A stretch of DNA of 64,000 nucleotides from Thermoplasmata archaeon (GTDB taxonomy: Archaea > Thermoplasmatota > Thermoplasmata > Sysuiplasmatales > Sysuiplasmataceae): assembly GCA_021817225.1 (NCBI GenBank), contig JAKAVR010000002.1, forward strand, positions 17,240 through 81,239, in the 5' to 3' direction. Positions 1 to 64,000 of the stretch are shown here, in pieces. Every line of letters starts with the position of its first letter. Within the stretch, counting starts at the first letter, position 1. The position numbers and the translations under genes are program-made. Under the pieces are notes generated by a model that had not been told where the DNA came from, did not search any database, and saw only the letters and a program-made list of their open reading frames with translations.

Positions 1-306
1 CGTCAAGGCCCTTGTACTCGGCGTTATGCTGCGCCTCCTCAATTGCCTTCTTCACCACCCGTGCGGCCTTGACTGGAAAACGGCCGGGGCCGACATCCTT
101 CTTGTGCGTCACGAGCTTGTTGTATCGCCTGAATGCAATCGCACGCTTCAGCGATATGACATCGTCCAGCAGCACAAGTGCACTCTCCACCTTCTTTCCG
201 CGGAGCGACCTGCATATCTCGCGTGCATGCTTCGGTGATATGTCGGAGTCCTTGAGCAGCGCGCGCGCCGTCGTGTCAGCATCAGTCTGTTGAGTATAAC
301 CGCACA
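1..306 (-). CDS. rpl22: 50S ribosomal protein uL22, partial (N-terminal part; C-terminus lies beyond the window start)
   Basis: Hand translation of the minus strand from the ATG at 306 gives MCGYTQQTDADTTARALLKDSDISPKHAREICRSLRGKKVESALVLLDDVISLKRAIAFRRYNKLVTHKKDVGPGRFPVKAARVVKK..., typical of uL22. It sits directly after S19 in the conserved L3-L4-L23-L2-S19-L22 order. Confidence 0.7.
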
Positions 307-317
307 TTCTTTTCACC

Positions 318-776
318 TCACTTCAAAGGCAGGAACTTCGAGCCTCTTGTGGCTCCAACACCCGGACCGGAGTGGTGCGTGAAGCGGCGAGTGCTTGAAA
401 ACTCGCCAATCGCATGGCCGATCATTTCGGGCTTGATTTCAAGTTCTCTGTACTCCTTCCCGTTGTAGACAGCAACCTTCTTTCCGACGAAATCCGGGAG
501 TATGAATATCTCCCGCCTGTGAGTTTTCACTGCCTCACCATCTGAGCCGCGGAGCCTGTCTACAAAGGTCTGCTGCTCTCTGTTCAGACCCCTCTTGTAT
601 GACCTGCGGGCCCTTGCAGGCAATATAGGTAGAAGTTCACTCAGTGACAAAGCAAGGAGCTGTTCAAGGGTGTATCCACGATAGGTGAATTCCTTCTTCC
701 TTCTCACCGAAATCTTGGCCTTTCTCTTTCCTCCCTTCTTCTTCGCAAGCTTGCTCTCTAGCGTCTCGTCTACCAT
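318..776 (-). CDS. rps19: 30S ribosomal protein uS19
   Basis: 152 aa with the uS19 core GHAIGEFSSTRRFTHHSGPG and a basic N-terminus. Its position between L2 and L22 fits. Confidence 0.85.
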   Translation of the reverse strand: MVDETLESKLAKKKGGKRKAKISVRRKKEFTYRGYTLEQLLALSLSELLPILPARARRSYKRGLNREQQTFVDRLRGSDGEAVKTHRREIFILPDFVGKKVAVYNGKEYRELEIKPEMIGHAIGEFSSTRRFTHHSGPGVGATRGSKFLPLK

Positions 777-781
777 TTAAA

Positions 782-1483
782 TCAAACCTTCCTCTCTTTC
801 TTCTTTGGAGAAAGTCTTCCAACCTTCTGTCCAGGCCTCACGCCTCTGCCAACCGTGCTTGGCCTCCCCACATGCTGATGAGAACCGCCGCCGAACGGGT
901 GGTTGACAGGATTCATTGCAACTCCGCTGACATGGAGGTAATCCCTTGCCTTTGCATTCATGGCGTGGAACTTCTTCCCCGACTTCGCGAAAGGCTTGTC
1001 CTTCCTGCCACCACCGGCTGGGATACCCACAGCCGCGTAGCACCTGTTGTCAAGCCTCTTGAACGAGCCCGAAGGGAGCTGCACGGTGGTCAGCTCGCCG
1101 TGGCTTATCACCGTGGCCGCAGTTCCAGCTGTCTTCACGAGCTTGCCGCCATCTCCCGGCCTGAGCTCAAGATTGTACACCTGAATTCCCTCCGGAACCT
1201 CCCCGACAGGGATGATGTTTCCATGCTCGAGTTCTGCCCCGGGGCCAATCTGTATCTCCTGGCCGACAAAGCTTCCTTCTGCAGCTATGATGTACTCCTC
1301 CCTTCCTGAAAAATCGACCTTCATTAACGGTGTGCTTCTGCCCGGCGCGTGTACGATGTCCAGTACCTTGCCCTTGCCGTTCCTTGCGGTAGGATGCCTG
1401 CCTGGGGCCAGATGCTTGAAGCTGGGGGATCTGTAGTTAGGTCCACCCTTTCCTCTCCTCTGCGTTCTGAGTCTCTTTCCCAT
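782..1483 (-). CDS. rpl2: 50S ribosomal protein uL2
   Basis: 233 aa, very basic, Gly-rich C-terminus (GGGSHQHVGRPSTVGRG, KxGRxSPKK), in the conserved position after L23. Confidence 0.9.
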   Translation of the reverse strand: MGKRLRTQRRGKGGPNYRSPSFKHLAPGRHPTARNGKGKVLDIVHAPGRSTPLMKVDFSGREEYIIAAEGSFVGQEIQIGPGAELEHGNIIPVGEVPEGIQVYNLELRPGDGGKLVKTAGTAATVISHGELTTVQLPSGSFKRLDNRCYAAVGIPAGGGRKDKPFAKSGKKFHAMNAKARDYLHVSGVAMNPVNHPFGGGSHQHVGRPSTVGRGVRPGQKVGRLSPKKKERKV

Positions 1484-1494
1484 TTAATCCACCT

Positions 1495-1806
1495 TCAGAT
1501 GATACCTATCCTCACGCCGATGTCTTCGGCCGAGTAGTTGTCCTTCAGCTTGATCATCGCATGCTTTCCGTCGGAGCGTATCTTGACGTTGACCCGTGCT
1601 ACCTCGACCTCGTAGCGTTTTTCGAATGCCTTTTTTATCTCCGCCTTCGTCGCATCCCGCCTCACTATGAATTCGAGCCTGTTTCCGTCTTTCAGCTTCT
1701 GCCTTGCAGTTCCTGACATTGAATTCATTGTCTTTTCAGTGACATATGGGTGCGTCAGCACGCTGTACTCACTCAATTCCTCTGTGTATGATCCACGCTT
1801 GGCCAA
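1495..1806 (-). CDS. rpl23: 50S ribosomal protein uL23
   Basis: 103 aa small basic protein between L4 and L2, matching the archaeal S10-operon order. Confidence 0.8.
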   Translation of the reverse strand: MAKRGSYTEELSEYSVLTHPYVTEKTMNSMSGTARQKLKDGNRLEFIVRRDATKAEIKKAFEKRYEVEVARVNVKIRSDGKHAMIKLKDNYSAEDIGVRIGII

Positions 1807-1807
1807 A

Positions 1808-2644
1808 TCAGTCCCTCCTCAGCATCTCGATTGCCTTCTGGCTGAAAACGACGAGCCTCCCCGGGGAACCGCCCGGAGCAAGGCGTTCTGTATTGAGGTC
1901 AGAGGGCGTGCACACTTCAACGCCGGGGAAATTCCTTGCGCTCCTGAGCAGTGGTGTTTCGCGAGATGAAACAACAACAAGCGGCCCCCTGGGCTGCCTG
2001 TATCTCCTGTTTCGCATCTTGCCACGACCCGGACGAACTGTGCGGCCGTCCCTGGCCCTGATGATATCATCCAGGATGCCTATGCTGCCGAACATCTGTT
2101 CCACTTCTGCAGACTTTGATATTGATTCTGCGCCATCCTCCAGAACGACAGGGAGGGACACACCTTCTTCAACAACATGTCCTCTCGCCCTGACAAGTGC
2201 CAGGCTGGCGGTAGAAGCAATTGATGACGCCCTGGCCATGCCTCTCTCTTTTTCGTTGATCTTGATTGCCCAGTCACGCTCGGGTCGTGGAGGATGAGCT
2301 CTTCTTCCACCTATGTTGTTAGGGGACTGAGCGCCTGTTGACTGGCCCTTCACCCTCTGCACCCTGGCCACACCGCGGCCCTTTCCCCACGTCTCGACCG
2401 AGTGCCTCATTCCCGCCCGTGCCATCGGTCCGTATGACTGTCTCCTGTTTGAACGGGAGGCCACGAAATCCTTCCTTATCACGTCCGGCCTGAATTCAGT
2501 GGAAAAAACCTTTGGCAGTTCTATTTCACCCTTCACCTCACCGCTGACGGAGTAGACATATGCATATCCCTCCCTGAGCTCGGGCGCACTCTCCTCAACA
2601 GTCTGGACTGCTTTCGGCATTTCAGACCCCCTGCTTCGATTCAT
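1808..2644 (-). CDS. rpl4: 50S ribosomal protein uL4
   Basis: 278 aa basic protein between L3 and L23, with the conserved gene order. Confidence 0.8.
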   Translation of the reverse strand: MNRSRGSEMPKAVQTVEESAPELREGYAYVYSVSGEVKGEIELPKVFSTEFRPDVIRKDFVASRSNRRQSYGPMARAGMRHSVETWGKGRGVARVQRVKGQSTGAQSPNNIGGRRAHPPRPERDWAIKINEKERGMARASSIASTASLALVRARGHVVEEGVSLPVVLEDGAESISKSAEVEQMFGSIGILDDIIRARDGRTVRPGRGKMRNRRYRQPRGPLVVVSSRETPLLRSARNFPGVEVCTPSDLNTERLAPGGSPGRLVVFSQKAIEMLRRD

Positions 2645-3623
2645 TTGAAATGTATGTGAGAGTCGGCGCTTCCTTTATCTTCACAAGTGTCGGGCGGACG
2701 GCATCCCTGAGCCTTATCAGCCTCTTGGCCGGTCCCGGAACGCTCCCATGAAGGAGGAGATAGCTGCTGCTTACCTTGCCGTATTTTATGAAGCCCCCCT
2801 TTGGAGTGACTTCCTCCCCTTTGTCCCCGACCTTGAGGACACGTTTGTTCAGTTCCGTCCTCTGGTGATATCCCATTTGCCCGCTCTGCGGAACCGTGGG
2901 CCAGATGTAGCCCGGCCTTTTCGGGCCAAGGGTGCCTATCATTCGCCTGTGCTTGCTGTTCTTGTGGGACAGCAGCTTGACACCCCACCTCTTCACATGG
3001 CCCTGAAAACCCTTGCCTTTTGTAACAGCTATGACATCGACAACATCGCCATCCTTGACGTAATCCTTCACACCTATCTCTTTGCCCAGCAGCGACAAAG
3101 CGTACTCAAGCCTCTTGTCATAAGCACCGCCGCCGACCCTCATTTCCATCAGTTCGGGCTTTTTCTTCGGGATCCCGGACACAAGCGACGGTTGTGTATG
3201 GACAATTACATTGACCTCTTCGGCCTGCAGCTTCTTGATTGTTTCAATTTCGGATGCAAGGTTGGTATTTGCACCGACTGCCACTTTCCTCTTCAGCTCC
3301 TTGTCCAGCCTGTTGCTCCACAGTTCCCCAACCGTCTTTAGACCGTAGCCATCGTTCTGGTACACGCGGATCGCAGCCACCTTCAATGGCGGCGCCTCGA
3401 TAACGGTAACAGGCACCTGGACCTCCTGCCCTGCGGTCGTGGAGGTTGGTCTGTAATCGATCAGCATGGCATGGGTCATACCTGCCTTGTAACCCGCGAA
3501 ACCCTGTATTCGTGGAGCTTCACCTGGTTCTGGCCACGTATCGAGCTTCGGAACTTCGCGCTTCGCCCTTTTTCTCGGCGAATATCCCATCGACCCACGT
3601 CTTGGTCTTCTTCTGTTTGGCAT
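2622..3623 (-). CDS. rpl3: 50S ribosomal protein uL3
   Basis: 333 aa with a basic N-terminus (MPNRRRPRRGSMGYSPRKRAKRE) typical of archaeal L3. It is the first gene of the cluster. Confidence 0.85.
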   Translation of the reverse strand: MPNRRRPRRGSMGYSPRKRAKREVPKLDTWPEPGEAPRIQGFAGYKAGMTHAMLIDYRPTSTTAGQEVQVPVTVIEAPPLKVAAIRVYQNDGYGLKTVGELWSNRLDKELKRKVAVGANTNLASEIETIKKLQAEEVNVIVHTQPSLVSGIPKKKPELMEMRVGGGAYDKRLEYALSLLGKEIGVKDYVKDGDVVDVIAVTKGKGFQGHVKRWGVKLLSHKNSKHRRMIGTLGPKRPGYIWPTVPQSGQMGYHQRTELNKRVLKVGDKGEEVTPKGGFIKYGKVSSSYLLLHGSVPGPAKRLIRLRDAVRPTLVKIKEAPTLTYISNESKQGV

Positions 3624-3887
3624 CGACTAACACCTTCTATCTGACAGGCGGCACTGCCCGTCTGGCAGTGGCTCCTTCAAACACCAATCCTTGTTTCTAT
3701 GCAACCGTGACGCCGCCTCAGCCCCAGAATTTACAGGTGGCTGGTTATTGGGATGCAGTGCATTGCCCAAAGCGTGTGGATGCACATCAGGATTGAAGAT
3801 CGCATTACGGTAGTTCTATTTAAAGCTGAGCCATATTTCAATTCAAAAACGGGCATGCGAATCAAGTGGATTGTAACATCTTGCAGT

Positions 3888-4283
3888 TCAGTCCACGTGC
3901 ACCGCACCGATAATATTGTGCCTTATGTCGTTTTCGAAGTTTTCGGCCAAACTGTCCAGCGAGTCCTTCAATTCATCTATGCGCTGCCTTATGCTTCTGC
4001 CGATAGACTCCACATCCATGAGTGAATACTCATGAACGTAGCCGCCGCCCCGGAGACTCGTCACATTTCTGTAGCACAGCTCAAGGCTCAGCAGCTTCGA
4101 CAGGGCACGATGAACCGTGCTCCTGTCCCTTGAAGTTTCACTAGCCAGCTCATCAAGGGTGCTCCTTCCCCTCCTCGCCATTATGTAAATCAGGCGCTCC
4201 TCGAAATCCTTGATGCCAAAGACACATCTGAGAAGATCGCTGCAGCTCGCATTCTTCCTGCTCAGGGTCGAAAGCTGGAACAT
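3888..4283 (-). CDS. winged-helix (TrmB/MarR-like) transcriptional regulator; start uncertain (ORF extends to 4334)
   Basis: Helix-turn-helix signature IYIMARRGRSTLDELASETSRDRSTVHRALSKLLSLELC followed by a coiled C-terminus. It lies immediately upstream of the r-protein cluster. Confidence 0.45.
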   Translation of the reverse strand: MFQLSTLSRKNASCSDLLRCVFGIKDFEERLIYIMARRGRSTLDELASETSRDRSTVHRALSKLLSLELCYRNVTSLRGGGYVHEYSLMDVESIGRSIRQRIDELKDSLDSLAENFENDIRHNIIGAVHVD

Positions 4284-4378
4284 CGAACATCCACCAAGCT
4301 TGTTATAACAACGGTTGGTAATAAAGTATTGCACGATATTGGCAATACCATAATATTATTATAAGACGACCGCCTACA

Positions 4379-4813
4379 ATGGTCTTGAGGCACTGGATGA
4401 CGAATTCGGCGTTCCATGAAACAAGATTCGAGAATCTGGATTTCGAAGAGGCTGTGTCAAAGCTGGTGAAGAACCTGCGGTCCAGCGGCTTCGGAGTCCT
4501 CGGCGACATCAGCATCGACGGTGTGCTGAAGGAGAAGACGGGGAAGCAGATTAGACCAATCAGGGTGATCGAGGTGTGCAAGCCCCCTTTTGCGCTCGCC
4601 GCAATTGAGAAGGACAGGGACCTGGCACAGGTTATGCCGTGCAGAATCACTCTATTTGCCGAGGGAAGCGGAACGAGGATTTCACTCTACAGGCCGACGG
4701 TTGCAATGAAACTGGTAGGGGGCAACGTGGAAGAACTTGCTTCCATGGTCGAGAAGGAGCTTGTCCTTGCAATAGAAGGACTCGGTGAAAGCAACAAGGG
4801 ATTCACGAGGTGA
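4379..4813 (+). CDS. DUF302-family protein
   Basis: 144 aa. The stretch SGFGVLGDISIDGVLKEKTG...LFAEGSGTRISLYRPT fits the DUF302 fold pattern by eye. A second paralog sits at 26395..26799. Confidence 0.5.
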   Translation: MVLRHWMTNSAFHETRFENLDFEEAVSKLVKNLRSSGFGVLGDISIDGVLKEKTGKQIRPIRVIEVCKPPFALAAIEKDRDLAQVMPCRITLFAEGSGTRISLYRPTVAMKLVGGNVEELASMVEKELVLAIEGLGESNKGFTR

Positions 4814-4819
4814 TACGCA

Positions 4820-5251
4820 ATGGAAGATGATGGCGAACTTGAAATGATAAGGAGAAGGATGATGGAAGACATTACTACAAGAATGAAAGGCGGAACCGCA
4901 CCCGGCACGCAGCCGGTTGTCCAAGCTGCTCCGACAAACCTGAGCGACATGAGCTTTGATGAATTCATAAAGCGCAATCAGGTCGCATTTGTGGATTTCT
5001 GGGCACCCTGGTGCGGTCCATGCAGGATGGTTGCACCGGTCGTGGAGAAGCTTGCCTCGGAATTGAGAGGAAAGGTCGCGTTCGGCAAGCTGAACGTTGA
5101 CGACAACCCCGTGAAGTCCGCTGAGTTCAATATAATGAGCATACCCACAATGATGATATTCTACGGCGGGAAGCCGGCAGACATGATTGTTGGCGCCGTT
5201 CCCCGTGCCGAGATACTCTCAAGACTTGGCAAATATATCAAGAACACGTAG
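4820..5251 (+). CDS. trxA: thioredoxin
   Basis: WAPWCGPCRM active-site motif within a thioredoxin-sized C-terminal domain, preceded by a roughly 45-aa N-terminal extension. Confidence 0.8.
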   Translation: MEDDGELEMIRRRMMEDITTRMKGGTAPGTQPVVQAAPTNLSDMSFDEFIKRNQVAFVDFWAPWCGPCRMVAPVVEKLASELRGKVAFGKLNVDDNPVKSAEFNIMSIPTMMIFYGGKPADMIVGAVPRAEILSRLGKYIKNT

Positions 5252-5256
5252 AGCCC

Positions 5257-5844
5257 TTGCGCAGGATTTGCATGAGCCAGGAAGAGTTCAGGGCCGGGCG
5301 GGGCGACAGGCATCCGCCAGCGCTGCTGATGAATAATGCTGTCAGGAGTTTGCTCGAGCGCAGGAACAAGTTCGACCGCTTTGTAAAAGAGGGCTATACA
5401 GTTGCGGATCTCGGTTGCGGGTCCGGCTATTTTACACTGCATCTTGCCGAAGTCGTGGGACCTGGCGGGCTTGTCTATGCGGTGGATACAAACAGCAGGG
5501 CGGTAAAGGCGCTTGGCGGGTATGCAAGGAAACGGGGAATGACAAATCTGAGAACATCGACCTCCTCGACTGCCGCTCTTGGCTTCATACCAAGTTCAAC
5601 GGTCGATTTTGTTCTCTCAAATCTCACGCTCTGCTGCATGACAGAGCATGATACCGCAGTGGATGAAATGCTTCGAGTGATGAAGAAAGGGGCAAGGGCG
5701 TACATAAGCGTAACAACCTTTGGCAGGAGGAACGATCCGAGGAGCATGAACAAGCCTGAATTCGATTCGGTCAAGAGCAGATTCAGGGTTATTGAGACTT
5801 CAAACAGAAGAACTGTTTCCGCCGCGCTTGTGGAAAAACAGTAG
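5257..5844 (+). CDS. class I SAM-dependent methyltransferase
   Basis: Motif I VADLGCGSGYFTLHLAE, and motif II ahead of LVYAVD. Confidence 0.65.
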   Translation: MRRICMSQEEFRAGRGDRHPPALLMNNAVRSLLERRNKFDRFVKEGYTVADLGCGSGYFTLHLAEVVGPGGLVYAVDTNSRAVKALGGYARKRGMTNLRTSTSSTAALGFIPSSTVDFVLSNLTLCCMTEHDTAVDEMLRVMKKGARAYISVTTFGRRNDPRSMNKPEFDSVKSRFRVIETSNRRTVSAALVEKQ

Positions 5845-5910
5845 GCGAGCGGGAAAGTTGTTGGTGCGCAATTTCTTTATATGAATTCGATTTAGAGTGA
5901 ATTGAACCAG

Positions 5911-6060
5911 ATGGCTAAGTTCAAGGAAGCGGAAATAAGGCTACTGACAAAAATGATCTGCATGAACTGCTCTGCAACCAATTCTATCAGGGCGACAAGA
6001 TGCAGGAAATGCGGCTACACACACCTGAGGGTCAAGGCAAAGGAGATAAGGAAAGCCTGA
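5911..6060 (+). CDS. rpl40e: 50S ribosomal protein L40e (not in the ORF track because it is under 60 aa)
   Basis: Hand translation gives [49 protein letters not shown] (49 aa), the C4 zinc-ribbon pattern of L40e. A TTTATAT box lies about 30 nt upstream, at roughly 5875. Confidence 0.75.
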
Positions 6061-6104
6061 ATGTTCCTGCTCCCCCCTTGCGCTGGCTGAATGGCGCGTC
6101 CGCC

Positions 6105-7124
6105 TCAGGACAGCGTTTTCTGTTTGGAAGATTTTGATTTTTCTCTCTCCCTCTTGCCTATGAGCCCTATCTGGGCAAGCAGGGATTCGAGTTGAATTCT
6201 GTCGTTTGCGCCCTGCACTATCCTGAACTCCGCCTCTCCGACCCTCGTCACAGCATCGAGCAGCGCATCGTCGGAAAGGCCGAGGTCGAACACCTTTCTG
6301 TGAATATGCGATATCAGGTCAGTGGAACTGAGACCTTTCTCGAAGAGCATCTCATCTAGTGTGCTTCTTGCCTTTAGGAAATAACCGCCCATCGCATTGC
6401 TGAGCATTTCGGCAATCTCCTTCGGGTCGGCCGAAGAAGTCGCCTGATACACGGTATTCTGGTCAATGTCTTTGCTCAGGAAAGCGCTTGCCTGAAGCGT
6501 ATTCGTAGCCTTCCTCAGGTCTCCCCTGCAGTGCCTCACTATGTAGTAGAGCGCATCCTTTGTGATCTTCAGCCCCTCACTCTCGGCGATGCGCAGTATG
6601 TACTTTTCGATATCAGCCTCCTGAAGAGGTGAGAACTGGAAAACAGCGCATCTCGACTGAATCGGGTCTATAAGCTTCCCTGGAAAATTGGCAGCGAAAA
6701 TGAATCTGCAGGTCTTTGAATACATCTCCATTGTCCGTCTCAGGGCAGACTGGGCATCGGAGGTGAGGGAATCGCTTTCGTCCAGGAATATTATCTTGAA
6801 TGTGGCCCCGCCGAAGGGGGCAGTCCTTGCGAATGTCTTGATCTTGCCGTGGTGTGCTGCATCGCCCTTGACAATCGCAATCCCCCTCTCGTCGGACGCA
6901 TTCAACTCCATGAAATTCTCGCGCCAGTAATCTCCGAAGAGTTCCCTTGCGAGAACTATGCTGCATGTCGTCTTTCCAGTCCCGGCGGGACCGGCAAAAA
7001 GGAGATGCGGGAGGTTCCTTCCTTCGACGTAGGACCGAAGCCTTGACACTATCGGATCCCTTCCGACGATATCATCGAACTTCTTCGGTCTGTACTTTTC
7101 GACCCACAATTCAGTTTCGTCCAT
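6105..7124 (-). CDS. rfcS: replication factor C small subunit
   Basis: Starts MDETELWVEKYRPKKFDDIVG, Walker A FAGPAGTGKTT, DEAD-like box IIFLDESD, and SRC-like QSRC. The probable start is the M at 7124 (the ORF runs to 7136). Confidence 0.85.
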   Translation of the reverse strand: MDETELWVEKYRPKKFDDIVGRDPIVSRLRSYVEGRNLPHLLFAGPAGTGKTTCSIVLARELFGDYWRENFMELNASDERGIAIVKGDAAHHGKIKTFARTAPFGGATFKIIFLDESDSLTSDAQSALRRTMEMYSKTCRFIFAANFPGKLIDPIQSRCAVFQFSPLQEADIEKYILRIAESEGLKITKDALYYIVRHCRGDLRKATNTLQASAFLSKDIDQNTVYQATSSADPKEIAEMLSNAMGGYFLKARSTLDEMLFEKGLSSTDLISHIHRKVFDLGLSDDALLDAVTRVGEAEFRIVQGANDRIQLESLLAQIGLIGKREREKSKSSKQKTLS

Positions 7125-7187
7125 GCACTCGCCCACTTGATTGTCATCCGTTTATTAGCATTTGCGTCCAGCTGAACGGAAAGGGGC

Positions 7188-8168
7188 ATGCATTCCGTTG
7201 CCAAAACGGCAATGTCTTTAATGTCATCCGCGTTAACAACAGGCGTGAAATGCAGCTCATGCGACGCGCAGGCCATCTACCTGGCCAGATACAACGGGCA
7301 GCACTACTGCAAATCCCATTTCTGCGAATTCGTTGAGAACAGGGTGAAGAAAGAGATCAGGGAACAGCGGATTTTTGACAGGGGAAGCAGGATAGCAGTT
7401 GCCGTTTCTGGCGGAAAGGACAGCATGACCACGCTGCATCTGCTCAGACTCCTTTCCTCGGCCAGAAGGGGGACTGAGATAATAGCCATTACAGTTGACG
7501 AGGGTATAAGCGGATACAGGGACGAATCCATGAAACTCGTTGGAGACTACTGCGAAAGTAACGGAATACAGTGGCTCACAAGATCATATGCCGATTTCGC
7601 GGGCTTCACGATGGATGCTCTTGCTGCGACGGAGAGAGAAAGGACAACTTGTGCATACTGCGGCGTTTTCAGGCGAACGCTGATCAATGCGCTTGCCAAG
7701 GAGACCTGTTCAGATGTGCTTGCAACAGGTTTGAATCTTGACGACACGGCACAGTCAATCCTTATGAATCTTGCAAGGGGGGATTCCGACAGGTTCGCGA
7801 TGATGGGCCCCCATGAAGCAAGCGTCGAAGGACTTGTACCCCGGGTGCAGCCCCTGAGACAGCTGCCTGAAAACGAGGTGATGCTTTATGCAGAAATCAG
7901 GAACATACCATACCTCAGGTCAAGCTGCCCTTACTCCGAAGAGGCGTCGCGAAACCTGTTCAGGGAGATTGTGCTCAGGATCGAGGATGAAATGCCCGGC
8001 TCAAGATATGCAATGCTCCGGACAATTTCCAAGATGCACAAGACCCGCAGCGGCGGAAGCGCAAGGCGATGCTCGGAGTGTGGCGATACAACATCATCAG
8101 AGGTGTGCCGCGCATGCGCCCTTAGGCTGGAGGCTTCGCGCCTGACGGGAACGGCCCAGTCATCTTAG
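7188..8168 (+). CDS. tRNA 2-thiolation PP-loop ATPase (TtuA/NcsA family)
   Basis: PP-loop AVSGGKDS; an N-terminal Zn finger (CSSC...C..H..C) and a C-terminal one (CSECGD...CRAC). The start is probably an internal M near 7212. Confidence 0.7.
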   Translation: MHSVAKTAMSLMSSALTTGVKCSSCDAQAIYLARYNGQHYCKSHFCEFVENRVKKEIREQRIFDRGSRIAVAVSGGKDSMTTLHLLRLLSSARRGTEIIAITVDEGISGYRDESMKLVGDYCESNGIQWLTRSYADFAGFTMDALAATERERTTCAYCGVFRRTLINALAKETCSDVLATGLNLDDTAQSILMNLARGDSDRFAMMGPHEASVEGLVPRVQPLRQLPENEVMLYAEIRNIPYLRSSCPYSEEASRNLFREIVLRIEDEMPGSRYAMLRTISKMHKTRSGGSARRCSECGDTTSSEVCRACALRLEASRLTGTAQSS

Positions 8169-9473
8169 GAAACGCTCGAACTTGTAGGCTGGATAATTCT
8201 CCCCGTAGCAGTATTTCAGCTTTCTGAAGCGCCTCTTGAACCTTATGACATCCGCCCTTACGCTGCTTATGCTTTCTTTCCTGATGAGCAGCCTTTCGAA
8301 GAATGATGCCACATCAGACATCTCACCCTCCCTCATTCCAAGGTGTGTTACCTCCTGCGTTCCAAGTCTGAGCCCGCTTGGATGAACCGAGCTCTCGTCG
8401 CCCGGCAGCATATTCTTGTTGACGACAATATTCGCCTTCTCGAGCGCTTCGGCGCATGAACTGCCACCTCCCAGATTCTGCACATTGACGGCAAGCGTAT
8501 GCGACTCGGTGAACCCGTAGTCGGCTGCAAGAACACCGAAACCCCTGTCATACAGCGACTGGGCAAGAGCCTTTGAATTCTTCACGATTTGGGACGCATA
8601 CCTTCTCCCGAATTTCTGCATCTCATCAAGCGCTATGCAGAGGGCGGCCATCTCATGCAGGTGGTGACTGCTCGTAACGCCCGGAAAGACACCGCGCTTC
8701 AGCGCCTTCTCCATTTCCTCGTCCCTCGGGTTTGCAAGAATTATTCCATGGTTCGGGCCAGGAAATGTCTTGTGAGTGCTGGCTGTCATCACATGGGCGC
8801 CCTCTCTCAAAGGGTCCTGGAACTTTTTGCCTGCTATCAGGCCGAGCACATGGGCACCGTCGTACCAGACAGTGGTCCCTGTTTCGATGAATGCTTCATT
8901 CAGCTCCTTCAGGGGAGCAGGAAAAAGAAAGAGTGACATTCCGAAGAGCGACACTTTCGGCTTCTTCTCCCTGATAAGTTTTATTGCGCCGTCAATGTCA
9001 ATGTTCATTCTTTCCGTGTCAAATGGGTAGTTAATGGTGTTGACTCCCCTCATGCCTACGGCGCCGAACTTTGCTGTGGAGATGTGAGCGCCGTCTGCAA
9101 GGGCGGGTGTTGCTATTGTGTCGCCCGGATTTGTCAGTCCAAACAGAACGGCCATGTTTGCAACAGTTCCTGAGATTGGTCTCAGATCGGCAAAGCTGCA
9201 GCCGAAAAGCCTGCGAGCAAGCTCCATGCCTCTTGCTTCCACTTCGTCGACGAACTTGTTTCCCTGATAGTATCTGTGGCCCACCCACCCCTCCGCATAC
9301 CTGCCATTGAAGTCCGAATTGAGCATCTCCCTCTGGAGGGGGCTTATGACGTTCTCGGACGCGATGAGAGGGATTGCCTCTTCAAAGTATCTGTTGTGCG
9401 CCATTACTTTTTCACGAATAAAATTCGCATTTCTGGAAAGGTTGGGCATTGCAATCGCATGGCTATCTCCCAT
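8160..9473 (-). CDS. glyA: serine hydroxymethyltransferase
   Basis: PLP-lysine region THKTFPGPNHGIILANP; IASENVISP near the N-terminus. The ORF as drawn (to 9614) overlaps the divergent KaiC-like gene, so an internal start (9473 or 9404) is more likely. Confidence 0.85.
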   Translation of the reverse strand: MGDSHAIAMPNLSRNANFIREKVMAHNRYFEEAIPLIASENVISPLQREMLNSDFNGRYAEGWVGHRYYQGNKFVDEVEARGMELARRLFGCSFADLRPISGTVANMAVLFGLTNPGDTIATPALADGAHISTAKFGAVGMRGVNTINYPFDTERMNIDIDGAIKLIREKKPKVSLFGMSLFLFPAPLKELNEAFIETGTTVWYDGAHVLGLIAGKKFQDPLREGAHVMTASTHKTFPGPNHGIILANPRDEEMEKALKRGVFPGVTSSHHLHEMAALCIALDEMQKFGRRYASQIVKNSKALAQSLYDRGFGVLAADYGFTESHTLAVNVQNLGGGSSCAEALEKANIVVNKNMLPGDESSVHPSGLRLGTQEVTHLGMREGEMSDVASFFERLLIRKESISSVRADVIRFKRRFRKLKYCYGENYPAYKFERFLR

Positions 9474-9550
9474 TGCCGATTTAACATTTTCATGGAAGGA
9501 CGCTTTTTCAGGGGCAATATCGTAACACTGCCAATGCTTGCAGCCGGGCA

Positions 9551-10417
9551 GTGCCGAGAGCGGAATGGGGCCCTGAACGGGATGGTTTTGATGCGGTGAA
9601 ATGGACAGTTTCAATTACACCAGTCACTTTTCTGACAGTCAGCAATAAATATCAACCGCTTGATACAATCGGGGGTTACCCTTTGAATGCCGGAGTCAAA
9701 TGCAGTTCGACCATTGCAAGAATTCCCACTTACATAGAGGGTTTCGATGAAGCGCTCGAAGGCGGGATACCAAGCGGTTATATCGTGCTCATAGCCGGCT
9801 CTCCCGGAACGATGAAATCGACAGTGGCATGCAACATACTCTACAACAACGTGGTTAAGAGGGGGGCCAAATGCATCTATATGACGCTTGAGCAGAGCAG
9901 ACAGAGCCTTGAGACACAGTCGCTCCGCTTCGGGATAGATCTTGGAGCTGTAAGGGAGAGCATGCATGTTCTGGATTTTGCCGTTGTCAGGCGTAATCTC
10001 AAGCACCTCACCGCAGAGAAAAGCTGGATGGAAGTCTTCAAGATGTACATCGGCAATCTGAAGGAGAGCTTTCCGTTTGATTTCGTTGTTATTGATTCGC
10101 TTGATGTTCTGGAGATGGCAAGCGAGATAAAGAACAAGAGGGACGAGCTTTTCTATCTGTTTGAATGGCTCAGGGAACTGAACTCAACGATCCTTCTCAC
10201 CTGTGAAACGCCTGCGGGGAAGCTGATAGAGCTTGGCAACGATGTCTCCTACCTGGCTGACGGCATAATTTCCCTCTACATACAGGATGTGAGCGACGTC
10301 GAGGCACAGCGAAGGATCAGGTGCCTGAAGCTCAGGTCCACAAACCACAGCATGGACTCGTTTACATTCATAACAGAGGGAAACAGATTCATGGCCGTCA
10401 AGGCAATTTCAAAATAA
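9551..10417 (+). CDS. single-domain KaiC-like RecA-superfamily ATPase
   Basis: Walker A IAGSPGTMKST, Walker B FVVIDSLD, KaiC-like layout. The true start may be the in-frame TTG at 9683. Confidence 0.6.
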   Translation: MPRAEWGPERDGFDAVKWTVSITPVTFLTVSNKYQPLDTIGGYPLNAGVKCSSTIARIPTYIEGFDEALEGGIPSGYIVLIAGSPGTMKSTVACNILYNNVVKRGAKCIYMTLEQSRQSLETQSLRFGIDLGAVRESMHVLDFAVVRRNLKHLTAEKSWMEVFKMYIGNLKESFPFDFVVIDSLDVLEMASEIKNKRDELFYLFEWLRELNSTILLTCETPAGKLIELGNDVSYLADGIISLYIQDVSDVEAQRRIRCLKLRSTNHSMDSFTFITEGNRFMAVKAISK

Positions 10418-10551
10418 CCGGCAAATGGCCCGGAACAGCCTGCAGCATGTAAACAGGCACTGAGAGGCCCAGGCGCGAACTTGTGTGCTGCCCTGCAGAA
10501 AAAGAAGCGCACAGCGCATCAGTGAAAGTAAAATGGTTTGCGGTCAGCTCA

Positions 10552-10568
10552 TCTGACGTTGTTGTTGA
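10552..10568. repeat. 3'-flank half of the 16S processing stem (tctgacgttgttgttga)
   Basis: Perfect 17-nt reverse complement of 12128..12144; the two halves bracket the 16S gene. Confidence 0.6.
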
Positions 10569-10598
10569 CGATCTCTGCCATTGCACACTTGATATTCA

Positions 10599-12067
<1,469 letters not shown>

Positions 12068-12127
12068 CTACCACACTAGGTGGTTGGGCACTATTATTTT
12101 AGTGAATTGGCATAGAGACACTCACAT

Positions 12128-12144
12128 TCAACAACAACGTCAGA
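12128..12144. repeat. 5'-flank half of the 16S processing stem (tcaacaacaacgtcaga)
   Basis: Perfect reverse complement of 10552..10568. Partial complementarity (gatctct/agagatc) extends it further. Confidence 0.6.
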
Positions 12145-12429
12145 ATCGAGAGATCACGGCTGGCCGGGGTTCTCGACTCCCCACGAATGTGAACGGTCAC
12201 GAACAGACTTGTTTCACAGCAGGCGTATAGCCAGCTCTCAATCTCGCCGGTAATCCGTTCAGTAAAAGTACCATAGTTTCGACCAGTATATATGCGTTAT
12301 CCTGTGCCCCGATTCATTTGACTGCCCGGCCAATGCTCATGAGAAATCACGCAGCATCGGTGTTTGAGGGAACTTGATGAGGGAAAAGGGAGCTGATTCT
12401 GACAAAACACTTAACAGCAACCTTATACA

Positions 12430-13923
12430 TTGTCATTCCGGGATGCACTTCAAATGAATGACTCTGCGAATTTCGCGGGCTATCAGGCTGACGACATTGA
12501 ATTCCTCGGCATTGTGTTCGGTCCTGTTGGAAGCTACGAGTTCAAGTTTGCTGTCACTGCTTCGGTAGAGAGGAACGAATATGTGCAGGTTCATCACGGC
12601 GCGTATGGTTGGCTCCTTGGCAGGGTGGATGAGGTGAGGCTCGAGACTGATCTGACGAGTGAAGGGGCCAAAAAAGTGGCAATGGGGGAGAGCGTGGCCT
12701 TCAGCGAAGAGGAGATTGCCCAGGCGACCATCGTTGGATACGCCGATGGCAAAGGAGGAATAGCGTCGCCTAAGCAACCTGTTGCTGCAGGAACCCGGGT
12801 ATACAGAGCGACAGACGAGACAATAGCCTCTGTACTTGGTCTTTCAAGCGAAGCGAACGGTGCGCGCATAGGAACGCTGCACGGAAGGGCACTCCCGGTG
12901 CAGATGGACATTGAGGCAATGGTGCAGAAACACATTTCCATAGTTGCAAAGACAGGGGGAGGGAAAAGCTACCTGGCCGGCGTTCTGATGGAGGAAATGC
13001 TTAAGCATTCGGTTACAACACTTGTACTCGACCCACACGGCGAATACGGCTCACTAAGGGATGCGGAGGGAAACGGTGGCCAGAAAAGTGCGTTTGCATC
13101 TGAAGTGATAGAATTTGCAACCGATGTGGAAGTCAATGCCGCAGCCCAGCCATTGCGCTTCACATGCTCAAACTTCAGTGCGTCGGAGCTTCTTTCACTG
13201 ACGGGCATGGCTGAAAACAGGGGGGCGATTTCGGCCCTGACTGTCTGTCTTGAGAGGGTGAAGGAGAAGGGGCAGGATTATGTTATACAGGACATAATAA
13301 CTGAAATGGAGGAAGGCGACAACCCGCTGCTGTCTCAGCTGAGGAAGGAGCTTGGCGTGATTTCTGCAATGAATATTTTTTCCGAACACGGGACGAGAAC
13401 GGATCAGATTGCCAACCCCGGAAAAACAACGATAATAAACTTCAAGGGAGCGACCCCGGAAGTGCAGGGACTGTTCGCAAGAAGGCTTCTTACTGCCCTG
13501 TTTGAGCAGAGGAAGAGGGGAAAGATCCCGCCCCTCCTGGTCGTGCTCGAGGAGGCACACAACTTCTGTCCACAGCAGGGGAAGACAGAGGCGAGCAGGA
13601 TAATAAGAACAATAGCCGCGGAGGGAAGGAAGTTCGGATTGTGGATCATGGTGATTACACAAAGGGCTGCGAAGGTGGACAAGAATGTGCTCAGTCAATG
13701 CAATACGCAGTTCATCCTGAAGCTCACAAACGTCAACGACATCAAAGCTGTGGCATCCTCGGTGGAGGGGATGACAGCAGAGATGCTCCAGGAAATACCC
13801 AGGCTGCAGACAGGCGTTGCAATAGCAATCGGCGGCGGTCTTCCCGTTCCGCTGCTGGTGGATGTGAGGAAGAGGCTGACACGCCACGGGGGCGAAAGCG
13901 TCGGCACTTTATGGAGGAAGTAA
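12430..13923 (+). CDS. HerA-like (DUF87) ATPase/helicase paralog
   Basis: HAS-barrel-like N-terminus. Walker A IVAKTGGGKSY, the HerA hallmark LVLDPHGEY, Walker B LLVVLEEAHNF, and ITQRAAKV. No NurA, Mre11 or Rad50 nearby. Confidence 0.65.
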   Translation: MSFRDALQMNDSANFAGYQADDIEFLGIVFGPVGSYEFKFAVTASVERNEYVQVHHGAYGWLLGRVDEVRLETDLTSEGAKKVAMGESVAFSEEEIAQATIVGYADGKGGIASPKQPVAAGTRVYRATDETIASVLGLSSEANGARIGTLHGRALPVQMDIEAMVQKHISIVAKTGGGKSYLAGVLMEEMLKHSVTTLVLDPHGEYGSLRDAEGNGGQKSAFASEVIEFATDVEVNAAAQPLRFTCSNFSASELLSLTGMAENRGAISALTVCLERVKEKGQDYVIQDIITEMEEGDNPLLSQLRKELGVISAMNIFSEHGTRTDQIANPGKTTIINFKGATPEVQGLFARRLLTALFEQRKRGKIPPLLVVLEEAHNFCPQQGKTEASRIIRTIAAEGRKFGLWIMVITQRAAKVDKNVLSQCNTQFILKLTNVNDIKAVASSVEGMTAEMLQEIPRLQTGVAIAIGGGLPVPLLVDVRKRLTRHGGESVGTLWRK

Positions 13924-14217
13924 ATGGATGAAATTGTGACGGATGACAGGCTCCAGAAGTACCTGACGCTGACCGAGGAGGCCCTTGGAAGGCTGAAGAT
14001 TGCAGTTTCGGCCAGGGGAACGCTGCATGCAGTGGCCCGGGACATGCTGAGGATGGCAGAGGACTACTGCAACGATGCAAAGCATTTCATAAGCGAAGGC
14101 AGGAAGGTGGATGCCTTTGCCTGCCTCAACTACGCCTATGGCTGGATTGACGCGGGAGCCAGGACGGGCCTGTTCGATGTCGGTGACGATTACAAAAAAT
14201 TCACGCTTGGCAAGTGA
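13924..14217 (+). CDS. small archaeal protein, DUF357-like
   Basis: 97 aa. Its ATG is fused to the HerA-like stop (taaATG), which implies translational coupling. The helical profile matches my recollection of DUF357; that family call is from memory only. Confidence 0.4.
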   Translation: MDEIVTDDRLQKYLTLTEEALGRLKIAVSARGTLHAVARDMLRMAEDYCNDAKHFISEGRKVDAFACLNYAYGWIDAGARTGLFDVGDDYKKFTLGK

Positions 14218-14233
14218 GAGCCGCCACAAACGT

Positions 14234-15430
14234 TTATTTTGAGATAGAGACAATCTTTCCGACTATCGCTTCCGCAAGTCCGCGTTTTCCGCCCTTGAAC
14301 GTCTCCACCCCTTCCTTTGTTATAATGTGGGCCCTTGTCTCGTCCGTGCTGACCTCGGATATGTTGTTTGCCACAATGATGTCTGCACCAGTCTCCTTGA
14401 GCCTTTTGGTTGCTCTGGCAATAATCTGACTCTCTTCACCCACTTCGGCCTTGAATGCAACCAGCACCTTGCATTTTCCCCTTACCTCCTCTATGAACTT
14501 GGGCGCTGGTTTCATGTCTAGACTGAAACCGCCTTTCGACGAGGAAATCTTCCCCTTCGTCTTCGGCGGAATGAAGTCGGCGAGAGACGCCGGCACAATC
14601 ACTATGTCAAATTTCTTCCCCTTCAGCCTTTCTATCAGCCCAGTCACACTTTCAAAGGGTGTGCACTTAATGAAGCAAGGCACTTCGGCTGTGACCCTTC
14701 CGCACCAGAATTGGACATTTGCCTTCTCCTCGAATGCAAAGGATGCTATCTCAAGGGCGGTACGTCCCGAGCTCCTGCTTGAGACAAGCCTGAAATCATC
14801 AATCGCCTCTTCACTTGCACCGCCTACTACAAGCACCTGCCTCCCCTTGAGCATACCCCTGGAGAGCAGGCGGGCGACATGCTCCACGATGGTCGCGCCG
14901 TCAATCATTTTTGCCTCGCCTTCCTCTATGACGGTGGGAAGAACCATCACTCCCTGTCTCCTCAGTCTCTCCATATTCCTGACAAGAAAAGGGTTGGCGA
15001 GCATTGACTTTCCCATTGCAGGTGATATAAGAAGCGGCACACCGAGACCGAGAGCATTTAGGCAAACTGTAGTGAGCGCGTCATCGGCTATTGCAACTGA
15101 TATCTTTGAAATCACATCGGCAGTTGCAGGAGCAACAAGCACGACTGTCTTCTTTTGCTCGCTGAAGACGGTCAGGTGCTCGACGTCACCAGTCAGTTCA
15201 GTGATGGGCCGAATGCCGCATGCAAACCTGACGGCTTCTGGAGTGAGAATCTTTGTTGCTGCCTCGGTCATGACAGGGATTACCTCGGCGCCATGCCTGA
15301 TCAGCTGACGGGCCAGCTTGACGCATTCGATTGCCGCTATGCTCCCTGAAATGCAGAGTATCACCCTGCTGCCGTTCAGCCTGTTGTCCACAATTGACAT
15401 CAATCTCTGCGAAGGATGCATTTTGCTCAT
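14234..15430 (-). CDS. coaBC: bifunctional phosphopantothenoylcysteine decarboxylase / phosphopantothenate-cysteine ligase
   Basis: 398 aa. N-terminal flavoprotein domain (ILCISGSIAAIECVKLARQL) plus a C-terminal CoaB domain. Confidence 0.85.
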   Translation of the reverse strand: MSKMHPSQRLMSIVDNRLNGSRVILCISGSIAAIECVKLARQLIRHGAEVIPVMTEAATKILTPEAVRFACGIRPITELTGDVEHLTVFSEQKKTVVLVAPATADVISKISVAIADDALTTVCLNALGLGVPLLISPAMGKSMLANPFLVRNMERLRRQGVMVLPTVIEEGEAKMIDGATIVEHVARLLSRGMLKGRQVLVVGGASEEAIDDFRLVSSRSSGRTALEIASFAFEEKANVQFWCGRVTAEVPCFIKCTPFESVTGLIERLKGKKFDIVIVPASLADFIPPKTKGKISSSKGGFSLDMKPAPKFIEEVRGKCKVLVAFKAEVGEESQIIARATKRLKETGADIIVANNISEVSTDETRAHIITKEGVETFKGGKRGLAEAIVGKIVSISK

Positions 15431-16041
15431 CGACTCCCTATCACATCTTCCACGATACCAACTGCTTCTTCCTTGAGTCTTGATAATTCGGCATCCGCCC
15501 GTACATTGAACTTCCGACCGCTGTACAGTTTCATCTCAGCCGAATAATTAATCCTGACCTTCTTGAGAAAGGCTGCCTTTTCAAATGCCTTCAGTCTTGA
15601 GTCCCTTCCTGCTATCCGCGAGACTGCAATCCCTGGATCACTGTCCATGTATATGATCGCGTGCGGCAACAAACGGAAAGGCTCGTTCAGACACCTTATC
15701 CAGTCGATCATTTTGCCCCTCGCATATCCGGACTCAGCGCCCTGATAGGCGATCGTGGACATAAAATATCTGTCGCATATGACATGCCTGCCTGACCTGA
15801 GCCATTCCTTTATGACCTTTGTATGCGCAGCCCTGTCCGCTGTGAAAGCAAGCGCCTTTGCCCTGACAGAATCAATGTCCCTGTACGGAAGTAGTTCCTC
15901 GATGCTTCTGAGGAACCTGCTGTCGTACGGCTCCGAAGTGAAGACTGCTTTTCTGCCCAGCACACCGCATATGTGCCGGGCGACGGTCGTCTTTCCGCTT
16001 CCATCAATCCCTTCGAGAACAATGAACTTGCCGCCGCTCAT
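15427..16041 (-). CDS. tmk: thymidylate kinase
   Basis: P-loop LEGIDGSGKTT; 204 aa. A 4-nt overlap with coaBC. Confidence 0.8.
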   Translation of the reverse strand: MSGGKFIVLEGIDGSGKTTVARHICGVLGRKAVFTSEPYDSRFLRSIEELLPYRDIDSVRAKALAFTADRAAHTKVIKEWLRSGRHVICDRYFMSTIAYQGAESGYARGKMIDWIRCLNEPFRLLPHAIIYMDSDPGIAVSRIAGRDSRLKAFEKAAFLKKVRINYSAEMKLYSGRKFNVRADAELSRLKEEAVGIVEDVIGSR

Positions 16042-16093
16042 GCAGACTCGTCCCTGAATTTACTTACAGTATGGAATGAAAAAAACAAGGCAA

Positions 16094-17545
16094 TCATCTC
16101 CGGAAGTCCTGCCATCTGAAGATAAGTTCCCTTGCGGCTTTCACCTCATTCACCCGCCTGACAGGGGTGGAGTGGGGTGCAGAATGCAGTATTTCCGGTT
16201 CCTCCGCTGCAATGCTGCAGAAAAGCCCTGCGAGCATGTCAAGACTCTGCTTCGAAAGGTTCTCTGTTGGTTCGATCATAAGCGCTTCGCTCACAATGAG
16301 CGGAAAGTATATCGTCGGAGGATGAACACCGAAATCCATTAGCCTCTTTGCTATGTCAAGCGCCGTAATGCCCCGTCCTGACTTGAGCAGGTCCGCACTT
16401 GCGACAAATTCATGCTTCTTCAGTTTCTTGTATGGAATGTCATAGCTGCCGCTTATCTTCTTCATGAGGTAGTTCGAATTGAGGACCGCCTTCTCACTAT
16501 TCTGCTCCAGCCCGTCGGATCCGTTCATGAGTATGTATATGTAGGCGCGCAGCAGGACAGCGAAATTGCCCATGAATGAATGCACCTTGCCTATGCTCAG
16601 GGGCCTGTTGTAGTCGAGAGCGTAATTGCCTCCATCATTGACAATCCTCGGAACAGGCAAATACTTCTCAAGGAAAGACTTGACACCCACCGGCCCGGCT
16701 CCCGGGCCACCCCCGCCATGGGGAGTTGCGAAAGTCTTGTGCAGATTGAAATGAACAATGTCGAATCCCATCAGCCCTGGATTTGTCTTCCCTATGATCG
16801 CGTTCATGTTGGCGCCGTCATAGTAGAGCAGAGAACCTTTTGAATGGAGGACAGACGCTATTTCCCCCACCCTCTCCTCAAAGAGTCCGAGTGTATTCGG
16901 GTTGGTGAGCATGAAGGCTGCAACCCGCTCGTCAACGACCTTTTCAAGAAGCGCCACATCGACCATTCCATCTTTGGAAGGGAGCTCCACCACTTCGTAT
17001 CCGGCCATGGCTGCACTTGCAGGATTAGTGCCGTGTGCAGAATCAGGTATCAGTATCCTGTCCCTCTTCTCCCCCTTTTCATCGAAGTAAGCCTTGGTCA
17101 CAAGCATGCCTGTGAACTCACCCTGAGCACCACCTGCCGGCTGGAGTGTTACCGCGTCCATTCCCGAAATAGCCGCAAGCATCCTCTCGAGTTCGTACAT
17201 CAACTGAAGAGATCCCTGGATTGTTGAAGATGGCTGAAGGGGATGGATCCTCGATGCGCCTTCAAAGGAGGAAAGGTATTCCGCCACCTTTGGATTGTAT
17301 TTCATTGTGCATGAACCGAGCAGGTGAGGACCGTTGTCCACCGAGTAGCTCATCTGTGAGAGGTTTACATAATGCTGCATCAGGTACCTCTCCGAAATCG
17401 TTGGTATGTTGAGCGATTCCCTTTCCAGCCTTCCCTTGGGAATCGCCTTCTCCGCTGCAGGAACTTTCCTGTCGAAACCGAAAAGCTCGTCGTGCTTGAT
17501 TTCATCGAGCAGAGGCTCTTCCCAGATAGCCTGCGAGAACCTCAT
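16094..17545 (-). CDS. gcvPB: glycine dehydrogenase (decarboxylating) subunit 2
   Basis: PLP-lysine region FNLHKTFATPHGGGGPGAGP; 483 aa. Confidence 0.9.
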   Translation of the reverse strand: MRFSQAIWEEPLLDEIKHDELFGFDRKVPAAEKAIPKGRLERESLNIPTISERYLMQHYVNLSQMSYSVDNGPHLLGSCTMKYNPKVAEYLSSFEGASRIHPLQPSSTIQGSLQLMYELERMLAAISGMDAVTLQPAGGAQGEFTGMLVTKAYFDEKGEKRDRILIPDSAHGTNPASAAMAGYEVVELPSKDGMVDVALLEKVVDERVAAFMLTNPNTLGLFEERVGEIASVLHSKGSLLYYDGANMNAIIGKTNPGLMGFDIVHFNLHKTFATPHGGGGPGAGPVGVKSFLEKYLPVPRIVNDGGNYALDYNRPLSIGKVHSFMGNFAVLLRAYIYILMNGSDGLEQNSEKAVLNSNYLMKKISGSYDIPYKKLKKHEFVASADLLKSGRGITALDIAKRLMDFGVHPPTIYFPLIVSEALMIEPTENLSKQSLDMLAGLFCSIAAEEPEILHSAPHSTPVRRVNEVKAARELIFRWQDFRR

Positions 17546-18864
17546 GCAACCACATCCAGGACGTTCTTGAGTTCAACTATGTCATTCTCCCCCATTCTCT
17601 CATTCACGGCCCACACGGATGCATTGCCCAGCTCCGGGATGAACTGCCCGATCGGTAATCCGCCCAGGATGCCGTGCTCAACAAGTTCAGCCATCAGCCT
17701 TGCGGGCTCTTTCCTTGTCTGAATTGTGATCTCATTATATCCTGGCCCGTCGAACAGGACATTGTAATTCACTCCGTTGAGTTCGCTCATCGCGATCGAA
17801 CGCACTGACTCGGTCTTCCTCGCAACATCTGCGAGTCCTGAAGAGCCAAGTGAGGAGAGGTAGACGGAGGCTGCCACGGAAAGAAGCGTCTCATTGGTGC
17901 ATATGTTGGAAGTCGCCCGGGATCTCCTGATATGCTGCTCCCTCGCCTGAAGCGTGAGGCAGAAGGCCCTCTTTCCATCAGCATCAACCGTTGCCCCCAC
18001 AATGCGGCCCGGCATCTTTCTGACATGCTCCTTCCTGCAGGCGAAGACACCAAGGAGAGGCCCGCCGGTGTTCATGCCAATCCCCAGGGACTGCCCCTCG
18101 CCTATGACGATATCGGCGCCATAATCTCCAGGCGGCTTGACCGATGCAAGCGAGGCCGGGTTCACTCCCACCACCAGCGGCACGTCCCCCAGTGCTTCCT
18201 TGAGATCGATGACAGGCTCGTCATAGAGGCCGAAGAAGTTGGGCATCTCGGCGTAGACGCCACAGGCGTCCTTCTTCGCGTGGGACACCGCCTCATCAAG
18301 ATTGAAATGACCTGTTTTTCTGTCGAAACCGTATTCAACCAAGTTGATAGAGAGCCCCCTCAGGTAGTTTCGCAGAACAGACTTCTTCCATGGTGCAAGC
18401 GCCCTCGGAATCACAAAGGTGCCTCCCTCCCTGATCCTGCGGCACATGGTTGCAGCCTCGCCAAGAGCTGTCGAACCGTCATACATGGATGCGTTGACAG
18501 CATCCATCTGCGTAAGCTCGCTCATCAGACTCTGGTATTCGAATATAAGCTGCAGCAGTCCCTGGCTGAACTCCGCCTGGTATGGTGTATATGCAGTATA
18601 GAGCTCAGATCTCGACAACACCTGGCTGACTACCGAGGGGATAAAAATATCATATATTCCCGAGCCGAGAAAGCACTTCATCTCCGAGCAGTTCTTGTTC
18701 CTGCCTAGCATGGAGCGCACTTGCGAAACGACTTCCATTTCGCTGAGGCCGCTCCGCAGCTTCAGCCCGTTTGCCCTGAATGCGGCAGGTATGTCGGAAA
18801 ACAGCTCTTCAACATTGTCCAATCCAAGAAAGTTGAGCATTTCGCTACGTTCGTCGGAAGGCAT
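17542..18864 (-). CDS. gcvPA: glycine dehydrogenase (decarboxylating) subunit 1
   Basis: 440 aa P-protein N-terminal half, with a 4-nt overlap to gcvPB. Confidence 0.9.
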   Translation of the reverse strand: MPSDERSEMLNFLGLDNVEELFSDIPAAFRANGLKLRSGLSEMEVVSQVRSMLGRNKNCSEMKCFLGSGIYDIFIPSVVSQVLSRSELYTAYTPYQAEFSQGLLQLIFEYQSLMSELTQMDAVNASMYDGSTALGEAATMCRRIREGGTFVIPRALAPWKKSVLRNYLRGLSINLVEYGFDRKTGHFNLDEAVSHAKKDACGVYAEMPNFFGLYDEPVIDLKEALGDVPLVVGVNPASLASVKPPGDYGADIVIGEGQSLGIGMNTGGPLLGVFACRKEHVRKMPGRIVGATVDADGKRAFCLTLQAREQHIRRSRATSNICTNETLLSVAASVYLSSLGSSGLADVARKTESVRSIAMSELNGVNYNVLFDGPGYNEITIQTRKEPARLMAELVEHGILGGLPIGQFIPELGNASVWAVNERMGENDIVELKNVLDVVA

Positions 18865-18940
18865 CGTAATCCGTTTAGCACAGTGGACAATTTAATCTTT
18901 CCCCAAAAGGCGGTTTATTCAAGCAGGGCCGCCGTTGTGG

Positions 18941-19609
18941 TCAGTTGCCATCTATCCTGACAGCTACCTTCCTGTCCACTAGCACTCGAGAGTAAGCCTC
19001 CGGAAGAAAAGCAACATCCTCCTTTTTTACGTCAAACTCGCCGAACTCTGTTGCAAACTTGGGCACGTTTTCAACGAACCTGACCATGACGAACTTGGGT
19101 GCTTGGAGCTGTACGTCTTTCGGCGCTTCGTCCTCCGGCTCCTCAGCTCTCCGTTCCTCTACCACAATGGTTGCCTTGGAAGACAAGGGTCGCGGCGGAA
19201 TTGTCGAAGGTGTGTCTCTTGGAGGGTGCCCCGTGTGCAAGGAAGCATTCTCGTGCTCCCTTACCGCAGATATCATTCGTGTCAGAAACTCTTCCTCCTC
19301 GGCAGAGAGACCCTTCTGTACGGAAGTCTCCGACCTCCGCTGGCTAACAGCAAAGGTCGCCAGCTTCCGTGTCCTGAATTCCCATATCTGGTTGAGCAGC
19401 TTCCTTGCCTCCCTTATCTGAGTCTGAGCCGTATGCAGCAGCTCCCTGTTGGACGAACTTGCCTCTTCTTCCGCCTTCTCGAGTGATGCAATGTACTCTG
19501 CTGCCTTCCTGTAGAAATCATGCGGCAAGTCCACAAGAACATCCCCCCTGAGCGTCCTGTACACCCTTGTGATTTCGGCGTAATCCACTCTGTAATCTTC
19601 GGAAGACAT
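18941..19609 (-). CDS. gins51: GINS subunit Gins51 (Gins15), putative
   Basis: Helical A domain with LPHDFYRKAAEYI, an acidic linker, and a C-terminal beta B domain KFVMVRFVENVPKF...DVAFLPEAYSRVLVDRKVAV. This resembles the archaeal Gins51 pattern. Confidence 0.55.
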   Translation of the reverse strand: MSSEDYRVDYAEITRVYRTLRGDVLVDLPHDFYRKAAEYIASLEKAEEEASSSNRELLHTAQTQIREARKLLNQIWEFRTRKLATFAVSQRRSETSVQKGLSAEEEEFLTRMISAVREHENASLHTGHPPRDTPSTIPPRPLSSKATIVVEERRAEEPEDEAPKDVQLQAPKFVMVRFVENVPKFATEFGEFDVKKEDVAFLPEAYSRVLVDRKVAVRIDGN

Positions 19610-19619
19610 TGCTGTTGGA

Positions 19620-20093
19620 TTGGCAAGTCATTATAAGAAACCTTTTTTTATCAAAGCGGGATATCCTCATCAAGCCTGCGAAAGTGTAGAAATGAGCTCC
19701 ACAATTGACAGACTTGCAAGGATGGAGAAACTACTTGAGCACCTGGTGGAAGAGAGTGCTGAGGCACCCATAATTGTTGAGGGGAGGAACGACAAAGAGG
19801 CGCTCAGGAGACTAGGCATAGGTGGCATTGTGTTCATTGTCAATGGAAGGCACACTTTGTTTCAGATGTGCGAAGACATAAGCAGGGAACACAGGAAGGT
19901 CATACTGCTCACCGACTGGGACAGGAAGGGCGGCCAGATATGCAGCACGCTCTCCAAGGACTTTGCGGCCAACGGTGTCAGGACGGATGAAAAGATAAGG
20001 AGAAGCCTTTCATCGATAAGTTCGGGTGAAATAAAGGATGTTGAAAGCCTTCCACGGCTGGTGGAGAGGCTTAGAACCAAGGGAAAAAGGTGA
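19620..20093 (+). CDS. small Toprim-domain protein (COG1658-like)
   Basis: Toprim acidic motifs IIVEGRNDKEALRRLG and LLTDWDRKGGQI. The start may be the internal M at about 19692. Confidence 0.6.
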   Translation: MASHYKKPFFIKAGYPHQACESVEMSSTIDRLARMEKLLEHLVEESAEAPIIVEGRNDKEALRRLGIGGIVFIVNGRHTLFQMCEDISREHRKVILLTDWDRKGGQICSTLSKDFAANGVRTDEKIRRSLSSISSGEIKDVESLPRLVERLRTKGKR

Positions 20094-20175
20094 AAAACCG
20101 GTTCAAGGCGTGCGCCACGGAGGCGCTGACATCAGAAAGGTTATTATTCGACCTCCAGTATCCGCTCAAACTGAC

Positions 20176-20269
20176 GGGTCCGTAGCTCAGCTAGGTAGAG
20201 CAATCGGCTCTTAACCGAAAGGTCGAGGGTTCGAAAGACAACACATGTCCGAACATCCCTCCGGGCCCG
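20176..20269 (+). tRNA. tRNA-Lys (anticodon CUU) with a 20-nt non-canonical intron in the T-loop (about 20236..20255)
   Basis: Cloverleaf: acceptor GGGTCCG/CGGGCCC, D arm GCTC-loop-GAGC, anticodon loop CTCTTAA, T-stem GAGGG/CCCTC, discriminator G. The T-loop is interrupted by 20 nt that fold into a BHB (helix-bulge-helix-bulge-helix) motif; splicing restores the T-loop TTCGAAT. A T-rich tract follows. Confidence 0.75.
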
Positions 20270-20383
20270 CCTGACTGTTTTCTTTGTTTTTCAGCTGATG
20301 CACTGCCCGTGGTCTGTATTTCAGCACCACTCATGCAAGCTGGATTCGGGCCTTCCTGCGACAAATAATATATCACGTACTGC

Positions 20384-21193
20384 GTGAGTCGATCAGTTCT
20401 TGTAAAATCAAAGGGTGTGCACTTGAAGAAAATCGTCTTCGTAGGTACGGCCGGCGCAGGTAAATCTACACTCACGGCAGCTTTCGACGGATGGATGCAT
20501 GACAACGGGCATGATTGTGTAATAATGAATTTGGATCCGGGTGCAGAGGAACTTGCCTACGAACCGGACATCGACATAAGGGAATGGGTAAGACTGGAGG
20601 AGGTCATGAAGGACTATACACTTGGCCCTAACGGAGCGCAGATTGTTGCCTCCGATCTTCTTGCTCTCAACATGGACAAGGTGCTTGAACCGATAGAAAA
20701 ACTGGATGCGGATTACCTGCTCGTAGACACACCGGGCCAACTGGAGCTGTTTGCCTACAGGCAGTCTGGCAAGGTCGTGATAGACAGGCTCGGGACAGAC
20801 GAGACCGTACTCGCGTTTGTTACCGAACCTGCCATATGCAGATCACCAGGAGGCTTCATTTCATCAAGCATGCTCTTTGCGAGTGTGAACTTCAGGTTTG
20901 AGGTACCCGCACTTAACATAATTTCGAAAGTCGACCTCATCCCCGCCGAAGAGCTTGAGAAGATACTTCATTGGGCGGTGGAGGATATGAAACTCTACAA
21001 CGACCTGGTTGATGAAGATCTGAGGTCTGCGAAATCATTGACGATTGAACTGTTCAAGGCGCTGCAGCAGGTTTCGGCCTACACTGAAATGATACCCATA
21101 TCATCGAAGGAAAGAATTGGCATGGAGGACATATATTCGAAGGTGCAGGACATATTCTACGGCGGAGAGGATCTCGACAGACGCATGAGCTGA
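20384..21193 (+). CDS. GPN-loop GTPase
   Basis: P-loop VGTAGAGKSTL, GPN motif LGPNGAQIV, and DTPGQLELF. Confidence 0.7.
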   Translation: MSRSVLVKSKGVHLKKIVFVGTAGAGKSTLTAAFDGWMHDNGHDCVIMNLDPGAEELAYEPDIDIREWVRLEEVMKDYTLGPNGAQIVASDLLALNMDKVLEPIEKLDADYLLVDTPGQLELFAYRQSGKVVIDRLGTDETVLAFVTEPAICRSPGGFISSSMLFASVNFRFEVPALNIISKVDLIPAEELEKILHWAVEDMKLYNDLVDEDLRSAKSLTIELFKALQQVSAYTEMIPISSKERIGMEDIYSKVQDIFYGGEDLDRRMS

Positions 21194-21210
21194 GTAGAAG
21201 ATGCCGAACC

Positions 21211-21753
21211 TCACTCAGCGGCGGGAACTGCATCCGTCATGACGAATTCGATGTACTTCTTCCTTATGTTCAGTGCTTCTCCCAAGACAATGCCGGTCGT
21301 AAATGAGAGGATGGCGGACAAGGCAATCTCCACCGCCAGGTTGAATGGAATTGCAAACTCGATGACAATCCTTGCAATGTAGGATGCAATCCAGAATGCG
21401 AGCACATACATGTGTCTCCTGTAATACACCAGCCCGTTCCTGTAGAAGAAGGACGACTGGGTCGCATACAGATAACCGACCACTGCGGCGATGGGGACAA
21501 GTGCCAGTGTGGAAACAACATAAAGACTCACAGTGCCGAAACCGAAGACAGAAACCACGGTGAACAGGAGATAGAGGGCTGGCATCCGGAAGACCCTTCC
21601 GGTGCTGTATGCAATGCCGTTGAGGCCGAAGTAGATTCGCCTTGCCCCAAAAAGCACTATGATTCCAATCAAAAGGAGCAGGTACTCATCGGATTGTCCT
21701 GTAAAGAGTGGACTTCCCTGAGTCGAGACCGAAAGCAGTGCTCCTCCCAGCAT
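21211..21753 (-). CDS. hypothetical polytopic membrane protein
   Basis: 180 aa with about five hydrophobic helices; no recognisable motif. Confidence 0.35.
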   Translation of the reverse strand: MLGGALLSVSTQGSPLFTGQSDEYLLLLIGIIVLFGARRIYFGLNGIAYSTGRVFRMPALYLLFTVVSVFGFGTVSLYVVSTLALVPIAAVVGYLYATQSSFFYRNGLVYYRRHMYVLAFWIASYIARIVIEFAIPFNLAVEIALSAILSFTTGIVLGEALNIRKKYIEFVMTDAVPAAE

Positions 21754-21771
21754 GGGAATTGTATTCCTCCG

Positions 21772-23454
21772 TTATTCGACGTCACCTGTCATCATGACTG
21801 CACCCTTTGAAGCAGAGGTGACAAGCGATGCGTACTGCAGCAGTAGCCCGCCGCTATATTGCCGTTTTGGACGCTTCCATGCCTTCTTTCTCTTGGCCAG
21901 CATCTCACCCGAAATTTCGAAGTCGAGAGTTCCCTTGAGAGCATCGATTGTTATCACATCCCCGTCCCTCAAGAGTGCAATTGGCCCCCCTTCATAAGCC
22001 TCGGGCGAAACATGTCCGACCATGAGTCCTCTGGTGGCGCCTGAAAAACGGCCGTCTGTGATGAGTGCAACGCTATCGCCGAGTCCCTGCCCCACAATCG
22101 CTGCGGTCACCGAAAGCATTTCCCTCATACCGGGGCCCCCCTTCGGCCCTTCATACCTGATCACAACAATATCACCTGGTTCGACCGCCCTTGACATTAT
22201 TTCGCTGAAAGCCTCCTCCTCCGAGTCAAAGACCTTGGCCCTGCCCCTCATCTGCTGCGTCACAGACGCAGAGACCTTGAGAACTGCCCCTTCAGGCGCC
22301 AGGGATCCCCTAAGTATTTTGATGCCGCCCCTGGAGGCAATTGGCTCTGACAATGGCCTTATGACATGCTGGTCGGGGAGATTTGCCGAAGCCGACTCAA
22401 GCTCCTGCTTCAATGTCCTGCCTGATACAGTCATTGCGCCTCCGTTCAGAAGACCACCTTCAAGCAAACTCCTCATCAGGAGCGGAACACCACCGGCACG
22501 GTGCAGGTCCGCCATAACGTACCTTCCGCTTGGCTTCATGTCGACTATTTCTGGCACGCGATTCCCTATTGATTCGAAATCGTCTATTCCAAGGCTGATG
22601 CCTGCCTCATGAGCTATTGCGATGAGGTGTAGAACTGCATTGGTGGAACCGCCCGAGGCCATCAGGACTGTGATGGCATTCTCGAAAGACTCGAATGTAA
22701 GTATATCCCTGGGCTTGAGATCTGTTTCAACGAGATCCATCAATGCGGATCCTGTTTGAAATGCAAAGGAGCCCCTGGAACCGTCAACGGCGGGAGGAGA
22801 CGCGCTGCCTAGCAATGAAAGTCCGAGCGCTTCTGTCATCATCGCCATGGTGTTGGCGGTATAGAGTCCTCCGCATGCACCTGCGGTGGGGATGGCGCAG
22901 TCCTCCATCCTTTTCAGCTCTTCGAGAGTCATACCGCCTGCCGAGTACGAGCCCACTGCTTCATAGACATCGCCTATGGCAATATCCCTGCCATTGTAGC
23001 TGCCGGGCAGCGTGGTTCCGCTGTACATGACAATTGACGGTATGTTGAGCCTTGCCATCGCCATCATCATCCCCGGATTCGTTTTGTCGCAACCAGAGAG
23101 TGCCGCAAAACCATCATAACCGTGTGCGTTTACCGTAAGTTCAACAGTGTTGGCGACAAGTTCCCTGCTTACCAGGGAGTATTTCATCCCTTCTGTTCCC
23201 ATCGCAATGCCGTCAATAACGACCGGTGTGGTGAACAGTCTTGGCGTTCCACCACTGCTCCTGATTCCGTCCTTGACCTTCTGTCCCAGTGCAAGTGTGT
23301 GAATGTTGCAAGGTCCGGCTTCATTCCAGGCAGCGGCGACACCAACTATGGGTCTTGAAAGCTCTTCGTCTGTCAAGCCCATTGATTTCATGAATGCCCT
23401 GTTTGGAGCCCTTTCCGGACCCCCATAGACTGCTGAAGAACGCTTGTTAGGCAT
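21772..23454 (-). CDS. ilvD: dihydroxy-acid dehydratase
   Basis: IlvD/EDD family: [14 protein letters not shown] at the N-terminus and the CDKTNPG Fe-S ligand region. The likely start is the M at 23454 (the ORF runs to 23535). Confidence 0.85.
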
Positions 23455-23531
23455 GTTCGTTGACTCGACTACGTCTAATTTAACCTTGTGCAATATTGTC
23501 ATTTCAAACCGGGCTGCTTGCCGCGCCGGCC

Positions 23532-23945
23532 TCATACATGGAAGAAGACTGGAACTACTAACATTGCGAAGAAAAGATCAAAGAGGACGATGACACTCAA
23601 GACAACGTAGAGCCTGTTCTTGAGATAGGCAAACTCGGCGAGAGCAATCAGTACGATTGAAATGGGTGTGAATATGAGGACCCACAATCCTAGCGATATG
23701 AAGTAGAGACCGTTGAGATGGACGACCCCATTGAGTATACCTGTAAGGGGCAGGGAAGAGGAGTTAATTGAGAAACCGGATATGCCTGAGCCGGAACCGT
23801 AGCTTGCGATCTGATCGATGCTGTAGCCGTCAGCGCCATGCATCACAAATATCAGGGTGACACCCGTCGCAAGGAGAATGATGCTTACGACCACACCGAG
23901 TCTCAACACGGTGCTCAGAATGTCGTTGAATTCATACTTGGACAT
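23532..23945 (-). CDS. DUF1634-like membrane protein (TauE partner)
   Basis: 137 aa with 3-4 TM helices, overlapping the 3' end of the TauE gene. This is the usual TauE/DUF1634 pairing. Confidence 0.45.
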
Positions 23946-24912
23946 CTTCCGCCTCCTGTTTTCTAATCACCAGGAAGAGGCATGAAATCAGTATGACCGA
24001 AGTCAGAGCTGAAATGGCTAACCTGTCGGTGCCCGATGTTACAAACGAACCGTTGGATGCAAGCCCCTTCAGAAGCATTTCAACGCCGAGGAATGAAAGA
24101 ACCGCGAAGAAAAGCCACCTTATGTTCTTGTTTGACATCCTCACAAGTATCTTCGTACCAATGAAAGAACCAGCAAGCACTCCGATGGCAGTTGCGGCTG
24201 CGACGAAAACCTGTATGTATCCTGCATACCAGTAGATTGAACTGCCTGTGGCAGCGGTAATGCCAACCATGAAATTGCTTGTCGTGGTCGTTACCTTCAT
24301 GGGAAGATTCATGGCCCAGTCCATGCCCAGGACTTTCATCGCTCCGCTTCCGATGCCGAGCAGGCCCGAGATGATGCCCGCGAAAAGCATCACTATTTCG
24401 CCTGCCCACCACTTGACGCCATTATAGTGCACATCTTTTTTCAACCTGGCGTCGTAATATACCCCTGTCATCTGAAAAAGGCGTGTTGTCCAGTCCGGCT
24501 TCTTCAGCGGGGGTATTTCGTGCCTTCCCTTTTGTGCAGTAGGATAGAGCGAGAAGAGGAGCACTGCACCGAAGAGAACATAGATGATCCATTGCAGTCG
24601 GTGATCGTAGACATAGACTGCAAGTAGCGACCCTATGATGGCACCCACAGTTGTTGCAACCTCCAGACCGATGCCTATCTTGACGTTGGAAATCCGCTCC
24701 TTCACATAGGCGCTTGCAGAACCTGCAGAGGTTGCAATTGTAGAGATAAGGCTGGCGCCTGTGGCGTAGATTATTGGTATTCCGTAGAATATTGTCAGCA
24801 GTGGAACAAGGACGGTTCCCCCGCCAAGGCCGGTCAGTGAGCCGAGAAGACCTGCGGAGAAGCCCCCGACCACAATCAAAAGGAAATTGAAAAGTGCAAT
24901 CAAGGGGGTCAT
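23932..24912 (-). CDS. TauE/SafE-family (DUF81) anion exporter
   Basis: 326 aa polytopic. The Gly-rich signature GSLTGLGGGTVLVPLL recurs in both halves. Confidence 0.7.
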   Translation of the reverse strand: MTPLIALFNFLLIVVGGFSAGLLGSLTGLGGGTVLVPLLTIFYGIPIIYATGASLISTIATSAGSASAYVKERISNVKIGIGLEVATTVGAIIGSLLAVYVYDHRLQWIIYVLFGAVLLFSLYPTAQKGRHEIPPLKKPDWTTRLFQMTGVYYDARLKKDVHYNGVKWWAGEIVMLFAGIISGLLGIGSGAMKVLGMDWAMNLPMKVTTTTSNFMVGITAATGSSIYWYAGYIQVFVAAATAIGVLAGSFIGTKILVRMSNKNIRWLFFAVLSFLGVEMLLKGLASNGSFVTSGTDRLAISALTSVILISCLFLVIRKQEAEDVQV

Positions 24913-24989
24913 TGATGTGTGCTCAAAACATCATTGTATAAATCATTGACTGAAAACAGTCACACCTGCGATCTGCGGACAGCAAAGGG

Positions 24990-26282
24990 TCACAGAAACG
25001 AGAGTTTGCCCCTGATTATTGTCTGCTCCCTCGAATGACCAACCGAAATTATCTTCGCCTTTACGCCGAGAAACTCCTCGATGAATGAAATGTACCGTCT
25101 CGACTCGACTGGAAGGTCTGTCCATCCGTGGACTCCCTCATCAAGCTGTTCACCCCATCCATGCAATTCCCTGTATACGGGCTGAACATTCTCCAGCACT
25201 TTGACCGATTGAGGATAGTGCTTGAGCTTCTCACCGTTGTACCTATAGGATGTTGCGATCTTCAGGCGGTCTATGCCTGACAGGACATCAAGCTTTGTGA
25301 GTGCAATCGCAGTGGCACCGGAGAGACTGATGGCGTACTTGGCAGCAAATAGATCGAGCCAACCGCACCTTCTTCTTCTGCCCGTCGTTGTGCCTACCTC
25401 CATGCCTTTGAGCGCCAGGTGTTCACCCACATCGTCGCTGAGTTCTGTCGGGAATGGGCCGCCACCGACTCTTGTCGAATATGCCTTGAGCACACCGATT
25501 ACACCCAGTCTGTGATTGGGGTCCATCCCGCTGCCTGTGAATGCATTTCCAGTCACAATGTTCGAGGAAGTGACATACGGATAGTTGCCATGGTCAATAT
25601 CGAGCATCAGGCCGTGGGCACCTTCGAATATCACATTCTTCCTCTTTGAAGCCATGTCGTTGATAAGGTGAGAGGTGTCCGTTATGTACGGCGAGAGAGC
25701 CCTGGACCACTCCGCAAGCTTCTTCATAAGCGAGTCCGCATCGACCTCAAGCTCACCTGAGAGGGCGGACGCGTATGCCTTCTTCATTCTTACAGCCATG
25801 TCGACCTTCGGACCAAGAGACTCCACGTCGAGAAGATCGCCGGCCCTGAAACCTATCCTTGAGGCCTTGTCCGAATAGCATGGCCCTATTCCCTTCCTGG
25901 TGGTGCCCACAGCACTTCCTCCCTTGAATGACTCCTCAAGTCCGTCAATCTGCTTGTGGTACGGCATAACGAGATGTGCCCTGTCGCTGATGTGAAATTT
26001 GCTGATGCGATAGCCCCTGTCGGCCAGTGTTTTCAACTCTGCCATGAGTTCGTCTGGATCAACCGCAGAGCCGTTTGCGATAATGCCAGTCACTTTCTTG
26101 TGAAGAACACCCGACGGCACCTGGTGGAATTTGAATGTCTGTTTGCCGAACTCCACCGTATGACCCGCATTTGCGCCTCCCTGGAACCTTACGACGCAAT
26201 CGGCAGAATCCGAAACAAAATCAGTGATCTTTCCCTTCCCCTCATCTCCCCACTGGAGCCCCACTATAGCTATAGCAGGCAT
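24990..26282 (-). CDS. purA: adenylosuccinate synthetase
   Basis: P-loop GLQWGDEGKGKITD directly after the M at 26282. The ORF's 5' extension to 26480 is Arg-rich junk. Confidence 0.9.
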   Translation of the reverse strand: MPAIAIVGLQWGDEGKGKITDFVSDSADCVVRFQGGANAGHTVEFGKQTFKFHQVPSGVLHKKVTGIIANGSAVDPDELMAELKTLADRGYRISKFHISDRAHLVMPYHKQIDGLEESFKGGSAVGTTRKGIGPCYSDKASRIGFRAGDLLDVESLGPKVDMAVRMKKAYASALSGELEVDADSLMKKLAEWSRALSPYITDTSHLINDMASKRKNVIFEGAHGLMLDIDHGNYPYVTSSNIVTGNAFTGSGMDPNHRLGVIGVLKAYSTRVGGGPFPTELSDDVGEHLALKGMEVGTTTGRRRRCGWLDLFAAKYAISLSGATAIALTKLDVLSGIDRLKIATSYRYNGEKLKHYPQSVKVLENVQPVYRELHGWGEQLDEGVHGWTDLPVESRRYISFIEEFLGVKAKIISVGHSREQTIIRGKLSFL

Positions 26283-26394
26283 GAGTGCCCATTTGTAATG
26301 TAGTATAAAAGAATAAGCCGCCATGCCGCACTGTCGGCGGCGACGTGGGGCGCCTGCCATATTATTATCGCTGGTATGCAAATACGCATACCGT

Positions 26395-26799
26395 ATGTCG
26401 CTTCGAAAAACAGACATCAATTCATCACCCAAGGCGGTCGTGGATGCAATGTGCCAGTCAATCACCGGGAAAGGACTCACGCTTTATTCGGTCATAGACC
26501 ACCGCAGTGAAATCGAGGAGGCGGCCGCAACTCCCTTCACAGCCTACACGATAACATTCGGCAGTCCCGCACTTTCCTCAATGTTGCTTGCCAAGAACAT
26601 AGAGCTCTCCGTCGACATACCCCTCAGGACATCCGTTGTTTCAAGACAGAACGGATGCAGGTTGATATGGAGGGACATGCACTCCCTGCTGAGCGACTTT
26701 CAGGTTGCCAATTCCGAAAATACAGCCAATCTTGTAAACGGCATTATTGAAGATGTGATAAACGGTGCGCGTGCCATTTGCGACAGTTCTGAGAGATAA
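26395..26799 (+). CDS. DUF302-family protein (second paralog)
   Basis: ITGKGLTLYSVIDHRSEIEE...TITFGSPALSSMLL...LPLRTSVVSRQNGCRLIW resembles the DUF302 pattern. An ATTATTAT box lies about 27 nt upstream of the ATG at 26395. Confidence 0.5.
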   Translation: MSLRKTDINSSPKAVVDAMCQSITGKGLTLYSVIDHRSEIEEAAATPFTAYTITFGSPALSSMLLAKNIELSVDIPLRTSVVSRQNGCRLIWRDMHSLLSDFQVANSENTANLVNGIIEDVINGARAICDSSER

Positions 26800-26960
26800 G
26801 GCGACCCGTGAGCTGTCTGGCTGCCATGGAGTTTTCCACTGCCCGCCCTGTTCCCGTGCTGCAAGGCAATTCGACCGCTTTCGGGCACCTCTCCCTTCTC
26901 CCCTGCTTAAATAAGCGCTCAGGGCTGGTTACATACATACCCAGACGGGAGCAGAAGCAC

Positions 26961-27665
26961 ATGTTGAAGTTCGAAAGCAATATGGCAAGGGCCACACCAG
27001 ATTCTCTAACGGTAATCGAGGGGCGAAACCGTAACAGTTGCATAATAAAGAGGGGAGAAAATACATTCATAGGCGGGCCCTCTTCGGTGACAGGCAAGCT
27101 TCTGCATTCAATCGTTTTCAGATCCCTTGCTGTTTCTGATGGAATAGTGCTCTGGATAGACGGCGGCAATTCGTTTGACCCGTACAGGATTTCGGAACTG
27201 GCTGAAAGATGCGGATACGATGGAAGAAAAATGCTCTCCAGGATAAGGATTGCCAGGGCTTTCACCGCCCATCAGATGGAGGCCATTGCACGTTCGGCCT
27301 CAAAGGAGGCCCGTGGCAACAGCATATCGATCCTTGTTGTATCATCTGTTGCGGAACTGTTCACCGGCGAAGTCGGATGGAAGGAAGGAATGGACCTCCT
27401 GAAGAGCACTGTTGGAAATCTTGGAAAACTTGCAGAGAACTGCGGCGCATGGTCCGTTATGACATCGGGCATATCCGTGAGTTCCAGCACTGAAATGGAA
27501 AGGATAGTGGATGAGAACTTCGCAAGAGTGGTGAACGTTGAGCTGGAAAATGAAGATCTTTACCTTGAAAGCGACGGACAGGTTCTGGCAGTAAGCAGGT
27601 GGAGCGAGAAAAGGCACCAGAGATCCATACTTGAGTTCACAGGCAGAGGTGATCGAGCTGGGTAG
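26961..27665 (+). CDS. RadB/RecA-superfamily-like protein with a degenerate Walker A
   Basis: FIGGPSSVTGKLLHSI sits in the Walker A position but is non-canonical. IVLWIDGGNSFDPYRISELAE resembles the RadB block VVYIDTEGGFSPERL. Start uncertain (M at 26961 or 26982; the ORF is drawn from 26808). Confidence 0.45.
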   Translation: MLKFESNMARATPDSLTVIEGRNRNSCIIKRGENTFIGGPSSVTGKLLHSIVFRSLAVSDGIVLWIDGGNSFDPYRISELAERCGYDGRKMLSRIRIARAFTAHQMEAIARSASKEARGNSISILVVSSVAELFTGEVGWKEGMDLLKSTVGNLGKLAENCGAWSVMTSGISVSSSTEMERIVDENFARVVNVELENEDLYLESDGQVLAVSRWSEKRHQRSILEFTGRGDRAG

Positions 27666-27903
27666 AACTGTTCCAACGTTCAGGACAGAAATAGAGAGGA
27701 TCGTTTCACGCTGGGAGAAATTCGGCAGCGCCCTCAGAAAGGAGGAGAAGACGTACCTTGAAAGAGTGATAGCAAAGGCAAGGCATCATTCATCCGCCTC
27801 CACATATGCCGCCCTCGTCAATCCCGTGGAGGGCATGATGCTTTCCATAATGATAGAGCAGGAAAAGGAACTAGATCTTCTCAAACGGAAGTACCATTTC
27901 TAA
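27631..27903 (+). CDS. hypothetical small helical protein
   Basis: 90 aa. It overlaps the 3' end of the RadB-like gene and ends 15 nt before the PolB gene. Confidence 0.3.
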   Translation: MSSQAEVIELGRTVPTFRTEIERIVSRWEKFGSALRKEEKTYLERVIAKARHHSSASTYAALVNPVEGMMLSIMIEQEKELDLLKRKYHF

Positions 27904-27917
27904 GAGGCAGCGGGTGG

Positions 27918-30059
27918 ATGGAAGGGTGGATAATAGATGCCTACACGGATGTGAAAAGGAACAGCGTTGTCCTGTGGGTAAAAGGAAATGAAGTAAGGAA
28001 GTTTGAATTCGGATACAGACCAACATTTCACGTCGGCGGAAACGCTGCTTCGCTGGATGAAATTGCACGAAGGCTTGACAAAATAGAGAGCGTAGACGAG
28101 AGGAGGGTTGTAAGAAAGACCGCGCCTCAAATGCAGCTTGCTGATATGCTTGAGATAAGCACGGGTGACTTTCACACATACCGCAAGATTGCAGAAGGCA
28201 TATATGCGCTTGGAGACCACACAGGCTACACCGTATACGATGCAGACATACCCATAGAGCAGCGCTTCATGCTTGATAACGGCATATTTCCGCTTGCGTT
28301 TATCTCGGCTGGAAATGGCGAGATTAAATGCCTTGATTCTCTGAATGAGATATATTATGAGATGCCGCCCCTCAATACGGCCCATCTTGACATAACATTT
28401 GAAAAGAACCCGCCTGCAAAAGACACGCGAATAGGAAGCATAGCAATAGACAGCGATATCATCGAGGATGATGAGGAGAGAATGCTTCTGGAGGCGGCGA
28501 GAATACTGAGTTCGAAGAATTACGATCTGATACTCACAAATGGTGGTGATGCCTTTGCAATAAGGCAGATGTACAGGCGTGCCGCGTGCCTGGATCTTGA
28601 TGAATTCACGCTTGGAAGGGAGGTGGGGATGAGGGGGTCGTATGCGGCAAAGAGCTACATGAGCTACGGCAGGATATTCTACAAGCCGTCACCCGCGATG
28701 CTCATGGGCAGATTGCACATAGATACACGCAACTCGTTCCTGCATATAGAGTCTGGACTGGAGGGGCTTGCAGAAATATCCAGGCTTTCCTACATGGGAC
28801 TGCAGCAGCTTTCCAGACTTTCCCCGGGCACTGCCATAAGCAGCATGGAGACAATGGAGGCGCTGAGGCAGAACGGTTCTGTGCCATGGAAGAAGAACAG
28901 GCCAGAGATGTTCAAAACCGCAGAGGAGCTAGTAGAATCTGACAGGGGAGGACTCATATTCACGCCTGTAACAGGCTTTCACAGCAATGTCTTCGGTCTT
29001 GATTTCTCATCCCTGTACCCGGCCATAATGAAAAAGGAAAACATATCCGTGGACACGCTCAACTGCAAGTGCTGCGCAGTGGATGGAAGGAATGTTCCCG
29101 GACTCGGATATCACTTCTGCGTACGCAGGACAGGACTTATACCATCCGTCATAGGCAACCTGATAATGAGGCGCAGAAAGTACAAAACAATGAGCGATGA
29201 ATTTGCAGCAAAAAGGAGGAATGCGCTCAAATGGGTTCTTGTCACATCCTTTGGCTATACGGGGTTCAGGAATGCCAAATTTGGAAGCATAGAATGCCAC
29301 GAATCAATAAATGCATTCGGCAGGGATATCCTCCTGCATGCAGCGCGAAGGGCGGAAGAGATGGGATTCAGGGTGCTACATGGCATAGTCGATTCACTCT
29401 GGATACAGGGCGAGGGGGACGCTTTAGAGTATGCCGAAAGGATAGGGAGTGAGACTGGAATACCATTTGAGGTCGAAGGCAGGTATCGCTGGATTGTTTT
29501 CCTGAACAACAAGGGGGACGGAGAGGGCAGCCTCAACAAATACTACGGCCTCTTCGATGATGGCACCTACAAGCTCAGGGGGATTGAACTCAGGAGATCC
29601 GATTCTCCCGAAATAGTCAGGTTTGCCCAGAACATAATGCTTGAATACCTGCGCGATTCGACCGACGGGAAAGATTTTGTTCAGAGGGCAAGGAACGGAA
29701 TAATGAGGGTGGCGGAACTCGTGAAGGATGTAAAAAGAGGGAGCTATCCCGTCGAAGACATGATCATAACAAAGCGTGTTTCAAAGACGCTTGATGAATA
29801 CAGGAGCAGCAACGAGCGGCAAATCGCACTGCTGCGACTCAGGGAAGCAGGGATGGAGGTTAGCGCAGGGGAAGTCATCAGATATGTTGTTGCGGCAGCA
29901 AGAAAGGACAGAATCATTGTTCCCGAACAGCTTCTTACGGACAACGATGCCTATGAGGCTGGATACTACTCCAGGCTGATTGCACGTGCGCTTGCTACGA
30001 TGCTCTTTCCCTTTGGCTACGATGAAAAAAAGATTCTTTCAATGTTCAGGTATTCTTGA
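27918..30059 (+). CDS. family-B DNA polymerase, PolB2-like (exonuclease motifs degenerate)
   Basis: PolB N-terminal signature WIIDAYTDVKRNSVVLWVKG...YRPTFHV. Motif A DFSSLYPAIM (29001..29030). Motif B is divergent (KWVLVTSFGYTGF). Motif C reads HGIVDSLW (29379..29402) instead of YGDTDS. Exo I is DIT rather than DIE, and Exo II is NGGDAFA rather than NGDSFD. At 713 aa it is shorter than replicative PolB. Confidence 0.75.
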   Translation: MEGWIIDAYTDVKRNSVVLWVKGNEVRKFEFGYRPTFHVGGNAASLDEIARRLDKIESVDERRVVRKTAPQMQLADMLEISTGDFHTYRKIAEGIYALGDHTGYTVYDADIPIEQRFMLDNGIFPLAFISAGNGEIKCLDSLNEIYYEMPPLNTAHLDITFEKNPPAKDTRIGSIAIDSDIIEDDEERMLLEAARILSSKNYDLILTNGGDAFAIRQMYRRAACLDLDEFTLGREVGMRGSYAAKSYMSYGRIFYKPSPAMLMGRLHIDTRNSFLHIESGLEGLAEISRLSYMGLQQLSRLSPGTAISSMETMEALRQNGSVPWKKNRPEMFKTAEELVESDRGGLIFTPVTGFHSNVFGLDFSSLYPAIMKKENISVDTLNCKCCAVDGRNVPGLGYHFCVRRTGLIPSVIGNLIMRRRKYKTMSDEFAAKRRNALKWVLVTSFGYTGFRNAKFGSIECHESINAFGRDILLHAARRAEEMGFRVLHGIVDSLWIQGEGDALEYAERIGSETGIPFEVEGRYRWIVFLNNKGDGEGSLNKYYGLFDDGTYKLRGIELRRSDSPEIVRFAQNIMLEYLRDSTDGKDFVQRARNGIMRVAELVKDVKRGSYPVEDMIITKRVSKTLDEYRSSNERQIALLRLREAGMEVSAGEVIRYVVAAARKDRIIVPEQLLTDNDAYEAGYYSRLIARALATMLFPFGYDEKKILSMFRYS

Positions 30060-31179
30060 GGCGCGAGAAGAAGCCCTTGCCCTTTTCCTCTTCAAGCTCT
30101 CCAAATTTCTTGAGTATCTGCTTCTGCTCCGCAGAAAGCTTTCTCGGAACGACAACCTTGAGCGTAACGTATATATCGCCATTACCACGGCTGTTGAGCC
30201 TTGGCATCCCGAGAGAACTCATCCTGAAGACGGTGCCCGGCTGTGTTCCAGGCGGGACCTGCAGCTTTGCCTTCGAGACCATCGTCGGTACGTCGACCTC
30301 ACCGCCAAGAGCGGCAAGGGTGAATGGGACTTCAGCGGTGTAATAGAGGTTTTCTCCTTCCCTGTTGAAGACCTCGTGCTCTGTCACATGGATGACGACA
30401 TAAAGGTCTCCGCTTGGCCCGCCGTTTGCTCCTGCCTCACCGGCACCCCGTACGCGGAGGCGCATTCCATCCTCTGCCCCCTTTGGGATTGAAACCTCTA
30501 TGGTGGAAGTTGTCTGCTTCTTGCCAGAACCGCCGCAGGATTTGCACCTCTCCCTGATCACCTTGCCGCTGCCCCCGCAGGTCTGGCATGTCCTCACGGT
30601 AACGAAATGACCGCCAAGGGCAGTCTGCCTGTAACTGAGCTGGCCGCTGCCATGGCATGTAGGACACTGTTCCAGCTTGCCACTTTCCGCTCCGGTGCCG
30701 CTGCATTTTTCACACCTGACATCCCGGGGGATCTCAAGCCGCCTGCTCGAGCCCTTGTACGCCTCATCAAGCGAAATCTCCAGATCATACTGGAGTGACG
30801 CCCCTGTTTCGGGATAGGTGCCACGCCTGCCTGCCTGGCCGCCGAAGAAGAAGTCAAAGAGCGAACCTCCTCCGCTGAAACCCATACCCCCAAAGAGATC
30901 GCTTATGTCCTGGAAGTGTGTGAAATTTGACCAGTCGAAGCCCCGCGACCCGAATGTCACTCCCTCGGATCCGAAGGAGTCGTAGTTCCTCCTCTTGTCC
31001 GGATCCATGAGCACTTCGTATGCTTCGGAGACCTCCTTGAACTTCTCCTCCGCTTCCTTCCTCTCGAGTTTGGAAACGTCCGGGTGGTACTGCTGGGCGA
31101 GCTTCCTGTAGGCCCTTTTTATGTCGTCGGGACTGGCTGTTTTGCTGATGCCCAGTGTCTCATAGTAATCCTTCGTCAT
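30046..31179 (-). CDS. dnaJ: chaperone DnaJ
   Basis: J domain with HPD (YRKLAQQYHPD), a G/F region, and four CxxCxGxG zinc repeats. Confidence 0.9.
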   Translation of the reverse strand: MTKDYYETLGISKTASPDDIKRAYRKLAQQYHPDVSKLERKEAEEKFKEVSEAYEVLMDPDKRRNYDSFGSEGVTFGSRGFDWSNFTHFQDISDLFGGMGFSGGGSLFDFFFGGQAGRRGTYPETGASLQYDLEISLDEAYKGSSRRLEIPRDVRCEKCSGTGAESGKLEQCPTCHGSGQLSYRQTALGGHFVTVRTCQTCGGSGKVIRERCKSCGGSGKKQTTSTIEVSIPKGAEDGMRLRVRGAGEAGANGGPSGDLYVVIHVTEHEVFNREGENLYYTAEVPFTLAALGGEVDVPTMVSKAKLQVPPGTQPGTVFRMSSLGMPRLNSRGNGDIYVTLKVVVPRKLSAEQKQILKKFGELEEEKGKGFFSRLKNT

Positions 31180-31203
31180 CGGGCCCGTACCTCAGTGTCT
31201 GCT

Positions 31204-33069
31204 CTACTTGTCATCAACTATCTTGTAGTTAGCATCTACGTACCCGTCCCCGTCCTTGCCATCCTTCTTGTCGTCGCCGGAGGGTGGGGGTGGCTGCTGC
31301 GACGCTTCTTGGCTCGCTTCTGCCTGCTTCTGGTATATTTTGGATGAAACCTCGTATACCTTCTTTGACACCTGGTCTATCTTGGACTGCATGGCGGCGT
31401 CGTCTCCTCGACCAATAATATCGTCGAGCTCCTTCAGTTCCTTCTCAATGGACTCTCTGTCCTCCTGAGATATCTTGTCCTTGAGGTCTTCAAGTGTTTT
31501 CTTCGTGCTGTAGGAGAGGCTTTCTGCCCTGTTTCTCAGTTCAGCCTTTGCCTGACTCTTCTTGTCTTCCTCCGCGAACTGATCCGCCTCCTTCATCATA
31601 CGATCTATCTCATCCTTGGATAGCTTTGTGCTGGCGGAGATTGTGATCCTCTGTTCCTTCCCCGTGCCGAGATCCTTTGCACTTACGTTCATGATCCCGT
31701 TGGCGTCGATATCGAATGTGACCTCTATCTGTGGAACTCCTCTGGGAGCTGGTGGTATCCCTATCAGGCTGAATCTGCCCAAAGTCACATTGTTGACAGC
31801 CATCGGCCTCTCGCCCTGGAGGACGTGAATGTCCACGCTCGGCTGCCCGTCAGAAGCTGTGGTGAAGACTTCTGACTTTTTTGTGGGTATAGTTGTATTG
31901 CGCTCTATCAGCTTGTGCAGCACTCCGCCCTGTATCTCAACTCCGAGCGAGAGCGGTGTGACATCGAGCAGCAGAATGTCCTTCACTGTTCCCTCGAGTA
32001 CGCCTCCCTGGATTGCAGCCCCCATGGAAACGCATTCCATTGGGTCGACTCCCCTGACAATCTTCTGCCCAAGCATCTCCTCTACGAACTTCTGCACAAC
32101 GGGCATGCGCGTCGGCCCGCCAACCATGATGATCTTGTCTACGTTCTGAGGAGTTATCTTTGCATCAGCCAGGGCCTGGGTGATTGGGTGCCTGCACCTT
32201 TCAATTATTGGTCTGATCAGATCTTCAAGCTTGGCTCTGGTGACTTTCATTGTAAGATGCTTGGGTCCGGATGCATCCTGCGCGATGAAGGGGAGGTTTA
32301 CTTCCGTCTCAACAATTGTAGACAGTTCCACCTTTGCCTTTTCGCATGCTTCTCGCACACGCTCGGCAGCCATTTTGTCGTTGTGAAGATCGACGCCGGT
32401 CTCCGTCTTGAACGTTGAAATGACGTAATCGACAAGCGTCTTGTCCATGTCTGTTCCGCCGAGCTGTGTATCGCCGCTTGTCGAAATCACCTCGAACACG
32501 CCCTGTCCGAACTCCATGATTGTTACATCGAGCGTCCCGCCGCCAAGATCGAAGACAAGTATTTTCTGCTCTTTTTCTGACTTGTCGAGACCGTATGCTA
32601 GCGCGGCTGCAGTGGGCTCATTTATTATCCTCACAACTTCAAGGCCAGCTATTGTGCCTGCGTCTTTTGTTGCCTGCCTCTGGTTATCGTTGAAATAAGC
32701 AGGGACTGTTATCACTGCCTTCTGGACCGCTGACCCGAGGAAGGCTTCCGCATCACGCTTAATCTTCTGCAGAATGAATGCGGATATCTGCTGCGGGGTG
32801 TACTCCTTTCCCTGAATCTTGTACTTGTAATCTGTGCCCATCTTCCTCTTCGCTGCATATATGGTGCCTTCTGGATTGGTAATTGACTGCCTTCTTGCAG
32901 GTTCTCCCACAAGGACACCGTCTTTTGTGAATGCAACTACGGAGGGGAATGCCTTCCCACCGATGCTAGTTCCCTCGGCGCTTGGTATGATCGTGGGTCT
33001 TCCTCCCTCGATTACCGAAGCAGCCGAATTGCTCGTTCCCAAGTCGATACCTATAATCTTTGTCATCAT
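31204..33069 (-). CDS. dnaK: chaperone DnaK (Hsp70)
   Basis: [15 protein letters not shown] and DLGGGTLDV, full Hsp70 length. Confidence 0.95.
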
Positions 33070-33084
33070 TTCACCTCTGATATT

Positions 33085-33795
33085 CTAAACTTCATTTCGC
33101 TCCTTGTCATTTTCATCCTTCTTGGGAGGATTTCTTGAAACCCTGACCTTGGCGGGCCTCAGAACTTTTCCGCCCAGTGTAAAACCTCTCTGGTACACTT
33201 CGGTTATCTGGTTGTCCTCGTAGTCCGGGTTTTCCTCAACCACAATTGCCTCATGATAGTACGGATCGAACTTGCCGCCAGTCTGTATTTCTTTCAGGCC
33301 CTCTTCTGCAAGGACCTGGGCTATGTTGTTTCTGATCTTCTCGATACCGGCCCTGAACGCATCATAGCCGCCATTTCCGCTCGACTCTGCAAGGCCCCGG
33401 TCAAGATCGTCAACAACGGTGACCAGCTTCCTCACCAGCTTCTCAACCACATACTTGCTGTAATCTTCTCGTTCCCGTTCAATCCTCTTTCTGTAATTGT
33501 CAAATTCAGCCTGTATCTTCTTGAGGAGGTTCTCATAGTCCCTTATGATCCCTTCCTTCTCCTGAAGGTTCTTCTTGAGACCCTCAACTTCGCCTGCCGC
33601 CCTCTTTTCCCTGACATCCTGTTCCTCAAGCCTCGGTGCGGCCGGCCTCTCGCCAAGTGCCTTCTCCTTCTTCTGCTCAAGCCTTGGGGCTGAATCCTTT
33701 ATTTCATTCGAATTCACGACGGACTCATCGGTGCCTTCCTCTTCCTCTCCAAGTCCGCCCGCTGCATTTGCCTTTTCCGAATTCTTTTCTGCCAT
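33085..33795 (-). CDS. grpE: nucleotide exchange factor GrpE
   Basis: First gene of the grpE-dnaK-dnaJ operon: acidic/coiled-coil N-terminus and a GrpE C-terminal domain. Confidence 0.8.
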   Translation of the reverse strand: MAEKNSEKANAAGGLGEEEEGTDESVVNSNEIKDSAPRLEQKKEKALGERPAAPRLEEQDVREKRAAGEVEGLKKNLQEKEGIIRDYENLLKKIQAEFDNYRKRIEREREDYSKYVVEKLVRKLVTVVDDLDRGLAESSGNGGYDAFRAGIEKIRNNIAQVLAEEGLKEIQTGGKFDPYYHEAIVVEENPDYEDNQITEVYQRGFTLGGKVLRPAKVRVSRNPPKKDENDKERNEV

Positions 33796-33889
33796 CAGTC
33801 ACACCAGCCGGCCTACTACAGCCGTATTGATCGCAAGTCCAGCTTAAATCTCTGCTGGGCCCTCGGCCCATCCCGCAGTTTCTTTCCGC

Positions 33890-35530
33890 TCAGTCTTCTT
33901 CTTCGCCTGGCGAGGGGCCACCCGGACCTCCGGCTCCTCCTCCACCGCCGCTCTTGGAAGCAATCACGTCGTCTATCCTCAAAATCATGACAGCGGCATC
34001 AGTTGCAGATTGTATTGCCTGCTTGTCTACACGGATAGGTTCAAACACCTTCTGTTTTTTCATGTCTGTGACCTTTCCGTTAATCACGTCAACTCCATGA
34101 TACATCATACCATTCTTGTGGCTGCTCCTTAGGTCTATCAGTATGTCTATCGGGTCCATGCCCGCGTTTTCAGCCAGAGCTGTGGGTATGATTTCCAGTG
34201 CGTTTGCAAATGCCTCTATTGCAATCTGCTCCCTGCCTCCAACCGTCGTTGCGTAATCCTTCAACCTCTGAGAAAGCTCTATGGCAGTTGCTCCCGCCCC
34301 AACAGTAAGCTTGCCATCTTCGACCGCTAGGCTGATGACGCTCAAAGCATCCACCAGGGACCTTTCTGCCTCATCCACAACATGCTCGCTTCCTCCCCTG
34401 AGAAGGATTGAAACCGACTTAGGGTTCCTGCACCCGGTAACGAAAGTCATTTCGTCATCCTGGATCTTCTTCACTTCGACGAGTTTCGCGTGACCCAGGT
34501 CCTTGGAGCTCAATTCATCAAGCTTTGAAACAATGGCTGCGCCGGTGGCCCTTGAGAGCTTCTCCATGTCGGACTTCTTCACTCTCCTCACCGCCAGGAT
34601 GCCTTCTTTAGCAAGGAAGTGCTGTGCAAGATCGTCTATTCCCTTCTGGCAAAAGACAACGTTCGAACCTGATTTCTTGATGGAATCAACCAATCCCCTC
34701 AGGAACTGTTCCTCTTCATCGAGAAAACCGCGCAGCTGAGATGGATCCGTTATTTCTATCTTTGACTCGAGTTCAGTCTTCTTGACTTCGAGCGCCACAT
34801 CAATCACCGCAATCTTGGCGTTTTCGACTGTTCTGGGCATGGAGGGGTGCACCGGTTCCTTGTCGATTATCACACCGCTTAAGAGCTCAGTATCTGAGAG
34901 TCCGCCACCCTGTTTCTTGACGATCTGGATGTTCTCCCTGTCTGCTTTGATGCCTTTGTCTCCGTGTTCAGCCACGCTTGTGACTGCATCGACCGCAATC
35001 TTGGCGAGCTTTTCCCTGCTGCCTGTCACACCCTTGGAACTCATTGCCGTTTCGGCAACTGTCTGAAGGACTGCCTTGTCGCTTGGATCGACGGGGAATG
35101 ATATCAACTCGATGTACTCCATGCATTTGGAGGCTGCCTCCTTGAAACCTTTCGTGACAACTGTCGGATGCACTTTCGACTCAATCAGTTCCTGCGCCTT
35201 CTTGAGAAGCTCACCTGCAAGCACAACAGCGGTTGTGGTTCCATCACCGCAGACTGCATCCTGCGTCTTGGCCACCTCGACAAGCATCTTTGCCGCAGGG
35301 TGCTCGATGTCCATTTCCTTCAGGATGGTCACACCATCATTTGTGATTACAACATCCCCAAGGCTGTCGACCAGCATCTTGTCCATACCACGCGGTCCAA
35401 GGGTTGTCTTCACGGCGTTTGCGATGGCCCTGGCTGCACTGATGTTGTTAGCCTGGGCATCTCGGCCCTTCTCCCTTTTTGTTCCTTCTTTCAAAATCAA
35501 AATAGGTATTTGCTGCTGAGCGCCCATCAT
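33890..35530 (-). CDS. ths: thermosome subunit (group II chaperonin)
   Basis: [42 protein letters not shown]. The Gly-rich C-terminal tail [12 protein letters not shown] is typical. Confidence 0.9.
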
Positions 35531-35572
35531 TCAATTCACCACTGATTTCTAAGGTGCTTATGTTTGCTCTTC

Positions 35573-35581
35573 TATATAAAA
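35573..35581 (-). promoter_or_regulatory. TATA box (TTTTATATA on the minus strand) for the thermosome gene
   Basis: tatataaaa at 35573..35581, about 45 nt upstream of the thermosome ATG (35530). An A-rich BRE-like stretch sits just upstream on the transcribed side. Confidence 0.4.
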
Positions 35582-35715
35582 CCTTGTTAAGAAATGGACC
35601 CGATCCAGTTTTCAGGAACAGGAAGCGAAAGCAGTTCATTCCTCTGCCCTTGGCGTCAAATTGGATCTGCCACACGTGCGAATATCTTTAATCCGACCCC
35701 GTCTACCGGTAATCG

Positions 35716-36336
35716 ATGCCGGCAAGCGACATTGAAACCATCCACGAATTTGACATCAAGGGCGGGTGGGCAATACAAGAGGGTAAAAGGGTCGATCCAT
35801 TCGACATCGTGGACGCTCTGCAGGGGACGGGAGCCAAGATATACGTTCATGACTTGGATGGCAGGGCAAGAAACAGGCCCCAGCTGGACCTTGTGCAGGA
35901 TCTCAGCCTCGAGGTGGTCCTCTGGTATGACGGAGGCATCAGACAATCCGAGGGAGTGATAGACCCTCTAGTTGCCGGGGCAGAAATGGTCGCGCTGGAT
36001 CCAGCTTACCTGAAAGGAGAAGTCGAGTTCGAACGTGTTTTGAAATTGACAAGCAATGTTTTTCTGGATCTGCTTTCAGAGCATGAGGACAGGATCCCTG
36101 ACTTCAACAAAAGCATCACTTCGGGGAGCGGGATGACCAGACTCCTTTCCATGGGATACCAGAATTTCGTCATACTGCCCGGGGAAGAACTTGCCTTTGA
36201 GAACACCGGCTTTGAAGGGCAGGTGAACCTTTACCTCCGCCAGGGGAGTCCAAACGAGAAGAGCCTTCCCGCCTCGGGGAAAATCAGGGGAATTGTGAAA
36301 GATCTTTCAGAACTGGTGATTGAAGACGAAAGTTGA
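35716..36336 (+). CDS. HisA/HisF-like TIM-barrel protein (archaeal COG1411-like)
   Basis: IHEFDIKGGWAIQ matches the HisA N-terminus (IPAIDLKDGK). IYVHDLDGRARNRPQ and WYDGGIR match the HisA D/G motifs. Confidence 0.45.
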   Translation: MPASDIETIHEFDIKGGWAIQEGKRVDPFDIVDALQGTGAKIYVHDLDGRARNRPQLDLVQDLSLEVVLWYDGGIRQSEGVIDPLVAGAEMVALDPAYLKGEVEFERVLKLTSNVFLDLLSEHEDRIPDFNKSITSGSGMTRLLSMGYQNFVILPGEELAFENTGFEGQVNLYLRQGSPNEKSLPASGKIRGIVKDLSELVIEDES

Positions 36337-36799
36337 ACTGCTGAAGTCGTCGATTGCAGCCATATTCAGACGCAAAGGCAAGAAATACATCACCGACGAG
36401 GAGTTTATCTTTGCAGCATCAATGGAGCTCAGGTGGTTTCCTCCCGCCAAGGCGGCTGCCTTCCTGAAAAATGCAAAAAGGTATGGCCTCGTTGTTGCCT
36501 CGAAAGAAGGGATAAAGCCCTCCTTCGATCCTGACGGGAGTGATATCATACAGGTAATCGAACCTCCGCTGGAAGTTGGAGAGGAGGCACAGAACCCTGT
36601 TGCTGAAATAGTTGATATCATAGGCTCGAAAACAAGAGAGCCGAAGAGCGAAATAATGGCCAGGATCAACAGACTCAAACGAGAGCTCAACATAGAAACG
36701 CAGGCCGCCTCAATCCTCGTTGCTGCCCAGCAGGGGATTGACGTTTCTGGCCTGGCTGCGGCCGCCCTTGAGGAACTCATGGGAAGTTATAACGGTTGA
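36320..36799 (+). CDS. archaeal DUF2240-like protein
   Basis: 159 aa, overlapping the HisA-like gene by 17 nt. The family call is from memory. Confidence 0.35.
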   Translation: MKTKVELLKSSIAAIFRRKGKKYITDEEFIFAASMELRWFPPAKAAAFLKNAKRYGLVVASKEGIKPSFDPDGSDIIQVIEPPLEVGEEAQNPVAEIVDIIGSKTREPKSEIMARINRLKRELNIETQAASILVAAQQGIDVSGLAAAALEELMGSYNG

Positions 36800-37309
36800 T
36801 CATTCCTTCATGAGGTCGCCAAGCGTCATTTCCTTCCTCTTCACAGTGGGCATCTTGTAATCCTGGGCAACGTTTTCAATCAGTGCGATTTTGAGTTGAT
36901 TCTCCAATTTCCTGATTAGTGCATCGTTGGGAACCAGAGAGCCAGACTCCAGCTCCCGTATGACACTCTTCTTTTCATTCAGTTTCGCCGCCAGTTCTTC
37001 CTGCTTCAATCCAAGCGCATTCCTCGCCTGCTGTATTCTGTGTGAATAATCGAGAACCAGCTCACCACCGCGCCGTTCGAGTGGATCCCTCTCCCGTCCA
37101 GCTTCCTTCCTTACCTGTCTCGGTTCGGCACTCGTCGGGGCACGCGGCTGGACGTGGCTCACAGGAGTTCTGCGCATTTCACTCCTTTGAGCAGATTCAA
37201 CCGGCGTGCCAAATCTTGTGCACTCCGGCCCAACAACCAGAATCGCCTTATCCACCTTTATACGAATGCCTTTGCCAACCTGCTTTCCGCACATCTCACA
37301 GATGACCAT
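36800..37309 (-). CDS. mbf1: archaeal multiprotein-bridging factor 1 (aMBF1)
   Basis: N-terminal zinc ribbon (MVICEMCGK...GPEC), a linker, and a C-terminal XRE-type HTH (LGLKQEELAAKLNEKKSVIRELESG). Confidence 0.7.
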   Translation of the reverse strand: MVICEMCGKQVGKGIRIKVDKAILVVGPECTRFGTPVESAQRSEMRRTPVSHVQPRAPTSAEPRQVRKEAGRERDPLERRGGELVLDYSHRIQQARNALGLKQEELAAKLNEKKSVIRELESGSLVPNDALIRKLENQLKIALIENVAQDYKMPTVKRKEMTLGDLMKE

Positions 37310-37513
37310 CTGAAGCCTCCGATTCTTCCTTCACTTCAATTTACTTTAACTCCGTATTTGTATTTCAAAACGACTGGACATTGTGCCCCGGCATAGCGAC
37401 TAAGCTGCCACGGCAATATCGAAAGCACCTGTGCGATTCGAATCACAAAGCTTTTAATTGCTGAATTTCAATTCTTTATCCGGAATTCTATTTAGGGAAG
37501 AGGTGTACAGGTT

Positions 37514-38728
37514 TTGGTCGAAGCCGCAAAAGCGGGGAATGACGATGAGATATACAGGAGGCTACTCCTCCTCGAAGAGAGAAACACGCAGCTGATGGAG
37601 CAGGCAAGGCGCGTGGAGGGGGAGAAAAGATACGTCCAGAATGAACTGGACAGGCTGCAGCGCGAGATCAGGCGCCTCAGGAGCGAGCTTGAGCGGCTCA
37701 AGGCACCACCTCTCATAATTGGCAACCTGAGAGACGTTCTGACCGACGGAAGAGTCGTCGTGAAGAGTTCTACCGGTCCCGATTTTGTGGTCAATGTTGC
37801 AGAAAATGTGGAAGGTGCGAAGCTTGAAGTAGGGGCAAGGGTGGCGTTGAATAAACAGACGCTGGCAGTCATGGGCGTCTTGCCCTCATCACTTGATCCC
37901 ATAGTCACAGGGGCCGAAGTGATAGAGAAGCCCGATGCCACATACGGTGACATAGGCGGCCTTGAAAAACAGCTTCTTGAAGTAAGGGAGGCTGTTGAAG
38001 ATCCTCTTCTCAGGCCCGAACTTTACAGGAAGGTCGGAATTGAACCGCCGAAAGGCGTCCTGCTTGTCGGCCCTCCAGGCACAGGCAAGACATTGATCGC
38101 AAAGGCAGTTGCGCACAACACGGATGCCACATTCATAAGGCTCGTGGGCTCGGAGCTTGTTCAGAAGTACATAGGTGAGGGTGCGAGACTTGTGAGGGAG
38201 CTGTTTGAACTTGCAAAACTGAAGGCGCCCAGCATCGTCTTCGTCGACGAACTTGATTCGGTAGGTGCGAAGAGGCTGGATGTGGCAACTTCCGGTGACA
38301 GGGAGGTTCAGAGGACATTGATGCAGCTTCTTGCGGAGCTTGATGGTTTCAACCCGCTTGGAAATGTCAAGATCATAGGGGCGTCAAACAGACCTGATAT
38401 CCTCGACGAAGCGCTTCTCAGGCCCGGACGGTTCGACAGAATTGTCAGAATTCCTCCGCCGAACCCAGAGGCAAGGATCGACATATTCAAAATACACACA
38501 AAGACGATGAATGTGGAGAATGGACTTGACTACGATGATCTTGCGATCAGGACGGACGGGGCCACGGGTGCAGACATACATGCAGTATGCATGGAGGCAG
38601 GCATGTTTGCCATAAGGGAAAACAGGGACTATGTGACCCTTACAGACTTTGAGAAGGCCATCTCCAAGGTAATGGGTGAGGAAGAGCCGAAGCAGGAGAC
38701 GGGCGAAGCCGGACCTATGTTTGCCTGA
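37514..38728 (+). CDS. pan: proteasome-activating nucleotidase (AAA ATPase PAN)
   Basis: N-terminal coiled coil, Walker A GPPGTGKTL, Walker B IVFVDELD, and the C-terminal hydrophobic-Y-X tail MFA. Confidence 0.9.
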   Translation: MVEAAKAGNDDEIYRRLLLLEERNTQLMEQARRVEGEKRYVQNELDRLQREIRRLRSELERLKAPPLIIGNLRDVLTDGRVVVKSSTGPDFVVNVAENVEGAKLEVGARVALNKQTLAVMGVLPSSLDPIVTGAEVIEKPDATYGDIGGLEKQLLEVREAVEDPLLRPELYRKVGIEPPKGVLLVGPPGTGKTLIAKAVAHNTDATFIRLVGSELVQKYIGEGARLVRELFELAKLKAPSIVFVDELDSVGAKRLDVATSGDREVQRTLMQLLAELDGFNPLGNVKIIGASNRPDILDEALLRPGRFDRIVRIPPPNPEARIDIFKIHTKTMNVENGLDYDDLAIRTDGATGADIHAVCMEAGMFAIRENRDYVTLTDFEKAISKVMGEEEPKQETGEAGPMFA

Positions 38729-38729
38729 A

Positions 38730-39023
38730 TCACCTGACAATCTTTTCAACAACTTCTTTCTCAAAAACAAGCGGGCCGATGTAGTTGCATTTCTTGCAAT
38801 GATATTTCTGGCCCGTTATCAGCCCGGCCTCGTAGTAGAGGTCGGTTGAGCCGCAGGTTGGACATTGCTTGACACGCCTTCGCACTATGCTGACACCGCA
38901 GCTGTGGCATGTATATGTTACCGAGTTGCTGTCCCTGACAACGGCAGTATCGAGCGACCCGCACTCCTGGCAACGATGTTTCCTCACTTTCACGGAGGTG
39001 TCATGAATCTGCCTGTATTTCAT
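38730..39023 (-). CDS. double zinc-ribbon protein (four CxxC pairs), function unknown
   Basis: From the M at 39023: CQEC...CHSC...CPTC...CKKC in 98 aa. The 5' extension of the ORF to 39134 is hydrophobic junk. Confidence 0.4.
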   Translation of the reverse strand: MKYRQIHDTSVKVRKHRCQECGSLDTAVVRDSNSVTYTCHSCGVSIVRRRVKQCPTCGSTDLYYEAGLITGQKYHCKKCNYIGPLVFEKEVVEKIVR

Positions 39024-39169
39024 CTCACCATAAAGTGAACGGACACGTAGTGCGCGAATGACATGTAACATTACCACATTCGATAAAGCAAAATCAAGAG
39101 TGATAATGACCAAGGACTGTTTAAATACCAACAAATGAACATAAGGTAAGCTTTAGGGCGAGGGTAGAA

Positions 39170-39514
39170 ATGCAACCTTTTGAAGCAATGCAGTTGATGA
39201 CGGACGAATATGCCGTAAAAATACTAGTTGGGACAATGAGGAAGCCGAGGACAGCAATAGACCTCTCAGAGCTTTTTGGAATACCAATAGCTGCCTGTTA
39301 CAGGAAGATTCGACTTCTCGAGGAAATGGGCCTGATAACTTGCATAGAGAGAAAGCTTACCCGCGAAGGGAAAAGAATAAGCGTCTACCAGTCGCAGCTC
39401 AAGAATGCCTACATGTCTTTTGAAGACGGAAGGATGAGGGTTCGATTCGAGCTTGCGAATGGAGTTGTCCAGGACTCGGGCGACCAGAGTCTTATCACGA
39501 CTATCACGGTCTAG
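39170..39514 (+). CDS. ArsR-type winged-helix transcriptional regulator
   Basis: RTAIDLSELFGIPIAACYRKIRLLEEMGLI is a classic ArsR/SmtB helix-turn-helix. Confidence 0.5.
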   Translation: MQPFEAMQLMTDEYAVKILVGTMRKPRTAIDLSELFGIPIAACYRKIRLLEEMGLITCIERKLTREGKRISVYQSQLKNAYMSFEDGRMRVRFELANGVVQDSGDQSLITTITV

Positions 39515-39688
39515 TTCGCACTCCGAACCGAAGACCGCATAAACCTCTTCAATCTCCAATTCAAGGAATTTTTCTACCCCGTTTCAGCATTATGGCGTGT
39601 GCTGTCTCCGGAATACATATTCCAGTTTTACGCGACGAAATGAGTTAGAACAACTTTAAGTATTCACGCTAATGTTAAGCGGACCGGA

Positions 39689-42001
39689 ATGAAGAAACTG
39701 GTCATCAGCGAGAAGAACAGTGTCGCGATCAGACTCGCCACAATTCTCTCCTCCGCGAAATTCAAGAGGGATTATGCGTCCGGCGTCCCAATTTACAAAT
39801 TTGATGTCGAAGGGACCGAATACGCCATTATGGGCCTCAGGGGACATATCGTTGAGCTTGACTATCCGCCTGAGTATAACGACTGGATGAAGGTGGACCC
39901 CAAACACCTGGTATATGCTGAGCCGTACAAGAGAGTCACTTTCAGGAAGGCGGTGGACGCCCTGATCAAAGAGGCACGCGATTCAGACTGGGTGATAATC
40001 GCAACCGACTTCGACAGAGAGGGGGAACTTATAGGGCTGGAGGCACTCGAACTCCTGCAGTCTGGGAAGGAAGCTTCGAAAGTAGGCACGGATGGAGGAT
40101 TCCTGCCCAACGTAAATGTGAAGAGGGCAAGGTTCAGCAGCCTGGGAAGGAACGACGTGCTCAAGGCGTTTGAGAACCTGAATGAGCCGGATGTCAGGCT
40201 TGCCAGGTCAGCCGAGTGCAGACAGGTCATAGACCTTGTCTGGGGCGCAACACTCACGAGGATGATTTCAATCAGCGCAAACCAGGTCGGGAAGAACTTC
40301 CTTTCTGTAGGAAGGGTGCAGAGCCCGACGCTCTCATTGATTTCAAAAAGGGAAATCGAAATAGAGAAATTCGAGCCCAAGAAATTCTACGAAATCAAAG
40401 GTGTCGCCAAAAAGGATAAGGAATTCCAGACATGGCACAAGTCGAACCCGTTTTGGTCGGAAGAGGAAGTCAAAACGGTCTTTGAAAAGGTCAGGGAAGT
40501 CAGGAAGGGCACAATCAAGAGCGTGATTGCTGAAGAAAAGGAAGAATATCCTCCACCACCGTTTTCCACTACACTCTTTCTTATCGAAGCAACAAGGCTC
40601 GGCTACTCAGGAGCCGAGGCCATGGACATAGCAGAACGGCTGTATTCAAGCGGCATAATTTCCTATCCAAGGACTGACAATACTGTCTACCCGAGGTCGC
40701 TGTATCTCAAGGGAATCCTTGAGAAATTCAAGGGCACCGAATTCGAATCGGAGGCGACCGAGATACTCGCGCAGGACAGGCTCATACCATCACGTGGCCA
40801 GACTGAGACCACTGACCATCCGCCAATATATCCGGTGGAGGCGGTGTCTAGAAAGAAGATTGGAAAGAGAGAGTGGCCAGTATACGAGCTCGTAGTCAGG
40901 AGATTCTTCGCGACAGTTGCGCCCAAGACTTCCTACAGGGAGACGGACATCGAACTTGAAATCGGTGGCGAGCCCTTCGCAGCCAAGGGAAGAGAACTGC
41001 TCAGGGAAGGATGGCGCCGGTACTATCCATATTTCAAATTCAATGAGTCAATCGTTCCTGAACTTAAGGAAGGCGATACTGTGGATGTGGAGAGTCTCCA
41101 TATTCACGAGGACAAGACCAAGCCTCCCAGCAGGTATTCACAGGGTTCCCTGATAAGGGAAATGGAAAAGAAGGGTCTTGGGACAAAAAGCACCAGGCAT
41201 GAGATAATACAGAAACTCATTGACAGGAAATACATACAGGGGCAGACGATCAAACCGACATTGACGGGCCGATCTGTTTCCACAGCACTGGAACAGTCCG
41301 CCCCCGAGATATGTGACAGCAAGATGACTTCCCACCTCGAGGAGGACATGGACAGAATTGCAGAGGGTGCGGCGGAGATGAAGGAAGTCGTCGACGAATC
41401 GAGAGAGATGCTAATCTCAATCGTTGACGAAATAAAGACCAACAATACGCAGATTGGCAATATGATCAAGGAGGCAATTCTTCAGGAAAAGAGAATAGGC
41501 AAATGCCCTTCATGCGGTGGCGATCTGCGCATTGTTGAAGGCCCGCAGAACAAGTTTGTCGGATGTTCCAACTATCCGGAGTGCAGGGTCACCTATTCAC
41601 TTCCTGCCGGTTATCTCGTTCAGCCCACCGACAAGGAATGCGACAAATGCGGTCTTCCACTCATAAAGCTGATAACAAGAGGGCAGAAGCCTGTCGAATC
41701 ATGTGTTGACCCCAACTGTGAGACGAACAGAATGACCGGCTCCATAGGCAAGTGCCCAAAATGCGGCAAACAGCTGCGTGTTGTCAGGTCACAGCGTGGC
41801 AAGCGGTTCCTTGGATGCGAAGGGTATCCCTCATGCGATGTAACATACCCCCTGCCGCAGTTTGGCACGATTAACTCACTCGGAACCGCATGCGAGGCAT
41901 GTGGCGCGCCAATGATGGAGGTAAGCTCCGGCAGGAAGGGGAAGTGGAAGCTCTGCCCCAACATGAACTGCCCGAGCAAGAAGAAAAATTCCAAGGCATA
42001 A
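39689..42001 (+). CDS. topA: DNA topoisomerase IA with C-terminal zinc ribbons
   Basis: Toprim N-terminus (LVISEKNSVA, IIATDFDREGE). The catalytic Tyr region SYPRTD is present. The C-terminus carries three or more C4 ribbons (CPSCGG...CSNYPEC, CDKCG...CVDPNC, CPKCGK...CEGYPSC). Confidence 0.85.
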   Translation: MKKLVISEKNSVAIRLATILSSAKFKRDYASGVPIYKFDVEGTEYAIMGLRGHIVELDYPPEYNDWMKVDPKHLVYAEPYKRVTFRKAVDALIKEARDSDWVIIATDFDREGELIGLEALELLQSGKEASKVGTDGGFLPNVNVKRARFSSLGRNDVLKAFENLNEPDVRLARSAECRQVIDLVWGATLTRMISISANQVGKNFLSVGRVQSPTLSLISKREIEIEKFEPKKFYEIKGVAKKDKEFQTWHKSNPFWSEEEVKTVFEKVREVRKGTIKSVIAEEKEEYPPPPFSTTLFLIEATRLGYSGAEAMDIAERLYSSGIISYPRTDNTVYPRSLYLKGILEKFKGTEFESEATEILAQDRLIPSRGQTETTDHPPIYPVEAVSRKKIGKREWPVYELVVRRFFATVAPKTSYRETDIELEIGGEPFAAKGRELLREGWRRYYPYFKFNESIVPELKEGDTVDVESLHIHEDKTKPPSRYSQGSLIREMEKKGLGTKSTRHEIIQKLIDRKYIQGQTIKPTLTGRSVSTALEQSAPEICDSKMTSHLEEDMDRIAEGAAEMKEVVDESREMLISIVDEIKTNNTQIGNMIKEAILQEKRIGKCPSCGGDLRIVEGPQNKFVGCSNYPECRVTYSLPAGYLVQPTDKECDKCGLPLIKLITRGQKPVESCVDPNCETNRMTGSIGKCPKCGKQLRVVRSQRGKRFLGCEGYPSCDVTYPLPQFGTINSLGTACEACGAPMMEVSSGRKGKWKLCPNMNCPSKKKNSKA

Positions 42002-42110
42002 TTGTTATATTTTGATCTCGATCCCTGTAAAGCAAAGTTCATATAGTGAATAATGTACAATAAGAATCAGAAGGGAGGGATGGGCGAATTATTCTTTCCA
42101 TTCCCTTCCA

Positions 42111-42134
42111 GGGTGAGGTTCCCCCACCTCACCC
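42111..42134. terminator. GC-rich hairpin between convergent topA and the bPH_2 gene
   Basis: gggtgagg-ttcccccа-cctcaccc is an 8-bp stem with an 8-nt loop, in the 150-nt convergent intergenic space. Confidence 0.3.
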
Positions 42135-42150
42135 AAAACAACTCCTGCTT

Positions 42151-42888
42151 TCAGAGAGCTTTTGCCTTGAGTTCCGACTGAATCTGCTTCAGCTCGTATG
42201 AACTGCTCGATTTGTTCACGTAATCGGCAATCGCGTTCCGGATGAGATAAGGATGCTTGACGCCGTAAAAGCACTCGCTTGGAAGAGCCCTCGGAACATC
42301 TGTTCCCTTGACCGATACGGATCCGCTCATCTTCTCCTGCCCCGAGACATTCATGCCTGTCCCCAGGCCCGCGGCAGTTATTGGCACCACATTGCCGAAT
42401 GAGAAAATTCGGCCCAGCACACTTACATGGACATCGACATCTACTATGTTTTCGTATCTCATATAGAGTTCATTGTAGGTCAGGAACTTTCTGATCATGG
42501 CTATCCTGAGGTTCGTGATATAATAACGGTAGGACCTCCTGTAGAATTCGGCGATGAGGAATGCGAGAATCCCGGCCCCGGCTGTAACGGATGCGAGAAA
42601 CACCACACTATTAGCCCTGAAAAAAGGAACGGATCGGAGCGCAAAGGATGACAGCACCACAAGGACAACTATGAAGCAAAAAGTGACCCAGTGCCTGTGC
42701 CTTCTCGTGAGGTATAACGAGAATATGCCCAGGAGGAAAGTCACTATGATCCAGAAGAACACTGCGCTGTTATTACTTGTTGAACCGAACAGAAATGTGA
42801 GGTACTGCGACGCGTAATTGATATCATGCTGGAGGTGTGACTGCCAGTACGCTGTCCCCACAAATGCGTAGTATATCGCCCCCCACAA
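42151..42888 (-). CDS. membrane protein with a bacterial-type PH domain (bPH_2, YdbT/DUF304-like)
   Basis: N-terminal TM helices, then YYITNLRIAMIRKFLTYNELYMRYENIVDVDVHVSVLGRIFSFGNV, which is bPH_2-like. It has its own TATATAAG-containing upstream region (about 43005-43020). Confidence 0.5.
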   Translation of the reverse strand: MWGAIYYAFVGTAYWQSHLQHDINYASQYLTFLFGSTSNNSAVFFWIIVTFLLGIFSLYLTRRHRHWVTFCFIVVLVVLSSFALRSVPFFRANSVVFLASVTAGAGILAFLIAEFYRRSYRYYITNLRIAMIRKFLTYNELYMRYENIVDVDVHVSVLGRIFSFGNVVPITAAGLGTGMNVSGQEKMSGSVSVKGTDVPRALPSECFYGVKHPYLIRNAIADYVNKSSSSYELKQIQSELKAKAL

Positions 42889-43144
42889 AAAAAGCAGGAC
42901 ACCGACACCATAAAGCTTTATGAAAGAGGTTCTGCTGGGATGTATCTTCTTGACAAGTTTTTCATCGGGGAAGAGCTGTATATCCGTTGATATACCATCC
43001 TTTGAGTCTTATATACCAGCCTGCTGACTGCAGGTGTATGATGTGCGCCATTATTTAATCCATCTTATATGGCAGACGCATGCTGATTCGGAGGCAATAA
43101 ATGCATTACATTATACGGGTAGCTGGGACAGGATGTCGTCGCCG

Positions 43145-43600
43145 TCAGGAGCCAAGCACAATTGATAACCTTCTCAGCTTGCTCCGTATGTTTCTATCTA
43201 GTCTGACGAATTGCCAGCGCATTAGCACCCTGCCATATCTAGATACGAAGCTGACGCTGCATGTTCTCATCAATCTGTCATAAGTGCGAGTCTCGATTCT
43301 GAGTCCTGAAACATAATCGAGGCTGATGCTCTTTCCCCTGAGCAGCACGCTGCTCGTGACGCGACTGTCGGAAACTGCATATTTCGTGCCCAACCACACA
43401 GCCACCGGAAACAAGAACACAACGCAGCAGACCATCCATTCGGCAGGGCGCAGCAGGGATGGGAATGCAAGTCCGAATTCAGACACAACGCTGTTTACCA
43501 TCATAAACTGGAAACCAAAGAGAAGGGATAGAAGCAGCCCTGCAATCGCATAGGGACTCAAACATGGTCGTGCATGAATGTCATGGGCAACCTTCATCAC
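43145..43600 (-). CDS. small membrane protein with a bPH_2 domain (YdbS-like); last gene of the T4SS-like operon
   Basis: Two N-terminal TM helices, then YAVSDSRVTSSVLLRGKSISLDYVSGLRIETRTYDRLMRTCSVSF. Its start overlaps the stop of the upstream gene by 4 nt. Confidence 0.5.
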   Translation of the reverse strand: MMKVAHDIHARPCLSPYAIAGLLLSLLFGFQFMMVNSVVSEFGLAFPSLLRPAEWMVCCVVFLFPVAVWLGTKYAVSDSRVTSSVLLRGKSISLDYVSGLRIETRTYDRLMRTCSVSFVSRYGRVLMRWQFVRLDRNIRSKLRRLSIVLGS

Positions 43601-44289
43601 TTCTTCCCTCCTTCTCCCGCACAGTCTGCAGGCATATCCCGAATCAGTGTCCTCTCCTTTGCAAGAAGACCGGCAAGCATGCCCGCATTGAAGGAGAGGT
43701 CAACGAGAGATTTCATCGAATTTTCGACCGAAAAATCCTCAAGCGCTTTCCCGCAATCGCGCTCAATTCCCCCTTCGGTGTAATGCTTTGAGTCATCCAG
43801 CACAGAGCCGAGATGTATCGAGACCATATCCGCCCCCGGAATGAAATTCATTGAATCCATTTTTCCAAGCAGCCTCTCCGCTTCGTTCCTGTGCCTGTTG
43901 TACTCATCGGAAATTTCAGTCGTTCCGGAGTAATTGCCCCTGTCGAAGGAAACAGGAAGGGATAGCTGCACATTGCCGATCGCAGTAACGGAGGAGAAAG
44001 CCAATTGGCTCTTCTGCAGCGTGTCCAATTCCCCCTTGAGCCAACCGGACCAGAATGCGATCTCGATGAGCGTTGATGCTTGATCGTCGGCTGAGATGCC
44101 TGCGTTAGGCGGCGAATTATCCACAAGCCTGTGTCTTATCCTGTCGGCCCACCACATGTTGGAACCGTCACTGTCGCTCAGAATTGCCTCCGCTTCACTG
44201 ACCTCTGATTCCACCTCCTTCAGCCAGGTGGACAGCATTGATCCGAAGAAACTCATTCTCTTGCTGCAGTCAACTGGCAGCCGCTTCAT
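43597..44289 (-). CDS. hypothetical soluble protein (operon member)
   Basis: About 230 aa from the M at 44289 (an ATGA overlap with the VirB4-like stop). No recognisable motif and no TM helix. Confidence 0.4.
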   Translation of the reverse strand: MKRLPVDCSKRMSFFGSMLSTWLKEVESEVSEAEAILSDSDGSNMWWADRIRHRLVDNSPPNAGISADDQASTLIEIAFWSGWLKGELDTLQKSQLAFSSVTAIGNVQLSLPVSFDRGNYSGTTEISDEYNRHRNEAERLLGKMDSMNFIPGADMVSIHLGSVLDDSKHYTEGGIERDCGKALEDFSVENSMKSLVDLSFNAGMLAGLLAKERTLIRDMPADCAGEGGKK

Positions 44290-45989
44290 GCATGCATCGC
44301 CTCCCCGATTAGGCAGACGGCTTCGTCCAACTTCGAAATGGCCATGATACTCATCAGGGCTGAGGGCGTCACCGGTAGCTTTGGTTCGGAGTTGCACACT
44401 TCCCTTTCCTCATCACTGCAGTGAACAATGAGGGGTACCTTCATGCCGGAAGTGACGAGGATGCACTTTCCGACGCCTTCTGTCCTCGGGTGTGAGGAGG
44501 CAATAAACTCCAAATCGCCGTCATTAAGCTCAAAGAACGATCGCATTCTCATGCTCAGTTTTTCATGGCGGAAGACAAAGAAATGGCTGCAGTTGTTCAG
44601 CAGACCGCCGTCCGGGTCCTGACTCAGAAAATCATCGAAATTCTGCGAAGCAAGCAGGACGCTCAACCCATAATGGCGTGAATGCCTCATTAGCTCGGAA
44701 ACGAAGGCGGATGATGCGGGACTCCTTGAAACTGTCCAGGCCTCGTCGAGAACGAGAGTCTTCCTGCCATGGGCCCTTCTGCACAACTCGAATACAAGGC
44801 CAGAAACGAGGCAGATGACATCTTCAAGCATTCCCTTGCTGACAGAACCCATGTCAAAGACAATATGGCCGCCGTTTCCGGAAAGAACGCATTTTCCTTC
44901 AAGCAGGAAGGACATCCTGGAAATGTCCGCCATGTTGCCCCCAAATGAGAGCTCTGCATCATGCAGGTGAGGCAGCGCTTCGAAGAATGAAGATAGGTAC
45001 TGTTCAGAATTGTCGGTCGCATACTTAGTGAGCAGTTGCCTGAATACGACTCCTTCCCTTTCAGTCAGCTTGAAAATACTCTGGACAAAGCGAGTCAGGT
45101 AATGGGCGAATGTAATTGCTTCTGACATTTTGAGCGAGCCGAGGCCAAGACCCTCATGAAAGACGTTGACTACCTCAGCACCCGACTGGAGGCCAACAGC
45201 AAAAAACTCACCCAGGGGATCGATTACGAATATTCTGTTTGACGCGAAGCCTGACTCCCTCAGCATTAACAGCTTCATGAAAAAACTCTTGCCGCTTCCG
45301 CTCTTGCCGATTACGACCGAATTGTAGTTCGGGGTCGAAAAACGATCATGGACAACCGGAGTGCCATCTATTGCATTACAGCCAACGGGAACGCCCATCT
45401 CCTGCAACAAGGGGGACTGGGTGAAAGGAACCAGGGCGGGAAGGGATGAAGTGCTCACAATCGGGCATCTGTCGAAGGAGGGAACAGTTCCTGGAGAAAA
45501 ATCGGCCAATACCTTGAACTGCAGATACTTCAGCCTTGAGTAACGGACGGAAAAGGCCTTCAGCTCGCTCGTAAGCAATTCCGTCCGTTCCCTTAACTCC
45601 GAGCCTGTCTCGGCAACAACCGCAAAAAGAAGAGATGCATAGAAGAGCCTCGTCCTGTCTGATCGCAGCTCAGAAAGGAGCTGCCTCCCGAGTTCAAGCC
45701 TCGTCTCCTGGTAATCTGCCGTTCTGCCTGCGTTCACCCTGTCGAGAATCTCAGCCGACAGGTTGAGCGTGGACCTTTCTACCATTAAAATGGATCTCTC
45801 TTTTGAAATCTGGAAAAGGGACACTGATGCACCCAGGAAAGGAAGACGCAGGAGCATATCCGACAGCCAGTCTGAGGGAAGATTGAACGGAAATCCTGTC
45901 ACAAAGATGAAGGTGATCCGCCTCTTTCCGATATCCGCCCTTTCAATCCCGTTTGCGCTCCGGTGACGATTGTGGAACACAAGATTCAC
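44286..45989 (-). CDS. VirB4/TrbE/CedB-like conjugation-type ATPase
   Basis: Walker A VVIGKSGSGKSFFMKLL, the motif FVIDPLGEF, and Walker B TLVLDEAWTV (the DEAW hallmark of VirB4/AAA_10), then LLASQNFDDF. About 250 aa of N-terminal non-ATPase domain; 567 aa, as in archaeal CedB. Confidence 0.65.
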   Translation of the reverse strand: MNLVFHNRHRSANGIERADIGKRRITFIFVTGFPFNLPSDWLSDMLLRLPFLGASVSLFQISKERSILMVERSTLNLSAEILDRVNAGRTADYQETRLELGRQLLSELRSDRTRLFYASLLFAVVAETGSELRERTELLTSELKAFSVRYSRLKYLQFKVLADFSPGTVPSFDRCPIVSTSSLPALVPFTQSPLLQEMGVPVGCNAIDGTPVVHDRFSTPNYNSVVIGKSGSGKSFFMKLLMLRESGFASNRIFVIDPLGEFFAVGLQSGAEVVNVFHEGLGLGSLKMSEAITFAHYLTRFVQSIFKLTEREGVVFRQLLTKYATDNSEQYLSSFFEALPHLHDAELSFGGNMADISRMSFLLEGKCVLSGNGGHIVFDMGSVSKGMLEDVICLVSGLVFELCRRAHGRKTLVLDEAWTVSRSPASSAFVSELMRHSRHYGLSVLLASQNFDDFLSQDPDGGLLNNCSHFFVFRHEKLSMRMRSFFELNDGDLEFIASSHPRTEGVGKCILVTSGMKVPLIVHCSDEEREVCNSEPKLPVTPSALMSIMAISKLDEAVCLIGEAMHA

Positions 45990-46636
45990 TGCATCACCCT
46001 CTGTAGAAGCATTGAGTCCACGAGCGGATGGACAGACGACGGGTCACACAATGGAGTGGTGTCTGATGCCGTACCTCCGATGAATGCTGGCGGTGCCTGG
46101 CCCTCCCGCGTCGAGAGATAGAATGAGCGAAGGCCGGCAGTTTCGCTTCCGGAAAGCTGCACATTCATATCGCCTGGGACGCCGTCATCAATTCCCGGGA
46201 TTGCCAGGAAGCGGATGCACCCCCGTGCGGACAAACAGAAGGATAGGAACGAATCAAGAAAAGTTTCCTTTTCCGCCTTCAGGGCGCATGCATAGTTGAC
46301 ATTGTCAAGCCTATACACAGACATGGTCAAGTCCACGGACCGTATTGACCTGCCAATCTCGTGCTTCGGGTTCCTTCCGACAAGCCTGTATTCAAGGAAA
46401 GCACTGAACAATTCGAAAGGGTGTTCGCCCCTCCGTTCGTGGATTACAAGGACCAAGGAAGCAGCCTGGAGAATAGGGGCAACGATGCAGGCGGCGATAT
46501 GAGATATCTCGTAGACAAGAAAGTCCAGCGGCAGGCAGGCTGTGAGCGTAAGGCACTCGACCGCTGTGAACGGGCCAAGAACGGCTGGAGAGTATGAGGT
46601 GGCCGCAGGAAAGCTGCACTCAGCTTGCATCTTCAT
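45986..46636 (-). CDS. hypothetical N-terminally membrane-anchored protein (VirB3/VirB8-position gene)
   Basis: 216 aa with one or two N-terminal hydrophobic helices, then a soluble domain. It overlaps the VirB4-like start by 4 nt. Confidence 0.35.
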   Translation of the reverse strand: MKMQAECSFPAATSYSPAVLGPFTAVECLTLTACLPLDFLVYEISHIAACIVAPILQAASLVLVIHERRGEHPFELFSAFLEYRLVGRNPKHEIGRSIRSVDLTMSVYRLDNVNYACALKAEKETFLDSFLSFCLSARGCIRFLAIPGIDDGVPGDMNVQLSGSETAGLRSFYLSTREGQAPPAFIGGTASDTTPLCDPSSVHPLVDSMLLQRVMQ

Positions 46637-47756
46637 TCACCCCCACGTATATCTTATGATGGCGCGATTTCGGGGCAGAGCGAAGTAATGCAGGATGTTT
46701 TGGAAAAACAGTCGCAGATGCTGGTGCAATCCTACCGCTTCCATGCCTTCCTGCCCTTGCTGTTGTTCCGAGAAATTTCCCAGCTACAGCTCTTCCGTGA
46801 GAGGTCCCTGTATTGAAGCTCCTCACCGTCTTATGCATGGATGGTCTCATGGCACCGTGCAGGCTGCCTCCCCTTGCATTTGTATGACCGGCCGGTCTCT
46901 GAGACGTCCGGAAGGGTGAGACGAGGAAACCGGCGGTGTAGGAGGCCAGACCGGCAGATGCGAAGGAGGCAGTCGTCAGCACAGTGGCTATAGTCGGCAT
47001 GCCGAAATACTGCATTATCCTGCTTCCTGCAGGAGATATTATGAAGGGCACGAAAAGAGGCAGGAGAAAAGTGCCGGCAATTATCAAAGGAGGCACCTGG
47101 AGTGAACTGAATGTTGAGTATGAAGTGACTATCCCGATCCTCAGGCCGACAGCCATGAAGAAGGGAAGGAATGCCATTTCTGCGAACAATCCCAATATTC
47201 GCCTTGAGAAGGGCCTGGTTGCACTGATTGACTCGCAAAGAAGAGCCAGCGGAAGCAATGCGGCCGTGAAGAAGACAAGAAGAGTCCTGAGAATCAGGAC
47301 CAGGTAAAGCAGCAGTGACGCTATCCCTATCAGAGCGATGGCACCAACGCTGTATCCGCCGAGGCCGGATGCCACCATGTTTGAGTAGCCGGATAGCTGA
47401 TTGTACGGAAGAACGAATGACGTCAGTGCGTCGTTGACATCCAGTGTCAGCTGAGCAAAATAGAGTGAAAAGGGCATTAGCACGACGGCGACAAGCAATC
47501 TTGAGAGCTGTCTGGAAGTCCCTGATCTGCCGTGAATAGGGACGCCGGTGAAAAGCGAGTAAGCAATAAGGGCTATCGCGATTGAGACAAGAGACTCCGA
47601 AATAAAGAGCACTGCCTCCCAGGCGCTGTAGGTCCCATTTGAAAAGAGTCCAGTGCTTACTGTCATTGCAGGAACTATGGCCTTCAGAATCGCAAGTATG
47701 CCGTTCTGGAAAAGGCCGTCAAAGGCCTGTGTAATCATTGAATCTATGCCTGACAT
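46620..47756 (-). CDS. polytopic membrane protein, VirB6/TrbL/CedA-like
   Basis: 378 aa with about 6-7 TM helices. A roughly 100-aa C-terminal low-complexity basic tail (RPAGHTNARGG...RHHK) resembles TrbL/VirB6 proteins. Its position between the pilin and VirB4 genes fits. Confidence 0.45.
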   Translation of the reverse strand: MSGIDSMITQAFDGLFQNGILAILKAIVPAMTVSTGLFSNGTYSAWEAVLFISESLVSIAIALIAYSLFTGVPIHGRSGTSRQLSRLLVAVVLMPFSLYFAQLTLDVNDALTSFVLPYNQLSGYSNMVASGLGGYSVGAIALIGIASLLLYLVLILRTLLVFFTAALLPLALLCESISATRPFSRRILGLFAEMAFLPFFMAVGLRIGIVTSYSTFSSLQVPPLIIAGTFLLPLFVPFIISPAGSRIMQYFGMPTIATVLTTASFASAGLASYTAGFLVSPFRTSQRPAGHTNARGGSLHGAMRPSMHKTVRSFNTGTSHGRAVAGKFLGTTARAGRHGSGRIAPASATVFPKHPALLRSAPKSRHHKIYVGVNEDAS

Positions 47757-47765
47757 GATAACAAC

Positions 47766-47870
47766 TCACGGGACAAGCGATTCTTCCACGAAGACTGCAA
47801 TTCTGTAGAGCACCAGCGCAAGGAGACTGCCAACGGCAACAACGAAAACAATGAGTGCTTTGCTTTCCAT
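47766..47870 (-). CDS. 34-aa single-TM peptide (not in the ORF track)
   Basis: Hand translation gives MESKALIVFVVAVGSLLALVLYRIAVFVEESLVP. It lies 2 nt after the pilin gene's stop and 9 nt before the VirB6-like start. Confidence 0.3.
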   Translation of the reverse strand: MESKALIVFVVAVGSLLALVLYRIAVFVEESLVP

Positions 47871-47872
47871 CC

Positions 47873-48223
47873 CTACACCACCAGAGACTGAGCGAGTTGC
47901 ACAAGAAACGAGGAGATGAAGAGCAGGAATATTCCGAATGTGACATCCATGAAGTACTTCCTAGCCTTCGATCTTGTTTCAGGATTTCCTGTGCTTGTCA
48001 TCCACATGTACGCGGTGACAATGTATCCTATCGCCGCAACTATAGTGCCCAGAGCCACCAGGAGATTCCTAACGTTCGTGAGTGTATTTGTGAGTTCCTG
48101 CTGCGGTGTGGCCGCTGCCGCCACGACTCCCGAAGTTGCCACAAGCGTCGCCATCAGCACAACAGGAAGACAGTATCCTGCACAAGCCCACTTTCCAAAG
48201 TGCGATTTGTTTCTTTCATTCAT
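47873..48223 (-). CDS. VirB2/TrbC-like conjugative pilin precursor (CedA1/TedC-like)
   Basis: 116 aa. Sec-type signal peptide with an AAA|TPQQ SPase I site. The roughly 78-aa mature part has two hydrophobic helices separated by a short basic loop (TSTGNPETRSKARKY). First gene of the operon. Confidence 0.45.
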   Translation of the reverse strand: MNERNKSHFGKWACAGYCLPVVLMATLVATSGVVAAAATPQQELTNTLTNVRNLLVALGTIVAAIGYIVTAYMWMTSTGNPETRSKARKYFMDVTFGIFLLFISSFLVQLAQSLVV

Positions 48224-48343
48224 CTGCTCACCATCCCCGCCACAAACCAGAAAATCTGACCTGTGCCGGAACGATTATTGGACCTGCTGTTCTAATTAAA
48301 AAGCCTGACTGATACATGTAACAGGTTAACAACTTTTTTCGGC

Positions 48344-49228
48344 TTGTCCCATGAAAACTGTTTATCCAAGTTTGGCCTAGCTATCACCCTGATGAACATC
48401 GAATTCAGGAAGATGGACAGGGGCGACATTGGATATGCGATCGAGGTGACAAACTCTGAAAGCTGGTATCTCACAGAATACGATCTGGCGTTCTACCTTA
48501 ACCCTGAGAACGGGATAGGAGTAATGGCCATCCTGGACGGCAGCAGGGTGGGGCTGGCAACGGCCGCGATATACGGCGAGACGGCATGGATAGGCAATGT
48601 GGTCATAGAAGCGGAGAAGAGAAGTTCAGGAATAGGGAGACTGCTTGTGGAGCAACTGCTCTCGGAATTGAAGAACCGCGGCGTGGTCACAACCTTCCTC
48701 TATGCGTATGACAGGAGCAAGTCCCTGTATGTAAGGCTGGGTTTCACCTTCGACAGGGTTTTGTGGGAGGTCAAGGTTGAAAAACCATTGACTGGAACCA
48801 TGGCCCGGTTAGAAAGAGGACTCACTGCAGGCATTGATGAATTTGACAGGCTCTTTTTCAGACGGTCGAGGATGAGAGTCCTGAGGCATGTGGCAGGCAG
48901 GGAAGGGTGCATTGTGCTTTCGAGCACCGACAGCAGGAAGCAGCCGAATGGTTATCTTGTATGCAGCCCGACCGAATCTGAATATGGATCGGAAATTGCG
49001 CCCTTCATAGCCGAGAGGAACAATGCAGTGCAGCTGCTATCTGCCCTCGAGAATGCACCGGCCCCCTTCCATCTCTACATACCTGAAGAAAACATGACAA
49101 TTCTGAAGGAGCTCGGCTTGAGGCATGAACTTGTGAGGAGGATCCACAGAGGTTTTTTAGGAGACGGAAGACAGGCGCCGATTCTTGACGAACACATACT
49201 GTCCGCAGGATTTCTCGAGTCTGGATGA
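48344..49228 (+). CDS. GNAT-family N-acetyltransferase
   Basis: Acetyl-CoA binding motif RSSGIGRLLVEQLL and a GNAT beta core. The start may be the M at 48395. Confidence 0.6.
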   Translation: MSHENCLSKFGLAITLMNIEFRKMDRGDIGYAIEVTNSESWYLTEYDLAFYLNPENGIGVMAILDGSRVGLATAAIYGETAWIGNVVIEAEKRSSGIGRLLVEQLLSELKNRGVVTTFLYAYDRSKSLYVRLGFTFDRVLWEVKVEKPLTGTMARLERGLTAGIDEFDRLFFRRSRMRVLRHVAGREGCIVLSSTDSRKQPNGYLVCSPTESEYGSEIAPFIAERNNAVQLLSALENAPAPFHLYIPEENMTILKELGLRHELVRRIHRGFLGDGRQAPILDEHILSAGFLESG

Positions 49229-49424
49229 ATTCGCCACCAGAACCCGAAGCGCCTTTCTTCCCTCCACACGATTGCCGAAGGGTGCAGGATTATAAGCTCC
49301 AGATGCCTGACTATGCCCCTCGGCAGGCCGCATCCGGATGCTCAGGAGCCGCACATCGGGAGAGAACGGACGTCAGAAATATTAATATCATGAAGTTCTA
49401 GCCACTGAACGGAGTCAAGTTCCG

Positions 49425-50624
49425 TTGACTGTCAGAATATATAACACGCTCACAAAGAACAAGGATGAGATAAAGGGAAGGGGACTGGACCGGAAACACA
49501 TCAACATGTATGTCTGCGGCCCAACAGTCTATGACTCGCCCCACGTGGGCCATGCAAGGAGCTACATATTCTTCGACACACTGAGGAGGGTCCTGCTGCT
49601 CGATTCATACACTGTCAACTATATCCAGAATTTCTCCGATGTGGATGAAAAGATTGACATAAGGGCAGCAATGGAGCACATTGCCCCATCTGTAATATCC
49701 GAGAGGTACAAGGAAGAATTCCTGGAGGATATGGATGCGCTGAACGTGCTCAGATCCGATGTCTACACAAACGCCTCGCACATAAAGGATTTCATGCACA
49801 AGGTCACAAAGATACTGATGGAAAATGGAACATGCTACAGGGCCGGGGACAGTGTCTACTTTGATGCATCATCTGGCGGGGGATTCGGAAGCCTTATTCA
49901 TGACAAGCTGGACAACCTCATAGCGGGAAGCGAGTCGGACGGCTTCAGATTCGAGAAGAGGGACAAGCAGGATTTTGTGATATGGATAGGCGATTTCAAG
50001 CCAGATTCGTTCCGGGAGTCTGAAGGGCGCCCGTCATGGAACCTCGAGTGCTTCAGCATCGTTCACAAACAGGTCGGCTGTGAGCTTGACATTCAGGGGG
50101 GTGGAATGGACCTGATTTTCCCTCACCATGAGGTCGCCTCCGTCCTTTCAAAATCCTATTGCAATGTCGAATTTGCCAGTTATTACGTCCACAATGCGTT
50201 TGTTACTATGAAGAAGGACAAGATGTCTAAGTCAGCACGCAACTATGTTGGCACAAGGGAACTGCTGAAGAAGCACGGACCCGACGCGATAAGGCTCTAT
50301 CTTCTTTCAAGGCACTTCAGGGATAATATTGAATACGATGAGGCGACTGTCGGCCGCTGGGAGAAAATCGCCCGTGAACTGAAGGAGAAGATGGCGGACA
50401 TTGGAGCATTCGAAGCAGGCAGCTCTGTCCCCGTAGAGATGGCGGAGCGGCTCACTTCCACTTCGACGGAGATGATGAGAGTTCTCAGGGACGACATGCA
50501 TACAGAAATAGCGGTTGACATGTTCATCGAAGCGGTGAAGAGTTTTCCGTTTCGGGGGTCGACGCTTGATGATCTCAGGTACATGTCTGCAGCGCTGGGA
50601 CTTTTCTCATTCAGACCTGCTTGA
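49425..50624 (+). CDS. cysS: cysteinyl-tRNA synthetase
   Basis: HIGH-type motif PHVGHARSY, KMSKS motif, Zn-ligand region. Short (399 aa), so the C-terminal anticodon-binding domain is minimal. Confidence 0.85.
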   Translation: MTVRIYNTLTKNKDEIKGRGLDRKHINMYVCGPTVYDSPHVGHARSYIFFDTLRRVLLLDSYTVNYIQNFSDVDEKIDIRAAMEHIAPSVISERYKEEFLEDMDALNVLRSDVYTNASHIKDFMHKVTKILMENGTCYRAGDSVYFDASSGGGFGSLIHDKLDNLIAGSESDGFRFEKRDKQDFVIWIGDFKPDSFRESEGRPSWNLECFSIVHKQVGCELDIQGGGMDLIFPHHEVASVLSKSYCNVEFASYYVHNAFVTMKKDKMSKSARNYVGTRELLKKHGPDAIRLYLLSRHFRDNIEYDEATVGRWEKIARELKEKMADIGAFEAGSSVPVEMAERLTSTSTEMMRVLRDDMHTEIAVDMFIEAVKSFPFRGSTLDDLRYMSAALGLFSFRPA

Positions 50625-50632
50625 GATACCGG

Positions 50633-51157
50633 TCAGAACTGTTCATAGTCCGCCTCCACGACTCTCGCACTGCAGGTTCGTTCTATCATTGCGATCTCCT
50701 TTTGATTCAGCGCGACAGGATCCACTGAAATGAACACCTTCGAGTCTGAATTCACTGCAATGTCACAGACCTGGTTTAGCGTTTTCAGGACTGCATTGAA
50801 GTCATTTTCAAGCACAAGATACTCTATTCCCTCCAGAAAGATGACCGCCTTCTTCATGCCGTCAGCTGCTGATTTCACTATGGAGACGATACGTCCGAGA
50901 GATGCTGGAGACACTCTCCTTTCCCCTACCATGTTGGTAAGCCAGTAATAATCCACGAAGCCGAATGAAACGGGCAGATTCAGCTTGTCTGGAAACGCCC
51001 TCGTGATTGAAAGGAGAGATGCATCCTCGGACGAAAAGGCTTCCACCAGTTCCAGAGCGTCATCTACCCTCCTGCTTTTCACTATAGTGATGTCGCCAGG
51101 GGCTTCATCAACTGTGTGGATTCTTCCTTCGTGCCTTCCAAGTGCTATTGTAACCAT
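50633..51157 (-). CDS. hypothetical protein (possibly DUF835-like)
   Basis: 174 aa, soluble, no catalytic motif. The family guess is from memory. Confidence 0.3.
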   Translation of the reverse strand: MVTIALGRHEGRIHTVDEAPGDITIVKSRRVDDALELVEAFSSEDASLLSITRAFPDKLNLPVSFGFVDYYWLTNMVGERRVSPASLGRIVSIVKSAADGMKKAVIFLEGIEYLVLENDFNAVLKTLNQVCDIAVNSDSKVFISVDPVALNQKEIAMIERTCSARVVEADYEQF

Positions 51158-51292
51158 CCCTATGGCCTTCCGGTCAATCAGAACAGTATGTACTGTTAGA
51201 GTGTCCCGTACTCTTTAGCCGCAAATGAATATAAACCAGATGCAGCACCGTTATCCAGATTGATAACGACCCAAGGGCGGTTTTTCATCTGG

Positions 51293-52588
51293 TCATTCGG
51301 CAAGTTCCCTGCGGAAGGCTGAAAGGCCCGGGAATGGAATCTCGGGATGGTTTTCCTCGATTTCAAGCAGCCTGTTGTACTTGGCTACGCGCTCCCCCCT
51401 TGCGGGAGCTCCTGTTTTAATCTGGCCATTAGCCAGCCCGACGGCCATGTCGGCAATGAATGTGTCAGTAGTCTCGCCGGACCGGTGACTTACAACAGCG
51501 GCCATGCCCGCATCCATTGTCATCTTCGTGCTTTCAAGCGTTTCAGTTACCGTTCCAATCTGGTTAAGCTTTATCAGAACGGCATTGGAACTCTTCAGCT
51601 CTATCCCCTTTCTGATTCTTGCCGTATTTGTCACGTAGATGTCGTCGCCTATAATCTGCAGTTTCTTTCCAGCCAATCTCGTTAAGCTGGCGAAATCATC
51701 AAAGGACTCCTCGTCAAACGGATCCTCGATGGAAATCAGCTTGAAATCCTTGGCGATTGAGAGGTAAAAGTCGGTAAGTTCCCCGACAGATAGCCTCTTC
51801 CCGTCCAGAAAGTAGCTGCCGTCCCTGTAGAATTCCGAAGAAGCCGCATCTATAGCAAGGAAAATCTCCTTGCCTGCCAGATATCCAGCTCCCTCAATAG
51901 CATCCCTGATTGCGCCGAGTGCCTCGGTTGTAGTCTTGAACGGTGGCGCGAAACCCCCTTCATCCCCCACATTTGTCGAAGACGCGCCATGTTTGGCCTT
52001 CAATTCCGATTTCAGGCTCTGGTAAACCTCCGCAGCAGCAGTGAGTGCCTCCCTCAACGAATGGAAGCCTGCTGGCACAATCAGGAATTCCTGTACAGAC
52101 AGGTCACCGCCTGCATGTACGCCGCCGTTGATCACGTTCAGGAGCGGGACGGGGAGGAGTGGTTTGCTCCCGGTAATGCCTGAGAAGTAGCTGAACAGTT
52201 CTGTATGCTTCTGGGCGGCCGCAAGCCTGGTTGCTGCCATTGACACACCTAGAATTGCGTTCGCACCAAGTGATGCTTTGTTCGGGGTTCCATCAAGAGC
52301 TATCATCTTCCTGTCGATGTCTGTCTGCCTGAGCGGCGAAAAGCCCGATATCGCCCCTGCAATTGCACCATTCACGTTCTGGACTGCCTTAAGTACGCCT
52401 TTTCCTCCAAACCTCTTTCCACCGTCACGCAGCTCAAGCGCCTCGTGTTTGCCGGTGCTCGCTCCTGACGGGACCGCTGCGCTTACCGTGAACATTCCGT
52501 CTGACATGTTCACTGAGACGGTCGGATTTCCCCTGGAATCAAGTATCTCCATTCCCCTGACAGTAGCTATTACCTGACTTTCCTGCAT
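51293..52588 (-). CDS. eno: enolase
   Basis: SHRSGETTDTFIADMAVGL and the IKLNQIGT motif. Confidence 0.9.
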   Translation of the reverse strand: MQESQVIATVRGMEILDSRGNPTVSVNMSDGMFTVSAAVPSGASTGKHEALELRDGGKRFGGKGVLKAVQNVNGAIAGAISGFSPLRQTDIDRKMIALDGTPNKASLGANAILGVSMAATRLAAAQKHTELFSYFSGITGSKPLLPVPLLNVINGGVHAGGDLSVQEFLIVPAGFHSLREALTAAAEVYQSLKSELKAKHGASSTNVGDEGGFAPPFKTTTEALGAIRDAIEGAGYLAGKEIFLAIDAASSEFYRDGSYFLDGKRLSVGELTDFYLSIAKDFKLISIEDPFDEESFDDFASLTRLAGKKLQIIGDDIYVTNTARIRKGIELKSSNAVLIKLNQIGTVTETLESTKMTMDAGMAAVVSHRSGETTDTFIADMAVGLANGQIKTGAPARGERVAKYNRLLEIEENHPEIPFPGLSAFRRELAE

Positions 52589-52713
52589 CTATTCACCCTC
52601 GAAAGCTGAAACATCAGCCACGACGTATGCCGACCCTATCGCCGCACAGTCTATTAGCAATTGTGCAGGGATGTTCCTTCTGCCCAATCCCCGCCAGACA
52701 ATATGCGCTCAGC

Positions 52714-53043
52714 CTACTCGGCTTTCATCGCCTTCTTCCTTCTTTCCTTGGAACTGTAGCCGGTTACCCTCAGAAGGAATCGGTTATACTTCGCTATAGT
52801 TTCGGCAGCGTCAGAATCGCTGACTCCGCCCCTGCTGACCGTGATGACGCAAACTCTCTTCTTATCGCTCAGCCAGCATTCAAGCCTTTCAAGGGCACCG
52901 TAACTCACCACAAGGTGGCCGTCCTTTTCCGAAACCTGGCCGAATTCTTCCTGCAGCATCTGCCTGATGGATTCGCTCGAAAGGGAACCTTTGAGCTGAC
53001 GTTTTATATCATATTCCTGCAATTGAACCACTCCCCTTTGCAA
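52714..53043 (-). CDS. hypothetical small protein
   Basis: 109-aa ORF, basic C-terminus; overlaps the next gene's drawn 5' end. Confidence 0.3.
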   Translation of the reverse strand: MQRGVVQLQEYDIKRQLKGSLSSESIRQMLQEEFGQVSEKDGHLVVSYGALERLECWLSDKKRVCVITVSRGGVSDSDAAETIAKYNRFLLRVTGYSSKERRKKAMKAE

Positions 53044-54022
53044 TTTTCATCCTGTAGTCCGTAGGATATGAAGGCTGAGAGAGCTCTGAAATTGCAAGCT
53101 CAGACCGCCACACGGACTTGCACTCGCACTGGACCTTCTCAAGGCTTGATATATCCCTGTGGACCGAATAATCTGCGATGGCTTCCATCACCCTATCATC
53201 GCATTTGCCACAGTTGTGGGCGCCACGGACGGTGCCTGCGCCAGTCGGCTTGCTCAAGACCCTTCTGTCAAGGTGATGAGTCCTCCGGAGGACTTCGACA
53301 ACACTCCATAGCCAGGGAGGCCTGTAATTGCCTTTCCGCCACATAAGCTCGACAATCGTATCCTTCTGGATATTGGTCGGATTTATGGAGACAGTATCAG
53401 TGTATGAGGTGATTTCCTCGGTCGTCTTCACTGCGTCTTCGATCGAGTCCAGCTCCGAGACAAAGGGGGGCTTAAGCATCAGGTAGCTCTTCACCCTGAA
53501 TCCCATCTCTGCCGCTGTTTTCGTTGCCCTGAGATAATGCGCGTAATTTGAGGGCTTGTTTACCGAGTAGTTGAGAATCATGTCATTGGAACTCTCAAGA
53601 CCGACCGCAAGCATCAGTTTCTGCCTGAACTGGAGAACATCGCCCAGGTTCTTCTCGGTGATGTATTCATGCCTCGTCTCGACAACAATCTCATCAACCC
53701 TCGGATACAGGTCTGAAAGGATCCTTGTCCTGAGTGGATGCGAGATCTCGAATGTGTCCAGAAATGAGCCCGAGGTGTAAATCTTCACCACCCTGTGGTC
53801 CTTCAGGTTTTTGGTTGCTTTTTGATATTGGGACCAGATGCTCTCATCGGTGGCACGCGACGATGAGTCGTTTGTGTAACCGCACATGCTGCACCCAGAT
53901 CTCAGTGCCCATGAGCATCCCTTGGTTGCAAGTATGAAGACAAGGGCATCACAGTCCCTGCCGTCAATCGACTCTGCCTCTGTCCAGCAGGCTACGTAGT
54001 CATATGGGTCCAGATCCCTCAT
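53009..54022 (-). CDS. radical-SAM-like protein with a variant Cys motif (CX7CX2C)
   Basis: ILATKGCSWALRSGCSMCGY is a Cys triad with non-standard spacing. A GSF glycine-rich SAM motif (IYTSGSFLD) follows. The likely start is the M at 54022. Confidence 0.45.
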   Translation of the reverse strand: MRDLDPYDYVACWTEAESIDGRDCDALVFILATKGCSWALRSGCSMCGYTNDSSSRATDESIWSQYQKATKNLKDHRVVKIYTSGSFLDTFEISHPLRTRILSDLYPRVDEIVVETRHEYITEKNLGDVLQFRQKLMLAVGLESSNDMILNYSVNKPSNYAHYLRATKTAAEMGFRVKSYLMLKPPFVSELDSIEDAVKTTEEITSYTDTVSINPTNIQKDTIVELMWRKGNYRPPWLWSVVEVLRRTHHLDRRVLSKPTGAGTVRGAHNCGKCDDRVMEAIADYSVHRDISSLEKVQCECKSVWRSELAISELSQPSYPTDYRMKIAKGSGSIAGI

Positions 54023-54255
54023 CGCACGCTGCCTCTCATGCGAAGCTGCTGACCTTATGCTCTTGAGCACTGTCCTGGAAAGATGTATTGCTTCCGCAGC
54101 CTCAGAAACGGTCACGATTGTGGCCTAGACCCAGCCTGCTAATAAACCTAACCGGCGAATGAGGACGCCGGTAGCACCTGGGCCACATGTCACCAGGCTG
54201 TATGACTGCATCTTCTCCAATATTTATTATAAATGTAAAGACTCTTGGCGGATTT

Positions 54256-55305
54256 ATGGACGCCGAAGGCAGGGCCCTTGATGTGACCAAATATGCTCAG
54301 GAAGTGGTGACTTTGGATGAGCTTGTCCATCTCCTTGATACAGAAAAGAGGCCAAGGGCATATATCGGCTTCGAACCCTCCGGGTTCCTCCACATAGGCA
54401 GCCTTCTTGTCCCATCAAAGACCATCGGTGCAATGCTTGACAACGGATTCGAGGTGACAGTCTTTCTTGCAGACTGGCATGCATTCATAAACGACAAACT
54501 TGGCGGCAACATGGACAAGATAAAGGCGTGCGGGGAGTACATGGCGGATGCATTTTCATTCATTGCCGGCAACAGACAGGGCCTGAGATTTGCGTTTGCA
54601 TCTGAGATGATTTCGCACAGCGACTACTGGACTGACCTGATAAAAAATGCCAAGCATGCCACCCTTCAGCGCCTGAAGAGAGCCATGACCATAATGGGAA
54701 GGAGCGAAGATGAAGCTGAGCTCGATTCATCCAAACTCCTCTATCCGCTGATGCAGGTCACTGACATATTCAGGCTCGGTGTAGATGTAGCGTATGCAGG
54801 CATGGATCAGAGGAGGGCGCACATGCTTGCAAGAGAGGTTGCCGAATCGATGGGTAGGAAGAAACCAATCGCGCTGCACACTCCCTTGCTTTCGAGCCTC
54901 AAGAGCACGGGCAGGATGGACGCAACCGAGTCAAAAATGTCAAAGAGCGATCCGGCAAGCGCAATCTATGTTCATGATGACGAGGCGACCATTAGCTCAA
55001 AACTCAAGAACGCATTCTGTCCGAAGGAAATTGAGGGCAATCCGGTGCTCGACATATGCAGATACATTATATTTCCATACTCGGGCAAGCTGGGAATTGA
55101 GCGGAGCCCGAAATATGGTGGGCATATCAGTTTCGACAGCTACAACGCGCTTTCAGAAGCATACTCCATGGGCGAACTCCATCCATTGGATCTCAAGGCT
55201 GGTGCCGCTTCCGCCCTGTGGCATATCACCAAGCCACTCCATGAACACTATGTGAAGAAACCCGAACTCCTGTCCTGGATGAGCAACGCGACGATCACCA
55301 GATGA
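54256..55305 (+). CDS. tyrS: tyrosyl-tRNA synthetase (archaeal type)
   Basis: YIGFEPSGFLHIG, YPLMQVTDIFRLGVDVAYAGMDQRRAHMLAREV and the KMSKS motif. The blocks line up with my recollection of the M. jannaschii TyrRS sequence. Confidence 0.85.
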   Translation: MDAEGRALDVTKYAQEVVTLDELVHLLDTEKRPRAYIGFEPSGFLHIGSLLVPSKTIGAMLDNGFEVTVFLADWHAFINDKLGGNMDKIKACGEYMADAFSFIAGNRQGLRFAFASEMISHSDYWTDLIKNAKHATLQRLKRAMTIMGRSEDEAELDSSKLLYPLMQVTDIFRLGVDVAYAGMDQRRAHMLAREVAESMGRKKPIALHTPLLSSLKSTGRMDATESKMSKSDPASAIYVHDDEATISSKLKNAFCPKEIEGNPVLDICRYIIFPYSGKLGIERSPKYGGHISFDSYNALSEAYSMGELHPLDLKAGAASALWHITKPLHEHYVKKPELLSWMSNATITR

Positions 55306-55434
55306 GATGGCCAAATGAACAATCCTGAGTCAAGGGCCCAGAACTGGGTTATGTCGCTGCATCGCATGACTGTCTTCCAGGTCGCATTCACATAGATATT
55401 TAAACCCTGAAAGTTTCGGCTGACCCGTCGTCAG

Positions 55435-56586
55435 GTGAGGCGAAACATGGCGGTAACTGTTGCAGTTCCAAGGGAGACTGCTCCCGGGGAAAAGAGAGTG
55501 GCGCTCGTCCCTGAAGTGGTTTCCAAGCTTACGAAGTCTGGTGTACGTGTTCTCATTGAGTCGGGCGCGGGGGACGCTGCCTTCTACCCGGACAGCGCCT
55601 ATACGGCCTCCGGCGCAGAAACAACGAAAGACCGCAGGGCACTCTATGCGGATGCGGACGTGCTCCTGGCTGTGCAGCCTCCGGTCCCTGAAGATGTCAG
55701 CCTGATGAAACCAGGGGCAATACTTGTTGGATTCATGAATCCCGGAAGGAGCGTCGAAGGCGCAAGGGCGATGAAAGAAAAGAAGGTTTCAGCCTTCGCG
55801 CTTGAGCTTGTGCCACGAATAACAAGGGCACAGAGCATGGATGCGCTTTCCTCACAGTCCACCATCGGTGGATACAAGGCGGTCCTGCTTGCTGCCAATC
55901 TTTCGCCGAAGCTGTTTCCAATGCTCACCACGGCTGCAGGCACAATAAGACCGGCCAAAGTTCTCATTCTTGGGGCAGGCGTGGCAGGTCTCATGGCCAT
56001 TGCAACCGCGAGGAGGCTTGGGGCGATGGTCGAGGCCTACGATGTCAGGCGAGCCGCTGGGGAGCAGGTCAGGAGCCTCGGTGCAAAGTTCCTGGAACTG
56101 CAGATAGATGCGGAGAGCGCTGGAGGGTATGCCAGGGAACTCACACCCGAGGAGAAGGTCAAGGAGCAGGCTATGGTGAATGAAGCGGTGTCTCAGGCCG
56201 ATGCTGTGATTACAACCGCGAACATACCTGGCAGAAAAGCACCGAGGCTTATCACCAAGGAAATGGTTTCTAAAATGAAGCCTGGTTCGGTCATAATCGA
56301 TCTCGCTGCCGAGACAGGAGGCAACTGCGAGCTCACCAAAGCGGGAGATACTGTGGTCGAAAACGAGGTATCAATTGTCGGGCCGGTAAATCTCCCCGGA
56401 CAGGTGCCGTTCCACGCGAGCCAGATGTATTCGAAGAATCTTCAATCTTTCCTTGGACTGCTCATCGATCAGCAGGGCAAAATGATTAACAATTTTGACG
56501 ACGAGATTCTGAAGGGAAGCGTGCTCGTGATGAATGGTGAGATTAAACATGCACAGACGAAGGAACTAGTGGAGGGAAAGCAATGA
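55435..56586 (+). CDS. pntAA: NAD(P) transhydrogenase subunit alpha part 1
   Basis: AlaDH/PNT N-terminal and NAD-binding domains (VLILGAGVAGLMAI). Confidence 0.8.
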   Translation: MRRNMAVTVAVPRETAPGEKRVALVPEVVSKLTKSGVRVLIESGAGDAAFYPDSAYTASGAETTKDRRALYADADVLLAVQPPVPEDVSLMKPGAILVGFMNPGRSVEGARAMKEKKVSAFALELVPRITRAQSMDALSSQSTIGGYKAVLLAANLSPKLFPMLTTAAGTIRPAKVLILGAGVAGLMAIATARRLGAMVEAYDVRRAAGEQVRSLGAKFLELQIDAESAGGYARELTPEEKVKEQAMVNEAVSQADAVITTANIPGRKAPRLITKEMVSKMKPGSVIIDLAAETGGNCELTKAGDTVVENEVSIVGPVNLPGQVPFHASQMYSKNLQSFLGLLIDQQGKMINNFDDEILKGSVLVMNGEIKHAQTKELVEGKQ

Positions 56587-56882
56587 TCTCGATTCTCTAC
56601 ATTTACATCTACATAGCGCTGCTCGCCGCCTTCACCGGCTATGAGGTAATCACCAGGATCCCGGTTATACTGCACACGCCTCTGATGTCCGGGTCGAATT
56701 TCATTCATGGAGTTGTTCTTGTGGGCGGAATGATAGAGCTTGGGCTGGCACAGACGCCCCTTGAGGAAGCCATCGGTTTTATCGCGGTCGTAATGGGAGC
56801 GCTGAATGTGACAGGCGGGTATGCGGTCACAGAACGCATTTTGCAGATGTTTGAAAAGCAGAAAACGAAGAAGGGGAATTGA
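56583..56882 (+). CDS. pntAB: NAD(P) transhydrogenase subunit alpha part 2 (membrane)
   Basis: 99 aa, 3-4 TM helices, overlapping pntAA by 4 nt. Confidence 0.75.
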   Translation: MISILYIYIYIALLAAFTGYEVITRIPVILHTPLMSGSNFIHGVVLVGGMIELGLAQTPLEEAIGFIAVVMGALNVTGGYAVTERILQMFEKQKTKKGN

Positions 56883-58277
56883 ATGGCCTTCGACATCTAC
56901 GATCCGGTCTACATTATCACGGTCATATTCTTCATAATGGGATTGCACCGGATGACCCACCCGAGGACTGCAAGAAGTGGAATTGTATGGGCGGGGGGAG
57001 CAATGGCGCTTGCAGTTGTTGTTACATTTCTCTATCCCGGAATGCACAATATCGCTCTGATCGTCATAGGCATAGCCATCGGCGGTTCCATCGGCTGGAT
57101 AGCGGCAAAGCGTGTTGCCATGACGGACATGCCGCAGATGGTTGCAATCTACAACGGAATGGGAGGAGGGGCAGCGGGTGCGATTGCAGCTGTTGAGCTC
57201 CTCAAGAGTGCGGCCTCGCTTGCGTCTCCTTCCCCGAGCCTGAGCCTGCTTTCCACTTCTGCCCTGGCAATTACCGGTGCCGCAATCGGGTCCGTCTCCA
57301 TTTCAGGCAGCGTGATTGCGTTCCTGAAGCTGCAGGGATGGATGAGACAGAGGCCAATCAAGTTCACGGGACAGCAGCCGGTTAACATACTTGTTCTTCT
57401 GCTTGCCATTGCCTTCGGTGTCCTTGTTCTCTACCCGCACGCTCTCGGGTTCAACACGCTTCTTCCATTCTTCCTGCTGGCCATAGGGTACGGCATACTG
57501 ATGACACTTCCAATAGGAGGCGCCGACATGCCCGTGGTAATCTCCCTGTACAATGCACTGACAGGACTCGCTGTGGCGATGGATGGGTTTGCACTCGAGA
57601 ATTTTGCAATGGTCGTGGCGGGAACACTCGTCGGTGCGGCTGGTTCCCTGCTCACTCTACTCATGGCAAGGGCAATGAACCGCTCCATAGGCAACGTCCT
57701 TTTCAGCGCATTCGGCGCCAAGGAGGAGGAAGCAGCGGGCATCGTGGGTACCATGAAACCGATCCAGCCCCAGGATGCGGCCGTGATGCTTGCATATGCT
57801 AACAGCGTCATCATTGCGCCTGGCTATGGAATGGCTGTAGCCCAGGCCCAGCAGAAGGTGAAAGAACTGACGGACCTGCTTGAGTCCAAGGGTGTCACCG
57901 TGAAGTTTGCAATACACCCTGTGGCTGGCAGGATGCCCGGCCACATGAATGTGCTTCTTGCAGAGGCTGGTGTTCCTTACGACCACCTGTTTGACAGAGA
58001 TGAAATCAACGCAGAGTTCCCGAGCACGGATGTCGTGCTTGTGATTGGAGCGAACGATGTCGTCAACCCTGCTGCAAGGCGGCAGGGGAGCGCACTTGCA
58101 GGAATGCCGATACTCGATGTGGACAAGGCAAAGAACGTCATTGTGCTCAAGAGGGGACAGGGGCGCGGTTTCTCGGGCATAGAAAATGAGCTTTTCTACG
58201 GTGAGAACACGAAAATGCTCTACGGAGATGCGCAGGAAACAGTAGCCAAGGTCATACAGGAACTGAAAAAGCTGTAA
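56883..58277 (+). CDS. pntB: NAD(P) transhydrogenase subunit beta
   Basis: 464 aa: an N-terminal polytopic domain plus a C-terminal NADP(H) domain (IAPGYGMAVAQAQ). Confidence 0.85.
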   Translation: MAFDIYDPVYIITVIFFIMGLHRMTHPRTARSGIVWAGGAMALAVVVTFLYPGMHNIALIVIGIAIGGSIGWIAAKRVAMTDMPQMVAIYNGMGGGAAGAIAAVELLKSAASLASPSPSLSLLSTSALAITGAAIGSVSISGSVIAFLKLQGWMRQRPIKFTGQQPVNILVLLLAIAFGVLVLYPHALGFNTLLPFFLLAIGYGILMTLPIGGADMPVVISLYNALTGLAVAMDGFALENFAMVVAGTLVGAAGSLLTLLMARAMNRSIGNVLFSAFGAKEEEAAGIVGTMKPIQPQDAAVMLAYANSVIIAPGYGMAVAQAQQKVKELTDLLESKGVTVKFAIHPVAGRMPGHMNVLLAEAGVPYDHLFDRDEINAEFPSTDVVLVIGANDVVNPAARRQGSALAGMPILDVDKAKNVIVLKRGQGRGFSGIENELFYGENTKMLYGDAQETVAKVIQELKKL

Positions 58278-58283
58278 TGCGGG

Positions 58284-59249
58284 TCATCTCGTCGGAGAGA
58301 GCACTGCTGCGCATGCTGCCACTGTTGCGTTAAGCAGCGCTTCAGGGTCACCCGTGGCCTCCAGCACAGCCGCACCGGTGTGACCGCCAGAGCTGGCCCC
58401 GAACTCCATTGAAATCCCTGAAAACACGGTAGCCATGTTCAGCCCGGCTGAAACGGCCCTCTGAGAGCACCTCCCCGCCACTCTCACCTGTCCTTTCCTG
58501 TCCGATGCGACAAGGGCCACATCGGCACCAGCCGCGACCATGGAAGAAGCGACGGACGATTCATAGGATGAAACTTCGCTCCAGCAGAGAAAAAATGTGC
58601 CTTCATTCCTGTGCCTCATGCGCTCAAGCCCCTTGAATATGGCAGTCTGCTCTGACAAATCCCTTGCCGGTTCGAGCCTTTCCAGTACTTCCTCGATACG
58701 CATGCCAGAAGCATCAAGCAGCCGGGAGACTCTCAAGAGCATCCCTGCGTCCCCCCTCCGGAGTCTTCCTGTATCGGACAGTATGCCCGCAAGAAGTGCA
58801 ATCGCCTGCTTTCCGTCAATGGTCTTGCCCCCGGCTTCAAGCATCTCGAATACAATGTCGCTGCAGGCGGGTGCCGCAGGATCGGTGTAGAAGACATCGG
58901 CATCCGCTTCGGATGAAACAAAATGATGGTCAAGCAGGAGAATCTCCGGCCTTCCAATATCCTCGAGGGAAAACTGCGATGTGTCCGGCGTGTCAACAAC
59001 GAGGAGCCTTTCGACCCCGGAAACACTGCTCACCAATCCCATGCCCAGTGTGTTGACCAGAGCCTTTGCCCTTCTGTCCAGCCCGCCAGGGGCCCAGATT
59101 CCGCTTGCACGGTATGCGGAAGAGACTGCATATGCAGATCCTACGGCATCCGGATCGGCGTGCTCATGGAGCGCTATGTAAAAGGGCGCAAGTTCAAGTT
59201 CGGCGGAAAATCCCTTCAGTGTGGTTTTTTCTCGCCTGAACGGTCTCAA
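58284..59249 (-). CDS. DHH-family phosphoesterase (NrnA-like)
   Basis: DHH motifs HEHADPDAVGSA and LLLDHH, with a DHHA1-like C-terminus. Confidence 0.6.
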   Translation of the reverse strand: MRPFRREKTTLKGFSAELELAPFYIALHEHADPDAVGSAYAVSSAYRASGIWAPGGLDRRAKALVNTLGMGLVSSVSGVERLLVVDTPDTSQFSLEDIGRPEILLLDHHFVSSEADADVFYTDPAAPACSDIVFEMLEAGGKTIDGKQAIALLAGILSDTGRLRRGDAGMLLRVSRLLDASGMRIEEVLERLEPARDLSEQTAIFKGLERMRHRNEGTFFLCWSEVSSYESSVASSMVAAGADVALVASDRKGQVRVAGRCSQRAVSAGLNMATVFSGISMEFGASSGGHTGAAVLEATGDPEALLNATVAACAAVLSPTR

Positions 59250-59608
59250 GCCGCTTCATCCTTCTTGGGGCCAAGGACCTTGGACAGCTCCTCCTGAAGT
59301 GACTGGTACCTGTCGCGAAGATGTTTTTCCTGCTTTTCTATCGATTTGACCCTGATGTCAAGCGTTTCCTTCTGTTCATTCAGGTCCTTGAGTACCGACT
59401 CCCTGTCCTTAGCCCTGATCATCAGAGAGCCGACGTTCTTGTAGATCGCAGCTTCCGCCTGCAAACCATTGAGCTCCTCTATCGCTTTTGCGACTTCCCT
59501 CGACTGTGCCTCTAGCTGGTACCTCTGTGATGACAGGACCTGTATCTGCTGCTGAAGCTGCTGATACTGGGTAATCTGATTCTGCAACTTTGGACTGATA
59601 TCGTTCAT
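59246..59608 (-). CDS. pfdB: prefoldin beta subunit
   Basis: 120 aa coiled coil starting QNQITQYQQLQQQIQ; the conserved terminal member of the exosome superoperon. Confidence 0.75.
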   Translation of the reverse strand: MNDISPKLQNQITQYQQLQQQIQVLSSQRYQLEAQSREVAKAIEELNGLQAEAAIYKNVGSLMIRAKDRESVLKDLNEQKETLDIRVKSIEKQEKHLRDRYQSLQEELSKVLGPKKDEAA

Positions 59609-59616
59609 GATCGCAC

Positions 59617-59883
59617 CTACTGGTCATGCTTTTTAAAGTGGCCGGATGCCTTATTCCTTACGCTGAGTGCAAGATGTGTCCATCTTATATAAGAGTTGAG
59701 AGCGGCCCTCAAAGCGCTGAGGTCCTCCGCCTCTATGATGAGCGCCCCTGTCGTTTCATCGCTCCGCCAGGTGACATGGCACTTTGGCACCTCCCTTTCC
59801 ACTTCCGGTCCGAGCACATCCCGAAGGTACTCGGCCTCGGCTCTTGGAAAGCAAAGTTCTGCTGTGTGCCTGTAAGCGCTCAT
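59617..59883 (-). CDS. pcc1: KEOPS subunit Pcc1
   Basis: From the internal M, MSAYRHTAELCFPRAEAEYLRDVL...ALIIEAEDLSALRAALNSYIRWTHLAL fits the Pcc1 fold pattern. The upstream 78 codons of the drawn ORF overlap rpoP and rpl37ae out of frame. Confidence 0.6.
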   Translation of the reverse strand: MSAYRHTAELCFPRAEAEYLRDVLGPEVEREVPKCHVTWRSDETTGALIIEAEDLSALRAALNSYIRWTHLALSVRNKASGHFKKHDQ

Positions 59884-60014
59884 TTTGAAATCAGTTGCTT
59901 CTTTACATTCGGCCTTTCCTTGACGAATATCTTTGAACCGCACTTGTCGCACTGCATACCAACGGTGTTTACTCCAGATCTGGCTGGTTCTCCGCACCTG
60001 ATGCACTTGTACAT
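59880..60014 (-). CDS. rpoP: DNA-directed RNA polymerase subunit P (RpoP/Rpc10), not in the ORF track
   Basis: Hand translation gives MYKCIRCGEPARSGVNTVGMQCDKCGSKIFVKERPNVKKQLISK (44 aa), a CxxC...CxxC ribbon. Its ATG abuts the rpl37ae stop (tgaATG) and its stop overlaps the pcc1 ATG (ATGA). Confidence 0.6.
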   Translation of the reverse strand: MYKCIRCGEPARSGVNTVGMQCDKCGSKIFVKERPNVKKQLISK

Positions 60015-60278
60015 TCAGGCTCCCTCCTTTTCCCCGGTCACAGGTTTCGCTATCTTTCTTGGAGTTCCGACATACGCCCTTGCCGCATACTTGTAACCGC
60101 AGTGCCTGCAGGTCCAAATGGCTGACGCTTCCCTTTCAACGGCCGTGGCGCCACACCTGGGGCAGGGAATGGCCCTGGCCATCTCCTTTTCCACTTCGAG
60201 TATCCTTGACCTGATCCTGACCCCGTATCTTGGCCCGAACCTTGCCACTGGGCCAATCTTTTTAGCAGAATTTGACAT
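60015..60278 (-). CDS. rpl37ae: 50S ribosomal protein L37ae (eL43)
   Basis: GPRYGVRIRSR...CPRCGATAVEREASAIWTCRHCGYKYAARAY is the eL43 zinc ribbon. Confidence 0.8.
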   Translation of the reverse strand: MSNSAKKIGPVARFGPRYGVRIRSRILEVEKEMARAIPCPRCGATAVEREASAIWTCRHCGYKYAARAYVGTPRKIAKPVTGEKEGA

Positions 60279-60288
60279 TCAACTCACC

Positions 60289-61062
60289 TCAGATTTTTCC
60301 TCTAATGGCTCTGCCTGCCTCTACAGACATTTCAATCGACTTCTTTACCTCTTCGAATGTGAAGAAGCCAGATCCTCCCTTCTGCATTGCCCTGAGGTCG
60401 CCGTTTTCATCCGTTGCAACGGTGAGCCTCGCAGAAGATACTTCCTCCTCCTCGAGTGTAGGGTCAACCACCAGGTAGTCGCCTATCTTCACGGTTGTGC
60501 ATGAGATGGGGGTAGACCTCAGTGGCAAATGGAAATCCTCTCCCTTGCCGAAACGCTTGGCTGGAACCATCGTGTTCCTGAGTGCGGCTACTGCGGCTAT
60601 TGAAGAGGCGTCAAACAGGTTGCCATCATAGTCCAGCGCGTACACATCGACGTATAGCACCCAGACTTCTTTCTCGGGAGTGATGCATAGCGCTTCAAGA
60701 TCTATCATCTGGCTTTCCCTGATCCCGCGATCGACGACTCTTGAGAGTTCTATTGCCATGGGAGAAGGCGGCCCGCTCTCGAACTCTTCAAACGCCATGG
60801 GTATCAGTTCAACGTTTGTTGTCAGCACTCCCTTGTTAGGCGTGTCGGCGAAAGGTTCGCCCACGGCCATCTTTATTCCGACGACAACTTCAGTGTTGCC
60901 CAGCTTCATCCTGGCCGAGCCTTCGGCTGTTTCGATTGCACCTTCAATTATTGAAACGGGTCTCAGTTCACCAAAACTCCTGCCGTCGCTTCTCTTTCCC
61001 TTGGCAAGGAGCGTCGTGATATGCCCCTTCTTGACTTCGGACAGTGGACTCCTCTGACTCAT
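60289..61062 (-). CDS. rrp42: exosome complex subunit Rrp42
   Basis: RNase PH-like inactive subunit. The start is probably the M at 61062, directly after the rrp41 stop (the ORF is drawn to 61167). Confidence 0.8.
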
Positions 61063-61835
61063 GCCACATTCCCCCTTGCTTCCTCTTCCTTCCCGCCATT
61101 TTCGCCGGCTGCTATGGAATATTTCCTCCGCAGCGCATCCTGCTGAACGGCGTAAATCTGCGAACAACCCCCCTTGGCGAGCTCTATGGCCCTGTTGAAT
61201 TCGGCCTGAGTAAGGTGGCCGTCCATCTGAAGAAGGAGCACTTCACCCGTCCTCGGGATGTATGCGAGCGGAAGATCCGCATCGCCGAAGTTATCCTCTT
61301 CCTTGTTCAGGTCGAGGACAATAGTATCTGCAACCTTTCCCGCAGCGCAAGCGGGGATCAGGTCCCTCATGGGTATGCCCGCATCGGCTACCGCGACAGA
61401 GGCGGCAGTCAGTCCAGCACACCTCGTGCCCGCATTGGCCTGCAGGACAGCTATGTAGACATCAATGGAAGTCCTTGGGAACTGTTCCAGGAAGATGCTG
61501 TATTCAAGCGCTTCACCCACTATCTTTGAGATTTCCACGGACCTTCTGTCCGGTCCCGGGCGCTTTCGGTCATCCACGGAAAAGGAAAGCATGTTGTAGT
61601 GACACTGGACAATGGCTCGTGTCGGGTCCTGCAGGTGTCTTGGATGACACTCCCTCGGACCGTAAACGGCCGCCAGTATCTTGTTCTTCCCCATTTCCAC
61701 GTAGGCTGAGCCGTCTGCTCTCCTTAGCACACCAGCCTCGATCCTTATCGGGCGCAGCTCGTCCGCATTCCTGCCATCCAGTCTCTTACCGTTCTCGTCT
61801 ATCAGTTTCATGCCCTCAGGCAAATCCATGCTCAT
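61059..61835 (-). CDS. rrp41: exosome complex exonuclease Rrp41
   Basis: RNase PH family; [29 protein letters not shown] is the phosphate-binding region. Confidence 0.85.
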
Positions 61836-61849
61836 TCAATCACCGTAAC

Positions 61850-62548
61850 TTAACCGTGTTTTGATGGAAAGGAACTCTCCAGAAAGTCCCTGATCCTGTC
61901 TGTCAGTCCGTGAGTGTGCGACTCCTCATCTATTATCCTTATCGCCTTGGCTACCTTCAGCACGTTCTCGACTTCCCCGTCAATCCATATTCTGCCGTTC
62001 TTACCTATCAGCACCTTGCAACGGGAGTACTCCTTTATCATCTCGATCATGGAGCCGCTCTTTCCAATGACCCTTGGCACCTTGGCGTACGGGATGTCGA
62101 CTACATGGCCGCCCTTCAGCTTCCTGAGGCTCTGGTCCCTCATTGTCAGCTGCACGTGCTTTGAATCATCCACGGAGAGTATCCTCGCAGTGACATTGTC
62201 ACCCAGCTCAAGGTATTTCGCAGTTGCCCCAAATTCCACCTTCCAGGGTGATTCTGACGCATGAAGAACTCCAGGATAGGGAGAATTGATATCGAACAGC
62301 CAGTTGGATGAAGTCATATCGTTGACAGTGCCGATGACTTCATCGCCTGAAAAAGGAACGTACTTGCCGGAAAGTGGCAGTATATCCACATAATTTCCCT
62401 TTGACACTCGCAGGCCGAGAGTCGAAGAATAGATGCTTCCGGCCTTCTTGTAGGTTCCGAAACCGGGCCTCTTCCCGTCCGTTTCGAGCGGCTGGCCTGG
62501 TATTATGATTTCCCTCGGCGTATCAGCATTCGGGATAGACGTTTGTAT
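61850..62548 (-). CDS. rrp4: exosome RNA-binding subunit Rrp4 (N-terminal domain encoded upstream of the drawn GTG start; no canonical start codon)
   Basis: S1 and KH domains lie in the drawn ORF (61850..62407). The in-frame upstream 47 codons (IQTSIPNADTPREIIIPGQPLETDGKRPGFGTYKKAGSIYSSTLGLR) resemble the Rrp4 N-terminal domain from memory. An in-frame TGA sits at 62549..62551, and there is no ATG, GTG or TTG before 62407. Confidence 0.65.
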   Translation of the reverse strand: MQTSIPNADTPREIIIPGQPLETDGKRPGFGTYKKAGSIYSSTLGLRVSKGNYVDILPLSGKYVPFSGDEVIGTVNDMTSSNWLFDINSPYPGVLHASESPWKVEFGATAKYLELGDNVTARILSVDDSKHVQLTMRDQSLRKLKGGHVVDIPYAKVPRVIGKSGSMIEMIKEYSRCKVLIGKNGRIWIDGEVENVLKVAKAIRIIDEESHTHGLTDRIRDFLESSFPSKHG

Positions 62549-62602
62549 TCACACTCCATTTTTTAGTTTTCGCGGACCAAAACGTTGTTCAAATTACGCA
62601 CT

Positions 62603-63298
62603 CTATTTTAATATTTTGGTTTCCGCCCTTCCCCTGGTCTTGTGACCCAGCCTCTCAAAGAAGTCCGTCTGCATCCCTGCCGGCAGCTCGACGACCCCCA
62701 CCCAGCTGCCGTCATTGAGCCATTCCTCCTTGGTTATATGGCCAAAGGCGAGAATGTCTTCATAGCAGCGTCCATAGTCTTCCCCAACGAGCTTGACAGC
62801 AATTCGCGCACTGTCAAAACGTATTGGTATCAGTGGGCGGAGAGCATCAAGAACGTCCTGTACCTGTGATTCGGCCGACTTCATTGGATCTATCCTGACC
62901 CTTGCCTCCTCCATTGCCGCCTCTATCCTGGACAGGGGGTGTGGGGTCCTGGTCTGTGGATTAATAGCATTCCGTGCAATAATGGCAGCAACCTGCTTCC
63001 TTTTTGTTTCTGCCATCACATGTCTCTGTTCGGTCGTAAGCTGGACCGTACCCCTCTTGACTATTTCGCGTGCAACAGTTGAAACATCAGCGGTTCCGAA
63101 AAACTCCTTCAGTTTCTCGTCAGACTGTTTCGTTCCCTTCCTGGCATCCTTGAATATTTCCTCAACGGCCATATGACTGGCCACGTCGACCTCCTTTCCC
63201 TCTTTCAGGTACTTGACTATCTTGGGGTCGATCAGTATTTCGAAGCTTTCCCCCTTTATCTCAAGCCGCCCAACTATTGCCTCTTCGATATCGACCAT
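62603..63298 (-). CDS. sdo1: ribosome maturation protein SDO1/SBDS
   Basis: 231 aa: FYSH domain at the N-terminus, then central and C-terminal domains. It occupies the conserved superoperon position. Confidence 0.8.
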   Translation of the reverse strand: MVDIEEAIVGRLEIKGESFEILIDPKIVKYLKEGKEVDVASHMAVEEIFKDARKGTKQSDEKLKEFFGTADVSTVAREIVKRGTVQLTTEQRHVMAETKRKQVAAIIARNAINPQTRTPHPLSRIEAAMEEARVRIDPMKSAESQVQDVLDALRPLIPIRFDSARIAVKLVGEDYGRCYEDILAFGHITKEEWLNDGSWVGVVELPAGMQTDFFERLGHKTRGRAETKILK

Positions 63299-63330
63299 GT
63301 GCGATGCACCGGTTAGCTGCCCGCGGCAGC

Positions 63331-64000
63331 TCAGGATGCCGAAACCATTTTTACGTACTTTTCAACTTCGCTCTGTTCAAGCTTCCTGAAATTGTGGTCG
63401 ACCCTGACAAGTCCCACTTCGACTGCTTTCGGGTTCAGATCCTCCTCGGTCGCCTTCTTGAGGCCCTTAAGAGCAAGAACAACAGCATCGTCGACATCAA
63501 GATCTTCCTTGTAATTCTCCTCGAAGAAATCCATGACTACATTTCTGCCAGCTCCGATGGAGGTCGCCTTGTACGATGCAAGACCACCGCTCGGGTCTGT
63601 CTCAAAAAGATGGGAGCCGCGGTCATCGACGCCCGCCACCAGGAGGGAGGTCCCAAAAGGCCTTACACCGCCATACTGTGTATACTGCTGCTTGTAGTCG
63701 CAAATGCGTTTGACAAGCGCCTCGACACCAATCTTGTCACCATAGGTAATCTTGTTCACCTGTGACATAACGCGCGCATTATCGACAAGAACCCTGGCAT
63801 CGGCAACAAGGCCAGATGTTGCGCAGCCGATGTGTTCATCGATCAGATAGATCTTCTCCATCGAAGTTGGCTCCATGAGCCTGCTCGCGATCCTCTTGTC
63901 GACAACCAGTGCAACGCCATCCTTGAACTTGATCCCAACTGTGGTGGTTCCCCTTCTGACAGCTTCTCTTGCGTATTCTACCTGAAACAGTCTCCCGTCT
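63331..64000 (-). CDS. psmA: proteasome subunit alpha, partial (N-terminus lies beyond the window end)
   Basis: The frame stays open to the window edge: ...[51 protein letters not shown]..., the proteasome alpha signature. Confidence 0.85.
   Translation of the reverse strand, partial: [222 protein letters not shown]

Follow-up and report, generated by a model that had tools for sequence, protein, structure and literature searches.

To our knowledge, only two archaeal conjugation-type pilus systems have been characterized, Ced (Sulfolobales, Aeropyrum; 8DFU) and Ted (Thermoproteales; Pyrobaculum calidifontis, 8DFT), both from hyperthermophilic Thermoproteota. The pilins CedA1 and TedC have been demonstrated to form pili (PMC9905601). 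TedC is produced with a signal peptidase I leader, and the Ted pilin gene is located directly before a gene encoding a VirB6-like protein; CedA1 does not undergo processing, and CedA resembles it at the N-terminus (PMC9905601). Ced is the only archaeal domesticated T4SS whose function has been studied, and it imports DNA (PMC9905601). Many Ted loci also contain ParA/VirC1-like and HerA-like genes and, in some genera, Rad50 genes (PMC9905601).

[quoted passage not shown] Within Thermoplasmata, a VirB4 cluster of Cuniculiplasmataceae (arCOG05340, arCOG04034 and arCOG05369) has been listed in one sentence, with no pilin recognized and no function proposed, and a TraG/VirD4-like gene of Cuniculiplasma is located away from this cluster (PMC5155288). 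No description of the system analyzed here was found in the literature on Sysuiplasmatales or Thermoplasmatota, the Cuniculiplasma arCOG list being the sole trace.

The DNA analyzed in this study is a stretch of 64,000 nucleotides (referred to below as the window) from an acid-mine archaeon that belongs to the Sysuiplasmatales lineage of Thermoplasmata. The following features were distinguished at the putative pilin gene:

48293..48302, minus strand: A/T-rich TATA-box-like element (TTTTTAATTA), approximately 70-80 nt 5' of the pilin ATG
48228..48232, minus strand: GGTGA Shine-Dalgarno-like motif, read from the sequence, 4 nt 5' of the pilin ATG
47873..48223, minus strand: predicted pilin precursor gene of the VirB2/TrbC/T4SS_pilin family, 116 aa (ORF list and Pfam)
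48116..48223, minus strand: predicted leader, residues 1-36 (n-region charged, MNERNKSHFGKW; h-region hydrophobic; c-region terminating in SGVVAA)
47876..48115, minus strand: predicted mature pilin, residues 37-116, 80 aa (AlphaFold2, hydropathy, Pfam, dN/dS)

The ORF translation is identical to the protein sequence given in the original prediction. The start codon is the ATG at 48223, the first one after an in-frame TAA (48275-48277). GGTGA is complementary to the 3' end of archaeal 16S rRNA, and the A/T-rich element at 48293..48302 is a candidate archaeal promoter of the pilin operon.

The pilin has 21 homologs (95-135 aa in length), all of which carry both the T4SS_pilin and the TrbC Pfam domains in precomputed annotations. 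Its position is syntenic in 7 other genomes, and the region encoding the mature part shows a dN/dS of 0.01-0.04 (pN 0.03-0.12 versus pS of ~0.7). The homologs, the dN/dS values and the synteny together exclude a chance ORF, and 47873..48223 is therefore a genuine gene. No support was obtained for two plus-strand ORFs overlapping it (47855..48259 and 47916..48299), which are taken to be shadow ORFs. The gene-level pilin call is not new, since the NCBI and JGI pipelines label close homologs on other metagenomic contigs as “pilin” (one, NCBI) or “VirB2 component (pilin)” (two, JGI).

In profile searches, Pfam TrbC/VirB2 (PF04956; gathering cut-off 27.9) recognized both the precursor (36.7 bits) and its mature part (30.9 bits). 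Pfam T4SS_pilin (PF18895; gathering cut-off 26.6) gave 33.7 and 35.6 bits, respectively, and is the top-scoring Pfam model for the mature part. When the reversed pilin sequence was compared with Pfam, no pilin match and nothing above 17 bits was obtained. The next-best pilin matches are also conjugal pilin-like (DUF4134, DUF6112 and the NCBIfam Mbov_0395 pilin-like family); a Mycoplasma “pilin-like conjugal transfer protein” is among the NCBIfam matches. A whole-library profile search yielded 434 relatives, mostly of 100-150 aa and with a leader and two helices, and the turn motif (S/T)xGxPE...A(K/R) is common to most of them.

When a broader family profile was compared with 177,635 PDB sequences, TedC and A. 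tumefaciens VirB2 were placed within the top 7, with similarity that is marginal in both cases (TedC, 8dft: E 0.038, 17.4 bits, helix 1 only; VirB2: E 0.19 for 8cue and 0.93 for 8exh). No solved pilin was detected in PDB searches (phmmer, hmmsearch) with the pilin itself and with a profile of its close homologs; the matches obtained, i.e. designed helical repeats and allophycocyanin, were dismissed as driven by the GxPE..AR turn or by composition. The VirB2/TrbC type named in the original prediction is borne out by the scores of TrbC and T4SS_pilin above their curated cut-offs, together with the negative result for the reversed sequence, and there is little doubt that the pilin belongs to this family.

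Comparison of the precursor with its homologs revealed a sharp contrast between its two parts. Across the 21 homologs, the mature part is 73-99% identical, versus about 20% for the leader (9-51% in 20 of the 21; 97% in the near-identical P0001), and the pN of the leader (0.32-0.51) exceeds that of the mature part given above. The leader ends in the conserved register G32-x-A/V34-x-A36, followed by A37; A36 is invariant in 22 sequences, and G32 and A/V34 are invariant or nearly so. According to the -3/-1 rule and this conservation, a signal peptidase I site is predicted between A36 and A37. Since the leader is variable, the mature part conserved and the A-x-A end retained, the pattern fits a cleaved Sec/signal peptidase I signal, not a class III signal. 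A Sec leader had been predicted originally, with cleavage between AAAA and TPQQ leaving about 78 aa. The type of signal and the AxA-type site agree with the present data, but the cut is displaced: the conserved register ends two residues earlier, and the mature protein is therefore most likely 80 aa long.

The same data bear on the idea that type IV filament machinery assembles the protein as an archaeal type IV pilin or archaellin-like subunit with a class III signal. Most archaeal surface filaments are of the type IV kind, and the precursor does begin with a charged N-terminus followed by a hydrophobic stretch. However, the homologs contain no conserved instance of the class III motif ([KR][GA] followed by a hydrophobic residue), and sequence variation is greatest in the N-terminal hydrophobic stretch of the precursor, the very region that varies least in type IV pilins. 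Moreover, the protein has a second, C-terminal transmembrane helix, its Pfam matches are to T4SS pilins only, and its neighbors are VirB6-like and VirB4-like genes, with no PilB/PilC/prepilin-peptidase-type gene nearby. A type IV pilin or archaellin identity is thus effectively refuted by the pilin sequence, while the originally proposed conjugative-type pilin is supported by the Pfam matches, the leader pattern and the VirB6-like and VirB4-like neighbors.

The mature pilin starts with a polar N-terminal segment (AATPQQELTNTLTNVRN), followed by (i) hydrophobic helix 1, extending to approximately residue 76, (ii) the turn TSTGN and (iii) helix 2, with a basic start (PETRSKARKY) and a hydrophobic remainder up to residue 115. 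Hydropathy analysis of the precursor revealed three hydrophobic segments, centered around residues 13-36, 54-72 and 98-116, and the AlphaFold2 model (mean pLDDT 72.6; 77-85 within the mature part) contains helices 7-37, 40-76 and 81-115. The mature protein is thus modeled as a two-helix hairpin with a basic turn, and AlphaFold2 and hydropathy together give it the properties of VirB2-type pilins: about 70-80 aa, two hydrophobic helices and a short basic turn. The hairpin topology suggested previously is therefore recovered in helices 40-76 and 81-115 and in the hydropathy profile. The basic loop suggested with it stands as a basic stretch, but not as a loop: the turn of the model comprises only residues 77-80, with R84, K86, R88 and K89 coming after it, and PETRSKARKY is modeled as the start of helix 2. 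Fold searches did not single out solved pilins and do not discriminate a hairpin of this kind.

Downstream of the pilin gene, the following genes were identified:

47766..47870, minus strand: micro-ORF, 34 aa, single transmembrane helix (MESKALIVFVVAVGSLLALVLYRIAVFVEESLVP), conserved in related loci
46620..47756, minus strand: VirB6/TrbL-like polytopic protein, 378 aa (Pfam matches of orthologs, transmembrane segments)
45986..46630, minus strand: membrane protein, 214 aa (216 aa from the first ATG; alignment of 10 orthologs; 214 aa in public records)
44286..45989, minus strand: VirB4-like ATPase, 567 aa (Walker A GKSGSGKS and Walker B LVLDEAW intact; Pfam/NCBIfam)
43597..44289, minus strand: soluble protein, 230 aa (start at M37 of a 266-aa ORF; no transmembrane segment)
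43145..43597, minus strand: small membrane protein, 150 aa (transmembrane segments; weak bPH-like C-terminal part)
42151..42888, minus strand: membrane protein with a bPH_2 domain, 245 aa (30.8 bits; cut-off 22)

The pilin, VirB6-like and VirB4-like genes form one same-strand block with tight coupling and ATGA-type overlaps. The pilin gene heads this block, as stated in the original prediction, and the pilin was found in one block with a VirB4-like gene in 7 related genomes, an arrangement which that prediction had proposed as a check.

The micro-ORF begins 3 nt past the pilin stop codon and ends 10 nt short of the VirB6/TrbL-like gene. It occupies the same position, with an ATG start and a length of 33-36 aa, in all 7 related loci, and pN is lower than pS in each of the 9 pairs compared. 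The five sequences nearest the window copy, itself included (the others being loci L001-L004), share the motif YR.AVF.E.RL.P. A Pfam scan of the 34-aa product gave no match. The micro-ORF is called by one public gene caller (in L018) and is otherwise unannotated.

The VirB6/TrbL-like protein has 6-7 hydrophobic segments within residues 20-241 and a basic, poorly conserved C-terminal tail with a conserved HKIYVG end. Its window copy has no Pfam match at E < 1, but Pfam TrbL/VirB6 (PF04610) is matched by 13 of 17 orthologs (best E 1.6e-6), and a precomputed match to TrbL_3 (PF19590) is on record for a gene of identical length (378 aa). The relation of the pilin to the N-terminus of the VirB6-like protein, of the kind seen in CedA, was considered and rejected, since hhalign of the pilin profile with the VirB6-like protein or profile gave a probability below 1%.

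The 214-aa protein contains a conserved P..L.(Y/F).P.(V/I).GP(F/L) motif followed by 2 N-terminal transmembrane segments, and its gene overlaps the VirB4-like gene by 4 nt (ATGA). It has no Pfam or NCBIfam match, and the Pfam scan of 10 orthologs was empty, with no PrgI. Judged by its position between the VirB6-like and VirB4-like genes, it may hold the place of VirB3/PrgI (or VirB8). Its AlphaFold2 model (built from 4 sequences) was unusable (pLDDT 35). Sequence comparisons gave no sign that the 216-aa ORF is a split-off N-terminal part of VirB4 or a VirB3/PrgI-like protein: its concatenation with the ATPase extended no NCBIfam alignment, and an hhalign comparison with the N-terminus of a longer archaeal VirB4 was negative.

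The 567-aa ATPase was matched by Pfam AAA_10 (49.7 bits; cut-off 27.5), P-loop_TraG and DUF87. Its best NCBIfam match is the CD1110-family VirB4 (E 1e-30; 106.6 bits versus a cut-off of 325), followed by the Mycoplasma ICE VirB4 (2e-29); TraC was also matched. It scored 55 bits with VirB4_CagE (TIGR00929; cut-off 643) and 49.4 bits (3e-13) with CedB (NF041017; cut-off 700). These sequence profiles identify it as a VirB4 homolog outside every curated NCBIfam equivalog subfamily. Except in the closest genome, the ATPase is only 32-46% identical to its counterparts, in contrast to the 73-99% noted for the pilin; this inverted conservation pattern is an oddity of the operon.

The start of the 230-aa protein at M37 is indicated by the orthologs, which begin there, by public calls of 230 aa and by its overlap, as ATGA, with the stop codon of the VirB4-like gene; a Pfam scan of this protein gave no match. 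The start of the 150-aa gene shares 1 nt with the stop codon of the 230-aa gene, and the two genes are translationally coupled; the 150-aa gene is syntenic in 6 loci, its product reaching bPH_2 at E 0.14 only. The 245-aa gene lies always downstream of the operon, behind a gap of ~250 nt, and is 56-93% identical and syntenic in 6 loci; its product is possibly part of the pilin system, although this assignment is uncertain.

The affinities of the ATPase are relevant to the question of whether the pilin leaves the membrane at all. According to one explanation, the VirB2-like protein stays there as a translocon subunit with the VirB6-like and VirB4-like proteins, and no filament is made. The ATPase is indeed closest to monoderm MPF-FATA types (the CD1110 and Mycoplasma ICE families), conjugative pili are absent in monoderm bacteria (PMC9905601), and VirB2-like pilins are reported to be absent from MPF-FATA systems (PMC12102498). 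The Mycoplasma protein among the NCBIfam matches of the pilin points in the same direction, and the extreme conservation of the mature part would also fit a subunit of a tightly packed membrane complex. On the other hand, helical packing constraints explain this conservation equally well, and CedA1 and TedC, which have the same architecture, form pili (PMC9905601). Its first place in the operon, a leader predicted to be cleaved and a polar N-terminal start of the mature protein are, moreover, features typical of filament subunits. A pilin confined to the membrane is quite improbable on this evidence, and the formation of an extracellular filament by the pilin is probable.

The location of the operon was then compared among genomes. 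In 7 diverged Sysuiplasmatales MAGs, the 8-gene block occupies the interval between GNAT/cysS and topA; the CysRS proteins of these MAGs share only 54-76% identity with that of the window, and the TopA proteins 60-96%. The GC content of the pilin block resembles that of its flanks, and the remaining large identifiable ORFs of the window are all housekeeping genes. These observations show that the pilin module is a chromosomal one, inherited vertically and occupying a single fixed locus throughout an order-level clade. The 64-kb window contains no relaxase, coupling protein (VirD4/TraG), integrase, tRNA gene or repeat boundary. No recombination genes were detected in or beside the operon and no HerA, Rad50 or ParA genes adjacent to it, the sole HerA-like gene of the window (12430-13923) being located 30 kb away. 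Because the locus is fixed and the window lacks a relaxase, a coupling protein and an integrase, the operon is interpreted as a domesticated minimal T4SS, not a mobile element.

An integrated conjugative element or plasmid transfer module exporting its own DNA would have a similar core, since VirB4, VirB6 and VirB2 are central to conjugative mating-pair-formation modules. Distant relatives of the VirB4-like protein (only 22-30% identical) do occur on plasmids, including haloarchaeal and Sulfolobus conjugative plasmids, and in a distant archaeal locus (L013/L014) a TraG-D_C-domain (coupling-protein-type) ATPase is encoded near a related pilin. Such an element is nevertheless very hard to reconcile with the same position and gene order in 7 genomes diverged to 54-60% (CysRS, TopA), with the set of mobility features missing from the window, and with a composition indistinguishable from the flanks. 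In addition, searches of plasmid and viral sequences yielded no relative of the pilin. The genome outside the window might still contain genes for a relaxase or a coupling protein.

The domesticated operon is analogous to Ced and Ted, but apparently belongs to neither. Like Ted, it is a chromosomal, relaxase-less archaeal T4SS derivative, in which a pilin with a cleavable signal peptidase I leader and a two-helix hairpin (both predicted here) is followed by a VirB6-like gene with roughly 7 transmembrane segments, and a VirB4-like ATPase is encoded in the same locus. It differs from Ted in that (i) its host belongs to Thermoplasmatota and not to Thermoproteota, (ii) the pilin has no significant similarity to TedC, the profile of close homologs having been empty in the PDB, (iii) the pilin is recognized by Pfam TrbC and T4SS_pilin, unlike TedC and CedA1, (iv) ParA/VirC1-like, HerA and Rad50 genes are missing from the locus, and (v) the 34-aa micro-ORF and the 214-aa, 230-aa and bPH-domain membrane proteins are added. 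With Ced it shares a minimal, chromosomal set of VirB2-like, VirB6-like and VirB4-like genes and the character of a domesticated T4SS in the service of the cell, not of a mobile element. However, CedA1 is unprocessed, whereas the Sysuiplasmatales pilin has a conserved, predicted cleavable leader, and the ATPase is no CedB equivalog (49.4 bits versus 700).

Among bacterial systems, VirB2/TrbC pilins (A. tumefaciens T-pilus, RP4 TrbC) resemble the pilin in their PF04956 score above the cut-off, in the long Sec leader with an A-x-A site, in the two helices with a basic cytoplasmic turn, and in their linkage to VirB6 and VirB4 homologs. Pilins of the VirB2 type assemble into hollow helical pili that usually contain stoichiometric lipid, and some of them are cyclized. 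The differences concern the archaeal host, with its single membrane and ether lipids, the absence of VirB1, B5, B7-B11, a coupling protein and a relaxase near the Sysuiplasmatales pilin, and the only marginal similarity to solved VirB2 chains (E 0.19-0.93). With the T4SS_pilin proteins of Patescibacteria it has in common PF18895 as the best model for the mature part and the turn (S/T)xGxPE...A(K/R); the systems also share the affinity of VirB4 to MPF-FATA, the lack of a relaxase and a chromosomal location (PMC12102498). Instead of arrays of 2-11 variable paralogs or multi-repeat polyproteins, however, a single pilin gene is present here, and its product, in an archaeal host, is extremely conserved rather than hypervariable.

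Monoderm MPF-FATA modules supply the best ATPase match (CD1110-family VirB4, E 1e-30), and the order of the VirB6-like, small membrane protein and VirB4-like genes presumably corresponds to their PrgH/PrgI/PrgJ order. Unlike these modules, the Sysuiplasmatales operon is headed by a pilin gene; its ATPase is far below the equivalog cut-offs, the 214-aa protein has no PrgI Pfam match, and no coupling protein or relaxase is encoded near it. The Cuniculiplasmataceae cluster, compared by description only, is similar in being located on a Thermoplasmata chromosome and in combining VirB4 with a multipass and two other membrane proteins (PMC5155288); possibly, it represents a system of this kind in a sister order.

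The overall interpretation of these data (rough probability 0.6) is that the gene encodes the VirB2-type pilin of a domesticated minimal T4SS, whose most likely job is DNA exchange. Its 36-residue leader would insert the pilin via Sec, and signal peptidase I would cut after A-x-A36, as suggested by sequence and conservation. An 80-residue hairpin would then remain embedded in the membrane, its two ends on the outside and, by the positive-inside rule, its R84/K86/R88/K89 turn in the cytoplasm. By homology with bacterial T4SSs and with Ced/Ted, the co-transcribed machinery (the 34-aa peptide, the VirB6/TrbL-like protein, the 214-aa protein in the VirB3/VirB8 position, the VirB4-like ATPase and accessory proteins) would extract the hairpin and polymerize it into a T4SS-type filament or channel.

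Contact-dependent DNA exchange or import between cells is proposed as its function by analogy, as a tentative assignment at somewhat less than even odds. The same T4SS-like apparatus might instead have a role unrelated to DNA: cell contact (with hosts or episymbionts, e.g. the ultrasmall archaea found in acid mine drainage), adhesion or the delivery of effectors. The operon and its immediate surroundings contain no relaxase, coupling protein or recombination gene. In a scan of genome contigs, relatives outside Thermoplasmata were found only in Patescibacteria (Dojkabacteria, Saccharibacteria); the strongest out-of-clade matches of the profile search are multi-repeat pilin proteins, and the one that was traced, P0023, comes from Paceibacteria. 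The relaxase-less T4SSs of this group are the ones taken as co-opted (PMC12102498). Such a role is nonetheless unlikely, given that Ced, the sole precedent among function-studied archaeal systems, imports DNA (PMC9905601), that no effector-like, toxin or adhesin gene was found in the operon, and that the window bears no signs of a symbiotic lifestyle.

Thermoplasmatales have been reported to be linked to ultrasmall ARMAN archaea by needle-like connections. It is speculated that the filament could serve such contacts between species.

A bolder version would count the operon, after Ced and Ted, as a third archaeal T4SS that was domesticated independently, and as the first one beyond Thermoproteota: a conjugative-type pilus for chromosomal DNA exchange in acid-mine communities, seemingly drawn from the stock that also gave rise to the Patescibacteria/monoderm T4SSs. 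It also includes fixation in the core genome of Sysuiplasmatales, purifying selection on the pilin stronger than on neighboring aminoacyl-tRNA synthetase genes, and a non-crenarchaeal descent. Taken as a whole, this version is possible, but on the doubtful side.

A VirB2/VirB6/VirB4 operon fixed in a mesophilic-to-moderately-thermophilic order of Thermoplasmatota would widen the known range of T4SS domestication in Archaea. Its sequence-recognizable pilin would link the archaeal systems to the bacterial T4SS_pilin family, which CedA1 and TedC do not. For acid-mine-drainage archaea, the pilin operon is a concrete candidate system through which cells could exchange genes or make contact.

The pilin gene (47873..48223, minus strand) encodes the 116-aa protein quoted in the original prediction. 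It is followed on the same strand by seven more genes, most of which are coupled through ATGA-type overlaps. The genes are as follows:

47873..48223, minus strand: pilin, 116 aa
47766..47870, minus strand: micro-ORF, 34 aa, single TM segment, between the pilin and VirB6-like genes
46620..47756, minus strand: VirB6/TrbL-like protein, 378 aa, 6-7 TM segments
45986..46630, minus strand: membrane protein, 214 aa, no family match
44286..45989, minus strand: VirB4-like ATPase, 567 aa, Walker motifs intact
43597..44289, minus strand: soluble protein, 230 aa, no family match
43145..43597, minus strand: membrane protein, 150 aa, weak bPH-like part
42151..42888, minus strand: bPH_2 membrane protein, 245 aa, after a gap of ~250 nt

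The mechanically delimited ORFs were too long for the 214-aa protein (45986..46636, 216 aa; 214 aa in public records) and the 230-aa protein (43597..44397, 266 aa). The latter truly starts at M37 (44289), whose codon overlaps the stop codon of the VirB4-like gene in an ATGA. The 150-aa protein of public records corresponds to an ORF of 151 aa (43145..43600).

The pilin ATG is the earliest start codon past an in-frame stop (48275-48277), with GGTGA 4 nt upstream. A search among 5.8 billion proteins identified 21 homologues of 95-135 aa, and comparison of the mature part with three diverged relatives gave pN of 0.03-0.12, pS of ~0.7 and dN/dS of 0.01-0.04; the ORF is therefore a genuine gene. 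Two long antisense ORFs (47855..48259 and 47916..48299, plus strand; 134 and 127 aa) had no comparable support from homologues or selection and are most likely shadows of the conserved minus-strand frame. The DNA is archaeal: the window encodes thermosome, PAN, RFC, PolB, exosome and proteasome components, and the nearest contigs in public records carry the names Thermoplasmata archaeon and Candidatus Sysuiplasmataceae/Sysuiplasma.

The pilin matched the Pfam families TrbC/VirB2 (36.7 bits, cut-off 27.9) and T4SS_pilin (33.7 bits, cut-off 26.6), followed by other conjugal pilin-like families of Pfam and NCBIfam, and the 80-aa mature part by itself exceeded both cut-offs. Since the reversed sequence gave only sub-threshold matches to unrelated membrane proteins, hydrophobic composition does not account for this result. 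These matches and the VirB6- and VirB4-like neighbours bear out the conjugative-type pilin reading, and we place the probability of membership in the VirB2/TrbC/T4SS_pilin family at about 0.9. The gene call is not new, since close homologues are already labelled pilin or VirB2 by NCBI and JGI.

Leader residues 1-36 share 9-51% identity with 20 of the 21 homologues (97% with the near-identical P0001), mature residues 37-116 share 73-99%, and the boundary carries G32, A/V34 and an invariant A36. Such a pattern is characteristic of a Sec leader that signal peptidase I removes. In class III signals the hydrophobic N-terminus is kept in the mature protein and is its most conserved part; the pilin pattern is the reverse. 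The proposed Sec leader is supported, as is the type of cleavage, but the conserved register places the predicted site at A36|A37, two residues ahead of that first suggested.

The AlphaFold2 model (mean pLDDT 72.6) contains helices at 40-76 and 81-115. The predicted two-helix hairpin was recovered but its basic loop was not: the turn has just four residues, and the basic residues (R84, K86, R88, K89) belong to the start of helix 2. The positive-inside rule predicts that the turn faces the cytoplasm and that the two termini lie outside, as is known of VirB2 and TraA. The fold comparison proposed with the original prediction does not discriminate this hairpin. A PDB profile search with close homologues found no solved pilin; with a wider profile, built from 40 members of the family, the seven best-ranked PDB sequences included TedC (8dft, E 0.038) and VirB2 of Agrobacterium (8cue, E 0.19; 8exh, E 0.93), which is suggestive but marginal as a sign of pilin kinship.

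Among the downstream genes, a Pfam TrbL/VirB6 match was present in 13 of 17 orthologues of the 378-aa protein, and a precomputed TrbL_3 match is on record for its gene. Its C-terminal end (46620..46760, minus strand) comprises a poorly conserved basic tail of ~100 residues and then H-K-I-Y-V-G, of which H367, I369 and Y370 are invariant in the 17 orthologues, suggesting a docking motif. The micro-ORF, absent from the ORF list because of its 40-aa threshold, was called by one public pipeline and has no family assignment. All seven related loci have it at the same position and with a similar length (33-36 aa), pN is below pS, and the motif YR.AVF.E.RL.P recurs in the five sequences nearest the window; the peptide may be an additional membrane component of the T4SS. 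The VirB4-like ATPase most resembles the monoderm VirB4s of the CD1110 and Mycoplasma-ICE types (E 1e-30) and is much more distant from CedB.

Seven MAGs carry the complete block in the same gene order, with GNAT/cysS on one side and topA on the other; their CysRS and TopA are 54-76% and 60-96% identical to those of the window. The GC content of the block matches that of the flanks, and there is no tRNA gene. All other sizeable identifiable ORFs in the 64 kb are housekeeping genes, and no relaxase, coupling protein or integrase was found within this window. A search for plasmid or viral relatives of the pilin found none, and the VirB4-like ATPase shares no more than 22-30% identity with VirB4s of haloarchaeal, Sulfolobus and Firmicutes plasmids. 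Given this fixed locus, its composition and surroundings, and the lack of mobility genes and close plasmid kin, the operon is vertically inherited and domesticated, not an ICE.

In bacterial T4SSs, VirB4 generally varies least and the pilins most. Judged from sequence identities, this operon has the pattern inverted: the mature pilin (73-99%) is more conserved than CysRS, enolase (61-71%) and TopA, whereas across 44286..48223 the VirB4-like ATPase and the 214-aa protein show only 32-46% and 21-38% identity in L002-L007. In the closest genome (L001) the ATPase is 94% identical. Separately, a winged-helix protein adjoining topA (HTH_20/TrmB-like, 114 aa; 39170..39514, plus strand) is unusually strongly conserved, being 98-100% identical in L002 and L004, where other housekeeping proteins reach only 67-83%.

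An exhaustive profile search yielded 434 pilin relatives. The closest single-domain ones lie on other archaeal contigs, adjoining housekeeping genes. The pilins of these loci (L013-L015) are distant VirB2-like proteins. Two of the loci (L013/L014, 8001-15543) encode a fuller T4SS than the window: an adhesin-like 666-aa protein, the pilin, a 73-aa 2-TM protein, a 507-aa protein, a 305-aa polytopic protein, a DUF87-type (VirB4-like) ATPase and a TraG-D_C-domain (coupling-protein-type) ATPase. The record of the third (L015, pilin 8001-8309) lacks a VirB4-like Pfam domain. Outside Thermoplasmata, a scan of genome contigs gave Patescibacteria as the sole relatives; comparable relaxase-less, pilin-bearing T4SSs of that group are thought to be co-opted to other roles (PMC12102498). 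The top-scoring profile matches included "polypilins", 350-1775 aa long and built of 4-15 tandem hairpin repeats resembling the pilin (P0022-P0026, P0029, P0033, P0038, P0040); P0023, the one traced, is from Paceibacteria and has four repeats, each with an xGxPGK..AR turn.

Ced and Ted, the domesticated T4SSs characterised in archaea, both combine a VirB2-like pilin with a VirB6-like channel and a VirB4-like ATPase; TedC carries an SPase I leader, its gene is immediately followed by the VirB6-like gene, and a HerA-like gene is frequent in Ted loci (PMC9905601). By analogy, the window system would operate like these, yet it appears to belong to neither, since its ATPase scores 49 bits on the CedB model (cut-off 700), profile comparison of its pilin with its channel protein showed no relation of the CedA1 kind, no significant similarity of the pilin to TedC was found, and ParA, HerA and Rad50 are not among the operon neighbours. 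A HerA-like helicase gene (DUF87 plus HAS barrel; 12430..13923, plus strand) lies ~30 kb away, with no linkage to the operon.

The pilin family, the leader/mature pattern, the hairpin model, the linkage to VirB6- and VirB4-like genes and the fixed chromosomal position are directly supported. In the proposed mechanism, the precursor would be inserted via Sec and cut by SPase I, and the VirB4/VirB6-like machinery would extract and polymerise the pilin into an extracellular filament. The pilin probably does form a filament; that it serves solely as a subunit of a membrane translocon is improbable. As the function of the system, DNA exchange is the leading, though tentative, proposal, and a contact role other than DNA exchange is rather unlikely.

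No description of this system was found in the literature searched: the Ced/Ted paper mentions neither Thermoplasmata nor Euryarchaeota (PMC9905601), the Cuniculiplasma genome paper gives a VirB4 cluster as arCOG numbers only (PMC5155288), and a study from 2025 on the surface filaments of Thermoplasmatales does not mention conjugative-type pili. The system is a further case of a domesticated archaeal T4SS, unusual in its conservation pattern and in representing a new lineage for such systems.

Follow-up and report, generated by a model that had tools for sequence, protein, structure and literature searches.

The question raised by this locus is where translation of rrp4, the gene of an archaeal exosome cap protein, begins. 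The DNA analysed (a 64-kb stretch, hereafter the window) carries on its minus strand an rrp4 frame open for 232 codons, from an ATA (62548..62546) to the stop TAA (61852..61850), with an in-frame TGA (62551..62549) directly 5' of it. The first in-frame ATG, GTG or TTG is a GTG at 62407, and a start there drops the N-terminal domain. An earlier sequence-only reading had drawn the ORF from this GTG as a 185-aa product, had placed the TGA as the stop of the frame and a GGAG (62557..62554) 5 nt before the ATA, and had seen an ATG in another frame only. All of these were confirmed in the sequence; ATGs are found at 62559..62557 and 62529..62527, and a -1 shift would be needed to enter the rrp4 frame from theirs. 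The features of the region are collected in Table 1, in which codons are numbered with the ACG at 62542..62540 as codon 1.

Table 1. Features of the rrp4 region and of the 16S rRNA 3' end in the window
Feature	Position	Strand	Remarks
Proposed full-length rrp4 CDS	61850..62542	-	230 codons from ACG plus stop TAA 61852..61850
Proposed initiation codon ACG	62540..62542	-	Invariant in 8 lineages (20 contigs)
Extended Shine-Dalgarno GGAG-T-GTGA	62549..62557	-	Contains in-frame TGA 62551..62549
16S rRNA 3' end GGATCACCTCCT	10600..10611	-	Anti-Shine-Dalgarno, yardstick for the rrp4 element
Leader codons 2-9 (SIPNADTP)	62516..62539	-	Variable N-terminal tail, low-confidence prediction
Rrp4 N-terminal (ring-anchoring) domain, codons 10-57	62372..62515	-	Pfam ECR1_N_2, pN/pS, pLDDT
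GTG, codon 46 (Val)	62405..62407	-	Only in-frame canonical start; gene callers' start, 185-aa product
S1 domain, codons 61-137	62132..62362	-	Pfam RRP4_S1, RRP40_S1
KH domain, codons 145-191	61970..62110	-	Pfam KH_6, KH_1
Out-of-frame mini-ORF	62503..62559	-	ATG 62559..62557 to TAA 62505..62503; second ATG 62529..62527; not conserved
SBDS-family gene	62603..63298	-	Immediately upstream of rrp4; Pfam SBDS domains recorded for orthologues
rrp41	61059..61835	-	14 nt downstream of rrp4 stop; ordinary GGTGAT-N3-ATG start; orthologues with RNase_PH domains
Intergenic element TAGAGTGCGTAATTTGAACAACGTTTTGGTCC	62574..62605	-	Highly conserved; begins at SBDS stop codon

The N-terminal domain of Rrp4

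Although a run of 47 codons stays open by chance about 10% of the time, the 47 codons upstream of the GTG are genuine Rrp4 sequence and no chance open stretch. The sequence-only reading had called them Rrp4-N-terminal-like, and this was borne out by the NCBIfam Rrp4 equivalog NF003181 (250.8 bits, cut-off 200; profile positions 2-220 of 221), whose match began at 'REIIIPG', by the Pfam model of the Rrp4 N-terminal domain, ECR1_N_2 (residues 12-59), and by the PDB Rrp4 chains 8xie_G and 2ba0_A, whose alignments began at the same residue as the NF003181 match. The product belongs to Rrp4 by the equivalog cut-off, by its N-terminal/S1/KH architecture and by its rrp41/rrp42 operon context. Codons 10-45 of the N-terminal domain are located upstream of the only canonical start.

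The AlphaFold model (pTM 0.68; best PDB matches 2ba0_A and 8xie_G over 214-224 aligned columns) had a mean pLDDT of 86-90 at residues 11-40 and of 80 at residues 41-50, with the first strand formed by residues 11-13, and a pLDDT below 50 at residues 1-7. The leader codons 2-9 showed a pN/pS of 0.79 among relatives and their length never varied. A strain variant (L023) had gained an ATG at codon 8, which could mean that the residues upstream of it are dispensable.

Conservation of the layout in one Thermoplasmata clade

When the orthologous rrp4 loci were aligned, as the sequence-only reading had proposed as a check, the same start-less layout and a conserved ACG column were found in 20 contigs corresponding to eight sequence-distinct lineages of one Thermoplasmata clade, counts that overstate statistical independence given the common ancestry of the lineages. 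The contigs came from about 17 assemblies besides the window (NCBI MAGs, ENA and Logan assemblies, many samples). Members of the clade were found in NCBI, ENA and Logan data only, and scans of the JGI metagenome collection with protein patterns and with the conserved intergenic DNA pattern gave no further lineages. The organisms are uncultured, and 'Ca. Sysuiplasmataceae' was the sole family-level title among their MAGs.

No ATG, GTG or TTG was present 5' of the N-terminal domain in any of the eight ACG lineages (20 contigs), and all relatives had exactly 230 codons counted from the ACG column. Codons 10-45 gave a pN/pS of 0.26 in the rrp4 frame, compared with 2.2 and 1.1 in the two other frames, and they contained no stops or indels in any lineage, even with synonymous sites saturated. 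The first residue of the domain, R10, was encoded variously by AGG, AGA, CGG and CGT, and its retention through switches between the AGR and CGN codon families argues that it is translated. Judged by these substitution patterns, the part of the N-terminal domain that precedes the GTG is translated.

The same data bear on whether the short S1-KH protein, started at the GTG or at an internal ATG, could be the real product and the N-terminal sequence a decaying remnant. Every gene caller did shorten rrp4 in the clade, to products of 155-223 aa (e.g. 185, 179 and 155 aa), against 230 aa at full length. However, the GTG was not conserved even within the species, being GTT in L003 and L004 (98-99% identical) and GTC, GTA or ATA in other relatives, and the sequence upstream of it is under purifying selection in frame. 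Moreover, Rrp4 contacts Rrp41 mostly through its N-terminal domain (PMC11201974), in agreement with the earlier statement that Rrp4 needs this domain to sit on the exosome ring. We therefore regard a short product as highly improbable, and the unconserved GTG together with the in-frame pN/pS refutes the split gene, or short S1-KH norm, that had been considered for this locus.

A frameshift had also been suggested, either programmed (here -1) or caused by an assembly or sequencing indel, that would connect the frame of the ATGs (62559 or 62529) with that of rrp4. A single base added between 62527 and 62510 would indeed give 'MLIRRG(E/K)IIIPG...', a plausible Rrp4 N-terminus. Nevertheless, with an identical layout in all these assemblies and divergent lineages, the anomaly is not confined to one assembly. 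ATGs in the mini-ORF frame occurred only in the species group of the window and were absent in 7 of the 8 lineages; in place of the 5' ATG (62559) the remaining lineages had CTG or other codons, and even the 98%-identical strain L014 lacked this ATG, reading AAACGGAG, with ACG instead. The leader was hypervariable (2 of 24 columns invariant) and offered no conserved slippery site, folding gave no significant structure (z = 0.70), and both R10 and the ACG were conserved in the rrp4 frame. These observations make a joined frame extremely improbable. Readthrough of the upstream stop from a start further 5' was likewise rejected: most lineages had TGA as this stop but one had TAA, and upstream indels of 1, 9 and 10 nt shift the frame.

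In a neighbour-joining tree of SBDS, Rrp4 and Rrp41 the clade had a bootstrap of 100%, and one lineage with an ATG at the start position, L013, was nested inside it as the sister of L008 (97%). This nesting makes one loss of ATG and one reversion more parsimonious than at least four independent losses.

The ACG triplet and its Shine-Dalgarno element

In all eight lineages an ACG was located 9 codons before the conserved R-x-I-I-I-P-G and 11 nt after the GGAG. Its three bases were invariant, whereas none of the 7 spacer columns and only 2 of the 24 in the leader were (2 of 31 flanking columns in total). Of the near-cognate codons between the upstream stop and R10, it was also the only one common to all lineages. 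In L011, L012 and L016 a TAA immediately preceded the ACG, which was there the sole near-cognate between that TAA and R10. The same column was ATG in the nested L013 and Met1 in all outgroup orthologues, with P0014 starting at GTG. Elsewhere in the gene, the same codon was kept in all ACG lineages at only 6 of 184 four-fold columns with a conserved amino acid (1 of 21 Thr columns). An invariant ACG amid freely changing four-fold, leader and spacer columns shows constraint at the nucleotide level.

The 16S rRNA gene of the window ends in GGATCACCTCCT-3', which implies the Shine-Dalgarno consensus AGGAGGTGATCC, and the GGAGnGTGA of rrp4 is complementary to this 3' end. The GGAGnGTG was perfect in each of the 8 ACG lineages and in none of the four ATG relatives. 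The gap between the GTGA and the ACG was 6 nt; in other genes of the window led by GGTGA it was about 1-6 nt, mostly 4-6. Just upstream of the GGAG there were indels that are not multiples of 3, showing that no upstream coding frame is conserved. A search for RNA structure in the 5' region by single-sequence and alignment folding gave z = 0.70 and no covariation. A weak GGAGUGU/ACGUCU hairpin was tried as the cause of the ACG conservation and was discarded, being broken in 3 of the 8 lineages.

As near-cognate initiation would demand, all eight lineages lacked a canonical start between the upstream stop and the conserved domain, and each carried, where orthologues start, a triplet one base away from AUG, with a ribosome-binding signal at a functional distance. 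Together, these comparisons show that rrp4 is an intact gene and suggest that it is most probably initiated at the conserved ACG, giving the full 230-aa Rrp4. The sequence-only reading was thus probably right in proposing a non-AUG start, but not in placing it at ATA or ATC.

A start at one of those codons (ATA 62548..62546, ATC 62536..62534) or at the conserved Ile codons 12-14 (AUH) seems unlikely. The ATA is found 5 nt after the GGAG in the window. Apart from a single GTG in L011, the Ile codons are AUA, AUC or AUU throughout and are conceivable secondary starts, and in E. coli the AUH codons rank among the better near-cognates, reaching 1-2% of AUG (bioRxiv 10.1101/063800). The ATA column, however, was GTA, ACT, ATT, AAG or CAA in relatives, and the ATC column was equally variable; in L011, L012 and L016 the TAA lies between the ATA column and the ACG, which rules the ATA start out. 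Free exchange of synonyms at the Ile codons indicates that selection acts on the residue, not on the triplet. Their distance from the Shine-Dalgarno element is 39-45 nt, and a start at them would cost the protein its invariant R10 as well as some of the first beta-strand.

Rather than by direct entry at the ACG, rrp4 might be translated by termination and reinitiation after a tiny uORF. A GTG-TGA ends 6 nt before the ACG in L001, L003, L008 and L014 as well as in the window (62554..62549), and in L011 a uORF of three codons (GTG-TGT-ATT-TAA) ends immediately before it. The uORF start was not conserved, being GCG in L005 and GAG in L009, L024 and L026, and the conserved letters make better sense as part of the Shine-Dalgarno element, which leaves reinitiation very unlikely; it would in any case still require a start codon, the ACG.

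Another possibility is that C-to-U editing of the mRNA turns the ACG into AUG, or that a specialised initiator reads the ACG, so that initiation would be efficient. This would explain the strict conservation of ACG without a cost in expression, and it is compatible with the sequence. On the other hand, a plain ATG is tolerated, as its restoration in L013 shows, the window has no second gene with a start anomaly of the rrp4 type, and C-to-U editing of mRNA is not known from archaea. We hold this explanation to be scarcely probable. The 64-kb window contained no tRNA genes. Among near-cognate codons of the window preceded by a Shine-Dalgarno element and opening a long ORF with no canonical start nearby, no second case was found, nor did comparison with NCBIfam reveal one among eight further ORFs whose long 5' extensions have no start codon; as far as the 64 kb show, the start-codon rules have thus not changed genome-wide.

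The gene order SBDS-rrp4-rrp41-rrp42 of the window was identical in all related loci. Between SBDS and rrp4, the element TAGAGTGCGTAATTTGAACAACGTTTTGGTCC had 21 of 32 columns invariant across nine lineages, and the spacer 3' of it carried indels of 1, 9 and 10 nt. It is possibly a BRE/TATA-like promoter, a T-tract terminator, or both. Alignment folding gave no covarying structure at 62574..62605, and Rfam gave no match at 62400..62700 even at E<=1, the whole window yielding the 16S rRNA only.

Proposed initiation at ACG and comparable systems

The mechanism that we propose would begin with the unusually long Shine-Dalgarno element (GGAG-n-GTGA, ending 6 nt upstream) positioning the 30S subunit, so that the initiator Met-tRNA could pair with the near-cognate ACG with a C-A mismatch at its second base. 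The resulting protein would begin Met-Ser-Ile-Pro-Asn-Ala-Asp-Thr-Pro-Arg-Glu-Ile-Ile-Ile-Pro-Gly..., carrying the N-terminal, S1 and KH domains, and its Met would probably be removed by methionine aminopeptidase, since the next residue is Ser. The change from ATG to ACG probably occurred once, at the base of the Thermoplasmata clade, and was retained while synonymous sites became saturated, with a reversion to ATG in one nested lineage.

Two published results count against an ACG start: in E. coli reporters ACG initiation reached about 0.1-1% of AUG (bioRxiv 10.1101/063800), and archaeal aIF1 destabilises initiation complexes on non-AUG codons (PMC6237735). The literature searched contained no description of an archaeal ACG start. 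The yield from the ACG is probably reduced, and we infer that the codon is actually used and read as Met, with Rrp4 output lowered relative to Rrp41 and Rrp42, which would perhaps shift the exosome cap toward Csl4. We tentatively raise the further possibility, which we do not favour, that ACG has been selected as the start codon, to set the dosage of Rrp4, and is more than tolerated. Translation of rrp4 would then be tuned to start-codon fidelity (aIF1) or to the state of the cell, adjusting the Rrp4:Csl4 composition of the cap, and with it the RNAs preferred, inside an operon that is itself constitutive, and rrp4 would be the first conserved ACG-initiated core gene described in Archaea. The bipartite 8-nt Shine-Dalgarno element, kept in every ACG lineage and in none of the four ATG relatives, fits such tuning, and the start, if true, would hint at translational control over the stoichiometry of the exosome cap.

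Compared with the archaeal exosome cap protein Rrp4 (NF003181; PDB 2ba0, 8xie, 2je6), the product of the window is likewise a full three-domain protein encoded in the conserved order psmA-SBDS-rrp4-rrp41-rrp42, and its structural alignment with Thermoplasma acidophilum Rrp4 (8xie) shows 43% identity. Only the start codon differs, being ATG in the characterised orthologues and the outgroups examined, and GTG once (P0014). NCBI table 11 does not list ACG as a start and prokaryotic gene finders do not allow it, so that every public genome of the clade annotates Rrp4 without its ring-anchoring domain. Such truncated annotation could be mistaken for a lineage-specific 'cap-less' or altered exosome.

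Plant organelle genes share with rrp4 a genomic ACG at a conserved start position; their ACG start codons are restored to AUG by C-to-U editing, whereas no archaeal machinery for mRNA editing is known. In bacteria, infC is kept on an AUU start, and its product itself polices start-codon fidelity. The weak GTG start of lacI (PMC11445065) is another case of dosage control by a weak start, and rrp4 resembles both in the conservation of a suboptimal start codon over evolutionary time, which suggests that low or tunable translation was selected. The differences are that no feedback on start-codon fidelity like that of infC is evident for Rrp4, and that ACG falls outside the accepted prokaryotic start set and is weaker than its members. 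In an archaeal system, ribosome profiling of Haloferax volcanii found about 30% of putative alternative initiation sites to be near-cognate, but these were set aside as possible false positives, with neither conservation nor sole-start status shown (PMC7261190). For rrp4, it was the comparison of the start-codon column across saturated lineages, an approach that can expose non-canonical starts from sequence alone, that pointed to the ACG.

The other comparable cases are the eukaryotic and viral ACG starts, such as those of AAV VP2 and Sendai virus C'. Here too the codon is one base off AUG, a lower yield is expected, and decoding by initiator Met-tRNA via e/aIF2-type factors is presumed. Those starts, however, depend on scanning and Kozak context and serve alternative isoforms, whereas in rrp4 the ACG would be selected by a Shine-Dalgarno element and would be the sole start of a core housekeeping gene. 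Archaea combine eukaryote-like initiation factors, which permit ACG starts in eukaryotes, with bacterial-like Shine-Dalgarno positioning, and a natural conserved ACG start, if true, would be a ready substrate for studying the near-cognate tolerance of aIF1 and aIF2 under a strong Shine-Dalgarno element.

The rrp4 frame upstream of its first canonical codon

The rrp4 frame is directly preceded by an in-frame TGA, and its only ATG, GTG or TTG before codon 78 is the GTG from which the ORF finder drew its product. On rechecking, the ORF, the TGA, the GTG and the out-of-frame ATGs were found exactly as the sequence-only reading of a start-less rrp4 had described them. The NCBIfam Rrp4 equivalog NF003181 reached 250.8 bits against a cut-off of 200, its match spanning profile positions 2-220 of 221 from 'REIIIPG' onward, and the Pfam model of the Rrp4 N-terminal domain covered residues 12-59. 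The Rrp4 chains of Thermoplasma (8xie_G) and Archaeoglobus (2ba0_A) aligned from the same residue as NF003181, which in 2ba0_A is residue 2, next after Met1. Because the profile and structure-chain alignments begin at one Arg, which is Arg10 when codons are numbered from the ACG proposed below, the start must lie no more than about 11 codons upstream of this residue. Judged from these alignments, the 47 start-less codons upstream of the GTG are genuine Rrp4 sequence; within the family the window protein is itself unremarkable, and what is new is its initiation codon.

Features of the rrp4 region and pN/pS values (pairwise Nei-Gojobori, seven lineages)
Feature	Window position	Strand	Observation
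rrp4 open frame	ATA 62548..62546 to TAA 61852..61850	minus	232 open codons
In-frame TGA	62551..62549	minus	
Proposed start ACG	62542..62540	minus	invariant column in ACG lineages
Arg10	62515..62513	minus	
GTG of drawn ORF	62407	minus	185 aa
ATGs in a different frame	62559 and 62529		closed by TAA 62505..62503
GGAGnGTG columns	62549..62557		
GTG-TGA	62549..62554	minus	minimal 'start-stop'
GGAGUGU/ACGUCU	62537..62557	minus	possible weak hairpin
Conserved element	62574..62605	minus	32 nt from SBDS stop codon
16S rRNA gene	10600..12067	minus	Rfam match
rrp41 stop/rrp42 start	61059..61062	minus	ATGA overlap
rrp4 codons 2-9 (leader)			pN/pS 0.79
rrp4 codons 10-45, in frame			pN/pS 0.26
Same nucleotides, two other frames			pN/pS 2.2 and 1.1
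rrp4 codons 46-230	 		pN/pS 0.13
SBDS	62603..63298		pN/pS 0.09
rrp41	61059..61835		pN/pS 0.08

Synonymous sites were saturated in the pN/pS comparison (pS 0.65-0.72). Arg10 was invariant in the 17 closest sequences and conserved in at least 90% of a wider 30-sequence alignment, and its codon switched between AGG, AGA, CGG and CGT among lineages, showing that it must be read as Arg. These comparisons indicate that the region upstream of the GTG is translated in the rrp4 frame. The window protein and database orthologues were used to build an AlphaFold model (pTM 0.68), which superposed on full-length archaeal Rrp4 structures, with residues 1-7 at pLDDT below 50, residues 11-40 at a mean pLDDT of 86-90 and a first beta-strand at residues 11-13.

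The short S1-KH form, allowed for earlier as the possible norm of this lineage, would have a canonical start, and its GTG was rejected as such: the codon is GTT in the 98-99% identical loci L003 and L004 and GTC, GTA, GTT or ATA in other lineages. The variability of this column explains the differing truncated calls among assemblies. In the Thermoplasma acidophilum exosome structure, 17 of the 29 Rrp41-contacting residues of Rrp4 belong to the N-terminal domain, which dominates complex formation (PMC11201974), so that a form lacking this domain is unlikely as a functional product. With codons 10-45 also constrained in frame, the short form as true product fits the comparative data less well than initiation at the ACG.

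An invariant ACG and its ribosome-binding site

Close relatives (82-99% identical) came back from the protein search as seven clusters at 90% identity; in six the protein had been called truncated (155, 155, 179, 179, 185 and 218 aa), and only P0001, of 241 aa, was full length. Cluster members added more truncated calls and two additional lineages. P0125 is identical to the 185-aa ORF of the window. DNA was fetched for all clusters and their members, as well as for species-representative genomes. One member MAG bears the title 'Candidatus Sysuiplasmataceae archaeon' and the others 'Thermoplasmata archaeon'; the nearest ATG-bearing outgroups include Ca. Sysuiplasma superficiale and a Methanomassiliicoccales MAG. 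The same start layout was present in 20 contigs, from the window and about 17 NCBI, ENA and Logan assemblies, some possibly built on common raw reads, which represent eight lineages distinct by sequence. This recurrence led us to reject a single-assembly artefact, and in practice every Rrp4 of the clade is mis-annotated as N-terminally truncated.

When the loci were aligned from the stop of SBDS into rrp4, the spacer upstream of GGAG contained indels of 1, 9 and 10 nt, implying that no upstream reading frame is common to the lineages. From GGAG on there were no indels, and GGAG (-15 to -12), GTG (-10 to -8), ACG (0 to +2) and one C at +4 were invariant in the eight lineages, with exactly 230 codons from ACG to stop in each. 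When near-cognates between the upstream stop and Arg10 were listed per lineage, the ACG at codon 1 was the sole one in common, and in L011 it was the only one. L013, the one close relative called normally, has ATG in this column (GGAGCGAGTGCGGCA ATG TCA TCT = MSSSTPGNSRDIIIPG), and outgroup DNA has the same geometry but with ATG (e.g. GGAAAGTGA-AGTGTA-ATG in Ca. Sysuiplasma superficiale). Aligned as proteins, the more distant orthologues all have Met1 in this column, except P0014 with Val (GTG). On these comparative grounds the ACG is probably the rrp4 start codon, and RNA editing agrees with them less well.

Non-AUG initiation, one of the options of the sequence-only reading, was thus supported, but not at its ATA or ATC, whose columns are variable, the conserved codon being ACG. 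The ATA column reads GTA, ACT, ATT, AAG or CAA in other lineages, with ATT TAA ACG, a stop immediately ahead of the ACG, in L011, L012 and L016; that of the ATC (codon 3) reads CTC, TCT, GTC, CCC, GCG, TCC or TCA. Initiation at another near-cognate codon therefore matches the data less closely than at ACG. So does an indel or frameshift joining the ATG frame to rrp4, also suggested before: the ATG at 62559 is ACG in L014, a strain whose Rrp4 is 98% identical, and in other lineages it is CTG or missing, and a hypervariable leader cannot harbour a conserved slippery site.

The 3' end of the window's 16S rRNA is GGATCACCTCCT, giving AGGAGGTGATCC as the ideal Shine-Dalgarno (SD) sequence. In the rrp4 leader, GGAG-T-GTGA can pair through eight bases if one base bulges out, and its end is 6 nt upstream of the ACG. 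Where other genes of the window have a clear SD, GGTGA stands about 1-6 nt (mostly 4-6) before ATG, as in rrp41 with GGTGAT-TGA-ATG. A perfect GGAGnGTG was found in 8/8 ACG lineages and 0/4 ATG-bearing relatives (L013 GGAGCGAG, L017 GGAAAGTG, L018 GGAGAATG, L019 GTGA only), suggesting, in a small and phylogenetically structured sample, that SD strength may compensate for a weak start codon.

The minimal start-stop GTG-TGA shares the rrp4 frame and precedes the ACG by 6 nt, and its L011 counterpart is a 3-codon uORF (GTG TGT ATT TAA) ending right at the ACG. Since this GTG is GCG or GAG in four lineages, we read these letters as SD bases, and uORF-dependent reinitiation fits the comparative data less well than the ACG. 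The possible hairpin between the SD and the start region had one pair broken in 3/8 lineages and no covariation. In L023 (171-260; ENA ERZ27237063, k141_599321), from the window's own species, codon 1 is still ACG and codon 8 (window 62521..62519) has changed from ACG to ATG (GAT ATG CCG AGG), which is why P0126 was called as a 223-aa 'MPREIIIPG...'. Either the leader, which is variable, carries a Thr8Met polymorphism here, or the strain has gained a canonical start 27 nt from the SD.

Constraint, polarity and neighbouring features

An ordinary Thr ACG codon is expected to drift at its third base. Among conserved four-fold-degenerate columns of SBDS, rrp4 and rrp41, the same codon was kept in all ACG lineages in 6 of 184 (3.3%), and in 1 of the 21 Thr columns; around the ACG the leader amino acids themselves are unconserved. 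With 2/31 of the local columns invariant, the naive chance of three such bases in a row is about 3x10^-4, only a rough guide in view of shared ancestry. A neighbour-joining tree of concatenated SBDS, Rrp4 and Rrp41 recovered the clade at 100% bootstrap and nested the ATG-bearing L013 within it, as sister to the ACG-bearing L008 (97%). By parsimony, a basal ATG-to-ACG change with one reversion takes two steps, and the alternative at least four independent changes. Reversion to ATG at exactly the ACG codon would be the behaviour expected of a start codon.

For eight window ORFs with long start-less extensions, the family matches all began after a canonical start, and a 64-kb scan for SD-preceded near-cognates that open ORFs of 100 codons or more and lack a canonical start close by returned 62542 only. 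With no second case in the window, the feature is gene-specific, with no visible change of the organism's start-codon rules.

Within the operon, Rrp4 has clearly diverged faster than the genes on either side: identity within the clade is 80-85%, vs 88-93% for SBDS and 90-92% for Rrp41, pN/pS is 0.13-0.26 vs 0.08-0.09, and identity to outgroups is about 64% vs 81-86%. The element at the SBDS stop codon (TAGAGTGCGYAAWTTGAACARYGTTTTGGTCC) is more conserved than adjacent coding sequence, occurs in L001-L027 and keeps part of its sequence even in L019, the Methanomassiliicoccales outgroup (TAGAGTGCCCAATTTGAA). Rfam gave no match for it and no covarying fold was seen; it may serve rrp4-rrp41-rrp42 as a BRE/TATA-like promoter, the upstream genes as a T-tract terminator, or both. 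The 292-aa rrp42 drawn from a TTG (61167) probably begins too far upstream, since in relatives the product counts 257 aa from the ATG at 61062. The complete 16S rRNA gene had no 23S or 5S rRNA (Rfam) and no tRNA gene (ARAGORN) within 64 kb, suggesting unlinked rRNA genes.

Expected yield and known weak starts

ACG is outside the start set of NCBI table 11; eukaryotes, with initiation factors similar to those of archaea, can use it as one of their near-cognate starts. The evidence best supports SD-directed initiation, in which initiator tRNA on the near-cognate ACG would give a 230-aa Rrp4, likely at low yield. In E. coli, ACG gives about 0.1-1% of AUG initiation, with N-terminal Met or occasionally Thr (bioRxiv 10.1101/063800), and archaeal aIF1 disfavours complexes on non-AUG codons (PMC6237735). 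Ribosome profiling of Haloferax volcanii placed about 30% of alternative initiation sites at near-cognates, which its authors set aside (PMC7261190). Our full-text literature search found no described archaeal ACG start. It is plausible that the ACG would make the shared operon yield less Rrp4, and the exosome cap would hence be richer in Csl4. Non-AUG initiation itself is already known, and bacteria keep weak starts for dosage control, as with the AUU of infC. The GTG of lacI is likewise a weak start kept for dosage control (PMC11445065).
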